From Macrostomum hystrix (taxonomy: Eukaryota > Animalia > Platyhelminthes): a DNA stretch of 64,000 nucleotides. Below, in pieces: positions 1-64,000 of the stretch (position 1 is the stretch's first letter; each line of letters starts with the position of its first letter). Both the position numbers and the translations under genes were made by a program. A model generated the notes under the pieces. The model was not told the DNA's origin. It saw only the letters and a program-made list of their open reading frames with translations, and did not search any database. The DNA lies in contig CATNEN010000038.1 of the NCBI GenBank assembly GCA_950097015.1, positions 22,630,001 to 22,694,000 on the forward strand. The letters run 5' to 3'.

Positions 1-2440
1 AGATCCGCTTCATTAGCAAAGCCCAGGCCATAGACAGTGCCAGAATTGGTATCGGCCCATTGTCCAAACTTTTGTGAAGTCTTCTTAAATGACATTTTCT
101 CTGTCATAATGCTGTTAATTGGCATTTTTTTACTCGGATCCTGCGCTGCGTCGTCTATGCTTAAAATTCGATATTGCTCGCGAATTCGATCGAAAAAGAA
201 TGACACCTTGATTGCCTGAGTACTGGCTGGCAACCAGGTCTTCTTTGTTCTCGGATCAATAGTGAACACATGTGCATTGCATGTGTAGATCGGGGACTCC
301 CTAATTATTGGAGGTTGAAGAACTTGGTACATGTCTCTCAGTTAATATTCTGCTATTATGTACACTATTTCACACTTCAGTGTGACTTCACAGTTATATA
401 CATTAACTTTGGAAAATGTTGGCATAGTCTCTTTTACCTCAATTTAAGCCTACTCAATCAAATACAAAAATATTTTAAAGCTAAATTTAATTATAATGTT
501 TGCTTCAAAACTTCTTTCAACCATAGCCAGCTAGGTTATCGTATGCAAAGAGTGAGTGATAAAAACATTTGTTAGTTAGCTAAGTTTCTTTTAAAGGCAT
601 AAAATACACTTTTAAACTGTTATAACTTTGGCAATTTCTTTCTAAGGACTATTATACTACAAAACTGACTTATTTGTTTTAACAAAGCTTATAGCTAGCT
701 AGATAAAGGGTAGGCAATTAGTACTGTAATATGTTGGTATCTTAATTAGTAAGATTATATGTTTTTTATAGTCAATGATAACAGAAAAAAGTATTACTAA
801 AAATATGAACTTTTTGTCTAAAAATACATTTTTTGAAGTATAAATTTACAGCTTTTAATAGCTTTGATTTTTATGCTTTTAAGTGTTACTTAATTTTTTC
901 AATATCTCTAGCTTTTAAGCACTTTTTACTAAGTAAAATTGCAAAAATGATCATGAAATACATTTACATAGCAAGAGACAAGCTATGAGTAATGGCTTAT
1001 CAAAATTATCCAATTTTTCTAAATAAATATCCTGATTGGGTTTGCCTGATAAAATACTTGGATACTTGAATACTTAAAACATATTTATTGATTTTAGCTT
1101 GCTACTAACAAATCAACAGAATTACTAAACAGTAATCTTAGTCTTCTCAGATCATTATTTTGATATATGTAATATAGATGCATATTAATATTGATACACC
1201 AAAATATAAGCAGTAATTGTCTAAATATTTAAGATTTGTTACAAACCAAGATTTAATGACAATATAAAGTTATAAAGTTAATGTTCATTCTTTTGCTGAT
1301 CAGCAAAATTTTTATTTCTTTTTGTTCATTATGATTCATTAGCTAGCTTATGAAACATCAAATCTTAGGCCCATAAAAAATTTCTGGTCTGTTCGTCTAC
1401 TGCCATCTCATCTGCTATTAACTTGTCTTAAAAAGAATCTTTGTACAAACTTGTCTGCCATAAAGACATTAAAATCAAGTTGTCTGCTATGGCTTTTATC
1501 ATTGAAAAATGATAGACTGTATTGCCATGATGAGTTAAATAAGTGTATGCCAGGGAAGCTTGTGAAAATCTGGTTTGGTACCTGGACACTTTGTTATCTT
1601 ACAACTTTGTCATCCAGATGACAATCTGTCCAATATCTCAAAGGGTGGATAACAAAGAGACTTAGACTTGTGGACACTTTGTTATATATAAAACAATTTT
1701 TTTCAAAGTTAGAACAGAACCACCCCTCCACACATCATGTTGGTACCTGTCTTTCAACTCTTATAGTGAAATCAGTTTTTTCAAAACAAATTTCCCTCAC
1801 TTTATTCCAAACGAAGCAAGCACAAAAGTACCTCCATATCCATATCCCACCCTTCAAGTTTTCACATCTATATCAAGTTGTACATGTATGTAGAAGCATC
1901 CGTTAATTGAGTCTACCAACTACAATGCTTGGATTATTAGTAGATTATGAACTGACCAAACTTTAAAGCAAGCCAATTGGCTGGATAACAAAGTGTCCTA
2001 CCTTCAAAGAGGATGACAAAGTTGTAAGGTGACAAAGTGTCTAGGATCCTCTGGGTGTCACTGCACACAAAGCAAAAGTCTATACAAATCTGTTAATTTA
2101 GCTAAGGAACTAAAAAGATCTACTGATCTTCTATCCACATACTGGCATGTACACAGGCTTGATAGCAAGGTGTTTAATTTCTTTTTATGATAGTTAAGGC
2201 CAAGTTGACCAACTTGTCTGCTCAGAATTTCCCTTGCCAACAAATAAGGCAACTTGCAGAAAAGATGGTGGCAGAGGAAGAGACTAGAATCCCATAAAAA
2301 TATCTTCCTTAAAACTTATATAAATAATAAGCTTTATCTCTAACTATAATTATTAGTTAGTTGCATAGAGTATGCCTTCTGAATCTATTGTCATTGCACA
2401 TCACATGCACATGATACATGTATGTCTGAACTTACCCCAT
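1..2440 (-). CDS. homer: Homer (EVH1-domain scaffold), 5' part; coding exon 1 = 2440-2436 (ATG GG), exon 2 = 300-1 (runs off window)
   Basis: Not in the ORF track. Reverse complement of 300-1 reads (G)[26 protein letters not shown]...[29 protein letters not shown], the Homer EVH1 signature. ATGGG|GTAAG at 2440-2431 and TTAG|G at 304-300 splice to give MGE, as in other Homer genes. Confidence 0.93.
1577..2049. mobile_element. Non-autonomous TIR DNA transposon (MITE) in homer intron 1
   Basis: ~39-bp imperfect TIRs (GGTACCTGGACACTTTGTTATCTTACAACTTTGTCATCC vs reverse complement GGATCCTAGACACTTTGTCACCTTACAACTTTGTCATCC), internal GACACTTTGT repeats, degenerate 8-bp flanks TCTGGTTT/TCTGGGTG. Confidence 0.7.
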
Positions 2441-2759
2441 GACAAGCGACTATTTAGTTAAAGTGTTCTGCTGCAAAAGTAGAGTGAAACTCTAACATAA
2501 AAAGCCGCACTGTAATCAGACCAGAAGTCTCCTTTTTTATTGGTATCGTGTTATCGTGAGATATATAGAATGTTCAATAGTATAAAAAACATATAAAACT
2601 AATTACTACAGTATCTTTTGATTTGAACCGATGCTCTGGGTTCCTCTATCTGCAGGACTGCAGCGAATGGATTAAGCAACTTATTTAAATCTTAAAGGTT
2701 TAAGCTGCTTTAGTCTGCTTTAGTGAATAGCAGTGTACTACTCAATCAGCCACAGCACA

Positions 2760-3228
2760 TGTAATGAAATAATTCGTCTATTTTAAATTGTTAGTAAAAT
2801 CAAAATATTTATTGTATACTGTTATTACAACTAAATTTATGCTAACCATCTTCTCATATAACCGGTATTTTCGTACGGATGTTTGTATTAATTATGTATT
2901 CAGTATTTGTTTAAACTACGCTTGACAAGTTAAATATAAAGTGACACCAGTTGCAACCGGTTTTCTGACCCGCGCGCGCGCTTCGGGATTAGCCACTAAG
3001 TTTGGATAATTAGAATATTCGAACATTAGATTATAATTAATATAACCACCTTTAACTAATCTTGCTCTATATTGTAAGCGCGTGCGTCAGCAAAGCGGCG
3101 TAATTTATATAACAGAAGTAGGCCCTATCACTAATTATATTACTAATTATATTACATTAAGCTGCAGCCCTTCAAAACGATTTACAATTCATTTTAAATG
3201 GCGACCACCGACCAATAAATTCATTACA
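2760..3228 (+). repeat. 5' LTR (469 bp)
   Basis: Direct repeat of 9901-10369; no differences seen by eye. Confidence 0.97.
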
Positions 3229-3230
3229 AA

Positions 3231-3248
3231 TGGCGACCACGCCAGGAC
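3231..3248 (+). promoter_or_regulatory. Primer binding site, tRNA-Arg-like (TGGCGACCACGCCAGGAC)
   Basis: Starts 2 nt after the LTR with TGG; complementary to a tRNA-Arg 3' end (...GTCCTGGCGTGGTCGCCA). TGGCGACC-type PBSs are typical of 412/mdg1-like elements. Confidence 0.85.
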
Positions 3249-3633
3249 CATACTCTAAATGTTAGACTCTGCTGGAATCTATTAGCTATTTTAATATAAT
3301 CTGGATTCATATTCATTTACTTTGTGTAGTTTTGAGTAATCTCTTCTCTGATATCGAAATTTGTTAATATCTACATACACTTTATCTGTATTTTCTGGTT
3401 ATATATTGTCTCACTAAATCTCAGTTAGTCTAGAGCTAGTCTCTTGATTGTTGGCCCTATTGCATGTTGCAACTACAGTTTAACTAGGCCTAGATCTCAT
3501 TAATGACATATTTCTCCTTTGGTATTGACCTAATAATTTATTTTGTTTCAAACTACATTTCAAACTCAAACTAGTAATATTGGTCTTAATAGGCTAAGTT
3601 AAATAAAGATCTTAGCTTTACATTTCATTTGTG

Positions 3634-4953
3634 ATGTCTCAACACTTAATGGACACAATTGAATTAAGAAATCGATCAGTTCAGAGAGCACCTGTGCCAA
3701 TTCAATCCAACCCTTGGCCAGGCCAATCTGGTGACTTCCAGTCAAACCCAAATGCAGACTATTCATTCTTTAACCCACCAGAACAAATCAATAGAACTGA
3801 ACCAACAATACAAACAAATCCTTTCCATATAGATTATGGTCATAGAGAACCATACATTCTATCATCATCTGCACAAGAAAATATGAGAGTTCAAGAGTGG
3901 ATAAACCACAATCCATCAAGAAGCACTAATCCATTTTTAGATGAAGCATCATGTATTGCCGATTCAGAGCCAACCAATGCTACCAATCCTAGCCTTTTCT
4001 TAGGCCCAGTGCCTCAAGGTTTTCAAGCACAAAAGCACACTAGCATTGAGCCTATGCCAACATCTTACCAGATTCCTCCTGTGCCTAAGCCAGCACCATT
4101 TAATGGCAAGGAAGACTTTTCTGATTTCATTGCTAGAATCGATAATTATCTTTGCAGATTCCCTAGCTTGACTGATGCTATCAAAATTCAAACACTTGTT
4201 GCTTTCTTAGGTCCAGTCTTTAGTTCTTATAGAGCCTGGTTGGCAAATGCATGTGCATCAGCAGGTATGCCTCTAGGTACACCTCTTGAACAACTGCCAA
4301 ATGCTACCTATGACTTATGTGTGCAATTTTTAAAGAGTAGACAAGGTGAGAAAACTAGTATTGTTCTTAGAAGAGAACTTCGGACCCTAACTAGGAAGCC
4401 TAATGAAACATTTGAGCAATTCTTGACAAACTTACAAAATCTAGCCATTCAAGCTTATCCAGAAAACGCCAATAGTGAAGTAGTCCAAACTATGGTGCTT
4501 GACCAATTTATTGCAGGTATTGGTGACTTAAAGGTAACAGAGTATTTGTCTAACCAATTGCACCTTGAGACACCAGAACAAGCTCTACAGCTGGCACAAC
4601 AAGTTCGAGAGACCCAGTTGCTACTTCAAAGTCAATCTACACATAGTGCACAAAGAAGCAATATAATAAGAAACACTAAGCCAATTTACCCACATATGGG
4701 AAGTCAGCAATGCAATTCAATAGACTCTCAATCCAACCACATGCAAGCAACTACTAAAACATCTGTAAATGCAAGGCCTTATCAACCAGCACTACTGAAC
4801 CAGCCACAGCGCCAACTGCACCAGAGCAGGAACCAAGGGAAATGCTATGGATGTGGTCAACATGGGCACATAAATAGGAATTGCCCAAACGCCAATCAGG
4901 CTGGATCACGGGGCAGATTCCAGCCAAGAGTGCCAACTGCCCCACCACTGTAG
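3634..4953 (+). CDS. gag: Gag (capsid plus CCHC zinc knuckle)
   Basis: Uninterrupted ORF with P-x-PFNGKEDFSDF capsid motif, DQFIAG motif and CYGCGQHGHINRNC knuckle; first ATG at 3634. Confidence 0.93.
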   Translation: MSQHLMDTIELRNRSVQRAPVPIQSNPWPGQSGDFQSNPNADYSFFNPPEQINRTEPTIQTNPFHIDYGHREPYILSSSAQENMRVQEWINHNPSRSTNPFLDEASCIADSEPTNATNPSLFLGPVPQGFQAQKHTSIEPMPTSYQIPPVPKPAPFNGKEDFSDFIARIDNYLCRFPSLTDAIKIQTLVAFLGPVFSSYRAWLANACASAGMPLGTPLEQLPNATYDLCVQFLKSRQGEKTSIVLRRELRTLTRKPNETFEQFLTNLQNLAIQAYPENANSEVVQTMVLDQFIAGIGDLKVTEYLSNQLHLETPEQALQLAQQVRETQLLLQSQSTHSAQRSNIIRNTKPIYPHMGSQQCNSIDSQSNHMQATTKTSVNARPYQPALLNQPQRQLHQSRNQGKCYGCGQHGHINRNCPNANQAGSRGRFQPRVPTAPPL

Positions 4954-7900
4954 CTGATCACCGGAAGCAAGGAGCTAGGGAAATCCTTAATGTAAATCTT
5001 GATTTTAATAATGCTATATATGTAAATGCAATTGTAGCGTCTAAAAAAATACCTTGCCTAATAGACACAGGCTCTAGTGTCACAATCATTTCAGCTGATG
5101 TCCTTAATCAACCTAGACTAAATCTTATCAAGGCAGAAGTTCAGTTAACAGTTGCCAATGGCGAAGAATTAAAGGTTTTAGGAAAGAAAAAAGTTACCTT
5201 TTCATTTGGCCAACTCAATTTAGCACATGAAGTATATGTCTGTAGCAATATCCAGCACAATGTAATTATAGGTTTAGATTTCTTAAAGCAATTTGATGTT
5301 TCTATTCACCCAGCACAAGGTATTATTACTTTCAATGCTCATAACAAATCAATTCCAACTCGGAAAACCATGGAAGTCCCAAGGTTTCAAGTCCTTGTTG
5401 TGGCTGAAACTACAACTGTGCCACCAGGCCAGACTCTTGATATTTCTATTAAGCCAAAAATTCCTGATCAATCACTTGCTCCAGGCATTGTTGAATCAAA
5501 TCACCATGTCCCAGGTCTCTTGCTTGCCAGAGGTATTCATCTAATAAAAAATGAAGGCATGAATGTTAATGTTGTCAATAGTAATGTTAACAGAGAGTTA
5601 CTATTAAGAGCCGGTCTAGTCATTGCTAAGTTTATCCCACTAGATCAAAAAGGAAATGTGTGCATCATTGGAAGCTTAAATCCAAACCAAAGTGAAAATG
5701 AAGACATAATTAGTGAAGAGAGTAACCTAGACAATAAAACTAGTACACAGTCTAACCAAACAAAGTTTAACATATCAAAAGACTTGTCACCATCAGAAGC
5801 AAATGATGTAGAAGCAGTATTAAATCAATTTAAAGATGTATTCGCATCAGGTAGTAATTTAGGTAGAGCGAATTTGCTGAAACATAAAATCGATACAGGT
5901 GATGCGTTGCCGACCAAGGAAACACTAAGGAGATCTAACTTGACCACTATAAATGAACAGAAAAAGATTATCGATGACATGATCCAAGATAACGTCATTG
6001 TTCCATCATCATCTCCATGGGCAGCTGCAGTAGTGCTAGTTCGCAAGAAAGATGGTAACCTTAGATTTTGCATAGATTATCGAAAATTAAACAATGTTAC
6101 AAAGTCTGATGCCTATCCAATGCCTAGAGTGGACGACACTCTGGATGCTCTAGCTGGCAACATATATTTTTCAGCCATGGATATGCAGTCAGGATACTGG
6201 CAGGTCGAACTTGATGAACATGACAGTGAGAAGACAGCTTTCCTGTGCCACCATGGTCTGTACCAATTCAGGGTCATGCCATTTGGGCTGAAAAATGCCC
6301 CAGCTACGTTTCAACGGCTGATGGACCTGGTGCTGCGCGGTCTGAAGTGGGAAGCTTGTCTTGTGTATATCGATGACATCGTTGTAATGGGCAGAACATT
6401 AGACGAGCATAATTGTAATCTTGCTCAAGTCCTCCAGCGCCTCCAAAATGCAAATCTTCGCTTAAAGCCTAGCAAATGTATCTTTGCATCTAAGTCAATA
6501 AAAATTCTAGGACATAAAATAACACCCCAAGGCATTTCGGTTGATGATCAGAAGGTCAAAGCAGTCCATGATTGGCCTCGACCCCAATCAGTTAAGGATG
6601 TCCAGAGTTTCCTAGGTTTAGCCTCTTATTATAGAAGATTTATTAAAAGTTTCTCCACAATAGCAGAGCCTTTGCGCCGACTAACACTAAAAAATACACA
6701 ATTTATCTGGACTAATGAACAAGAACAAAGTTTCTGTTCGCTGAAAGACAGGTTAACTTCAGCGCCGATTCTTGCCTTGCCAGACACTTCAGATATTAAT
6801 AGTCAATTTATTTTAGATACTGATGCTAGCGGTTTCGGAGTAGGTAGTGTGCTGTCGCAGATTCAAAAAGGACAAGAGAAGGTTATCGCCTACAGCAGCC
6901 GAGCTTTGAATTCTGCAGAAAGAAATTACTGTGTGACTAGGAGGGAACTATTAGCTGTAGTCGAATCGTGCAAAAAATTCAGATCTTATCTAGCTGGTAA
7001 AAAGTTTATAATTCGCGTTGACCATGCTGCACTAACCCACTTACTAAGTTTCAAGGAGCCGACTGGACAGTTAGCACGCTGGCTTGAGTCATTACAAGAA
7101 TTTGACTTCGAAATTATCCACCGACCAGGTAAAATGCATATGAACGCTGACGCTCTGTCCAGATGTCCGCGGTTTTGTGAAGCATGTCAGCCGGACAAGC
7201 CGCGTAGAGTAGATGCTGAGTGTCAAACTAGTAACAATGAGACCTGTAATGCAGTTGTTCCATCACGTAGGAAGCAGCAACTTGTTGCGCGAACCTCGGA
7301 TGTCGAAGATATAAGTGACGAAGACTCAGTTGACACAGATATCGACGAAACATCTTTGAGAGTGTTGCAGCTAAGAGATGATGGTATTGGACCAGTTTAC
7401 AGAAAACTCGCTCAGGGAAATACGGAATTGACTGAGGAAGACAAGACAACTATGGCACCAGAGAGCATAATGTTAATGAATAAGGTTAATGGTCTATGCT
7501 TTATCAACGGCGTTATGCATCGTGTTATAGATTCAAAACCAATACTAGTGCTCCCAATAATTAAAAGACAAGAGATTATTGAAGAAATACATCAACTTGG
7601 TCATTTTGGCATAAAGAAGACTGCTGAAGCAGTTAAAGCACGATTTTATTGGCCAAAACTAATAGATGACGTCATGCTGTACACGAAAGAATGCGTCCAG
7701 TGCCAAAGAGCAAAACCAACATCCGCCTCTAAAGCTCCGCTCCGTCCTATGTCATCTGGCTTCCCGATGCAACGAGTGGCGATTGATGTCGTGAAAATAG
7801 CCACATCGCGCCAAGGCAACGACCGTCTACTTACAATTATGGATTACTTTAGCAAATGGGTCGAGCTTGTCCCGTTGCAGGACGAACGCGCAGAAACCAT

Positions 7901-8678
7901 CGCAAATGCACTTTTCATGCACTGGATAAGCCGGTTTGGAGCGCCCCACATCTTGCACTCTGATAGAGGCAAAGGCGTAGATGGCAAACTGATTAGGAAG
8001 CTCTGTAAACTACTTAACATCCAAAAGACACGCACAACAGCATTTCATCCTCAGTGTGATGGACTGGTGGAACGGTTCCACCGTACGCTTCATAATATCT
8101 TGCGTTGTTATCTTCAAAATGTTGATCCTGAGGACTGGGAGGATGCAATTCCCCATTGTCTCATGGCCTACCGAAGTTCAGTCCACGCGACTACCGGTTT
8201 CACACCGCACTATCTAATGACTGGTCGCGAGATGGTGCTGCCAGTAGACGTTGTGTACCGCGAGCCTGAGCCTAAATTAACTCCTACTACCTTTGCTGAC
8301 GCGATTAAAGAGCAACTAATTAACGCTTATGAGACAGTCAGGAAAGCCACCAAAGCTGTCCAAAGAGTTCAAAAGAGGTACTACGATAGAAATATCAAGA
8401 AGCAAAGATTCCATGAGAATGCATTGGTGTGGGTTTTTACCCCTCCTTTAGCTCTGCGACAGCGGGATTCTCGTTGGTCGCACAAGCACCATGCTCCATG
8501 GACTGGCCCATTCAGAGTAGTGCGTAAGACATCTCCAGTAAACTACGAAGTTGTCCGTCAGGTTGAAGGTAAAGATCAAGGTAAGGGGAAGATTGTCCAT
8601 GCGGGAAAGATGAAACTAATCGTCCAACCTTCGCAGAAGCTGCCGAGTCTCTGGCAAGATGATATCGAGGAAGAATAA
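4881..8678 (+). CDS. pol: Pol polyprotein (protease, RT, RNase H, integrase), in the -1 frame relative to gag
   Basis: LIDTGS protease; YIDD RT; DTDAS RNase H; HHCC, D,D(35)E and WTGPF integrase motifs; no stops over 1265 codons. Confidence 0.97.
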   Translation: MPKRQSGWITGQIPAKSANCPTTVADHRKQGAREILNVNLDFNNAIYVNAIVASKKIPCLIDTGSSVTIISADVLNQPRLNLIKAEVQLTVANGEELKVLGKKKVTFSFGQLNLAHEVYVCSNIQHNVIIGLDFLKQFDVSIHPAQGIITFNAHNKSIPTRKTMEVPRFQVLVVAETTTVPPGQTLDISIKPKIPDQSLAPGIVESNHHVPGLLLARGIHLIKNEGMNVNVVNSNVNRELLLRAGLVIAKFIPLDQKGNVCIIGSLNPNQSENEDIISEESNLDNKTSTQSNQTKFNISKDLSPSEANDVEAVLNQFKDVFASGSNLGRANLLKHKIDTGDALPTKETLRRSNLTTINEQKKIIDDMIQDNVIVPSSSPWAAAVVLVRKKDGNLRFCIDYRKLNNVTKSDAYPMPRVDDTLDALAGNIYFSAMDMQSGYWQVELDEHDSEKTAFLCHHGLYQFRVMPFGLKNAPATFQRLMDLVLRGLKWEACLVYIDDIVVMGRTLDEHNCNLAQVLQRLQNANLRLKPSKCIFASKSIKILGHKITPQGISVDDQKVKAVHDWPRPQSVKDVQSFLGLASYYRRFIKSFSTIAEPLRRLTLKNTQFIWTNEQEQSFCSLKDRLTSAPILALPDTSDINSQFILDTDASGFGVGSVLSQIQKGQEKVIAYSSRALNSAERNYCVTRRELLAVVESCKKFRSYLAGKKFIIRVDHAALTHLLSFKEPTGQLARWLESLQEFDFEIIHRPGKMHMNADALSRCPRFCEACQPDKPRRVDAECQTSNNETCNAVVPSRRKQQLVARTSDVEDISDEDSVDTDIDETSLRVLQLRDDGIGPVYRKLAQGNTELTEEDKTTMAPESIMLMNKVNGLCFINGVMHRVIDSKPILVLPIIKRQEIIEEIHQLGHFGIKKTAEAVKARFYWPKLIDDVMLYTKECVQCQRAKPTSASKAPLRPMSSGFPMQRVAIDVVKIATSRQGNDRLLTIMDYFSKWVELVPLQDERAETIANALFMHWISRFGAPHILHSDRGKGVDGKLIRKLCKLLNIQKTRTTAFHPQCDGLVERFHRTLHNILRCYLQNVDPEDWEDAIPHCLMAYRSSVHATTGFTPHYLMTGREMVLPVDVVYREPEPKLTPTTFADAIKEQLINAYETVRKATKAVQRVQKRYYDRNIKKQRFHENALVWVFTPPLALRQRDSRWSHKHHAPWTGPFRVVRKTSPVNYEVVRQVEGKDQGKGKIVHAGKMKLIVQPSQKLPSLWQDDIEEE
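4884..4943 (+). promoter_or_regulatory. -1 programmed ribosomal frameshift signal (C_CCA_AAC plus H-type pseudoknot)
   Basis: Heptamer 4884-4890 in gag phase; 8-nt spacer; stem 1 GGCTGGA 4899-4905 / TCCAGCC 4919-4925; stem 2 GGGGCAG 4910-4916 / CTGCCCC 4937-4943. Confidence 0.88.
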
Positions 8679-9889
8679 GTCGATCACTGCCGAAATCCTT
8701 GAAGTTTCTCTTTCCGATCCAGTATTCCAAATGACACAATAATGACACTTATTACATTAAGGGAAGCTATGCTTTACTATTATTCTAAAATTTTAGGTTA
8801 GTTTAGGTTCGAATAAAAATTTATGTCGCTATGGCCGAAATTAATGCAGATTTTGTTTCAGATGCCCGACTGTGTTGCTATAAGCTACAAGTAAACTTTT
8901 GTTTGATTGCACTTTTTAATTTTCCATGCGTATGCGTTAACATTTAAACAATATGTCGTCAATCGAATGCTTTTCGCTGCAATAAAGTTCTTTCGTTTGC
9001 TTGTATCTCGAAGTTATTTATCTTCTGTTTGCACTTCCAATATCCTTAAGTGTATCGGTTGCTTTGCAATAAAATTTACCGCCATTCGTCATCAATGCAT
9101 TTTAAAGTCCCAATATGATTAATTGTTACTCGTTACTCGTCAAAATCGTGTTTTTCAAATGTTAAGTTTTGTATATGTTTTCTTGCGTTTACACAATTTT
9201 GCGCATTTCAATGAGTTATTGTTTGTGAATGGACTTACCACTGACTATTCCCTCGTTATTGTTGATGTCGAATGAATCCAAATAGCTAGTCGACGTTTGA
9301 TCGTGTTTAAGTTTTGTCGTGATGTTCGTTATCCATTAAATGTCTATTTGTACCGTAAGAAACCTGTAGACTGTATTGATTGTATTTTTAGACTTTGTAA
9401 TTTTGTATTTTAGACTGTATCCGCGTTGTCATAGTTACTGTTATGTTTAGTAGTTTGTCGTGGTTTTCTTCTAGCCGCTGCCACAGCCAGGCATGCAGGA
9501 GGCATTGAAATGTCCTCCTTGTCATCGCCCGGCAGGTTGGTTCGGTAGAGTTTTGTGAGGCTCGCTGAGGCTTAGGGATTCGAAGCTACCCCGTCTTTTC
9601 GGTGCGTGGTGCAGCTTTCGATCGCCCAAGTTCTTGTCGGTTCTTGTTTGTCAGTTTCGCAGTCCCCGCTCCCAAGCGTACATTTTGTGCTGTTCGTCTT
9701 GTGTTGCTCGGTATCTGTTGAACGGTGTTGTCGCTTGATATCTATTGCTTCGTGTAGAATATACATTATCGAACCTTGTATTTGTACTGCTAGTAGTATG
9801 ATCGCGATATGAAGCTATGTATTGAAGTCATTGTAATGCCATATGTACGTTATTTATTGTTATTTTCAATGAGGACATTGACTTTTGTT

Positions 9890-9900
9890 GAGGAGGATGA
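9890..9900 (+). promoter_or_regulatory. Polypurine tract
   Basis: GAGGAGGATGA immediately before the 3' LTR. Confidence 0.8.
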
Positions 9901-10369
9901 TGTAATGAAATAATTCGTCTATTTTAAATTGTTAGTAAAATCAAAATATTTATTGTATACTGTTATTACAACTAAATTTATGCTAACCATCTTCTCATAT
10001 AACCGGTATTTTCGTACGGATGTTTGTATTAATTATGTATTCAGTATTTGTTTAAACTACGCTTGACAAGTTAAATATAAAGTGACACCAGTTGCAACCG
10101 GTTTTCTGACCCGCGCGCGCGCTTCGGGATTAGCCACTAAGTTTGGATAATTAGAATATTCGAACATTAGATTATAATTAATATAACCACCTTTAACTAA
10201 TCTTGCTCTATATTGTAAGCGCGTGCGTCAGCAAAGCGGCGTAATTTATATAACAGAAGTAGGCCCTATCACTAATTATATTACTAATTATATTACATTA
10301 AGCTGCAGCCCTTCAAAACGATTTACAATTCATTTTAAATGGCGACCACCGACCAATAAATTCATTACA
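9901..10369 (+). repeat. 3' LTR (469 bp)
   Basis: Direct repeat of 2760-3228, followed by TSD CACA. Confidence 0.97.
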
Positions 10370-11374
10370 CACATATAAAATGATAATTATAACAATTTTG
10401 AATTTACAAATGTTCGTTGAAACACGAAATTAAAAACATTATAGAAACATATAAGCATAAAAACAAATTTAAATTTGCAAATTTGAAAAATAATCTGATT
10501 CTTATTTTAATTTGTGCTGGAGATTTTAAGAACCTCCAGCACATTTTTATGCAGATTATTTTTGTTTATAAATTATAATTCTAATAACATTCTTGTGACG
10601 TAAAACAAGGTTCTTAAAATTGTTCTAAAATCCTAATATTACGACTTATAGAATAAAGAGAACAACTATTTGAACAATAAGACTGAAATACCGTATATAC
10701 CGGTTAGACAGACCTTCGAAATCTAGGATAGTTGTACTTTAGGATATTGTTACTTCGGAGAAACACTTTATTAGTGCTACTTCCAATTTTACTTTCACAC
10801 TTTATGCTAAAGTTAACTCGTTGTAACGTGTAGACCCGCTATGTAAAGTAAGACAAAAGTTGATCCGTGACTTGGTACGTCCCTGTAAATGTGACAACAT
10901 TTAATTGATTTTAATAACCGCTACAGAATTGACACTTACGCAATCAGCAACACTTAACTCAAGTCTATGTTAACTGCTTTGTTTTTGCAAATTATAATGT
11001 TTTCCATTTGCAGTTATTACTGATGCAATTACGGCATGTGTCGGTAATTAAAATATGAAAATGAATTTCCTTCTTAGCTGTATTATACTGTATGACAGCT
11101 GAGTTTGTTCGCTTTTTAATATTTTTTCTTCTACTAAACTCGATTTAAAAACAGTGCATGGACATTCCATATAATTAAACCATAAATTAATTGACAAGTA
11201 ATAAAGCTATTTTTCATTTTCATCGCTCGTTGACTTTCGTTACGATCTCAAAATAATAAATGTCCTGGTTGGATCGAATTATATGTTTATTACTATTAGC
11301 CCAGTGCCCGATTATTATAACAGTGAGTTATAACAACAACCTCTTTTGTTGTTGTTGTTACATGTATGTAACAA

Positions 11375-11695
11375 AGAGGTTGTAGCCTAGTGGTTAGGGC
11401 GTCGGACTAACGACTTGAAGGTCGGGGGTTCGATTCCCGACTCCACTGAAACAATTTGTGTCCTTTAGCAAGACACTTAACTCTGCATTGCTTCAGTTCA
11501 CCCAGCTGTTAAATGGGTACCAGCATCAGCTGGGATAATTGAAGGTGGGTGTGGCGTCCCCCCAGTCCATGGACTGAACAGCTGTACGCAGCCTTCAGAT
11601 GCGCCGCGCAATAGCTGCGGCTGTGCGGTCGGCTGCACATCTGGCCCGATTGGGGCAGGTGTAATTAATTATTATTAATTATTATTATTATTATA
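11375..11695 (+). mobile_element. tRNA-derived SINE with CORE-like central domain (family A, copy 1)
   Basis: A box TAGCCTAGTGG, B box GGTTCGATTCC, then TGTGTCCTTTAGCAAGACACTTAAC...CTGTTAAATGGG (resembles MIR/CORE), (ATT)n tail; second copy at 56915-57080. Confidence 0.82.
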
Positions 11696-11699
11696 ACAA

Positions 11700-13140
11700 C
11701 AACAACGACAACAACAACAAAAGACGCGAGGCCCAAAAGTCAGCAAGGCATGCAGCGTCAGATGGCGCACTGCATAGCCAGAGTGCGAACATATTCCCGT
11801 TGGCAGTGTACGTCTGGCGCCCCAGCGTTTAGCATAAGTCGACATACCGGAGGGTCCGAGGCTGAATGGGCCCTGCAAGGTGAGCAGAAGGACGTCCTGG
11901 ATAGGTTGGCGGCAGTAATTTTCAGCCCGAATCAGCGCTAGTCGACGTCGCCGCTGGCGCAGGATGATGGACGGGCGTTGCAGCTGGGCGTAAAGAGCCT
12001 GGGACCCGACGTGCGCAGCAGCCCCGAGTGCGCCGAGTCCATGCAGCTGCCGATCCAGCGTAGCTGTCAGCGTCCAACAACTCGGAGTTGTACACAGGAC
12101 GGTCTCGTCCACCGCCTGCCAAAGCCGAGCTCTCTGGCGGTCAGGCAGTGCTTCGGACTGGAGGGCGGCACGAATCGACCAGGTAGTCCGGCCATACGAT
12201 TCCTCTGCGCCGCCGGATATCCACCTCTCAAAGTGGGGCACCAGACCGCCGAGGTAAGCAAACTGCTGACAGCAAGCGAGCAAGATGATGTGCCCGTCTG
12301 CGCCGCGGCATGTCAGGTCCGCTTGAATGTCTGCCGGCACCGTCAGCACCTCGGTCTTAAGCGTGTTGATTACTAGGCCAACGCGTGATGTCACCTCGGC
12401 CAACCTGTCAATATGGCGCTGGGCGCCTTCAACGTAACAGACGTCGGCGTAGCTAAGCAAAGACTACTACAGTAGAAGGACGGTGCACTCGCAAATACTC
12501 GCTAACTACGTGGTCCTTGAGCCAAGCACGCTGAGACGCTTCTCATCATGGCGGCGACAAATGCGTCTACGCAGCAGAAAGCCGTCTTCGGCTGAGGGCA
12601 GCGCTGTCCGACGCACCCAGTCCAGGGAAGCATGAAGAAGAGCGGGGTCCAGCGCATCGCCCTGTGCAGCACTCCTGACGAGGTAGCAAACAAAACGGAC
12701 AACAACAGCGCGCGTATAACCGCTACAACTAGCTGCTCTGGGAGCGCGGCCCTCGACACCGTGTCAAACGACTTGAGAAAGTCAGCAAACACGACGCGAT
12801 CAGCGTTGACTTTCAGATGCGCGCCTCCTAGATGACACCGCGGCGGAGTGCGAGGATCTTGTTCAACCGTACCACGTTCGGCCGGAGCCCGTTCTGCTCG
12901 TATTGGAGGTTTCGCAGCACCGACTGTAGGCGATCGAGGAGCAGTCGGTTGAAATGCTTCGCGGTGCAGGATGAGTGAGATTCCGCGATGTCCTTCCGCA
13001 TTGTCCCGGCCTTCAATGGGATTGGCACGATGTGCACGATGGTCCACTCGGTAGGTGCGGTGGCGGCGCCGAGCACGCGGTTCATGGCGCCTCTGACTTG
13101 CGCAGCGGACTTCGGCATGGCGGAGTTCGGCATCTGCGCA
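11700..13140 (-). pseudogene. Decayed, 5'-truncated non-LTR retrotransposon (LINE) reverse transcriptase
   Basis: RT motif fragments in several frames (IVPIPLK, ISL, FADFLKSFDTVSR, LSYADV, GLVINTLKTEVL, FAYLGG); many frameshifts; GC-rich; microsatellite tail. Confidence 0.85.
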
Positions 13141-16100
13141 AGCCTTGGACTTGTGCAGAGAGTTATTAGAAATTGAAGAATATAAATTTCTAAATAAAAA
13201 CGTTTCTTTGGAAAAAAAATCCCTATCCGATAGACAAGAGGCGATCTTATTCAGAGATAAGAGTAGAGCATGGGCGTGTAATCATATCGATTGATTGACC
13301 CAAGGCAAACTCTCTCGGGCTTATTCAGTATTGTGAGGGGGGAGATTGCGTGCTGCAAGGGAAAATTGATCGCTGCCTGCTAGCGTCCTCTCGTGCCCGC
13401 AGCGAAGAAACAGACCAGTCCCCTATTCGCCCAGGCTAAGAATTCTGTGCGTCATCAACCTGCCAAGGCCAGGGCTTCAAGCGAAACCAGGGACTAACAA
13501 ACTATATTGATCAGCAGGCACTGCAGAAAGGGCACAGAATAAAAGTGCATGCATTCAATGCTTATTCATCTCAGTTGAGCAGTATTTGTCTGGTGAACTG
13601 CGCTGATTGGCAAAAAAGTACGACTCACACAAGCTTGGTATAATATGAGTGCTGCTTAAAGTACAAGCGAACTTCGATCATATTTTTAGTTTCTTCCGTC
13701 CTTGTTTTGGCTGTCCATCTGTTAACCTATAATCTAACCGTTACTCCATTTGCCGATGCACTGTATAGTTCCAGCACGTAATGCCCTAGTTCGGGCACGT
13801 GATACCGTTCTTGGGTGTCACACAGGTGATGCCCCACGGCCTGATTTCTCGCCAAGATCGCATAAATGAGGGCCTCTTTTTTCCATACTGCTGCACAGAA
13901 ATTATGTTGATCTCAAGTCGCAAATAAAATATTTTGAGTACATTACACTAACAATACGTCAGCATGTAGTGCAGTATACTATAGTGCATATACTTTAGAA
14001 CTGCCTGACCGACTGACACTGATACTGTACCGATTGTCACCGAAGTGAAAATGTTATTTTACGATGCGTTTTAAATAATTAGCTGGCCGACACTGTTATT
14101 TAAGTTGAAAAAACAGTGACACCTGCAGAGAGTTGCTTGCTGGTGCGGGTGGGCACGCACTCAGCCAGCCCCGATAAGACGGACGCAAGCTTACTCGCTG
14201 TCGTTAACAAAACAGTACAATACACCGCCCTTTAATCTTATCAGATGAAGCATGAACCATTGAGGCGCCTGCGCAGGCTGCAGCTGAGTTTCAGTCGCGA
14301 GCTCTGAAAACAGCCTGGTTTGTTATTGCCAGAGAGGCATGGAAAATTCCAACGAGTGCGGGAGTGCGGGCCGTGCATTTTCCTTCTAAATTCTCTCTCC
14401 TCCTTATCGCACTTTGTCCTGCCCTGCCCCAGCCACCCCATCCTCGCGCTTAAATTCTCTACCCTGTCTCTCTCTTGGAGTGGAATTTTCCATCGCCCTA
14501 TATTTCTAATTTTTTTTCTATTAGAACATCGTCCTACTAGGACCTACTAATTATTTTGTAAATTATTACAACATTTTGTATGTTGTAAACTAAACTGGCT
14601 GATCGGAAAAGTGGCAAGGAAAGCCTAAGTGGCGGATTCGAAAAGTGGCACTGACAGCCGAAGGCGCAGATCAGATGCAGGTCAATAAAAATAATTTAAT
14701 ATTTTATTATCGATATCGTAATATCGTATATGCCCAAAATTTAGTGCCACTTTGTTTATAGTAACTTTGAAATAATTTTTCCTTGGCTTTGCAACTTTAT
14801 AATATTATAAAATGGATACAATTAAGTTACTTGGAAGGGCGCCCGTCCTCGGTGAGAGGTAAAAGGGTTTAGGTGGAACTGGTTTAAACCAGACAATATT
14901 TTAATAAGTTCTTCCCTAGTCAAGTTTCCTTCTCTCTCTCCTCTTTGCTCGGTTGGAGGAGACGGAACGGCTGAACTCCCGAAGCTTTGAGCAGTTGGCT
15001 ACGACGCTTTGGGGATATTATTCCCACATGAATTGGGAATAGGGGCATTATAAGTGCATGTACACTGCCTAAATAGGCATATTGCAATTAGCGTATGAGT
15101 GCAAGAAGAGGAAAAAAGAAGCGATGACTACTCCCCAGGGGGCATAGTCAGTGAATTAGGATTATTGTGCATGCATAATTCGTGACGCAGTTCCCGAATG
15201 GGAATACCATCGCGAAGTCCATGTGCATTTTACTGATACATGTTTGTGCTTAGGGATGGAAATTTGAAGCATGGCGATTTTAATTAGGAAATTGGCTTGG
15301 GAAATAAAAATGGGAATTTTTTTTTGCTTTTGGGACAAAATTAAAGTGCGCACTTTATGGATAGTATGAATGACAGCATAGGGCAGAGGGAAGCCAGATT
15401 TTCTGTAGAAGCTTAGGGTGAAGGCAGAGGTTGGAGGGGAGAATGGAGGTGAGAATAGGATAGAAGGAAGTAGGATGATATGATGTAGAAGTCAGCAAGG
15501 GTGTAAAAAACAAATAAATTGATTGAAAGTCAAAGCAACAAAGTTTATGATGTAACCAATGACGCATTGTAAAAACATACAAGTAAGTACTTTTGTGACG
15601 CATTTTACACATTCCTGTTGTGTGCCTTTCGTTTGTATTTTAAAATTAAACGGAACAAAAATGTTTAACAAAAATACGACTTTAATCTCTAGGTTAATAA
15701 AGGATTGTTAAATCGTTGTTCAATTGCTCGTAAAATAGGTCTAAGGAAAAATGAACCGCAAATATACGTCAACGAAAAATCCCGAAGCAGATATAAATAT
15801 TGCCACAACAATCAGAAAGAGTCCCGACTTCTCTGGGAAAAGTTTTTTTTACAAAAACTAAAAAATGTGAATGATGCCACCTTTTAGTTTAAACGTCAAT
15901 AAAAAAGTAAAAATCGTAAAACGTTTAGAAAGCAAGAAAAAAACTGGCTTGAAAATGATTTCTTTGAAAAAATATAGAAACTACGAAATAAAAACTTACC
16001 TCACCTACACATTCGTTGCTTTTAATTGAAAATTCATACAAGCTAAAATTCAGTGTCGATTTTTTAGCTTTCCTCAGTACACACTTGACTGTCAAGATTA

Positions 16101-16638
16101 CCTTTCAGATTAAATTCATACAACGTACTGCAGGTTATGTTTCAAAAAGCGGCTAGTACTGGTTATGCAATGCAACTGAATGTTATCAACACACTTTATA
16201 ATCTTGACAATCATGTGACACCCAGATTTAAAATAAGTTGACCAGAACATTTCCTAAAAATAAAGTTTTGCGGATTCGTAATCAAACCACAATTTGTTAA
16301 TATGAAGATAAATTTAATAGACGGCATTAAAGCAAGAATAAGCGCAAAGTATTAAAGCGATTTTATATTAAAAATTAACTTAGATCTTAGATTATACCTC
16401 TTTGTGAATGACGCATATGAGTTATTTAAAGTTAATTAATAAAACGAACGAACGAACAATTAATAGGTCAGATACGAATTTAAATAACGGCAACAACATC
16501 AACGCTAACAAAGGAAAAAAACGAACAAAAAACACAAGAAAAACTGACCAAACATGGCGAATTTTTCCCTAAAACTTTCCTTCACTTCTCATGGGTTGGA
16601 TCAATTCTGTTAGCCACACTGCTAGCCGGGCTCAACTC

Positions 16639-18345
16639 TCAGTCGGAGATGGTGTAGGCCATGTAAGCGAAGCCGTCTGCGTCTAGACCAATCATGCCGC
16701 CACCGTTGGCAGTTCGCGGCTCGAAGCAGGCGAAGCCAAGAAAAGGCAGAGTTTTCATTAGCGTGTCTGAAATTTGAGTGAGTGGATTACCAGTAGAAAT
16801 ACCAAGCGGGGGGATTGCCCCCTGACAATTTTTGTGCTGCACCCGAACGGAGCAACGCAAGCACACGAAACTCAAGAACACGGGCCAAATTTTTGTTGCG
16901 CATCTTCTGAAACAATTAAGTCGCCAGCCCTTTAGATCGTCGAGATACTCAATGGTTCTGGCCGAAGGTCGGATTTTTCCCATAAGCGCGCTAGTGCATT
17001 TCATACACCCCTACACGAATTAGCACTGCGCCTCTGTGCGGCCTTGCCAGGCCTTCAAAGTGTATCAGCACGTCACCCGAATGTGCCTGCATCATCTCCG
17101 TCTTCGGTGGTCACCTACCTTTATCTAGACGGACTGCTGGACCTTCAATGGGTAAAACTGGTGGAACTAGACCACTATGGACACCTGACGCGAATCAACC
17201 ACAGGACACCATCGCCTAGTCTGTAAACTAATCAGTCACCACCCAACGCTGTTACCATCCAGGCGCTGCCAAAAAAATTCAGGGGGAGAGAAATTCCCCT
17301 TGGTATAAAAAAGGCGGCAAAATTGTTTGGTAGTCCTACGGTTGAAGAATAAATAAGGACTTGAGTTTGATAATTATACATCAACAGAAGATCAATAAAT
17401 AATTAAAGCCGGACCGTTCGATGGCTAATCAACGATGTACAGCTACTGATCATAAACCAATCAGAGAATGCTATAGTGACAATGACCAAACAAAGACCGA
17501 AGATTGACCAATAAAAAACTGACAGATTCATATTTTATGCTCAGTGCTCACCCTTGTCCTGTCTTTGCCTGCTAACGCCCAGCAGCACTCGTCGGCAGTG
17601 CAATTCCTCCTCGGCAAACTCTAGCATGTCGGTGAGGTCACGCTTGAGGCGCTCACCAACCTGTTCCGTCTCGCCAAGGTGTAACACCATGGCGCGGCCG
17701 GCACCGTCTGGATGATCGCCAACAAGCGTGTAGGGAAGAGGCTGCGGCTGGCTGGTGTCAAGCTCAGTCGCCGAATCCGCGTCAAACTCTTCTCTGTTGT
17801 TGTTATCCTCGTAGCAGAAGTCGCCAACATCGTCATAGCCGAGGTTGTCGTCGCCGATGACAAAGCGAGCCGACTTTTTCTCTTTATCCTTGGTCTTGTC
17901 CACTTGTAGCTGCTGCTGCTGCTGCTGGCGGTGGTGGCTCTCTGATCTTCTGGCAGCAAACGACTGTCCGCTAACATGGGTGACAGGGGGCTTTTGTGAT
18001 TCCCCCAGGCCGCTGCCCTCTGTCAACAACTCTGCGCTGTCAACTAAGGCGGCCCGGGGAGCATCAAAAACGCCACCCAGGCCCGGCAGGCGGTCGCGAG
18101 CAGAAGTTGTCTAACTCCGTGCTCCTATAAAAAGAAATAGATATTTTGATTGTTATTAGTACAGAAAGCCACCAATAGCTGATTGCTGCTAAACGGTTAA
18201 CTATTACATTTTTTACATTTAAAATCATGTCAATGATGATTTCAGACCCAAAGGCCCGATGAATCAAAATGAAATAAAACGAAATCATACAAAAAGCTAA
18301 ATTATTTAGATATTTATGTACTTACCGGAAGGAAAGCTTCGCCAT
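16639..18345 (-). CDS. OAZ: Ornithine decarboxylase antizyme; exons 18345-18326, 18124-17552, 16766-16639; +1 frameshift at 18069-18064
   Basis: ORF1 MAKLSFRSTELDNFCSRPPAGPGWRF-stop (GGG CCT GGG TGG CGT TTT TGA T). The +1 frame continues DAPR...KRDLTDMLEFAEEELHC...LMKTLPFLGF...YMAYTISD, the antizyme domain. GT-AG sites are in phase. Confidence 0.96.
17981..18069 (-). promoter_or_regulatory. Antizyme +1 frameshift site UUU-UGA and 3' stimulatory pseudoknot
   Basis: Stem 1 UCCCCGGGCCGC (18060-18049) / GCGGCCUGGGGG (18013-18002); stem 2 UGACAGAGGGC (18025-18015) / GCCCCCUGUCA (17991-17981), 10 of 11 pairs. Confidence 0.85.
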
Positions 18346-18458
18346 GTTTGGTTCCCGTAGGGGCTACAATGCGACTGCCTTGTGGTTGGCCGGTTTCGCA
18401 AAAAATTGCGTACCCAAAGGGTATACAAATATTATGACGAGATTATGCAGTTTGTTTC

Positions 18459-18470
18459 GCTTATATATAC
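18459..18470 (-). promoter_or_regulatory. Putative TATA box of antizyme, in the region shared head-to-head with AP2A
   Basis: GTATATATAAGC about 115-125 nt upstream of the ATG, with a TCAT initiator-like site ~30 nt downstream. Confidence 0.5.
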
Positions 18471-19182
18471 ACAAGCTACAAAAAGTAAAACAAAAAAGGA
18501 AATAGTTTTTTACATTTACTTACAGATTCTCTCAATTAATATAATAACTTAGTCATTAAGCATAATATTTTCTGCTTCTGACGCGATTTTACTTTTTGGC
18601 TGATTAAGTGAACTCAAACTTGAAGTTTTGAGCGGTTTCCTACAAATAAGTTTCAGTGTTTACTTTAATTTAAGATCGAGTTAAAAAACTCTTGGACGCA
18701 TTAGCTGTATTAATTTTATCTCATACAGATATTTCAGATGGTTGTGCTTTTTTCAGATTTACTAAGAATATGCATCAACTTGTTCTTATGTAGCCATTTC
18801 TGCAGGCAGTTATTTATTTTTCGTCTATTGTGTCTAGTCAAAATGTCATTATTTTGTCTAGGTGGATAATACTTTCCTCTATTTCTACTATTCCAAATAT
18901 TTGAGATATAAAGGCCTAGATATTATAATTTTTATACCATGCTGACATAGATTGCTGCAGTGCACCCTTTACCTGTTATCAAAAAATTCTGTTACATCAC
19001 TAGCAATTGATCAAAACTTTTGGGCTAAGCCTACCTACTATGCTCATATGACTAAAGTACTCAATTAAAAAGAAAATGGGTTATATTGCAGTTTGTTTTG
19101 CATAATTATTTTTCATTTTGTATTGGTGCCATTGCATCACATAGAGCATTAATTTGATCCAAATAGTCATGCCACATCTGTC

Positions 19183-19636
19183 AGTCCCAGGTCATTTCGG
19201 TGACAAGATATTTTGGTGACAGAATTGGTCAGTTCGGTGACAACTATCTTTGCACCTAAATATGTTGAGAAAACAGCCTTCCACGATCCAGCAGCTGCAC
19301 TTGCCTTGTCAATCCAAAACTTGAAAAATTATTATTATACACATTTAATTAGGAACAAATAACTATTGAAACTATTGACTAGGCCTACTCATTAAATAAT
19401 TTAATAATTTAACTCATTAAAAGTAAAACCCAGACTTAATCAGAGTGATGCAGCTTCTTATTAATACTTATAGCATTATTTAATTAATACTTTATAAGTG
19501 TGCATAGTTAAAATGGAAGGCTGTTTTTAGCATATTTATTAGGTGCAAAAATAGTTGTCACCAATCTGACTAATTGTGTCACTGAAATGACTTGAGTTGT
19601 CACCGAAATGTCTTGTCCCCAAAATGACCTTGTCCC
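19183..19636. mobile_element. MITE with ~100-bp TIRs
   Basis: GGTCATTTCGGTGACAAG...AAAACAGCCTTCCA inverted at TGGAAGGCTGTTTT...CCAAAATGACC; 8-bp TSD CATCTGTC (19175-19182, 19637-19644). Confidence 0.82.
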
Positions 19637-21225
19637 CATCTGTCTATGGCATAGAGTGTGAGTTTGAGCCAACTATAGCCTAGTCATGCCAAAGCCATAT
19701 TTTTACATTTGAAAAAAACAAAATATATTCAACATAGACAAACAAAAAAGTAATGACAGGCATTCTAGTCAGTTGTTGCATTAGTTATTGAATTTTGAAC
19801 ATTCACAAAAGATTATAGTGGGCTATTGAGAACATAATGGCACTGAGGGGTAGAGCCACCACCAACAATACACTTTATAATGAGTCTTGTACAGTTATGA
19901 GTCAGATATGCCTTGCATGTTTTGAAATTTCTGCTTTGCATGGGCTCAATTCAAACTCTAGGGTTTCAGCCATAAACAGATGATTTAGCATGAATTAGGC
20001 CTCCCCTAGATCAAATTCAGACTCTGCATGATTTTGAGAATCATTCAAACTTAAAAAAATATGGTGTGTGGTTGTTTCATCTGAAGCCTTTTTGTCTGCC
20101 ATGGTATTTTGGTAGACAAAACAACCATTTTTTCATAGTATTATTCACATGATGCAAAACAAACAGTAATATTGCTAGAATATTTTGTTATATGCTTTAG
20201 TTTTAGTACTTGCTAGTTTGTTGTTTCTTTTCAGTTCTTTAACAAAACACATGATTGTAGAAGCAAAAAAGCAAGTTAATCTTTTTTATTACTATTTGGT
20301 CAAGACAAAAGTTTATTTCAGGTCCATGCAGATATACTATATAGGTAATATAACTACTTTCTATATTAGAGGTGATGTAATAATAATCAATTTACAGGTG
20401 ATTTTGGTCAAGCAAAACTATTATGTTAACTTAATTGCTAATGCATGTGATTTATCAGCCACCAAACATATATATTGAGAGTTCAAGAAAAAGTTTATAC
20501 TTGTGCATATCCTAATGGCACATGCCAATAACACAATTGTACATATCTAGGCTATTTTTAGTTTTGGTTGCTAGCATGCTAGCTAATGTGCTAATTTTTT
20601 TTTCAGTTTACCCAAACCACTAGCTATAGCTAGGCCTGGAATAATTTGTCAACAAGAAAGATACATAAAATAATAATGATAGACTCCATCGAGCCAAGTT
20701 ACATTTAACCTTTCTCTACTAAAAGATGCATGAACTAGCCATTTTTTTTCTTTTAGTCAAGAAGTACCTAAAATTATGATAACTTGCTCTTATATCACAG
20801 CAAGACTTAGAATTTCTAGAGATTAGTGGTTTCAAGCTTGCGAATGTTGTTTTTATATTGGGGAAATGTGTGTATTACCATAAAAATGGTGCACTCATAT
20901 TTATCCAAATGTTTTAGCTTTTTTCAAACATAATTATGCCCATTCTCAATACTGTTCTAACTTAGCTCCAATATCTATTGTCATTTAAGTAAGCTTGACT
21001 GTCTTTAATTACTATAAACTTAGTTTACTTTGTATTAAAATATCAGAAACTTAAGGATATCATTGTTCATATTAAGAAATATTTCTTTTTGTTCAACATC
21101 AAAAAAGCTTTCCAATTCATATTTTTAATGGCAAGTTTATAAAAAACTGTCACTTTCTCTTTAAATTGGTATCTTTTTCAGCCATTTTTATTATAAAAAC
21201 TTTCTAATTATAAAGCATCACAGAC

Positions 21226-24200
21226 ATGCCTGCTGTAAAAGATTCAATGCGCGGACTGGCTGTGTTCATCTCGGACATCAGAAACTGTAAGTTTTTTCTT
21301 GTTTTGTAAACAGATTGTTATTCTGATACAGTAAGGTATCCATTTTTTTATTTGACTGATGAACCTTTTTAACACTTCTAATTCATTCCCATTCGACAGG
21401 CAAGAGCAAGGAGGCGGAAGAGAAACGAATCAACAAAGAGTTGGCCAATATTCGGTCTAAATTCAAAGGCGACAAAGCCTTAGATGGCTATCAGAAAAAG
21501 AAATATGTCTGCAAGTTGCTCTTCATCTTTCTGCTTGGCAATGACATTGACTTTGGCCACATGGAGGCTGTCAACTTGCTTAATTCCAACAAGTACACGG
21601 AGAAGCAGATTGTAAGTATTTATTTAGTACAAGTATATGACACAATATAGGTACGCTATTCAGTCTCGAAAAGCTTGAGAACCAGCGTTGGTCAATGTAG
21701 GAAAATTCCTTGGACAGTATCTGATGTTTATAAAACATATTTTTGTCAGTGTCTGATGCTTGGGAATTATCTTTGGTCAGTGTCTGATGCTTGGGAATTA
21801 TGTTTGGTCAGTGTCTGATGCTTGGGAATTATCTTTGGTCAGTGTCTGATGCTTGGGAATTATCTTTGGTCAGTGTCTGATGCTTGGGAATTATCTTTGG
21901 TCAGTGTCTGATGCTTGGGAATTATCTTTGGTCAGTGTCTGATGCTTGGGAATTATCTTTGGTCAGTGTCAGGTGTTTGGAAACCATCTTTGGTCAGTGT
22001 CAGGTGTTTGAGAACCATCTTTGGTCAGTGTCAGGTGTTTGGAAACCATCTTTGGTCAGTGTCAGGTGTTTGGAAACCATCTTTGGTCAGTGTCAGGTGT
22101 TTGGAAACCATCTTTGGTCAGTGTCAGGTGTTTGGAAACCATCTTTGGTCAGTGTCAGGTGTTTGAAAACCATCTTTGGTCAGTGTCAGGTGTTTGGAAA
22201 CCATCTTTGGTCAGTGTCAGGTGTTTGGGAACCATCTTTGGTCAGTGTCAGGTGTTTGGAAACCATCTTTGGTCAGTGTCAGGTGTTTGGGAACCATCTT
22301 TGGTCAGTGTCAGGTGTTTGGAAACCATCTTTGGTCAGTGTCAGGTGTTTGGGAACCATCTTTGGTCAGTGTCAGGTGTTTGGAAACCATCTTTGGTCAG
22401 TGTCAGGTGTTTGAGAACCATCTTTGGTCAGTGTCAGGTGTTTGAGAACCATTTTTCTTGTCTTTTTTTCTACTAACTTCAACAAACCATTTGGTTAGAT
22501 CGATATTTAAATTATTCTAACGCAGTAAAATTGCAACTCAACACACACAGGGCTACCTATTCATCTCCGTGCTAATCAGCGAGAACAACGAGCTAATGCG
22601 CCTAGTTCAGCAGAACCTGAAGAACGACCTGTCCTCTCGCAATCCTGTCCACGTCAACCTGGCTCTAGAATGCATCGCCAACATTGGCAGCAAGGAGATG
22701 GTTGAAATTTTTGCGCCAGAGATTCCCAAGCTGTTGGTGATGGGTGACGCTGGCGATACCGTCAAGCAGAGCGCTGCCCTCTGCCTGCTGAAGCTCTTCA
22801 GGACCGCGCCGGAGATGGTTCCCCTTGGCGACTGGACCTCCCGTGTCATTCACCTGCTGAATGATCAGCATATGGGTGTTGTTACGGCTGCCGTTTCGCT
22901 CATCGAAGCTCTGGTTAAACGCAATCCGGACGATTTCAAAGGCTGCGTCTCGTTGAGCATTTCAAGGCTTGCCAGAATTGTCACTTCATCCTATACGGAT
23001 CTACAGGTGAGTAAAACTTACATGTGTTAGGGATTTGAAGCTAGATTTGTGTTAGGAATTTGTCAGTGGATGTCAGCTAGGTGTGTCAGTGGATGTCAGC
23101 TAGGTGTGTCAGTGGATGTCAGCTAGGTGTGTCAGTGGATGTCAGCTAGGTGTGTCAGTGGATGTCAGCTAGGTGTGTCAGTGGATGTCAGCTAGGTGTG
23201 TCAGTGGATGTCAGCTAGGTGTGTCAGTGGATGTCAGCTAGGTGTGTCAGTGGATTTCAGCTAGGTGTGTCAGTGGATGTCAGCTAGGTGTGTCAGTGGA
23301 TGTCAGCCAGCTAGGTGTGTCAGTGGATGTCAGCTAGGTGTGTCAGTGGATTTCAGCTAGGTGTGTCAGTGGATGTCAGCTAGGTGTGTCAGTGGATGTC
23401 AGCTAGGTGTGTCAGTGGATGTCAGCCAGCTAGGTGTGTCAGTGGATGTCAGCTAGGTGTGTCAGTGGATGTCAGCTAGGTGTGTCAGTGGATGTCAGCT
23501 AGGTGTGTCAGTGGATGTCAGCCAGCTAGGTGTGTCAGTGGATGTCAGCTAGGTGTGTCAGTGGATTCAGCTAGGTGTGTCAGTGGATGTCAGCCAGCTA
23601 GGTGTGTCAGTGGATGTCAGCTAGGTGTGTCAGTGGATGTCAGCCTCAGCTAGGTGTGTCAGTGGATTTCAGCTAGGTGTGTCAGTGGATGTCAGCTAGG
23701 TGTGTCAGTGGATGTCAGCCAGCTAGGTGTGTCAGTGGATGTCAGCTAGGTGTGTCAGTGGATTTCAGCTAGGTGTGTCAGTGGATGTCAGCTAGGTGTG
23801 TCAGTGGATGTCAGCTAGGTGTGTCAGTGGATGTCAGCCAGCTAGGTGTGTCAGTGGATGTCAGCTAGGTGTGTCAGTGGATGTCAGCTAGGTGTGTCAG
23901 TGGATGTCAGCTAGGTGTGTCAGTGGATGTCAGCCAGCTAGGTGTGTCAGTGGATGTCAGCTAGGTGTGTCAGTGGATTTCAGCTAGGTGTGTCAGTGGA
24001 TGTCAGCCAGCTAGGTGTGTCAGTGGATGTCAGCTAGGTGTGTCAGTGGATGTCAGCCAGCTAGGTGTGTCAGTGGATGTCAGCCAGCTAGGTGTGTCAG
24101 TGGATGTCAGCTAGGTGTGTCAGTGGATGTCAGCCAGCTAGGTGTGTCAGTGGATGTCAGCTAGGTGTGTCAGTGGATGTCAGCTAGGTGTGTCAGTGGA

Positions 24201-27200
24201 TGTCAGCTAGGTGTGTCAGTGGATTTCAGCTAGGTGTGTCAGTGGATGTCAGCTAGGTGTGTCAGTGGATGTCAGCCAGCTAGGTGTGTCAGTGGATGTC
24301 AGCTAGGTGTGTCAGTGGATTTCAGCTAGGTGTGTCAGTGGATGTCAGCTAGGTGTGTCAGTGGATGTCAGCTAGGTGTGTCAGTGGATGTCAGCTAGGT
24401 GTGTCAGTGGATGTCAGCTAGGTGTGTCAGTGGATGTCAGCCAGCTAGGTGTGTCAGTGGATGTCAGCTAGGTGTGTCAGTGGATGTCAGCTAGGTGTGT
24501 CAGTGGATGTCAGCCAGCTAGGTGTGTCAGTGGATGTCAGCTAGGTGTGTCAGTGGATTTCAGCTAGGTGTGTCAGTGGATGTCAGCCAGCTAGGTGTGT
24601 CAGTGGATGTCAGCTAGGTGTGTCAGTGGATGTCAGCCAGCTAGGTGTGTCAGTGGATGTCAGCTAGGTGTGTCAGTGGATGTCAGCTAGGTGTGTCAGT
24701 GGATGTCAGCCAGCTAGGTGTGTCAGTGGATGTCAGCTAGGTGTGTCAGTGGATGTCAGCCAGCTAGGTGTGTCAGTGGATGTCAGCTAGGTGTGTCAGT
24801 GGATGTCAGCTAGGTGTGTCAGTGGATGTCAGCTAGGTGTGTCGGTGAATGTGAGCAGTCTAACAATGTCACTTGCTCCTCAATGGCAGGACTACACATA
24901 CTACTTCGTGCCAGCGCCCTGGCTGTCTGTGAAGCTGCTGCGGCTTTTGCAGAATTACCCTCCGCCGGAGGACACGACTGTGCGCAATCGTCTGACAGAG
25001 TGCCTTGAAACCATTCTCAACAAGGCTGTAGAGCCGCCAAAGTCAAAGAAAGTGCAGCACTCCAACGCTAAGAATGCTGTGCTGTTTGAAGCCATCAGCC
25101 TCATCATTCACATGGACAGCGATCCCAGTCTCCTAGTCCGAGCCTGCAGCCAACTGGGCCAGTTCCTGTCTAATCGGGAGACCAATCTGCGTTACCTGGC
25201 CTTGGAGAGTATGTGCCTATTGGCCACTTCGGAATTCTCGCACGACGCTGTCAAACGGCACCAGGAGACTGTGGTTACGGCTCTGAAGGTAAGCTAGAAA
25301 CGTTTCTATTTGCCGAAAAAGTTATCCAAGTTCTAGATATATTCTTGGTTGCCATGCGCAGGATAGGTTGCTATGCAATAGTATGGGTTGCTATGCAACA
25401 GGATAGGTTGCTATGCAACAGTATGGGTTGCTATGCAACAGTATGGGTTGCTATGCAACAGTATGGGTTGCTATGCAACAGTATGGGTTGCTATGCAACA
25501 GTATGGGTTGCTATGCAATAGTATGGGTTGCTATGCAACAGTATGGGTTGCTATGCAATAGTATGTATGGGTTGCTATGCAACAGTATGGGTTGCTATGC
25601 AACAGTATGGGTTGCTATGCACTAGGATTGTTTAATAATAGTCGAGACGGGTTGCCTTAAGGCATTAAGGCCTTAATGCATTAAGGCAATCCTAGTGCAT
25701 AAAGCTTTAAAGCAAGACGGGTTGCCATGCAACGGGATTGGTTGCTGTATTGCTGGTTTGCATACAGCTTAACAATAATTAGCTGATATTACTACCTCAA
25801 ATCAGTAGAAGTGTTCAAAAATGCATCGCTATTCAAAATGTAAATTCCTCAAAACAGAGCGAGCGAGACGTATCTGTGCGTCAGCGTGCAGTCGACCTGC
25901 TTTACGCCATGTGCGATCGCAGCAACGCCGAGGAAATCGTTGGAGAAATGCTCACCTACCTGGAGACAGCCGATTATTCTATTCGCGGCGAATTAGTACT
26001 GAAGATAGCCATCCTGGCTGAGAAGTACGCCAGCGACTACACCTGGTATGTGGACACCATTTTGAACCTGATCCGTCTGGCTGGCGATTTCGTCTCCGAG
26101 GAGGTCTGGTACCGCGTCATTCAGATTGTCATCAATAGGGAGGATGTACAGGTGAGCTTTTACTTGTTATATTGCTGTGAAGCCGTGAATTAAGATTAGT
26201 TGCTGCGAAGCAAGTTCTGCTACGGTTGCTATGCAGCTGGCTGGGGACCTGTTGCTATGCAGCTATTTAGGGACCGGTTGCTATAAAGCTAGTTCTGGAC
26301 CTGTTGCTATGAAGTTATTTGGAGACCAGTTGCTATGCAGCTAGCTAGGAACCGGTTGCTATGCAGCTAGTTAGGGACCGGTTGCTATGAAGCTAGTTAT
26401 GGACCTGTTGCTAGGAAGTTATTTGGGGACCTGTTGCTATGCAGCTAGCTAGGAACCGGTTGCTATGCAGCTGGCTAGGAACCGGTTGCTATGCAGCTAG
26501 TTAGGGACCGGTTGCTATGAAGCTAGTTATGGACCTGTTGCTAGGAAGTTATTTGGGGACCAGTTGCTATGCAGCTAGCTAGGAACCGGTTGCTATGCAG
26601 CTAGTTAGGGACCGCTTGCTATGCAGCTAGCTAGGAACCGGTTGCTATGCAGCTAGTTAGGGACCGGTTGCTATGCAGCTAGTTAGGGACCGGTTGCTAT
26701 GAAGCTAGTTATGGACCTGTTGCTAGGAAGTTATTTGGGGACCAGTTGCTATGCAGCTAGCTAGGAACCGGTTGCAATGCAGCTAGTTAGGGACCGGTTG
26801 CTATGCAGATAGCTAGGAACCGGTTGCTATGAAGCTAGTTATGGACCTGTTGCAGTGTTCCCACTCCAATCTACCCATTTTTCCTCCGCAGCCTAAAGAA
26901 AATTCCGCAGATAGCTTAACCTATTAAATATGATAAGATTTTCAACAAAACTATGGAAAAAAACTTTTGAACAAGCATTTTTTTAAACTCAAAATAAGTA
27001 AGCAAGTCTAAGTCAATGTATTCTAGACTTCCAGTTTACAATCAAGTTGTCAACCCATCACATTGGCTGTGGATGGCAAAAAGTTCTTTTTATTCTACTT
27101 TAACGAAAAAACAATGGCTGGCTCAATGTTTGCACTTTACGGAAAAGATTTGACGTGTCACGTGACACACAGGCACAACTGCTATTTAGTTACAACTACA

Positions 27201-30200
27201 AGCATTAAACATTCTTTAGGTTCTATTCAACTGTTAATAAAAGTAAAACTAATTAAGTAAAGTTAACTACTAGAGATACAATACTTTGCTTATTAATTAG
27301 ACTGCTGCCAAGACTAGAGATTGGACAGGATGAAGATTTTTGGGATTGGGATTCCTAATTTCGGGAATCGGGATTGCAATTCATGATTGAATTTCAGGTT
27401 TCAGCATTTAAAGATATGAATATATAAGATGGTTGGATGGGATCTCAAAATAATTTCAGAATCATGATCATGAGTTTGGCCAGGATCCCAGGCTTTTGTG
27501 ATCGGGATCCAATCCTACCTCTAGTCAAGACGCGTGACATTGTCTTATTAGTTACTAGTACGCCCCATTGTTCTGTTTTCTAGTGATTTGCATATCATCT
27601 TGGCGGCCTTTTTCAGTGCTTCTGCAGCCAGCTCGTCTTGAGTCTTCAACTTTCGCTTCAGCAGCTTGGCGTCATCATGTAGAGCTTTGGCCTCTCGCTC
27701 TTCTAAAGTCCTCATTTTTTTCTGATACTCGAGCAGCATAGCCGAAGCAGCTCGCTTCTCAGCTTCAATTATTTCACGCTCTGCAGCCAACTTTTTTTCA
27801 GCCGCCTCCAATTCCATCTTCTTCTTGTTTACTTCAATCTCAGCAGCAAGCTGCTCTTCCAACTGTTTAGCGGCAATCCGTGCATCTTTCTTGGCCTTAT
27901 CAGCATCTCTTTGCTGTTGAAGGAATTCCATGTACACTGAACGAGCCTTCCCAGCAGACTGAACGTAGACGTCTGTCAATGGAAAGTTTTCGCAGGTTGT
28001 AGGCTCCTCACCAACTAGCCCAGATTGGCGGATGTAGTGTCGAACAAAAAGGCAGGCATCAATAGACAATTCACCAAGCTTGTTGCGTTTTTTCGTTAAC
28101 AAGTCCGATAACTCGCTAAAGACTCGCTCTACTGCAGCGTTGCCTGGCTGAATGGTCAGAGCACCCAAAGCTAGTCGGGTTAGTGTGCCGTACTTTTTTT
28201 GACCACCAAGCTCTAGGGCTGACACGCGAAGCCAAAATGTAACCACATCATTGTCCTTAGCCAAAGCCACTACCTGTTGGTCAACGAGGAAGCATCGCCA
28301 TTCGGAATCAATTTTTGATACGGAATCAGGTGTATATTCCATTTGTTTGGCTAGGTTACATGCAGCAAGCGATGTAGTAGCTGCTGCGAGACCGACTTTC
28401 ATAGGATATTGCGGATCCAGAAATTGTAGCGAGCGTAAGACAGGATTCGACAGAGGCAAATGTTCTTGCAAGTACAATGCAAGTTCACGATAGAAGGTGC
28501 GAACACGTAGGAAAAAGAGCTTCTGTTGAGTGTCCGACAAGCCTTTTTTTAATGTCTCTTTAGCTGCTTCGCCGATAAAGATGGCTTCATTAGAGAGGAA
28601 GTATTTGCCTTCCAACGACAAATTTCTCAAATGTCGATTGTTCTCCTGAATGTGCGCTGGATTTAAAAAGAATGACAAAGTCTGCCTAAACAAATTGCGG
28701 ACTTCTCCATGCAAAAGATGGACACACGGCTCCTCTGTCTGAAATGCCTTCTCGAATTGGTCTAGATGCGGCAAGACAGCAGCCAGAAATTGCAGATTAA
28801 GCAGTGTATGCGTCGACTTTAGGTGCTCAGCAATTTCTTTGGTCTTTTTGGTCTTTTGCTCAATCAGAGATGGATTCTTCACAAAGAATTCTTCCAGAGA
28901 ATCATATTGCTCAATAAGCCTATTAACAACAGGCAAAAGCTGCACCCATCTTGTTTCAACGCGCCGCAACATGCGATGCTGGGCCACTTGAAGCAGTGAC
29001 TGAACTTTGTTATAACGCGTCCACCTTTTCGAGGTCTGAAAGTAGGAGAACACTTCATCAGCGAAGTCCTCTACATTTCCATCAAAGGCTTCACATGCAC
29101 GTCGAACCGCATTGGAGACAATATGCAAACTGCATGGTCCAATGGAAACAAGATGAGATGCAAAGTCATGCATTATTTTTTGGAAGCCGTTAAACTTTCC
29201 AACCATAACTGCTGGTCCATCTGTTGATATGCTAACACAGTTCCTAATCGGAATGTTGAATTCATCGAGAATCTTCAAAACTTCCTCTTTCAGAGCAGCG
29301 GCTGAGCAGTCAGAAACTTCAACTGTTTTCAAGGCAGTTGTACACAGCCTTCCCTTCTTCGACGACACAAATGATATTACAACTGCCATGTGCTTTCGTG
29401 CCCCATCAGATGACTCGTCAATAGAAAGGGAAAACAGTCCGCAGCCAGAGTTCAAGTCTTGAATCATCTCATCACGCATCACTGGTGCAAGAGCGTGATT
29501 AACAAGATAGCACAGTTTTGTGCGATGGCACTTCATGTCTTGAGCAATTTTGCTATCATGAAACATAGCTGGGTACACACCCGAGTGGTCGGCTGTATTG
29601 TACGCAATATTGTGCTCAATAAAATGGATTCCAAGTCGCAGCTCTGCCATTAGCACTTCTGCGTCAGCCTTCTTCATGGCAGTGAAAGATGGCTTGCTGC
29701 CTTGAGTAGGAAAAAAGTGTGCTATCCCAGTCTCATTCATGACTGGCAATCGACTCTTGTGCTTCTTGCCTTGGGCGTGGGCTGTAACTGCGCCGAACCC
29801 ACTAGTGCCGAGGTGAAATGATTTTTTGCACACGGTGCAGAAGCCAAGCAGTTCGTCACTTCGATCAGGCTGAAGCCACTCGCTAAGGACTCGTCCATCA
29901 ATGGATCGCTGTAACCACTCATGTCGAAATGCTGTTGCACGAGGCTTGCTTAGAGACATCTCACTACGAGGGTACGAGCGTATTCTCAGAATATTTTTTC
30001 AGTTATTGTCTTATTGAGTTAAACGCAAGTCGCAAAGGCAGCAAAGCTGAAAAATAAGTTGAGCTACTTTGTAAAGTCTTTCTAGCCAACCTGATCTATT
30101 TAATTAACTATTGGTATTGACTCATTAAACTCGCTTCCAGACTCATTAGGTTCCAATTTCCATTCTAGCTCTATGCGAAAAACTAAGTTTCCTAGTAAGA

Positions 30201-33200
30201 GGGTGGCGGTGGAACATAGACTAAACTAAGAACTACAATCAATAAAGAAATGAACTTTTAAACAGTAGTATAATGTGTACAAATAATTAAGGAGAATTCC
30301 AACAAATAGAAAATACTAGATATTGACAAATATATATATATATAAGATATTTAGTATATAGATTGTATAAAACTAAAGTGTGTCCTCAATTCCTCATATA
30401 TTCAAATATCAGAGCAAAATCGGAGCAACCAAATTTCCGCAGATTGCAAAATTCCTCTTGATTTTCCACAGGCGAGCCAGAAATTCCGCATTGCGGAATT
30501 TCCGCAGGTAGTGGGAACACTGACCTGTTGCTATGCAGCTAGCTAGGAACTGGTTGCTATGCAGCTAGTTAGGGACCGGTTGCTATGCAGCTAGTTAGGG
30601 ACCGGTTGCTATGCAGCTAGTTAGGGACCGGTTGCTATGCAGCTAGCTAGGAACCGGTTGCTATGCAGCTAGTTAGGGACCGGTTGCTATGCAGCTAGTT
30701 AGGGACCGGTTGCTATGAAGCTAGTTATGGACCTGTTGCTATGCAGCTAGCTAGGAACTGGTTCCTATGCAGCTAGTTAGGGACCGGTTGCTATGCAGCT
30801 AGCTAGGAACCGGTTGCTATGCAGCTAGTTAGGGACCGGTTGCTATGAAGCTAGTTAGGGACCGGTTGCTATGCAGCTCGTTAGGGACCGGTTGCTATGC
30901 AGCTAGTTAGAGACCGGTTGCTATGACGCTTCCGTAATGATCTCCACATATATTATGATGATGAGCGTTTCGTCAACCATATCCAGGCTTACGCAGCCAA
31001 GACTGTCTTCGAAGCCCTGGAGGCACCAGCCTGCCACGAGAACATGGTGAAAGTTGGCGGCTACATTCTAGGCGAATTCGGCAACCTGATCGCCGGCGAT
31101 GCTCGCAGCTCGCCGTCCATTCAATTTCAATTGCTGCACGGCAAGTTCCACCTGTGCAGTCCGCCAACTCGAGCCCTGCTGCTTAGCGCCTACATTAAAC
31201 TGGTCAACCTGTTCCCGGAGATTCGCCCGGACATTATCGCCGTACTGGAGTCCGATGCTAATCTGCGCAATTCCAATGTGGAGATTCAGCAGCGAGCTAG
31301 CGAGTATCTGAGTCTGGCCAGAATTGCCAGCCAGGTTGGCCTCAGTAACTTCTTTTATTCAGGGGATAAAAGGGGATAGCAACTAAACTTTACCTAGGGT
31401 TAGAGAGGGTAGCAACCGAAGTTACCTGGGGGTTATAGAGGGTAGCAACCAAACTTACCTGGAGGTTAGAGAGCGTAGCAACCGAAGTTACCTAGGCTTT
31501 TGAGAGGGTAGCAACCGAAGTTACCTAGGCTTTTGAGAGGGTAGCAACCGAAGTTACCTAGGCTTTTGAGAGGGTAGCAACCGAAGTTACCTAGGCTTTT
31601 GAGAGGGTAGCAACCGAAGTTACCTAGGCTTTTGAGAGGGTAGCAACCGAAGTTACCTAGGCTTTTGAGAGGGTAGCAACCGAAGTTACCTATGGGTTAG
31701 AGAGGGTAGAAACCGAAGACTTTAGTAATATACCAACCAGACAATGTTCAACCCATCCTCATCAATCAGGACGTCCTGGCCACGGTGCTTGAGGAGATGC
31801 CGCCGTTTCCTGAGCGCGAGAGTTCGATTCTGGCCCAGCTGCGCAAGAAGAAGCCGGCCGTTGAGGACGCCCTGAGAGCTCGTGGCGAGAAGCAACAGCA
31901 GCAGCGTCCTGGCTCCAGTGCCGATAATGATGGAGCAGCTTCCGTCGCCAAAGGTGAATGATTTATTAACCTTTTAAAATACATCTGAAGAGTAAAAAAA
32001 GTAATTTCCGAACTTTTTTGCAGCTCCTACGACAGGAAAAGCCGAAGCGCCAGCTTTGAAACTGCAGGGCGAAGTGGCCGGAGCTGAGAGCAACACGGAC
32101 TCTGGCGACCTACTGGGCCTCGACTTTGGCGGCGCTGGCTCCGCTACCGCTACATCAGATGGCGGAGGCGCCGCCAATGTCGACCTGTTGGCTTCCATTC
32201 TCGACGTTGGTGTGTCCAGCTCGACGACTGCGGCATCGACGGCGCCGGCTCGCCAGACTGTGGTTGTTAGTCCAGGCGTTGGCGGCAGTCAGGGCCCAAT
32301 CCAGGGCGAAGAGAATTGGTTCAAGTTTGTATGCAAAAACTCCGGCGTGCTGCACGAGAACGACATTCTGCAGGTGCGGTGCTGGGAATAGCGGGTCTAG
32401 GATTCTTAGAACAGTGCACGGATATCTGCGATTCTTGGGAAATGAATGAAAATGGCACGCCCCTAAAATTCATTTAAATTATTATTTCTGAGTTTGTTGG
32501 AAAAAAAGCACATCTTTTCACGATATTTCGATACTAGCTACGATACTAGCTCTGCCATTCTTCTAAGATCTCTAGACTAGGATTCTTAGAATAATGGCAG
32601 ATCTCTAGGCTGTGATTCTTAGAATAATGGCAGATCTCTATACTGTGATTCTTAGAAGAATGGTAGATCTTTAGACTAGGATTCTTAGATGAATGGCAGA
32701 TCACTAGACTGTGGTTCTTCGAAGAATGGCAGATCACTGGACTGTGATTCTTAGAAGAATGGCAGATCTCTAGACTGTGATTCTTAGAAGAATGGCAGAT
32801 CACTAGACTGTGGTTCTTAGAAGAATGGCAGATCTCTAGACTGTGAATCTTAGAAGAATGGCAGATCTCTAGACTGTGGTTCTTAGAAGAATGGCAGATC
32901 ACTAGACTCTGGTTCTTAGAAGAATGGCAGATCTCTAGACTGTGGATCTTAGAAGAATGGCAGATCTCTAGACTGTGATTCTTAGAAGAATGGCAGATCA
33001 CTAGACTGTGATTCTTAGAAGAATGGCAGATCTCTAGACTGTGATTCTTAGAAGAATGGCAGATCTCTAGACTTTGGTTCTTAGAAGAATGGCAGATCAC
33101 TAGACTGTGGTTCTTAGAAGAATGGCAGATCTCTAGACTGTGGTTCTTAGAAGAATGGCAGATCTCTAGACTGTGATTCTTAGAAAATGTCAGATTTCGT

Positions 33201-36200
33201 CGCAACTTTGTGACTTTTAGAAAATGGCAAGTCTTTCTGTGATTCCTAAAAAATTATGAAATATAATGTTTTATTCTAAAGAATATGCCTCCCGCCTGTC
33301 AGGTTGGAGTGAAATGCGACTATCAGCAGAGCACCGGTCGCATTGTAGTCTATTACGGCAATAAGACACCGGCGCCACTCACACAGTTCACTAGCGTTAT
33401 CAACCTGCCTGACTCTAGCCTCACTAATCAGCTGGCTATACGGGTCAAAACTGTTAGCGACAAGGTTGGCGCCTCCGAGCAGGTCAGCGAAGTCATCGCC
33501 GTTGACTGCTTGGCCGAGTTTTCAGCTTGTCCTCTGCTTAACGTGCGATTTCTGTAAGTTAATGGATGGCTCAAATTCGCATTGTATTTTAAACACTGGT
33601 ACGGACAAGTAATGATTCACAGACAAGCTGAATGATTCACAGACAAGCTGAATGATTCACAGACAAGCTGAATGATTCACAGACAAGCTGAATGATTCAC
33701 ATACAAACTGAATGATTCACATACAAGCTGAATGATTCACACACAAGCTGAATGATTCACATACAAGCTGAATGATTCACAGACAAACTGAATGATTCAC
33801 AGACAAACTGAATGATTCACAGACAATCTGAATGATTCACAGACAAGCTGAATGATTCACAGACAATCTGAATGATTCACAGACAAACTGAATGATTCAC
33901 AGACAATCTGAATGATTCACAGACAAGCTGAATGATTCACAGACAAACTGAATGATTCACAGACAAACTGAATGATTCACACACAAGCTGAATGATTCAC
34001 ATACAAGCTGAATGATTTACAGACAAGCTGAATGATTCACACACAAGCTGAATGATTCACATACAAGCTGAATGATTCACAGACAAACTGAATGATTCAC
34101 AGACAAACTGAATGATTCACAGACAATCTGAATGATTCACAGACAAGCTGAATGATTCACAGACAATCTGAATGATTCACAGACAAACTGAATGATTCAC
34201 AGACAATCTGAATGATTCACAGACAAGCTGAATGATTCACAGACAATCTGAATGATTCACAGACAAACTGAATGATTCACACACAAGCTGAATGATTCAC
34301 ATACAAGCTGAATGATTTACAGACAAGCTGAATGATTCACAGACAAACTGAATGATTCACACACAAGCTGAATGATTCACATACAAGCTGAATGATTTAC
34401 AGACAAGCTGAATGATTCACACACAAGCTGAATGATTCACATACAAGCTGAATGATTCACACACAAGCTGAATGATTCACACACAAGCTGAATGATTCAC
34501 ATACAAGCTGAATGATTCACACACAAGCTGAATGATTCACACACAAGCTGAATGATTCACATACAAGCTAAATGATTCACACACAAGCTGAATGATTCAC
34601 ACACAAGCTGAATGATTCACACACAAGCTGAATGATTCACATACAAGCTGAATGATTCACATACAAGCTGAATGATTCACAGACAAACTGAATGATTCAC
34701 AGACAAACTGAATGATTCACAGACAATCTGAATGATTCACAGACAAACTGAATGATTCACAGACAATCTGAATGATTCACATACAAGCTGAATGATTCAC
34801 AGACAATCTGAATGATTCACAGACAAACTGAATGATTCACAGACAATCTGAATGATTCACAGACAAGCTGAATGATTCACAGACAAACTGAATGATTCAC
34901 AGACAAACTGAATGATTCACACACAAGCTGAATGATTCACATACAAGCTGAATGATTCACAGACAAACTGAATGATTCACAGACAAACTGAATGATTCAC
35001 AGACAATCTGAATGATTCACAGACAAACTGAATGATTCACAGACAATCTGAATGATTCACATACAAGCTGAATGATTCACAGACAATCTGAATGATTCAC
35101 AGACAAACTGAATGATTCACAGACAATCTGAATGATTCACAGACAAGCTGAATGATTCACAGACAAACTGAATGATTCACAGACAAACTGAATGATTCAC
35201 ACACAAGCTGAATGATTCACATACAAGCTGAATGATTCACAGACAAACTGAATGATTCACAGACAAACTGAATGATTCACAGACAATCTGAATGATTCAC
35301 AGACAAACTGAATGATTTACGGACAAACTGAGTTCCCTTATTGGAAATGATAGATAAAAATCTAACTTTTTAAATCAAAGAGCTTTACAGACAGTCGTGA
35401 TGTTTTTCAGGCTACCCAATTAACTTTATTTACTTTTTCTGTTTCCAGACTTAATGCTTCGTTTGCAGTTTAACAAGCCTATTTTCAGGCAAAAATCAAT
35501 CAGGAACGTACTCGTATTTAGGGCTACCTCTTTAAACCAATAACCATAGCATTTTACTCTTAGTTAGCATTCTGGCGACATGAAAGCTTTCAATAAGTAT
35601 AATTTTGCGTATACAATTGCAGCTACTCCGGAGTGCCCCAGTCGATCACGCTGAAGCTGCCGCTAACTATTAACAAATTTATGCAAAGCAGCGAAATGGA
35701 CAGCGCCACATTCTTTCAGCACTGGAAGCAGCTGTCTCAGTGAGTACCCATGGCTCTACCATGTGTGATTAACTTCCTTTCTTGACACTCTCAACTCTTA
35801 TTTTAAAAAACATCTTTTCTTTTTAGACCGGAGCAAGAATGTCAGAAAATTTTCCAAGCTAAGTTTCCAATGGACGCAGAGACAACGAAAACAAAGGTCG
35901 GCAATGATTTGAGAGCCCGTTGATTCTGTAATCCGTCCCTAACCCCCTAATTGTTCAGTAATCCGTCCCTAACCCCCTGATTGTTCAGTAATCCGCCCCT
36001 AACCCCCTGATTGTTCAATAATCCGCCCCTAAGCCCCTGATTGTTCAGTAATCCGCCCCTAACCCCCCGATTGTTCAGTAATCCGCCCCTAACCTCCTGA
36101 TTATTCAATAATCCGCCCCTAACCTCCTGATTGTTCAGTAATCCGACCCTAACCTCCTGATTGTTCATTAATCCGCCCCTAACCTCCCGATTGTTCATTA

Positions 36201-36951
36201 ATCCGCCCCTAACCCCCTGATTGTTCAATAATCCGCCCCTAACCCCCTGATTGTTCAGTAATCCGTCCCTAACCCCCTGATTGTTCAGTAATCCGTCCCT
36301 AACCCCCTGATTGTTCAGTAATCCGCCCCTAACCTCCTGATTGTTCAATAATCCGCCCCTAACCTCCTGATTGTTCAGTAATCCGTCCCTAACCCCCTGA
36401 TTGTTCAGTAATCCGCCCCTAACCTCCTGATTGTTCAATAATCCGCCCCTAACCCCCTGATTGTTCAGTAATCCGCCCCTAACGCCCTGATTGTTCAGTA
36501 ATCCGCCCCTAACCTCCCGATTGCTCAGTAATCCGCCTCTAACCTCCTGATTGTTCAGTAATCCGCCCCTAAACTCCTAAATGTTCAGTAATCCGCCCCT
36601 AACCACTGATTGTTCAGTAATCCGCTCCTAATGCTACTCACTAAACCTTATTTTACTGAGCAGATTCTGGGCTTCGGATTCAGCCTGCTGTCGAACATCG
36701 ACTCCAACCCGGCTAATTTTGTCGGCGCTGGCATTGTGCACACCAAATCTGGCCAGATTGGCAGCTTATTTCGATTGGAGCCGAATCAGCAGGCGCAGGT
36801 GAGTCACTCATCTATTATAAGCGTTGTCATGGCAACCATTAATAATCCTATTTCGACCGTTCAAATTGTGCAGATGTACCGCCTGACAGTTCACAGCATC
36901 AAGCCTGGCGTCAGTAAGCGTCTGTGCGAACTGCTGGAGACGCAGCTCTGA
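21226..36951 (+). CDS. AP2A: AP-2 complex subunit alpha (alpha-adaptin); exons 21226-21286, 21400-21611, 22551-23006, 24890-25288, 25858-26151, 30987-31334, 31770-31953, 32024-32373, 33303-33553, 35623-35739, 35827-35896, 36664-36798, 36874-36951
   Basis: [67 protein letters not shown] start, adaptin trunk, hinge, and ear ([24 protein letters not shown]); all junctions GT-AG and in phase. Confidence 0.97.
21745..22452. repeat. 31-bp minisatellite, AP2A intron 2 (two polarised variant blocks)
   Basis: TTTGGTCAGTGTCTGATGCTTGGGAATTATC switching near 21965 to TTTGGTCAGTGTCAGGTGTTTGGAAACCATC. Confidence 0.95.
23062..24843. repeat. 23-bp minisatellite with 27-bp variants, AP2A intron 3
   Basis: GTCAGTGGATGTCAGCTAGGTGT, some units with an extra CAGC. 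Confidence 0.95.
25362..25622. repeat. 20-bp minisatellite, AP2A intron 4
   Basis: GTATGGGTTGCTATGCAACA. Confidence 0.93.
26225..26852. repeat. 26-bp minisatellite, AP2A intron 5 (left part)
   Basis: ACCGGTTGCTATGCAGCTAGTTAGGG and variants; interrupted by the hAT element. Confidence 0.93.
27315..27523. mobile_element. 209-bp hAT-type MITE nested in the hAT transposon
   Basis: Imperfect TIRs TAGAGATTGGACAGGAT / TAGAGGTAGGATTGGAT (reverse complement); 8-bp TSD GCCAAGAC / GTCAAGAC; internal GGGAT repeats. Confidence 0.72.
27548..29959 (-). CDS. hAT-family DDE transposase (803 aa)
   Basis: N-terminal C2H2/BED-like finger (CTVCKK...HAQGKKH); catalytic SIDES, STDGP, VERVFS; CSLH (CxxH) motif; hATC dimerisation region; C-terminal charged helix. 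Confidence 0.93.
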   Translation of the reverse strand: MSLSKPRATAFRHEWLQRSIDGRVLSEWLQPDRSDELLGFCTVCKKSFHLGTSGFGAVTAHAQGKKHKSRLPVMNETGIAHFFPTQGSKPSFTAMKKADAEVLMAELRLGIHFIEHNIAYNTADHSGVYPAMFHDSKIAQDMKCHRTKLCYLVNHALAPVMRDEMIQDLNSGCGLFSLSIDESSDGARKHMAVVISFVSSKKGRLCTTALKTVEVSDCSAAALKEEVLKILDEFNIPIRNCVSISTDGPAVMVGKFNGFQKIMHDFASHLVSIGPCSLHIVSNAVRRACEAFDGNVEDFADEVFSYFQTSKRWTRYNKVQSLLQVAQHRMLRRVETRWVQLLPVVNRLIEQYDSLEEFFVKNPSLIEQKTKKTKEIAEHLKSTHTLLNLQFLAAVLPHLDQFEKAFQTEEPCVHLLHGEVRNLFRQTLSFFLNPAHIQENNRHLRNLSLEGKYFLSNEAIFIGEAAKETLKKGLSDTQQKLFFLRVRTFYRELALYLQEHLPLSNPVLRSLQFLDPQYPMKVGLAAATTSLAACNLAKQMEYTPDSVSKIDSEWRCFLVDQQVVALAKDNDVVTFWLRVSALELGGQKKYGTLTRLALGALTIQPGNAAVERVFSELSDLLTKKRNKLGELSIDACLFVRHYIRQSGLVGEEPTTCENFPLTDVYVQSAGKARSVYMEFLQQQRDADKAKKDARIAAKQLEEQLAAEIEVNKKKMELEAAEKKLAAEREIIEAEKRAASAMLLEYQKKMRTLEEREAKALHDDAKLLKRKLKTQDELAAEALKKAAKMICKSLENRTMGRTSN
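30523..30925. repeat. 26-bp minisatellite, AP2A intron 5 (right part)
   Basis: Same unit as 26225-26852. Confidence 0.93.
31375..31720. repeat. 33-bp minisatellite, AP2A intron 6
   Basis: GAGAGGGTAGCAACCGAAGTTACCTAGGCTTTT. Confidence 0.92.
32560..33195. repeat. 36-bp minisatellite, AP2A intron 8
   Basis: GATTCTTAGAAGAATGGCAGATCTCTAGACTGT-type units with a 36-bp period. Confidence 0.93.
33601..35331. repeat. 20-bp minisatellite, AP2A intron 9
   Basis: A(G/C/T)ACAA(G/A/T)CTGAATGATTCAC, ~86 units. Confidence 0.96.
35920..36630. repeat. 30-bp minisatellite, AP2A intron 11
   Basis: TTGTTCAGTAATCCGCCCCTAACCCCCTGA. Confidence 0.94.
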
Positions 36952-38486
36952 TTGGCTGCAGACATTATATTGACAATTTTGTGATTGGCCCGGACGCTAT
37001 CGTCTCCCACTTGTTGCATAATCGACAGTTATTTAAATTATGCTTATCTTCTGATTAACAATGACCGATTTATATTCCGTTATGTAATCACATATTATTA
37101 AATAAAGCATAAAAAGGCTTTAATAAACAACATTTTTTGACGTCTATGCAAGTACACTTTGTTTTGCGTCCCAAAAATCGATCACAACGCCCTTGCCGTC
37201 ATCGTTAATTGTTTACTGTTAGCATGCTTCAACAGAATATGTGATATAAATAAAAGAAAAAACATTGCCGCTAGTAGCTTTTCCTGTCCTAAACTGTGCA
37301 ATCGTAATCTCTAATCTTATTGTGTACTGGGTTGCTTGATTGTTTATTTTGTACACCTTAGATTCTGATTTGATGAGTGGATTGAATTGGTCTGTTGTTT
37401 TCTATTGTTTTTGGCGCGTTATTTGTTAAACGGCTCGGAGAGTTTAGATATAATATAAAATATAATAATTTGTATCATTTTTGTTTCCATTTTTAATTCA
37501 GCACCAATTCAACCGATCGACCCACCGCCTGTTCAGTCAGTGTGCGTTTAATGGTCCTTTATATTATATTCGTTTAAGCCCGCTACGCAGCGGCGAACCC
37601 CCTAGCCAAACCCACCACCCCATTTTCTGCCCCCTAGCTGGAATGTACATTGACTAAATGTACATTAGGACTCGGCTTTTCTCGACCGTTGTTAAGATTA
37701 AGTTATGTTGATGAAGGTTTATGTTTTGCCGGTCTCGTTTGGTATATTAACAAAATAGTGTGTTAATCGCTTGGTCTTTTAATTTTGCCACTTAATAATA
37801 ATACTGTATTTACGGTGCATAATTAAAATGGTTGAATCTTTCGCTGCATTAGTTTATTTAGATTAGATTAGATAATTTTTAAGGAACTTCTTTTTCTGTT
37901 TGCGTTACTCCAGTTCCTACCCGAATTCTGTTAAGCCACCAATTTTTTAGGTGGGTACACTCCATGTTTCTCTCTTCTCCACTTGTTAACAGTTAATCCT
38001 ATTTTTATATTAAAATTCTGTGTCGGTGGTCGTAACTGTCGAAGCGGCTTATTAAACTCATCGTATAGCAATCGATAAAGTATATTTTCTTCACCAGAAT
38101 TTCTCTCACCTATATTCTTTAACTATTGCTAAGTCCATCGTGTTATTTATATTTCTTTTCTACTTTGTGTAGCCATACTAATAATTATTTTATTTATTAA
38201 AATGTTATTCGCCTTTTGTTCTCGCCTAAGAATTCCGATAGGATTGCTAGTTAATAGTTCTTAGTCTGCGTCTGATTAATCTAAAAAAATTGATTTGTTA
38301 GCCAATAATCTTTGCAAATAAAGAGTCGACGTCTAAAGTTTGATTTTTGTTAGTTATTAACGACGAAAATGTAGTAATCGCTTTTTGACATTGCTTTTTA
38401 TCAATTTATGCTGGGTTGAACCAATTATACGCTCAATTCGGATGGAACACTTGTATACCTAAATTACAAATATATATACATAAAAC

Positions 38487-39103
38487 GGTAACCGGTCGTT
38501 TCGGCCATAGCCGTTTCGGCCCCAAACCGTTTCGGCCACAAACCAGTTCGGCCCCAAACATGTACGCAAAAGCCCACATTTGCGTACATGCATATATGTC
38601 ATGCCACCTCTCAGCCCCATGGAAAATTATTTTGCTGTATATCTAATTGTAAAATTAAGCAGTTATTTTATGCGCGACGGATAGCTAAATGCACAGGCAT
38701 TGAATTGTTGATTCTCATCGAATGACGAAAGATAACTTACAGACGTACAGCCCTTTAGGCTTCAACTCATTTTAAGGACTGCTTAAATGTACTGAAAATT
38801 ACGGACAGAACTCTTTATGCTCCATTGACTACTTCAGTAGTCCATGTAGCATTATTATGCTCATACCCCTGTGTTGTAAATATTGTATAAGTTGAATTCG
38901 TGCCGTAGCGTCGTTGTTTAGAAAGTTAACAAAACTGAAAAAGTTGTGCCAAAAGAAGTTCCTTGACAAACAAACAATACAATAAAGCCGCTTAATAAGT
39001 ATGTGGGCCGAAACGGCTTTTGGCCGAAACGGCTATGGCCGAAACGGCTTTTGGCCGAAACGGCTATGGCCGAAACTGCGTATGGCCGAAACGACCGCAA
39101 TTC
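38487..39103. mobile_element. MITE with GTTTCGGCC subterminal repeats
   Basis: Inverted ends CGGTCGTTTCGGCCATA; tandem GGCCGAAACGG motifs; 8-bp TSD CATAAAAC (38479-38486, 39104-39111). Confidence 0.83.
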
Positions 39104-41738
39104 CATAAAACCCGTTAGTATAGGCCAGGCATTACGGTACAATTCAAATAATTTCATGGAGTAAGTGTCGAAACTAAAAAATGTGATAAAACACATTCAT
39201 TTTTTAATATTTTTCTTTTTAAGCCTTGCTCAGATTTTCGCTCAAAACAAAAATAATAAATACAAAAATAGTGTAATAAAACAAAAAGAAACAAAGGATC
39301 TTCTATTGCTTTTATAATCTTTCTAAATATCTTAAAACGTAAAAGTTTATTCTGTATATTTTTTAATCTAAAACAATAGATCCTAGGAAATTGTCTGAAA
39401 CTGGTTTATCGCTGAATAAACAGTGAAAAGTAGCAGAGTTTGGGAAAATAGGTAGGCTAACAGAGAAATTAAAGTTATTTTTACGAAAGATTTATATGTG
39501 AGTTTCTAGTAATCGATAAAAAGGCGTCCAAAACAAACAAAAAGTACACGAGTTTCTAACTAATTAGTTAATAATAGCGTTTACAGTAAACACGAGGCAA
39601 AAATTCAAACTACTAATTAACATAAGCGGGAAAGTAAAACTATTAGCTAATTTGCACAAGTTAAATATAATTATTTTTTATTTTAAGAGACAACTAACAA
39701 ACAAAATCCACCGAACGTGTCGAATCAAAAAAAGTTAAAAAACCTTAAATAACAAGAGTAAACTGGGATTTCTAGTTATAAAATTAATTTTATAAATATT
39801 TTAACGCTTTTAGATTAACAGAGACGAAAAGAAGGAAAGGGGAAAAGATTATAAGTGAGAAAGTGAAATGCAGAAGGCGAAATGATCAGCAACACTAATG
39901 GTAGTCTGTCAATAAATTTTATTGAATATGGAAATGGACGACATGATATGATACCCGACATTTTTTAAATGCACGAGTGAGATAACTATAGGACAGAGGC
40001 ATAGAGTTAAAAAGCAGAATATATAATAGGAATCATAAAAAACACTGAGTTTTGTTAGAGCATGTATGAAATGACAGACTGAAAATAAGCCATTATAATG
40101 ATTTTGTTTTTTGAAGGTTTTGCTAAGACTAGCCAATTAAGATTTTGGGGCCGACTTTGTAGAAAAACTTTACTTAAATCCCTATATATATCCTTATATA
40201 CACAGATATTAGGGGTGTCTAATAACTTTTTAGACGCACTAAGGTAATAATATCTTAATATAGGTACCAATACCGTTCGATCATTATGACAATTAGTAGA
40301 AGATAGAAACGAAAATATAGAATTAGAAATTTGTCACCTGAAATAATATAGCGTAAAAATTCAAAATGAGATAAAAACTAAAATGGCGTAAAATTTTCCG
40401 TCAAAAATGGAGTAAAAAAATAATTTGTCATCTAATTTTTTGCACCTCGATCTGTGTCACGATTGCAACCTAAAGCACGTTCTTTGGTTTTGTTTTCTGT
40501 TTGAAAAAATGAAGTATAAAATTCTAACAGAACAAAAAAGCAAAAATTATTGTTCTAAAAAATATTGAATCATGGGAAACAGTAAAAAAACCCTGTCAAT
40601 GCATTTAATATAAAATGAACTATGTTCTAATGTGAGAGAGGAAAAATTATAAAAAAAGAAAATAGTCACAGCTATTATCATATTCTCACAAAAATTTTAC
40701 AATATAGTAATTAAATTACTGGAATACCGAACAAAAAATAAACAGCTTGCATAAAGACGGAGAAAACCAATGTCGTTATGTCAGCCAAAAGTATAGTGCT
40801 GATTTATATATACAATAGTAAACATTATCTGCTAAGTCATATCAGTGTTTATCACTGTTTTTCTAGAAAAACCTATAGTTTATATACCTAAAGATAGTTG
40901 TAGCATAGTACATTAATAACAAAATATTTTGGAGATGATAATTAAAAACGAGTCTATATACTTGCATTATATATTCAAAAAGAAAACAATCAATAATTAT
41001 GAGCATAATAAGTCTTCAGTCTAGAGAATTATAAACTATTTAAACTGCCACTCCTAATATTATAAAATGTCTAATATGATTTAGTGTATATGACACAGCG
41101 ATAATGCTATTTTTAATTTTTTTTACAGAAACAATTAACTAAACACAAGTGAACCCAACCCAAACCCGATGGTAACTGATCTCTGCCAATTAGAATCTGA
41201 TTTCGAAGAAGGAATATTTATACCCTTTTCAGTGAGCAATGAATATTTTTATAAATATGTTAGGCAGTCTAAAACGATACGCAAATGTCTTCAAAGTTTC
41301 ACTGCAACCGACTAAGATTTACAATTGCTAAATATAAACACACAAAAGCACAAAAAAACGCGTTCGCAAAGCAAAATTAAAAAGATCTACGGAAAAACTA
41401 TAGAAACATTCTGTATGAACTGTGAAAAGGCTAATATATAGCATAAACATATAAACACATAACATATACAATGGTGAGAACTTAATCGCGAAGTTATTTA
41501 GCGAAAATTACTACTGTTATGAGCGCTATAAGAAAAATATAAGCACGAATAAACGCTTTCAAAAAAACTGAAAAAACACTATTAGTCATGCCATGCCAGC
41601 GATGGTTTGACATTTTTTTAACCTGCCGATCTCTTTGCGGGTTTAAACTAGATTAAATAAACTCCACACTTAGTTTAAAATTGCACGCCAATGAAACGGC
41701 TTCGGCTTCGGATAGATTGATAGTTTTCGGGTTCAAAT

Positions 41739-44700
41739 TCAGCGCTGCTCTGGGTCTGTCGTCAGATTAGTCGCTTGCAGAGGGCAAGATTCACTTGACT
41801 GCTCACCTGATTCCGGCTCTGGCTCCGGCTGTTGAGTCTGCTCAGTCTGAGCAGCAAGTTCCTTCATCTGTAGCGAGTCTCGACTAAAGGCAAACCGGTT
41901 GTTGACGCTGTTATTTAGGCTGGCGCTCTCGCTGGCGCCCGGATTCGGTGTCACATCGCCGGACAGCTCCTCGACTGTGGACAGAGCGGCACTGAAGCCT
42001 AGACTGTCAACGCTGCCGCTAAGGTTGATGCCACCAACTCCACGCGGCGGACTGGAGTCCTCCTGGTTGAGCTGGGGAAAGGCGCATGGGTTTCAAATTT
42101 AGGGTGCTGTCCCCGTAACATGCCCAGTCGTTCAGAGTTCTGTCCCTTTTTAACACCTCCAGTCATTCAGTGTTCTGTCCCTTTTTAACACCTCCAGTCA
42201 TTCAGTGTTCTGTCCCTTTTTAACACCTCCAGTCATTCAGTGTTCTGTCCCTTTTTAACACCTCCAGTCATTCAGAGTTCTGTCCCTTTTTAACACCTCC
42301 AGTCATTCAGTGTTCTGTCCCTTTTTAACACCTCCAGTCATTCAGTGTTCTGCCCCTTTTTAACACCTCCAGTCATTCAGAGTTCTGTCCCTTTTTAACA
42401 CCTCCAGTCATTCAGTGTTCTGTCCCTTTTTAACACCTCCAGTCATTCAGTGTTCTGCCCCTTTTTAACACCTCCAGTCATTCAGAGTTCTGTCCCTTTT
42501 TAACACCTCCAGTCATTCAGTGTTCTGTCCCTTTTTAACACCTCCAGTCATTCAGAGTTCTGTCCCTTTTTAACACCTCCAGTCATTCAGAGTTCTGTCC
42601 CTTTTTAACACCTCCAGTCATTCAGAGTTCTGTCCCTTTTTAACACCTCCAGTCATTCAGAGTTCTGTCCCTTTTTAACACCTCCAGTCATTCAGAGTTC
42701 TGTCCCTTTTTAACACCTCCAGTCATTCAGTGTTCTGCCCCTTTTTAACACCTCCAGTCATTCAGAGTTCTGTCCCTTTTTAACACCTCCAGTCATTCAG
42801 TGTTCTGTCCCTTTTTAACACCTCCAGTCATTCAGTATGCAGCTGTCATTTTTTAACACCTCCAGCTACACACAACTCTCCGATGTTCTAAAATTCAGTT
42901 TCTAAAAATAAAAACAACCCAGGACACTCACAACGCTGCCCGCATGTTTCAAATGTCAGGCTTAAAAATAGAAACTAAAAAGGCGACTCACTACGCATGC
43001 ATGTCTATTTCTCAACTTCTAATATATAAAAGTTAGAGTTACGAAGAAAATCCTAACTTAAAGTTGCAAAATTTCAAAGCAATTCTATAAATTGCCATGC
43101 TTATTTAAAATTTAGATTAACTTAAAGAAAAATTAAACAGTGAAAATATCTAAGGACTATAGCTGGCTATATGAAGCTTATAAGAAACTATGATTGAGTT
43201 AGGGTGGTAAGTGGCAGAGCGGTCTAACAAGTGTTTCTGCTCGCACAAAGATCCCAGAGCTCGATTCCGCGGCGAGGCCCAAACTCTGATGAAACTCGGA
43301 CTGACGATGAGAAAGTCATGACAGATGTACACACCTACGAGAGTGTGTGCCAACGCACGTTATCTGTGTGCGTGTGGGCTTAGGTCACAACTGATGTACT
43401 TTAAGGTCACCTCTGATGTACTTTAAGGTCACAACTGATGTACTTTAAGGTCATCAATGATGTACTTTAAGGTCATCAATGATGTTCTTTAAGGTCATCA
43501 ATGATGTACTTTAAGGTCATCAATGATGTACTTTAAGGTCACCACTGATGTACTTTAAGGTCACTGCTGATGTACTTTAAGTTCACTATCATTACTGATG
43601 TTATCTGAGATCACCTCTCATCTAAGGTCATCTGAGGTCAGCAGAAACATCGACTTGATCCTCACCTGCTGCTGGACAGTCTGCAGTTGGCGGTGCAATT
43701 TCAGTTTCAACTCTTCCAGCTCCTCGGCTGTGCATCGGCGCAAGTCACGCGACTGCGAATGCTGCTCGGCCAGGGCTGAGATGTCGCGCAGCTGAGACCG
43801 GACAGCCTCCAGCTGCCTGTGGGCTTCGTCCCGCTCTCTCTGGGCGCGCTGCATGGCTTCGCGCATGCGCCTGGCCTCGTCCTGGGCCCGGTTGACCTCC
43901 TGCTGATAGTGCAGCCGCTCCAAGTCGACGCCCGGATTGGCGAACGGACTGTTGCACATCAGGATCGGGCTCTGGGCGTAGGTCGACGAAGCCGGCGAGG
44001 ATCTGTCGCCGCCACTGTTTACTCGACGACGACCAACGGCAACGCCAGACTGCTGAGTAGGAGTTAAAGGTCAGGAGTTCGAATCTCAGTTTATGATGTT
44101 TAGAATCCCAATTTCTAGAATCCTAAGTTCTCAAATTATCATTTTCTAGGATCCGAAATTCTGGATTGCACTATTATATGGATTCCTCTGGGATTTATAA
44201 GATCCCATAAGATGCCCGACTGTCGCTCACCTCGAAAATCCCCTGAAACGGCAGCGAGCCAGCGGCGGCCCCGCCGGCTTCGCCCTCGCCGAAAGCCGCC
44301 CCGCTCTGATTGGCCGGCGTGTAGGTCATCGGATGAAAGCTGGACGGACTGTAGGGACTGCTAGCGCCCGGAATGCCCATCGGACCGCTGGTTGAAGTCA
44401 GGACTGTCAGCGGGCTGAACGAGTCGCTGCCCTGCGAGGAGCTGGCCCCGGCACCAGCGCCGCCGATAGCGCCGAAGGCTGAGCCGATGCCGCCGACAGT
44501 GTCGGACTGTGACAGGTCAAGGTCGTCCAGATCCGGTGGAGGCATCGGAGGCGAACGCGACCGCGCAGCAGCTGCGGCTCCGGCTGCAGCGGCGGCGGCG
44601 GCAGCGGCCGCTGCGGCGGCGACGGCGGCGGCGGCAGCGTTCGTAGTCAGCGGCAATCTAAAGTTATAAAGGCCACCGACTGGACTATCGCCCCGGTGCA

Positions 44701-47700
44701 TGCTGCCAAGGCCTGACTCAGCAGATGCGATGCTGGCGCCGCTGTAGGTCCGACCTGCAAGGACAGAGTGGTTTCAGATCCCAGATCTCAGATCCCAGAT
44801 CTCAGATCCCAGATCTCAGATCCCAGATCTCAGATCCCAGATCTCAGATCCCAGATCTCAGATCCCAGATCTCAGATCCCAGATCTCAGATCCCAGATCT
44901 CAGATCCCAGATCTCAGATCCCAGATCTCAGATCCCAGATCTCAGATCCCAGATCTCAGATCCCAGATCTCAGATCCCAGATCTCAGATCCCAGATCTCA
45001 GATCCCAGATCTCAGATCCCAGATCTCAGATCCCAGATCTCAGATCCCAGATCTCAGATCCCAGATCTCAGATCCCAGATCTCAGATCCCAGATCTCAGA
45101 TCCCAGATCTCAGATCCCAGATCTCAGATCCCAGATCTCAGATCCCAGATCTCAGATCCCAGATCTCAGATCCCAGATCTCAGATCCCAGATCTCAGATC
45201 CCAGATCTCAGATCCCAGATCTCAGATCCCAGATCTCAGATCCCAGATCTCAGATCCCAGATCTCAGATCCCAGATCTCAGATCCCAGATCTCAGATCCC
45301 AGATCTCAGATCCCAGATCTCAGATCCCAGATCTCAGATCCCAGATCTCAGATCCCAGATCTCAGATCCCAGATCTCAGATCCCAGATCTCAGATCCCAG
45401 ATCTCAGATCCCAGATCTCAGATCCCAGATCTCAGATCCCAGATCTCAGATCCCAGATCTCAGATCCCAGATCTCAGATCCCAGATCCCAGATCTCAGAT
45501 CTCAATATCTACCTTTGCCAGCCGCACTACCAGGCGACAGGTGCATCTGCAGGAGCTGGTGCTGCAGCGCACTGCTGGAGGTGTTTGGCGGACTGGCAGC
45601 GCCAGTATCCCAGCCGGTACCAATGAGTCTGGCGAGAGTCAGCGGCGACAAGCTGCCGAGCTGTGGCAGCTGCTGCTGTAAGCTGGCAGCCGCGTTGCCC
45701 CTTGCCAAACCGGCATGCAGCTCCGACATCTCCTGGATGAAGTTGCGCCCGAAGTTCATTTCGCCTTCCTCGTGAGCGAAGGCGCAGAAGGCTCCTCTGG
45801 GACAATAGTTCTGCTGCACTACGTCATTGCATTTCGTAGATTTGTAGATCTGGAGTTTGGAGGGAGAGGGACTGCGGATTGTATCTACTGCCTCATCTAC
45901 CTGTCTACCTTTGTATCCACGTGTCGACTTCCTGATCTACGTGTCTACTTCCTGATCTACGTGTCTACTTTCTGATCTACGTGTCTACTTTCTGATCTAC
46001 GTGTCTACTTTCTGATCTACGTGTCTACTTCCTGATCTACGTGTCTACTTCCTGATCTACGTGTCTACTTCCTGATCTACGTGTCTACTTCCTGATCTAC
46101 CTGTCTACCTTTGTATCTACGTGTCTACTTCTTGATCTACCTGTCTACCTTTGTATCTACGTGTCTACTTCCTGATCTACGTGTCTACTTCCTAATCTAC
46201 GTGTCTACTTCTCTATCTACGTGCCTACTTCAAAATCTCTTTGTCTACTTTCTTATCCACTTTCGATTTCCTAAGCTCAGTTTCTACTTTCCAATGACGA
46301 TTTCCTCTCTCCTCGCGGTAAATAATAGTCCTAAAAGTTCGGTAATAGCAAAATGCTCAACTCAAAATAACCTTCTGCTTGCGTCAATTCGTTTGAGGGA
46401 GAAATTTTACTAGTCAATTTGAGAGCGGAAAAGTTTTTGAGGAAGACAGAATTGAGAACAGACATGAGTAAGGCGAGGAAGAGGAATGGAGAGGGAGGGA
46501 ACGAGGCGAGAGGGAAGGGTGAGGGAAGGGCGGTTAGATACTCAACAAAGTGGACTCATGTTGTACCTACCTACTGAGTACATTCAAAGCAATTGAGTCT
46601 GCTGTTAAAGCTTTGGAATTGCTCTTGTTTGGTCGGGACAGAAAACACAGATTCGAGTAAGATTTTGGGACACAGGCAGTACTGCACGCGAAAATATTCC
46701 TTCCCATAACTAGAGCCTCAGGTTTTCCCATTCGCGTTTCTCGAACATCTTATTTCAGCTGTCTCATGTCTCCCGTGTCTCATGGCTCTCATGTCTTATG
46801 TCTCCCGTGTCTCATGGCTCCTATGTCTTATGTCTCCCGTGTCTCATTGCTCCCATGTCTCATGTCTCCCGTGTCTCATCTCTCCCATGTCTTATGTCTC
46901 CCGTGTCTCATGGCTCCTATGTCTTATGTCTCCCGTGTCACATCTCTACCGTGTCTCATCTCTACCGTGTCACATCTCTACCGTGTCACATCTCTCCCGT
47001 GTCACATCTCTACCGTGTCGCATCTCTACCGTGTCTCATCTCTACCGTGTCACATCTCTCCCGTGTCACATCTCTACCGTGTCACATCTCTACCGTGTCT
47101 CATCTCTACCGTGTCACATCTCTCCCGTGTCACATCTCTACCGTGTCTCATCTCTACCGTGTCTCATCTCTACCGTGTCACATCTCTACCGTGTCACATC
47201 TCTCCCGTGTCACATCTCTACCGTGTCTCATCTCTCCCGTGTCACATCTCTACCGTGTCACATCTCTACCGTGTCTCATCTCTACCGTGTCACATCTCTA
47301 CCGTGTCACATCTCTCCCGTGTCACATCTCTACCGTGTCGCATCTCTACCGTGTCTCATCTCTCCCGTGTCTCATCTCTCCCGTGTCACATCTCTCCCGT
47401 GTCACATCTCTCCCGTGTCACATCTCTCCCGTGTCTCATCTCTCCCGTGTCACATCTCTCCCGTGTCACATCTCTACCGTGTCACATCTCTCCCGTGTCA
47501 TCTCTACTGTGTCTCATCTATCTCAATTTTTTAAGTCATTGATGTTTTTTATGTCTAAATTGTGTAGTAAGCAACACGCAAGCAAGTTTAAATAGTAGAA
47601 GATGAATTCAGACATAAAATACTAGCCATAATAAACCTACTAAAACAGACTTCGCGAGCAGAAAAACAGAGCTAATTAAAACCACAATAGTACGGTCAGT

Positions 47701-50700
47701 CGGAGGCTAATTTTGCTAGTTACACATTTCAACTACCTAAATAAGGCGCACAGTCATGCTTCTTTCTAGCTCAGAAGACGAGAGACAGAAAGAAAATATT
47801 ACCAAACCAGACTCATTTTTTTAATACTACTAGTAATCGTAACAAAACAAAATGACAGTCGGTTTCTAAACAGCCACGCCCATTTACGAGAAATATGAGA
47901 CTTTGTATTCTCTGTGTAGCTTTATTTTGTTGTTGTTAAATTAAAATGTGTACTACGAGCGTAATATGGCATAATATGGTGGAGAGAGACAGGAGGTGGT
48001 GGAGAGAGACAGGAGGTGGTGTAGATAGAGAGGGGATGGTGGAGAGAGACAGGAGGTGGTGGAGAGAGACAGGAGGTGGTGGAGAGAGACAGGAGATGGT
48101 GGAGAGAGACAGGAGGTGGTGTAGATAGAGAGGGGATGGTGGAGAGAGACAGGAGGTGATGGAGAGAGACAGGAGGTGGTGGAGAGAGACAGGAGATGGT
48201 GGAGAGAGACAGGAGGTGGTGTAGATAGAGAGGGGATGGTGGAGAGAGACAGTAGGTGGTGGAGAGAGACAGGAGGTGGTGGAGAGAGACAGGAGATGGT
48301 GGAGAGAGACAGGAGGTGGTGTAGATAGAGAGGGGATGGTGGTGAGAGAGGAGATGGTGGTGAGAGAGGAGATGGTGGAGAGAGAGGAGATGGTGGAGAG
48401 AGATGAGATGGTGAAGACAGAGAGGAGATGGAGAGGAGACAGGAGATGGTGAAGAGAGAGAGGATATTGTGGAGAGAGAGAGGAGATGGTGGAGAGAAAG
48501 GAGATGAGAGAGAGAGGAGATGGTAGAGAGAGAGGAGATAAGAGAGAGAGGAGATGGTGGAGAGAGAGAGGAGATGGTGGAGAGAGGAGATGAGAGAGAG
48601 GAGATGGTGGAGAGAGAGGAGAGAGAGAAGAGATGAGAGAGAGGAGATGGTGGAGAGAGAAGAGATGAGAGAGAGAAGATGAGAGAGGAGATAAGAGAGA
48701 GAGGAGATGGTGGAGAGAGAGAGGAGATGGTGGAGAGAGGAGATGAGAGAGAGGAGATGGTGGAGAGAGAGAAGAGAGAGAGAAGAGATGAGAGAGAGGA
48801 GATGGAGGAGAGAGAGGAGAGAGAGAAGAGATGAGAGAGAGGAGATGGTGGAGAGAGAGGAGAGAGAGAAGAGATGAGAGAGAGGAGATGGTGGAGAGAG
48901 AAGAGATGAGAGAGAGAAGATGAGAGAGGAGATGGTGGAGAGAGAAGAGATGAGAGAGAGGAGATGAGAGAGAGGAGATGGTGGAGAGAGAGAGGAGATG
49001 GTGAAGAGAGAGAGGTAGATGGTGGAGAGAGAAAGGAGATGGTGGAAAGGGGGGAGACGACTATGAGACAGGAGATAAATATGACATAGAGGGAGAAGGC
49101 AGATAAAAGAGGAAAGATACAAAAGAGATTGAAGTGAAAAATGCGATCGCTAGCCCACACTTGTTGGAATGAATAATCAGAGGCATTGGCAGTTGCTGAA
49201 TAATATCTATGCAACAGGATGTAAGATTTACAGAACACTTTGAAATGGAGGTTTAACTGGTATGCTAATTAAGACTATTTTCAGTTTCATAACTCTTATC
49301 TCTTATCTGGCATGGTGCTTGCATTGCATAGCCAGCGTTCCCGGAAATAGGCTGAACGATTCGCGCAAGTCAGGTAAAATACAGTACAGTCATCAAGAGA
49401 ATAATTTTTATCAACTTATGTAATGGCAAATAGAAGTTCTGGTTGGCTATCACTTACAATCGATAAGATAAGAATTAATTTGTCGCAGGGTATGAGGATT
49501 GAGGACTGACATTTCATGATTCGAAACGATGTCACTTCTATATATACAAATTAAGCCTTAGCTCCAGTACAGGACAAGTGCACATAGCGCTGTGGGTACA
49601 TGTTTAATTTGTACAATGTGAGATACAATTGTACAGCGAGATGGAAATGTGTCACAGCAAATGACTAGGCTTTCAAATTATTAAATTTGCCAGCGAATTT
49701 TACAAGCAAAACTTGCCAATAGATTTGCGATAATATCAAACATTTTAAAAGAAGAGAAATATTTAATAAACAAAGGGCAAGACGGTAAGATGGAGGAGAC
49801 CGAGGTAAGATGGAGGAGACAGAGGGTAAGATGGAGGAGACAGAGGGTAAGATGGAGGAGACAGAGGGTAAGATGGAGGAGACCGAGGTAAGGTGGAGGA
49901 GACTCTGGTAAGATGGAGGAGACAGAGGGTAAGATGGAGGAGACAGAGGGTAAGATGGAGGAGACAGATGGAAGATGGAGGAGAGAGAGAGTAAGATGGA
50001 GGAGACAGATGGAAGATGGAGGAGACAGATGGAAGATGGAGGAGAGAGAGAGTAAGATGGAGGAGACAGATGGAAGATGGAGGAGAGAGAGAGTAGGATA
50101 CTAACAACGAGAAAAGTTCTTACCTCGGGATGAAACTGCTGCTCGGTGCGAGTGTGGCAGTACTGACAGTCGTCCGACTGTTCGCACAGGCTGCTATCGA
50201 GCCACTCATCCGAGCTCTTGACAGCTGGGCAGGGCGTTGATCTGTAAAATGATTTTGAGTCAAGTTTTAATCAGTTAATAGGGAGACAGGGAGATAGGGA
50301 GATAGGAGACAGCTGACAGGGAGATAGGGTGACAGGTAGATAGGTACACAGGTAGATAGTGAGATAGGGAGACAGGGAGACAGGTAGATAGTGAGATAGG
50401 GAGACAGGGAGACAGGTAGATAGTGAGATAGGGAGACAGGGAGACAGATAGGGAGACAGGTAGACAGGGAGACAGATAGGGAGACAGTTAGACAGGGAGA
50501 CAGATAAGGAGACAGGTAGACAGGGAGACAGATAAGGAGACAGGGAGACAGGGAGACAGGTAGACAGGGAGACAGATAGGGAGACAGGTAGACAGGGAGA
50601 CAGATAAGGAGACAGGGAGACATGGAGATAGGAAGACAGGGAGACAGGTAGATACAGGGGACAAAGGGAAACAGAAGACAGCTGAGATCCTGTCACAAAT

Positions 50701-53517
50701 TTCAGAAGGAATTGGTGCAATTGCCTTGTCCCAAAAACAGCAATTACAAAAATTAAGTTTAGGCAGAAAAAACGTAGATATTTCATTCATAAAATTGAGT
50801 TTCATTGCTCACTGTGTGAATTGTTATGGAAACAAGTACGGAAAGATTCGACACAAAAATAATAGCTCCCATAGAGTAGAAAGGAAAGACCTAAAAGAGC
50901 GAGAAGGCGGGAGAGTGCATGGTTAGGAAAGGATTTATATAGTGGAGGGGGCTCGTATGTACAGTATGGACAGAGGGTCTCGTTCAGACAGAAAAAGTCC
51001 TAACTTTAAGCTATCGATCGATTGTAACTATTTGCGTAGGCGCGCGAAAAAAAGTACTAAGTAATAAGGAAGCTTCAAATTATTTTAGGGAAATATTTCC
51101 CAAGTTAAAATGGGGATTTTTTATCAACAGTTTTCATATTTTTTATCTAGGCGATAGTTGGGATATGGGATATTTTTCTTACGACATAGATATCCTACAA
51201 TCCTATAGGAATTTTTCGCTACAGAAGGGATCATTTTCCCACATGGATATTTTTCGTCCCCCTTAGGTGGCGATTTTTCCATAGAGTTTTTCCATAGATT
51301 TATCCACGAGGGGTATTTTTGTACAAAGTGGGATATTTTCCTAACCTGTACTTGAAGAACTGCGGTCCACGCCGTTTATCCTTGGCGTTGTGAAAGAACG
51401 GACAGGCGTAGCCTTGGCGACACATTCGAGGCGGCTTCCTGCACTGCTCAGTCTTATAATTAGCCAGCACGTATCCCATCTCGTTCCATTTTGGATCCTC
51501 GGACAGAACGCGCTCCTTCTCTAGGCTAGCCGGCAGGTTCACGGGACAGTCTGCGGCTTCCTGAGCCTCGCGTATGTCGTACACTGGCACGCGCAGGTCG
51601 TGAGCTCCGTGGGCGAAGGCGCAGTGGGCGCCATTGCGCGAGCACTGGCCTCTGGCGTCGGTGTCGTGAATGCACGTGCCAGTCTTGAAGTAGCGCAAAT
51701 GATACCTGAGCAGAGGGACATAATTCCACATTTGTGCACTTTTATTCTCATCAAATCTTCCTCTTTTAATAACTTATTTTTTTTTAGATCCGTTTTGCAT
51801 TTCTGACGAATAGGGGACAATTTTGACTCCTGGGTTAGTGATAATTTAGAATTTAGAGGGGCTTTTAGAAACGTAGGGGATTTTTGGTAACAATGGGGAA
51901 GATTTGGAAATTGAGGGATTACTCGGTTACTATAGGGAAGATTCGGAAGCTGGGGGGATAATTCCGTAACGATGGGGATATTTTATAAACTGGAGGATAA
52001 CTCGGTAACCACGAGGGACGATTTTTGAGACTGGGGGGGTTGATTTAGTAGCTGGGGATAATTCCGAAACAGGTGCGGGTACAATTCTGAACTAGAGAAT
52101 AGTTCTAAAATTTGGGGAAATGCATAGCTAGCAAGACCATTGCTTAACTAAATTTTTTAATCTAATTTTAGATAATAAGAGAGTTTCTGTATCACGCTAA
52201 ATATGAAAGAGAACAACACGGAATTTATCAAAATTTGACACCCGAGAAGGCCCGCTTACCTGCGCTCCGTATCACCGGCATTGCGATGCAGATAAGGACA
52301 AACTTCCCCATTGGGACAGTCGCCCCTAGTCTCGTCGTATTTATCGCAATAGACATCTGGCGAATAGGAAAATGTGCCATCAGATTTGCGCACAGGCCGG
52401 CGACGCCTCTGATTTGGGAAATGCCAGTGAAAACAGGTGAACGGCTTGTGTTGAGTGCACTTGTGGTTGGCGAACAGCGGGCACTGCTGAGTGCGGAAGT
52501 CGCGCAGGTAACTACAGAAATGAGAGAAATTCTGCCTTGGAATATGAATTTTATATTTAAATATTACACCTATATTCTCAGTAACTAATATACAATACTC
52601 AATAAAGTGTTTTTACTTCCTAGCTCTTAAATAAACAAATTTAGATATGTCAGCAAAATTTCTACCCAGAAGTAAATAGCTCTAACATTGTGAACTGCCC
52701 TTATGACACTAAATAAGTGATAAAATCACAAAAAGCTAAATTGTGTAAATGTTTGAAAAAACTGAAAATTAATTACAATGACCCTACATAGTAGACAATC
52801 TAAAATAGCCATTTAAACAATGCTTACTCCCTTACTGAATATATAGCTCAAGCTCACCAATGTTGTTATGCCATGAAAAAATGAATATAAAATTAAAAGA
52901 AACAAAGGTATACAATAATAATCATAAACATTCAAAGTATTTATAATACTAAACTGGAACTGAGCTAAATGTAGACTGAACTGTCATTTACAGCCATAGG
53001 AAAGAGAGCATATTTTGTGTAAATTTTGCTTAAAATGGACTTCTATAACAATAGAAATGTGTGTTTTCCTGCATCGAATTTATTTAATTTTAAAGTAAAA
53101 TTTTAATAGCACACAACCATGTATCAAACATAATCAGACAGTAGGCTGCATGCATGTAAAAGAAACTAAAGTTGGAAATTATTCTTTAATAGCTAATAAG
53201 TTAATTACATGACATGTTTGCTAGCTTTCACTTATAGCTAACCTGCAAAAAAATAATGACAATGGACGATACAATATTAGTGCCATAAGCGAACTTTACC
53301 TCAAATGCTGCGGCTTCACTGAAACTGGGGCCATTCCGATTCCTTGAGCCGCCTGATCTAGCTCTGTTGGCAAAGATACACTGGCAGAAAGATGGTTCAA
53401 ATTAACTGATTGGATTTGAGATGGTGAGACTGAGAGTTTAGGAAAGCTTGCCGCTAAAATTAAATTCGCTAGATTCGACATTGTGGGATTTTGGGTAATG
53501 GGCGACAAAGAAGACAT
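41739..53517 (-). CDS. unk: Unkempt-family CCCH zinc-finger RNA-binding protein; exons 53517-53300, 52511-52260, 51705-51346, 50241-50124, 45849-45513, 44754-44231, 44052(or 44049)-43666, 42071-41739
   Basis: YLRDFRTQQCPLFANHKCTQHKPFTCFHWHF, RRYHLRYFKTGTCIHDTDARG, YKTEQCRKPPRMCRQGYACPFFHN, YCHTRTEQQFHPEIYKSTKCND...CPRGAFCAFAH; then low-complexity region and coiled coil; splice sites in phase. Confidence 0.95.
42124..42866. repeat. 35-bp minisatellite, unkempt last intron
   Basis: CCAGTCATTCAG(T/A)GTTCTGTCCCTTTTTAACACCT. Confidence 0.95.
43203..43365 (+). mobile_element. tRNA-derived SINE (family B), internally deleted copy
   Basis: A-box-like TGGCAGAGCGG, B-box-like GAGCTCGATTCCGCGGCGAGGCC, and 3' block CGATGAGAAAGTCA...TACACACCT shared with 57862-58090 (-). 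Confidence 0.65.
43379..43582. repeat. 22-bp minisatellite, unkempt last intron
   Basis: TACTTTAAGGTCATCAATGATG. Confidence 0.88.
44776..45503. repeat. 14-bp (7+7) tandem repeat filling an unkempt intron
   Basis: (CAGATCC CAGATCT)n, nearly perfect. Confidence 0.97.
45882..46250. repeat. 20-bp minisatellite, unkempt intron 4
   Basis: GTGTCTACTTCCTGATCTAC. Confidence 0.9.
46760..47520. repeat. 16-bp minisatellite, unkempt intron 4
   Basis: CCGTGTC(A/T)CATCTCT(A/C). Confidence 0.92.
47976..49060. repeat. GA-rich polypurine tandem/low-complexity repeat, unkempt intron 4
   Basis: GGTGGAGAGAGACAGGA-type units grading into GAGAGAGGAGATG runs. Confidence 0.9.
49780..50095. repeat. 21-bp GA-rich minisatellite, unkempt intron 4
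   Basis: AAGATGGAGGAGACAGAGGGT. Confidence 0.88.
50280..50670. repeat. GA-rich tandem repeat, unkempt intron 3
   Basis: GGGAGACA / GGTAGACA / GATA modules. Confidence 0.85.
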
Positions 53518-54570
53518 AACAGTAACACTATATTTAGCTTAGCCTGTGTTTCCCCGCGAAAAATACACAATAAAGGACGATTTATCGTCAGAGGTTTCAA
53601 AGAAAAACTATTATCGTAAACAAAATTCGATCCTGTATTTGTAGAAAAAATCGGGTATCTACTGTAAATAGTTAAAAGCACCCAAAACCGCACATTTGTG
53701 CAAGTTTTCACATACAAAAAATGTTTTTAAGAGAAATAAATACATACGATACGCTTTAAAATTATTTTATGTGCATGTTAAAAGGTAATTTGTTAATACT
53801 AACAAGTTTTCGTCGCGGCGATATTTTAATGTCATCGGTCGTGGGCGAAAGTTTCATCTTCGGTCACGTTATAACACTTACTATCAGGGTGCATAAACTT
53901 CTACATTCAGAAGTATAATAAGCATTCTTACATGAGTTTTGCCTTCCATTTTTATTCGTAAGTGTTTTTTTGTATAATTCTAGTCTCAGTCATGAAAAAT
54001 CATCCGTTTTCGATCCTTTTTTATTTATTTAACTATTTAATTAACTTTAAATGACTGCGTGTATATAACTCGTCATTGACAATTTACCAGGACAGTTTCT
54101 TATAAGTAACAATTCTTTGAACTGCATATAATTTTCAAGAAAGCGTTATTCTTTTTGACAAGCGTCTGTTCTAGACAATGTTGCAGCTATCAGGGTTGAA
54201 ATAGGCAGTAAAAACTTTTTTTGCCAATAGTGAATAAGTTTATAGAAATAAGGATAAAAGTACTCTATTGTAGTAACACGAATCACCACATTAAAATTTA
54301 AAACCATACTTGACTTTAAAATCATTTATTAGTTCGCAAATTCACATTATATATTATAGCGTATTATATCTGCGCTATACGTAGTAAGGATTTAGTGTGA
54401 TTTACATTTATGTTCCTTAAAAAGATAATTATCAAACAGAACTACAACTAAGGATCATTTATATAAGGCTGAAAGTTTAAACATATTAGGATATGTTTCT
54501 ATTATTAAAACTTTCTACACATATAAAACAAAGTGCGGAGATAAAAGAAAGAAGTTCATTATTAAATCAG

Positions 54571-57500
54571 TCAAGTATCGCAACATGATTGTCGACCACT
54601 GCTGTTGGAGCTCTTTTTGAGCCTAACCGACTGCTTCGGTGCCGATTGTGTGTGCGCCTGGCTGACCTGGAAAATTAAGAGTAGAAAATACTCATTTTGC
54701 CACCTTTTTTATAGGCCGTGTAGAAATAAATGTAATTGGCGCAAGAACTCGGGACTGCTTTTTATTTGACATGAAAGCCAAAAGCCAAGACATAGCTACC
54801 TGCATGTCCTCATTGGCTCGCATCTGTCTGGCTAATTCTGCCACGCTCTCCAACACATTTTCGCCACTTTTAACGCTGGTCTCGGTGAACAGGGCGTCGT
54901 GTTCCTGCGCCAGTTTCCGAGCTTCGGCGTAGCTAATAAATTGCTGCTGCTGCTGCTGCTGCTGGGGAGCCTCTTTGGCAGCGGCTGCCGCTCTGAGATC
55001 GATCTTGTTGCCGCAGATCATGATCGGCACGTCGGCCACTTCGCGCACCTGACTTAGCCAGTCGCGCACGCTTAGAAACGAGCGCTCGTGAGAGCAGTCG
55101 TATAGTAAAAGGACGCCGTCGGCACGACGAAAGTAGGATCTGGCGATGGAGCGGAAACGCTCCTGCCCAGCCGTGTCCCACAGCTGTTAATCGGAGTTTT
55201 ATTTTGGCTTTTTTGAATAATTAATTAATTTCAATCATTATTAGGATCAAGGATCAAGGAACAAGAACAAGGATCGGCTCCAATCAAACATAGTCTTGAA
55301 ATTTGTGCAGAAAAAAAGGAAAATGTCCTATCTCCGTCCTATCTACTTTCTACTTTTCTTATCTACTTTTCGGAGTAAAGTTTTCTATTGTGTGAGTTTA
55401 TATTGTTGGACTTGATATAAATCAATAGCAGTGATTGCTAAGTTGCTTACCTGCACAGCCAGCATGTGTCCGTCAACATTTAGCACGGTGGTCTTGAAGT
55501 CGACACCCAGCGTTGCTGTTGTACGCTCCACAAACTTATTGTCGCACAGGCGCATTATGAAGCACGACTTGCCCACGGAGGTGTCGCCAGCCAGCACCAC
55601 TTTAAACATCCGCTCCGGATTCGCTGCGCCCCTGACGCCAAGTGGTCGCGCGACCACAGTGCCAGTAGCGTCGCTCTCACCCGACTTGTTTGACAGTTGA
55701 AGACATTTAATACGTCGTCTGCGAGTTCTTGAACTGCTGGTCGCATTGGGAGAAGCATCTTCGTTGACGTCCCAACTGGGTCGACGTCCGTCACTATTGT
55801 CGTTGCTGTCGTTGTCTGTCGTCGCTTCGTCGGCGGCGGTTGCTTTTTTAGACGCGGCGTTGTTAACATCAGCGTCGGCTGCGTCTAACGATGACGATGC
55901 TGATTCCATGGCAACCTTGAAATTATTTTGACTTTTCAACTGGTCTTTGTCCTCAAAGCGTCGACCCAAAACGTCGTAGCACTACAAAGAGCTATGCCTA
56001 ACTTATACGAGCTTGATATAAGAGAAAAGTGAAACGTTACTTAACAATACAATTTATAATGAAGCTTGTTAGAATTTCAATCTGGACTTTGTCTAGTTGA
56101 TTACTGCCTTTTATTAAAACAAACACATTTTGTGACATTGCTAATTGAACTTGAAGGCTAGCACACAAACACATACAGAATCACTCGGGCGATTGGTATT
56201 ATAGGATCAGGAATCTCAAATATTTTTTAGACTTTTTGAAGGCCAACTTATTCGGTGGGTTACGCAAAAATGCGTTTGCTGAATATGATTCGGCCATAGA
56301 CTAAATCTCTCCCAAATCGCAGAGATTAAGTAGATATGAGGAGAGTTACTCACCTGCATGAGCTCCTCGTTGCGATCTCTGAGCTCTCTGTTTGCGACTC
56401 GCATGGCCTGTAACTGCTGGCTGATTCTCTCCCTCTGCCTGAGCTGCTCTTGAACAGCTTCGCGCTCTCTGGCTACGCAGAACTCGCGCTCCTGCAGCGA
56501 CTGCTTCAGTGCGCTGATCTCGCTCATAGCTACGGCTAGGCGTGTCTCGGACTCGTTCAACTCCGACTGGGCCAGCTGCCAGTTGGCTCTACTATCGGCT
56601 AATTCGCGTCGAAGTGTAGCGATCTCGACGCCTAGAGCGTCGGCGGCTGTTAGTCGAGTCCGGTGCTCAGCCAGCTGGCGGGTTAGCGAGCTCAGCTCCG
56701 CGTCTTTGGCTTCTAGAACTGCGCGATAGTCGCGATCGGCTGATTCGCGTGCACGAGCGAGTGCCGCCTCCTCAGCGGCTTTGACCTGCGTTGGAACGAG
56801 TAATTGATTGTTCTCTGGACTTCAAAGCTTAGTTTTCGGGGAATGGAATTTCTATTCCGAACTATTATTCTAATTCCTAAAGTGCATTCTTAGAAATGCA
56901 AATACAAATTATGGGAGAGGTTGTAGCCTAGTGGTTAGAGCGTCGGACTTGAAGGTCGAGGTTTCGAATCCCAGCTCCACTTGAACAATTTAGCGTCCTT
57001 TAGCAAGACACTTAACTCAACATTGCTTTAGTTCACTCAGCTGTTAAATGGATACAAGAATTAGCTGGGGGTAATTAAGAGTTCGGTGCCGTCGGCAGCA
57101 CATCAAGTTCAATTTTTCGTCTTAGAAATATTTATCTTTGAGTAGTTCTTTAAAACTTCTTTGATTCTTAGAATTCTTAATTATGAAAAATGCGAGTTAG
57201 AATGATAAAAAAAAAATCCAGTCTATATACTGGATTCTTAAGATTCTTAAGTTCTTAAAACTAATAGATTTAGATTTTGTACAGGAGTTTTCAATGATTT
57301 GGTTTCTTGGTATGCCGATCACCGATAATGCGCAAATTATTCTTTACATCACCTGCTGCTCAAGTTCGGCTTCCATCTCGCGCACCGCCCGCCTGTGCCT
57401 GTCTCTCTCCTGCCTCATAGATTCCTCCATTCGACTCTGTTCATCTCTCAGACTCCTAACTGTGTGCATCAGATCGGCTAGCACTGCTTCGAAATTTTCT

Positions 57501-58392
57501 AGAAGTTCCGGTCGCTGCTGCTGCTGCTCAGTCAACTGCTGATAGAGATCCAGAACGCAGTCCTGACTAGATAGTGACTGCAGACAGTCACCCAACGACT
57601 GCGCCAACGTCTGGGCGTCTGTGCCCGCGTTCTTCATCGCCAACGAGGCGCCTTCGTCGTCTTCGTCCAGCCGGTTGAGATTGTTGTCGCGCGATCCGGC
57701 GCCGCTGGCTGGAAGACGACGCGCTGACAGACTGGAAGCCACCGAGGAGCGGCGACGCTCCTGTCCCGAGGTAATAATAAGAATAATAATTTACAGGAGG
57801 GCTGAGGGCAATGGCGCATCATTTGGTGACTTTAGACAATTCTGACCATTCCGCTGACTCCTGAACGCAGGCACACGCTCACACAGGTGTGTAAATCAGC
57901 CCTGACTTTCTCATCGACAGGCAGTGTACACTCCCACTGTGCCTTGGAGGTTGGCCCTCAAGGACGTGAATTTCACAACAAGCCCCCCCAAAGCCTTCTC
58001 TCTGCGGCCACGGCTGAGTTCCAAAAAAAATTCTGTGGCCTCGCCGCGGAATCGAGCTCAGGGACCTTGGTGCGAGAGGCAAACTCGTTATATTTTACTG
58101 TAAGTAAGCAATGTATTTTATGTACAATCCAGACCTGATCGTGCCGATGTACAGTGCGGCTAATCACTCGAAAGCCCTCGCGAAAGTCGTCTAAGCTGAT
58201 GCGACCGTCGCCGTCTTTGTCGAGTTCTTGAAAAAGTTTCACAAACTCTTCTCTGCTAAGCTCGGTGCCGCAATAGTCGGCCAGGTCGGCTGGCTCTATG
58301 AAGCCGCTGCCGTCACGGTCAAGATTGTCGAATAGACTGCGCGAACGGCTGGTCAGTAGCGACTCGGTTGAGGCAGATAGCTCGCGGTTCAT
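54571..58392 (-). CDS. RASEF: RASEF/Rab45-like large Rab (EF-hands, coiled coil, Rab GTPase); exons 58392-58135, 57760-57353, 56785-56354, 55981-55451, 55183-54800, 54666-54571
   Basis: Two EF-hands (DRDGSGFI, DKDGDGRISLDDF); coiled coil; FKVVLAGDTSVGKS, TLGVDF, LWDTAGQERF, GNKID motifs; C-terminus SCCDT prenylation motif. Assignment to RASEF rather than CRACR2A/Rab44 rests on resemblance only. Confidence 0.88.
56915..57080 (+). mobile_element. tRNA-derived CORE-like SINE (family A, copy 2, 3'-truncated) in a RASEF intron
   Basis: GAGAGGTTGTAGCCTAGTGGTTAG...GTCCTTTAGCAAGACACTTAACTC...CAGCTGTTAAATGG matching 11375-11540; lacks 7 nt of the anticodon loop. Confidence 0.8.
57862..58090 (-). mobile_element. 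tRNA-derived SINE (family B) in a RASEF intron
   Basis: Shares GAGCTCGATTCCGCGGCGAGGCC and CGATGAGAAAGTCA...TACACACCT with 43203-43365. Confidence 0.65.
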
Positions 58393-58489
58393 GATGCAAT
58401 TGCTATGAATTTGTGCAAGAATTTGCCTATTTACACCTGCATTTGTTGCCTAGTTACTCCAAATTTTTGTGGGGTTGGCTCAATTGGAC

Positions 58490-59530
58490 CCTGTTTTGGT
58501 GGCTATTTAACCCCCTGTTTTGGTGGCTATTTAACCCTCTGTTTTGGTGGGTGGCTGTTTAACCCCCTGTTTTGGTGGGTGGCTGTTTAACCCCCTTTTT
58601 TGGTGGCTATTTAACCCCCTGTTTTGGTGGCTATTTAACCCCCTGTTTTGGTGGCTATTTAACCCCCTGTTTTGGTGGCTATTTAACCCCCTGTTTTGGT
58701 GGCTATTTAACCCCCTGTTTTGGTGGCTATTTAACCCCCTGTTTTGGTGGCTATTTAACCCCCTGTTTTGGTGGCTGTTTAACCCCCTGTTTTGGTGGCT
58801 ATTTAACCCCCTGTTTTGGTGGGTGGCTGTTTAACCCCCTGTTTTGGTGGCTATTTAACCCCCTGTTTTGGTGGCTATTTAACCCCCTGTTTTGGTGGCT
58901 ATGTAGCCCCCTGTTTTGGTGGCTATTTAACCCCCTGTTTTGGTGGCTATTTAACCCCCTGTTTTGGTGGCTATTTAACCCCCTGTTTTGGTGGCTATTT
59001 AACCCCCTGTTTTGGTGGCTGTTTAACCCCCTGTTTTGGTGGGTGTCTGTTTAACCCCCTGTTTTGGTAGCTATTTAACCCCCTGTTTTGGTGGGTGGCT
59101 GTTTAACCCCTGTTTTGGTGGCTAATGAAACCCTGTTTTGGTGGCTAATGAAACCCTGTCTTGGTGGCTAATGAAACCCTGTTTTGGTGGCTAATGAAAC
59201 CCTGTTTTGGTGGCTAATGAAACCCTGTTTTGGTGGGTGGCTGTTTAACCCCCTGTTTTGGTGGGTGGCTGTTTAACCCCCTGTTTTGGTGGGTGGCTGT
59301 TTAACCCCCTGTTTTGGTGGGTGGCTGTTTAACCCCTGTTTTGGTGGCCATTTAACCCCCTGTTTTGGTAGCTATTTAACCCCCTGTTTTGGTGGGTGGC
59401 TGTTTAACCCCTGTTTTGGTGGCCATTTAACCCCCTGTTTTGGTAGCTATTTAACTCTCTGTTTTGGTGGGTGGCTATTTAACCCCCTGTTTTGGTGGGT
59501 GGCTGTTTAACCCCTGTTTTGGTGGCTTTT
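58490..59530. repeat. 24/28-bp minisatellite in the putative RASEF 5'-UTR intron (about 58437-59650)
   Basis: CCCCCTGTTTTGGTGGCTATTTAA; flanked on the - strand by a CAG acceptor near 58437 and a GTAAGT donor at 59650. Confidence 0.93.
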
Positions 59531-60384
59531 TAACCTTTTTTAGGCTTTTTAACTCGCTGCTTTTTAGGCCGTTTAACCATCCTCTTGATTGGCTATTTGA
59601 GCCTTGTCAAATCTTCAAATTATTTCATTGAAATAATTTCAATCACTTACCAATGAACCGATATATTAGCTCGCTAGGAAATTGTTAACTTTTGCGTAGA
59701 ATAATTCGAAACTTCTCTGTGTTTGTCCAAGAAATTTATTTTACCTATTTTAATTCGGTTGCCGTGCGAGTTCTTCACTTTGCTCGGGTTTTAGCCAATC
59801 ACGCCGAAGCAACAACGGCAAGAGAGAGAAGAAATGCTTGGTGGATGAACACATCGATTTAATCAATACCTAAAGCCATCGGCTTCTAAGCTAGATTCAC
59901 TGATTTCCTGTGCTCAAATCTGGTTGAGTACTGTACAGTTTATTTCATTGCGTACTCCGAGCGTACAAAAGTAGGAAAGAGTTCTTATTTTTTGAGGAAA
60001 TACGGCAAGAAACTACTCAGCTCAGGGTAATCCAAATCTTTTCTTTGGGGTCTATGGGGTGAACAGGAAGCACGGGCAAAAATAGAGAGAAAGAAATATT
60101 TTTGATTTACCGTTTGCAATTTCGGCACAGAATTGGGATAATAGCAGAGAGGTGGCGAGGATTAGGTCACGAAAATCTGGCATTCAAAACGCGGATCGAT
60201 TTGTTTAAAACTCTGATGTACTTGCTATTCGCCAAAGTGCATTGTTTATTAAAGTACAAACTAAATTATCATGCTTGTCCAAGACAATGAGATAATGGGT
60301 ACTTGAAAAAAAATATATATTCAGGTTTTTAGGCCTTTTAACCATCCTCTTCATTGGCTATTCATTAAACTGTAAACTGATATG

Positions 60385-62190
60385 CCTATTAGATTCAGAA
60401 CTGAGATGTCTATAGATTCAGAACTGAGATGTCTATAGATTCAGAACTGAGATTTCTATAGATTCAGAACTGAGATGTCTATAGATTCAGAACTGAGATG
60501 TCTATAGATTCAGAACTGAGATGTCTATAGATTCAGAACTGAGATGTCTATAGATTCAGAACTGAGATGTCTATAGATTCAGAACTGAGATGTCTATAGA
60601 TTCAGAACTGAGATGTCTATAGATTCAGAACTGAGATGTCTATAGATTCAGAACTGAGATGTCTATAGATTCAGAACTGAGATGTCTATAGATTCAGAAC
60701 TGAGATGTCTATAGATTCAGAACTGAGATGTCAATCGATTCAGAATTTAGATGCCTATAGATTCAGAATTTAGATGCCTATAGATTCAGAACTGAGATGT
60801 CTATAGATTCAGAACTGAGATGTCTATAGATTCAGAACTGAGATGTCTATAGATTCAGAACTGAGATGTCAATAGATTCAGAACTGAGATGTCAATAGAT
60901 CAGAACTGAGATGTCTATAGATTCAGAACTGAGATGTCTATAGATTCAGAACTGAGATGTCTATAGATTCAGAACTGAGATGTCTATAGATTCAGAACTG
61001 AGATGTCTATAGATTCAGAACTGAGATGTCTATAGATTCAGAACTGAGATGTCTATAGATTCAGAACTGAGATGTCTATAGATTCAGAACTGAGATTTCT
61101 ATAGATTCAGAACTGAGATGTCTATAGATTCAGAACTGAGATGTCTATAGATTCAGAACTGAGATGTCTATAGATTCAGAACTGAGATGTCTATAGATTC
61201 AGAACTGAGATGTCTATAGATTCAGAACTGAGATGTCTATAGATTCAGAACTGAGATGTCTATAGATTCAGAACTGAGATGTCTATAGATTCAGAACTGA
61301 GATGCCTATAGATTCAGAACTGAGATGTCTATAGATTCAGAACTGAGATGTCTATAGATTCAGAACTGAGATGTCTATAGATTCAGAACTGAGATGTCTA
61401 TAGATTCAGAACTGAGATGTCTATAGATTCAGAACTGAGATGTCTATAGATTCAGAACTGAGATGTCTATAGATTCAGAACTGAGATGTCAATCGATTCA
61501 GAATTTAGATGCCTATAGATTCAGAATTTAGATGCCTATAGATTCAGAACTGAGATGTCTATAGATTCAGAACTGAGATGTCTATAGATTCAGAACTGAG
61601 ATGTCTATAGATTCAGAACTGAGATGTCAATAGATTCAGAACTGAGATGTCAATAGATCAGAACTGAGATGTCTATAGATTCAGAACTGAGATGTCTATA
61701 GATTCAGAACTGAGATGTCTATAGATTCAGAACTGAGATGTCTATAGATTCAGAACTGAGATGTCTATAGATTCAGAACTGAGATGTCTATAGATTCAGA
61801 ACTGAGATGTCTATAGATTCAGAACTTAGATGTCTATAGATTCAGAACTGAGATGTCTATAGATTCAGAACTGAGATTTCTATAGATTCAGAACTGAGAT
61901 GTCTATAGATTCAGAACTGAGATGTCTATAGATTCAGAACTGAGATGTCTATAGATTCAGAACTGAGATGTCTATAGATTCAGAACTGAGATGTCTATAG
62001 ATTCAGAACTGAGATGTCTATAGATTCAGAACTGAGATGTCTATAGATTCAGAACTGAGATGTCTATAGATTCAGAACTGAGATGTCTATAGATTCAGAA
62101 CTGAGATGTCTATAGATTCAGAACTGAGATGTCAATAGATTCAGAACCTAGATGTTTAAAGAATCAGAACTGAGATGTCTATAGATTTCG
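60385..62190. repeat. 23-bp minisatellite
   Basis: TAGATTCAGAACTGAGATGTCTA. Confidence 0.96.
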
Positions 62191-62779
62191 AATAAATATG
62201 TCTATAGATTCCGAAAAATATGTCTACAGATTCTATAGATTCTGAAATATCTATAGATTTACCCTCTAATCATTCAGATCTTCAATGCCTTCCCTCCCGT
62301 CCTTCAGTTTTTCAATCCTTTTTATCCTTTCCTTCAGTTTTTTAATCTCTTTCTTTTATCCTTCAGTTTATGAACCTGATTTTCTTTCCTTATTCAGCGT
62401 TTGCACACGCTTGTATTTAATCACGCTTTTAGAAGAACGATATAGAAAACAGAAGAAGCATTTTTTCGTTTATCGATTTGTACCAAATAAACTTTCCTTC
62501 AACATTTTTACATACAAGTGAATGCTAGCGAATGTGTAACTGAGTTTGATTTTTTGTAAACTGCAAAGTTCAAGTGTTTCGCAAAAGAGCAGGTGCATTT
62601 TGTGTTCTTAAACACAACACGTGACTTTGAAAATGGGTTCGAAACGCGGATCGATTTAATAATTTCTACACTTCTACATAAAATTCGTCTAAATACTCGT
62701 AAACCATACTTGGATCACAGCACTGACGCGACATTGTGACATGCGACATTGATCATTTGATAAACTTATTAATAACGAG

Positions 62780-63470
62780 ATCCATAAGATTGATAATACA
62801 AGAAATATCAGATCGGTAAGATTGATATTCTGAGAAAAACAAGATTTTGAGAAACACAAAACACGAAAAAGTTAAATATTTTTTAGGGATCGATTTATGA
62901 GATTGATAATATAAGAAATATCAGATCCATGAGATTGATAATATGAGAAATATCAGATCCATGAGATTGATCATATGAGAAATATCAGATCCATGAGATT
63001 GATCATATGAGAAATATCATATCCATGAGATTGATAATATGAGAAATATCAGATCCATGTGATTGATAATATGAGAAATATCAGATCCATGAGATTGATA
63101 ATATGAGAAATATCAGATCCATGAGATTGATAATATGAGAAATATCATATCCATGAGATGGATCATGTGAGAAGAATCAGATCCATGAGATTGATAATAT
63201 GAGAAATATCATATCCATGAGATTGATCATATGAGAAATATCAGATCCATGAGATTGATAACACGAGAAATATCAGATCCGTAAGATTGATAACACGAGA
63301 AACTTTAGATCCGTGAGATTGATAACATGAGAAACTTCAGATCCGTGAGATTGATAATATGAGAAATATCATATCCATGAGATGGATCATATGAGAAATA
63401 TCAGATACATGAGATTGATCATATGAGAAATATCAGATCCGTAAGATTGATAATTTGAGAAACTTTAGAT
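62780..63470. repeat. 32-bp minisatellite
   Basis: ATATGAGAAATATCAGATCCATGAGATTGATA. Confidence 0.92.
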
Positions 63471-64000
63471 CAAGTTTTCAAATATTTTCAAGTCACGTGT
63501 GCAGCTATCAGAACTGGTTTGCAGTGAATTTCTTAGAAACCTGGCAATTTGTTCGTAATTTGCTTTCTAAAGCGAATCTTATCATTTAAGCGATCATATT
63601 AATGCTACGCTTATTCAAGTGCGTAATTCCTCGCTAAAGTTGATAATGCTTGCTTTGGCAGAAGGTATTTATGAACTTATTCAACTAAAACTCGTTTAAG
63701 TTCTTTTCCTCAACTCTGACCTCTGCCCTCGGCGAACTAAATTAGTTTGAAAAGGTAAGAAAAGAACTCTCCTTTTGAAAATCTCTCCATAAATGTCTAC
63801 CTGTACAGGCTTGCTCTTATCTATTGCAATAGATTTGCCTTTTTTCTGCTTCAGGCAAGGTAATTAAAATATTGAAGACTGTTATAAAATGGCATTCCTT
63901 GCCCAACCTGTTTAAAGATAAAAAGTCACATTATTAGTAAAGGACCTAGCTAAGACAGTGGCCATTATACCTTGGCTCTAGTTCTACTTGTCTTCTTTAG

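What the first reader, a model, noticed from the sequence alone, without database searches (positions are those of the whole stretch)
16547..18352. Antizyme 3' UTR carries a bipartite antisense copy of its own start-codon region (candidate long-range translational switch)
Seen: the mRNA 5' region ACCAAACAUGGCGAA-GCUUUCCUUC (genomic 18352-18328, all in exon 1, containing the ORF1 AUG) is complementary to a 3' UTR segment 55-92 nt after the stop: GAAGGAAAGU (16583-16574), a 12-nt bulge, then UUCGCCAUGUUUGGU (16561-16547). That gives 15 perfect pairs plus 10 contiguous pairs (one G-U) covering the AUG. Established: antizyme output is tightly controlled at translation by polyamine-induced +1 frameshifting, and polyamines stabilise RNA duplexes. 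Inference: 5'-3' pairing could occlude initiation or circularise the mRNA, adding a second control layer. I do not know this element from described antizyme mRNAs. Caveat: AACATGGCG alone is a common YY1-like motif, but it does not explain the colinear 15+10 match.
Basis: partly seen in the sequence, partly recalled or inferred. Interest (0 to 1): 0.85.

Follow-up and report, generated by a model that had tools for sequence, protein, structure and literature searches.

The report
Antizyme mRNA start pairs with its tail
In a flatworm antizyme gene, 25 bases around the start codon are mirrored in antisense in the 3' untranslated tail of the same mature mRNA, and they should fold into a helix over the start codon, but no related species could be checked, so whether it is an evolved control element is open.

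Summary
mRNA 18352-18338 (around AUG 18345-18343) is perfectly complementary to 16561-16547. The next 10 nt (18337-18328) pair with 16583-16574 (one G-U) across a 12-nt bulge.

The gene is a three-exon Macrostomum-type flatworm antizyme with a UUU-UGA +1 shift site. Spliced RNA contigs confirm both introns and run unbroken from at least 18419 to 16344 or beyond, so both arms are in the mature mRNA. The refuter "polyadenylation before 16583" fails.

The 15-mer occurs only twice in the 220-Mb genome, both times here. The 3' UTR arm region is single-copy. Folding the spliced mRNA puts the whole helix in the minimum-energy structure (pair probabilities about 0.93-0.95 in three 3'-end variants). 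Scrambling the 3' arm costs 10.8 kcal/mol and leaves the AUG open.

Chance is unlikely for this gene: 0 of 3000 shuffles reach 15 nt, and a second helix has P about 0.003. It is not negligible across a whole scan, and a neutral inverted micro-duplication cannot be excluded.

The genome's second antizyme gene shows no equivalent.

Verdict: a real, testable candidate, with function unproven. The scan had noted an antizyme gene elsewhere in this genome, but not this pairing.

The parts
18461..18469 (-). TATA-like box upstream of the transcript start
   Evidence: TATATATAA read directly. RNA contigs reach 18419 and the depth bin 18449-18535 is empty, so the start lies between about 18419 and 18448.
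18325..18419 (-). Exon 1 (minimum extent): 5' UTR of at least 74 nt with no upstream AUG, then the first 20 coding nt of ORF1
   Evidence: The X13 contig has 95 nt and the X1 contig 84 nt on the exon-1 side of the joint 18123/18325. Sequence.
18343..18345 (-). ORF1 start codon (context AAACAUGG)
   Evidence: First AUG of the transcript. It is in frame with the UUU-UGA site after splicing.
18328..18352 (-). 5' arm: 25 nt, from 7 nt before the AUG to 3 nt before the exon-1 donor
18124..18324 (-). Intron 1 (201 nt)
   Evidence: Joint 18123/18325 in contigs of X1, X2 and X13.
17552..18123 (-). Exon 2: end of ORF1, the frameshift site and most of ORF2
   Evidence: Contigs. The translation of 18065-17553 is open and matches Pfam ODC_AZ at E = 2.2e-6.
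18063..18069 (-). +1 frameshift site UUU-UGA-U (ORF1 stop at 18066-18064)
   Evidence: Direct reading. The same site is reported for Macrostomum lignano in PMC1874602.
16767..17551 (-). Intron 2 (785 nt)
   Evidence: Joint 16766/17552 in all four runs.
16799..17328 (.). High-copy MITE-like repeat inside intron 2 (not part of the pairing element)
   Evidence: Imperfect terminal inverted repeats (pairs I4, I5, I14). At least 1798 candidate copies in the genome, 80-91% identical. Many diverged RNA contigs lie on it.
16639..16766 (-). Exon 3 coding part, with the ORF2 stop at 16641-16639
16344..16638 (-). 3' UTR, minimum extent. Longer contigs continue past 16100, to about 16079 in X2 and about 15553 in X13.
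   Evidence: Contig pieces. No joint lies inside the UTR.
16574..16583 (-). 3' arm, part A (10 nt; pairs with 18337-18328; one G-U)
   Evidence: (I9).
16562..16573 (-). 12-nt bulge between the two 3' arm parts. It partly allows an alternative register.
   Evidence: (I1).
16547..16561 (-). 3' arm, part B (15 nt; perfect complement of 18352-18338, including the AUG)

Best explanation
The two arms are real, unique and both present in the mature antizyme mRNA. On thermodynamic grounds they form a bipartite 25-bp intramolecular helix (15 bp, a 12-nt bulge, then 10 bp). This helix joins the 5' end to the start of the 3' UTR and buries the ORF1 AUG, which is otherwise unstructured. The most likely consequence is a moderate cis-damping of 43S scanning and AUG recognition on molecules in the closed form, together with physical 5'-3' closure of the mRNA. 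The most economical origin is a small inverted copy of the exon-1 start region that arose in the 3' UTR of this gene lineage after the split from the second antizyme gene. Shown: the sequence, its uniqueness, its inclusion in the transcript, and the predicted fold. Inferred: formation in vivo, the effect on initiation, and the origin. Not shown at all: selection for it, or polyamine responsiveness.
For: Exact complementarity at the stated coordinates. The only two copies of the 15-mer in 220 Mb are these. The 3' UTR arm region is single-copy and not a transposon. Spliced contigs from three studies carry both arms on one molecule: the X1 contig of 1079 nt spans 18408 to 16344 with both introns removed. 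The minimum-energy structure of the spliced mRNA contains the full helix, with pair probabilities of about 0.99 and 0.92. Probabilities are 0.93-0.95 in three 5'/3'-end variants up to 1892 nt. Scrambling the 3' arm raises the MFE by 10.8 kcal/mol and leaves the AUG region with only 3-4 bp mini-hairpins. In an unbiased scan of 3 kb upstream against the 3' UTR, the arms are the top outlier at z = -5.5.
Against: There is no cross-species evidence. The genome's second antizyme gene has no comparable helix, although its exon 1 could not be located. The net stabilisation of about -11 kcal/mol, and a duplex starting about 70 nt from the cap, are in a range that scanning ribosomes can often unwind (established knowledge from reporter hairpin studies, not tested here). 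The energy statistic alone gives p of about 3e-4 to 1e-3 per gene, so several genes per genome would reach it by chance. One other chance-like perfect 15-nt inverted pair within 3 kb exists in this same window. Folding programs ignore ribosomes, proteins and kinetics.
Confidence: 0.45

Rival explanations
1. Neutral by-product. The 3' UTR copy arose by chance, or by a small inverted duplication or template switch. It is recent and lineage-specific, and it has no consequence that selection sees. Translation and RNA-binding proteins keep the arms apart in vivo.
For: No equivalent in the second antizyme gene. No homology beyond the arms, and the 12-nt bulge looks like a slipped partial repeat of the second half. 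Another unrelated perfect 15-nt inverted pair lies within 3 kb in this window. The scan covers whole genomes, so rare coincidences are expected to surface (p estimates). Strains in the RNA runs differ from the window at too few UTR sites to show constraint.
Against: The joint chance of the 15-bp anchor (fewer than 1 in 3000) and the collinear 10-bp helix (0.003) is about 1e-6 per gene, or roughly 0.02 per genome of 20,000 genes. The placement is exact: over the AUG and in the first 100 nt of the UTR. A -36 kcal/mol duplex over the start codon of a dosage-sensitive regulator is unlikely to be wholly without effect.
Confidence: 0.38
2. An evolved polyamine-responsive long-range switch. Polyamine-dependent stabilisation or melting of the 5'-3' helix gates ORF1 initiation, as a second sensor layer on top of frameshifting.
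For: The same structural evidence as the best explanation. Antizyme is a translationally controlled polyamine sensor, and 3' UTR roles are described as understudied (PMC1874602).
Against: No conservation data. Absent from the second antizyme gene. The simplest version is anti-homeostatic, because more polyamine would give a tighter helix and less antizyme. No protein or ligand element was identified, and Rfam finds nothing.
Confidence: 0.12
3. A DNA-level feature. The same protein-binding motif (YY1/Pho-like, AACATGGCG) or an antisense promoter sits at both places, and the RNA complementarity is incidental.
For: The 11-mer AACATGGCGAA occurs 348 times against 66 for its reversed control.
Against: Many of the listed 11-mer copies fall in tight clusters (repeat arrays). 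The 15-mer is unique to these two sites, and its 1-mismatch variants (9) are below the control (24). A 9-nt motif does not explain the 15+10 collinear match. There is no TATA or promoter-like context on the + strand upstream of 16547 (direct reading), and only a 19-codon ORF follows.
Confidence: 0.05

Closest known systems
icaR mRNA of Staphylococcus aureus: the 3' UTR pairs with the ribosome-binding region of the same mRNA (PMC3868564)
   Same: A 3' UTR motif is antisense to the translation-initiation region of its own mRNA. [quoted passage not shown]
   Different: icaR is bacterial and pairs with the Shine-Dalgarno sequence rather than a scanned AUG. It uses a short UCCCCUG motif, and it has been proven by mutation, toeprinting and RNase III assays. 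Nothing here has been tested experimentally.
Orthoflavivirus genome cyclisation (5' UAR/DAR/CS with 3' UAR/DAR/CS; PMC12168079 seen; details from my own knowledge)
   Same: A multipartite, collinear long-range pairing between the region around the start codon and the 3' UTR, with unpaired spacers between the helices.
   Different: It occurs in viral genomic RNA and serves replication and conformational switching. It is conserved, with covariation, across a genus. Here the RNA is a cellular mRNA from one species, and conservation is unknown.
Human p53 mRNA 5'-3' UTR duplex bound by RPL26 (my own knowledge: Chen and Kastan 2010; one search confirmed only that RPL26 binds the 5' UTR and raises translation)
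   Same: A eukaryotic cellular mRNA whose 5' and 3' UTRs pair, with an effect on translation.
   Different: In p53 the duplex stimulates translation through a protein and lies in the UTRs proper. Here the helix covers the AUG and the first six codons, and no protein partner is known.
Known antizyme mRNA cis-elements: shift site, 5' stimulator, 3' pseudoknots, conserved vertebrate 3' UTR blocks (PMC1874602)
   Same: The same gene family. The UUU-UGA site matches Macrostomum lignano. The review notes that 3' UTR conservation exists and is unexplained.
   Different: All described elements act locally on frameshifting or polyadenylation. None pairs the start codon with the 3' UTR.

Membership tests
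Ornithine decarboxylase antizyme gene decoded by +1 frameshifting | ODC_AZ domain in ORF2 | tested here: met
   Pfam PF02100 at E = 2.2e-6, 28 bits against a cutoff of 24.2. 71% identity to the Macrostomum lignano antizyme.
Ornithine decarboxylase antizyme gene decoded by +1 frameshifting | A short ORF1 ending in a stop codon, overlapped by ORF2 in the +1 frame, at a recognised shift site | tested here: met
   The spliced ORF1 ends at UUU-UGA (18069-18064) and ORF2 is open from 18065. UUU-UGA is listed for M. lignano (PMC1874602).
Ornithine decarboxylase antizyme gene decoded by +1 frameshifting | Expressed and spliced as modelled | tested here: met
   Both joints appear in RNA-derived contigs of several runs.
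Regulatory 5'-3' intramolecular mRNA pairing (icaR-type, p53-type, flaviviral cyclisation-type) | Complementarity between the initiation region and the 3' UTR beyond chance | tested here: met
Regulatory 5'-3' intramolecular mRNA pairing (icaR-type, p53-type, flaviviral cyclisation-type) | Both partners present on the same mature RNA | tested here: met
   One 1079-nt spliced contig spans 18408 to 16344.
Regulatory 5'-3' intramolecular mRNA pairing (icaR-type, p53-type, flaviviral cyclisation-type) | Pairing conserved, ideally with covariation, in related species or in paralogous gene copies | tested here: inconclusive
   The second antizyme gene on C29 shows no equivalent, but its exon 1 was not found.
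Regulatory 5'-3' intramolecular mRNA pairing (icaR-type, p53-type, flaviviral cyclisation-type) | Duplex forms in vivo and changes translation or stability, with rescue by compensatory mutation | not testable with these tools
   Only in-silico folding was possible.
Transposon terminal inverted repeats or a repeat family | Arms belong to a multi-copy element | tested here: not met
   The 15-mer occurs only twice in the genome, and 16480-16640 is single-copy. The only repeat in the gene is the intron-2 MITE-like element.
Rfam RNA families | Match to a curated covariance model | tested here: not met
   No hit at E <= 1 in 14000-21000.

The most novel reading that the evidence does not exclude
The helix is a selected, conserved regulatory device of macrostomid antizyme mRNAs. 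It would be a long-range 5'-3' switch that gates ORF1 initiation or mRNA closure in response to polyamines or another signal, giving antizyme a second translational control layer besides +1 frameshifting.
Probability: 0.12. Interest if true: 0.8.

Novelty: new member of a known kind. Interest (0 to 1): 0.42.

Why it matters
Antizyme is the textbook case of a metabolite-sensing translational recoding event, yet the surveys I read (PMC1874602, PMC5009743) give its 3' UTR no assigned function. Proven start-codon-to-3'-UTR duplexes in cellular eukaryotic mRNAs are very few. If this one is conserved and active, it would add an initiation-level control to a classic frameshift circuit. It would also do so in an animal model that I recall can be made transgenic (not checked here), which makes it directly testable. 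If it is a neutral inverted micro-duplication, it shows that perfect 15+10 self-complementarity over a start codon can arise and be tolerated. That is a useful caution for scans that flag such pairs.

Tried and rejected
- **JGI metagenome scans.** One scan used a protein alignment and one used a 21-nt conserved frameshift-site pattern. Both were empty.
- **Supplement of PMC1874602.** It is not held.
- **Protein searches.** They gave only M. lignano plus two short flatworm-like fragments, and no DNA.
- **RNA runs.** Organisms A, B and C and the sediment and wastewater metatranscriptomes are all 99% or more identical to the window. They give no comparative signal. No variant lies in either arm, but the divergence is too low to interpret.
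- **Second antizyme gene (C29).** Its exon 1 could not be identified by similarity or by an ATG-plus-donor search. I therefore scanned candidate-free. The best perfect complements of its 3' UTR in 11 kb upstream are 13 nt (AT-only, 3.9 kb upstream) and 11 nt, about what chance gives. There is also no clean duplex outlier.
- **Rfam.** Nothing.
- **Rejected: transposon inverted repeats.**
- **Rejected: a larger inverted duplication.** No flanking homology.
- **Rejected: circular RNA.** No back-joints between exons.
- **Rejected: antisense gene start.** Only a 19-codon ORF follows, with no promoter-like context.
- **Joined sequences.** No database search was made with a joined (spliced) mRNA or protein. 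Exons were searched apart, by reference. The spliced mRNA was assembled only inside local scripts, from window coordinates, for folding.

Full report
**Observation**

- The 15 nt at 18352-18338 contain the first AUG of the transcript (18345-18343).
- They are the perfect reverse complement of 16561-16547.
- The next 10 nt (18337-18328) pair with 16583-16574, with one G-U, across a 12-nt bulge on the 3' side (16573-16562).

The repeat finder finds both arms independently. It also finds an alternative ungapped register of 22 nt with two mismatches.

**What the gene is**

ORF1 starts in exon 1, continues after a 201-nt intron, and ends at UUU-UGA (18069-18064). The +1 frame is open from 18065. 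It matches Pfam ODC_AZ, and its C-terminus lies on a third exon.

The nearest protein is the Macrostomum lignano antizyme, at 68-71% identity. Ivanov and Atkins list UUU-UGA as the M. lignano shift site (PMC1874602). That is probably the second copy I found on contig C29. It does not mention the 5'-3' pairing.

**Is the 3' arm in the transcript?**

Yes. I laid Logan contigs of four runs on 16100-18700.
- They give the joints 18123/18325 and 16766/17552, with canonical GT..AG ends on the minus strand.
- A single 1079-nt spliced contig (X1) runs from 18408 to 16344.
- X13 reaches 18419 at the 5' end.
- The contigs of X2 and X13 continue past 16100, to about 16079 and about 15553.
- There is no joint inside the UTR.

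Contigs cannot show true ends, however, so a minor short isoform is not excluded. The 5' UTR is at least 74 nt, has no upstream AUG, and sits below a TATA-like box at 18469-18461.

**Is it more than chance?**

- The 15-mer occurs exactly twice in the 220-Mb genome, both times here. One-mismatch variants (9) are below the control count of 24.
- The 161 nt around the 3' arm are single-copy, so this is not a transposon.
- Of 3000 dinucleotide shuffles of a 1086-nt UTR, none gives a 15-nt Watson-Crick run against exon 1, and two give 14.
- Duplex energy is -41.8 kcal/mol against -24.9 +/- 2.85, but one shuffle of 1500 reached -41.2.
- Given the anchor, a second collinear helix of 10 bp or more appears in 0.3% of flank shuffles, under liberal gap rules.

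The joint probability is therefore about 1e-6 per gene, or roughly 0.02 per genome. That is convincing for this gene but not overwhelming for a scan of many genomes. One other chance-like perfect 15-nt inverted pair within 3 kb (5435/8386) sits in this same window.

These nulls do not cover a mutational origin, that is, a small inverted duplication. The alignment of the 5' sense strand with the 3' UTR antisense strand shows no homology beyond the arms. The bulge looks like a slipped partial repeat of the second half.

**Fold**

I assembled the spliced mRNA only inside local scripts, from window coordinates, and made no database search with the joined sequence.
- The minimum-energy structure of the 1101-nt mRNA contains every one of the 25 pairs. 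Pair probabilities are about 0.99 for the 15-bp helix and 0.92 for the 10-bp helix, and the isolated duplex is -36.1 kcal/mol.
- The helix persists at 0.93-0.95 in three isoform models of up to 1892 nt.
- Scrambling the 3' arm costs 10.8 kcal/mol and leaves the AUG region essentially open.
- In a candidate-free scan of 3 kb upstream against the UTR, the arms are the top outlier at z = -5.5.

**Comparative evidence**

This is the weak point.
- Two metagenome scans were empty.
- The paper's supplement is not held.
- All RNA runs are the same species, at 99% identity or more.

The only relative available is the second antizyme gene on C29.
- It shares the UUU-UGA site and an 83%-identical 133-nt block spanning that site.
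- I could not find its exon 1.
- Within 11 kb upstream, the best perfect complements of its 3' UTR are 13 nt (AT-only, 3.9 kb upstream) and 11 nt, about what chance gives.
- It shows no clean duplex outlier.

The element is therefore not an ancient feature of both flatworm antizyme genes. Whether orthologues keep it is unknown.

**Mechanism**

Shown: the two arms are unique, complementary and on one mature molecule.

Inferred: they pair. The closed form would hide an otherwise unstructured, well-contexted AUG (AAACAUGG) about 75 nt from the cap, and it would tie the mRNA ends together.

From established reporter work (my knowledge, not tested here), a helix of this strength at this distance from the cap is expected to damp scanning moderately rather than block it.

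Polyamine-stabilised occlusion would reduce antizyme synthesis when polyamines are high. It fits homeostasis only if the helix is stimulatory, through closure or recycling, or if it is opened by another factor.

**Comparison with known systems**

The nearest analogues are:
- icaR 3' UTR to Shine-Dalgarno pairing in S. aureus (PMC3868564);
- flaviviral multipartite cyclisation (PMC12168079);
- the p53 5'-3' UTR duplex (my knowledge; one search gives only the RPL26 binding to the 5' UTR).

The two antizyme and recoding reviews I read describe no start-codon-to-3'-UTR pairing. They note that 3' UTR roles are neglected. Rfam has no match.

**Verdict**

The functional claim is unproven.

| Reading | Estimate |
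|---|---|
| The helix forms and measurably affects the mRNA | about 45% |
| Of that, it is a selected switch | about 12% |
| Neutral coincidence or micro-duplication | about 38% |
| DNA-level motif | about 5% |

Interest is moderate. It is a clean, cheap-to-test hypothesis in a classic regulatory gene, but it rests on one species.

Noticed in passing
window 16799-17328 (intron 2 of the antizyme gene): A roughly 530-nt MITE-like element with imperfect terminal inverted repeats. The genome search gave at least 1798 first-look candidates, with scored copies 80-91% identical. Many diverged copies appear in RNA contigs.
   Followed up: partly
window 18102-17970 against L002 (G000:C29:3456019-3459213, minus strand): The two antizyme genes of this genome are 83% identical over 133 nt spanning the UUU-UGA site and running about 95 nt past it, including three identical runs of 23-25 nt. 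Their proteins are otherwise only about 65-69% identical. This fits a conserved frameshift-stimulating RNA structure (a pseudoknot was noted by the earlier scan entry s1-368599).
   Followed up: partly
window 16344, about 16079 and about 15553: RNA contigs from different runs end at three different depths in the 3' UTR. AAUAUAAA lies about 20 nt upstream of 16344. Alternative polyadenylation is possible, as in vertebrate antizyme 1, but contigs cannot prove ends.
   Followed up: no
G000:C29:3457519-3457925 (L002, L004): A second antizyme gene whose first exon could not be located. A weak candidate, ATGTACAG followed by GTTGTT about 300 nt upstream of exon 2, would give the right phase and the same Arg codon across the splice. 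It is unverified.
   Followed up: partly
window 5435-5449 and 8386-8400: Another perfect 15-nt inverted pair 2.9 kb apart, with no obvious repeat context. It is useful as an empirical reminder of the background rate.
   Followed up: no
window 32548-33165 and 38493-39097: Tandem arrays (33-nt period and about 30-nt period) with an inverted flanking copy, which generate many inverted-repeat pairs. They are probably satellite-carrying mobile elements. The scan notes a minisatellite-carrying Helitron 13 kb before this window.
   Followed up: no
genome-wide (G000): The 11-mer AACATGGCGAA occurs 348 times against 66 for its reversed control. Many of the listed copies lie in tight clusters on C1, C2 and C3, which suggests a tandemly repeated family that carries it.
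   Followed up: no
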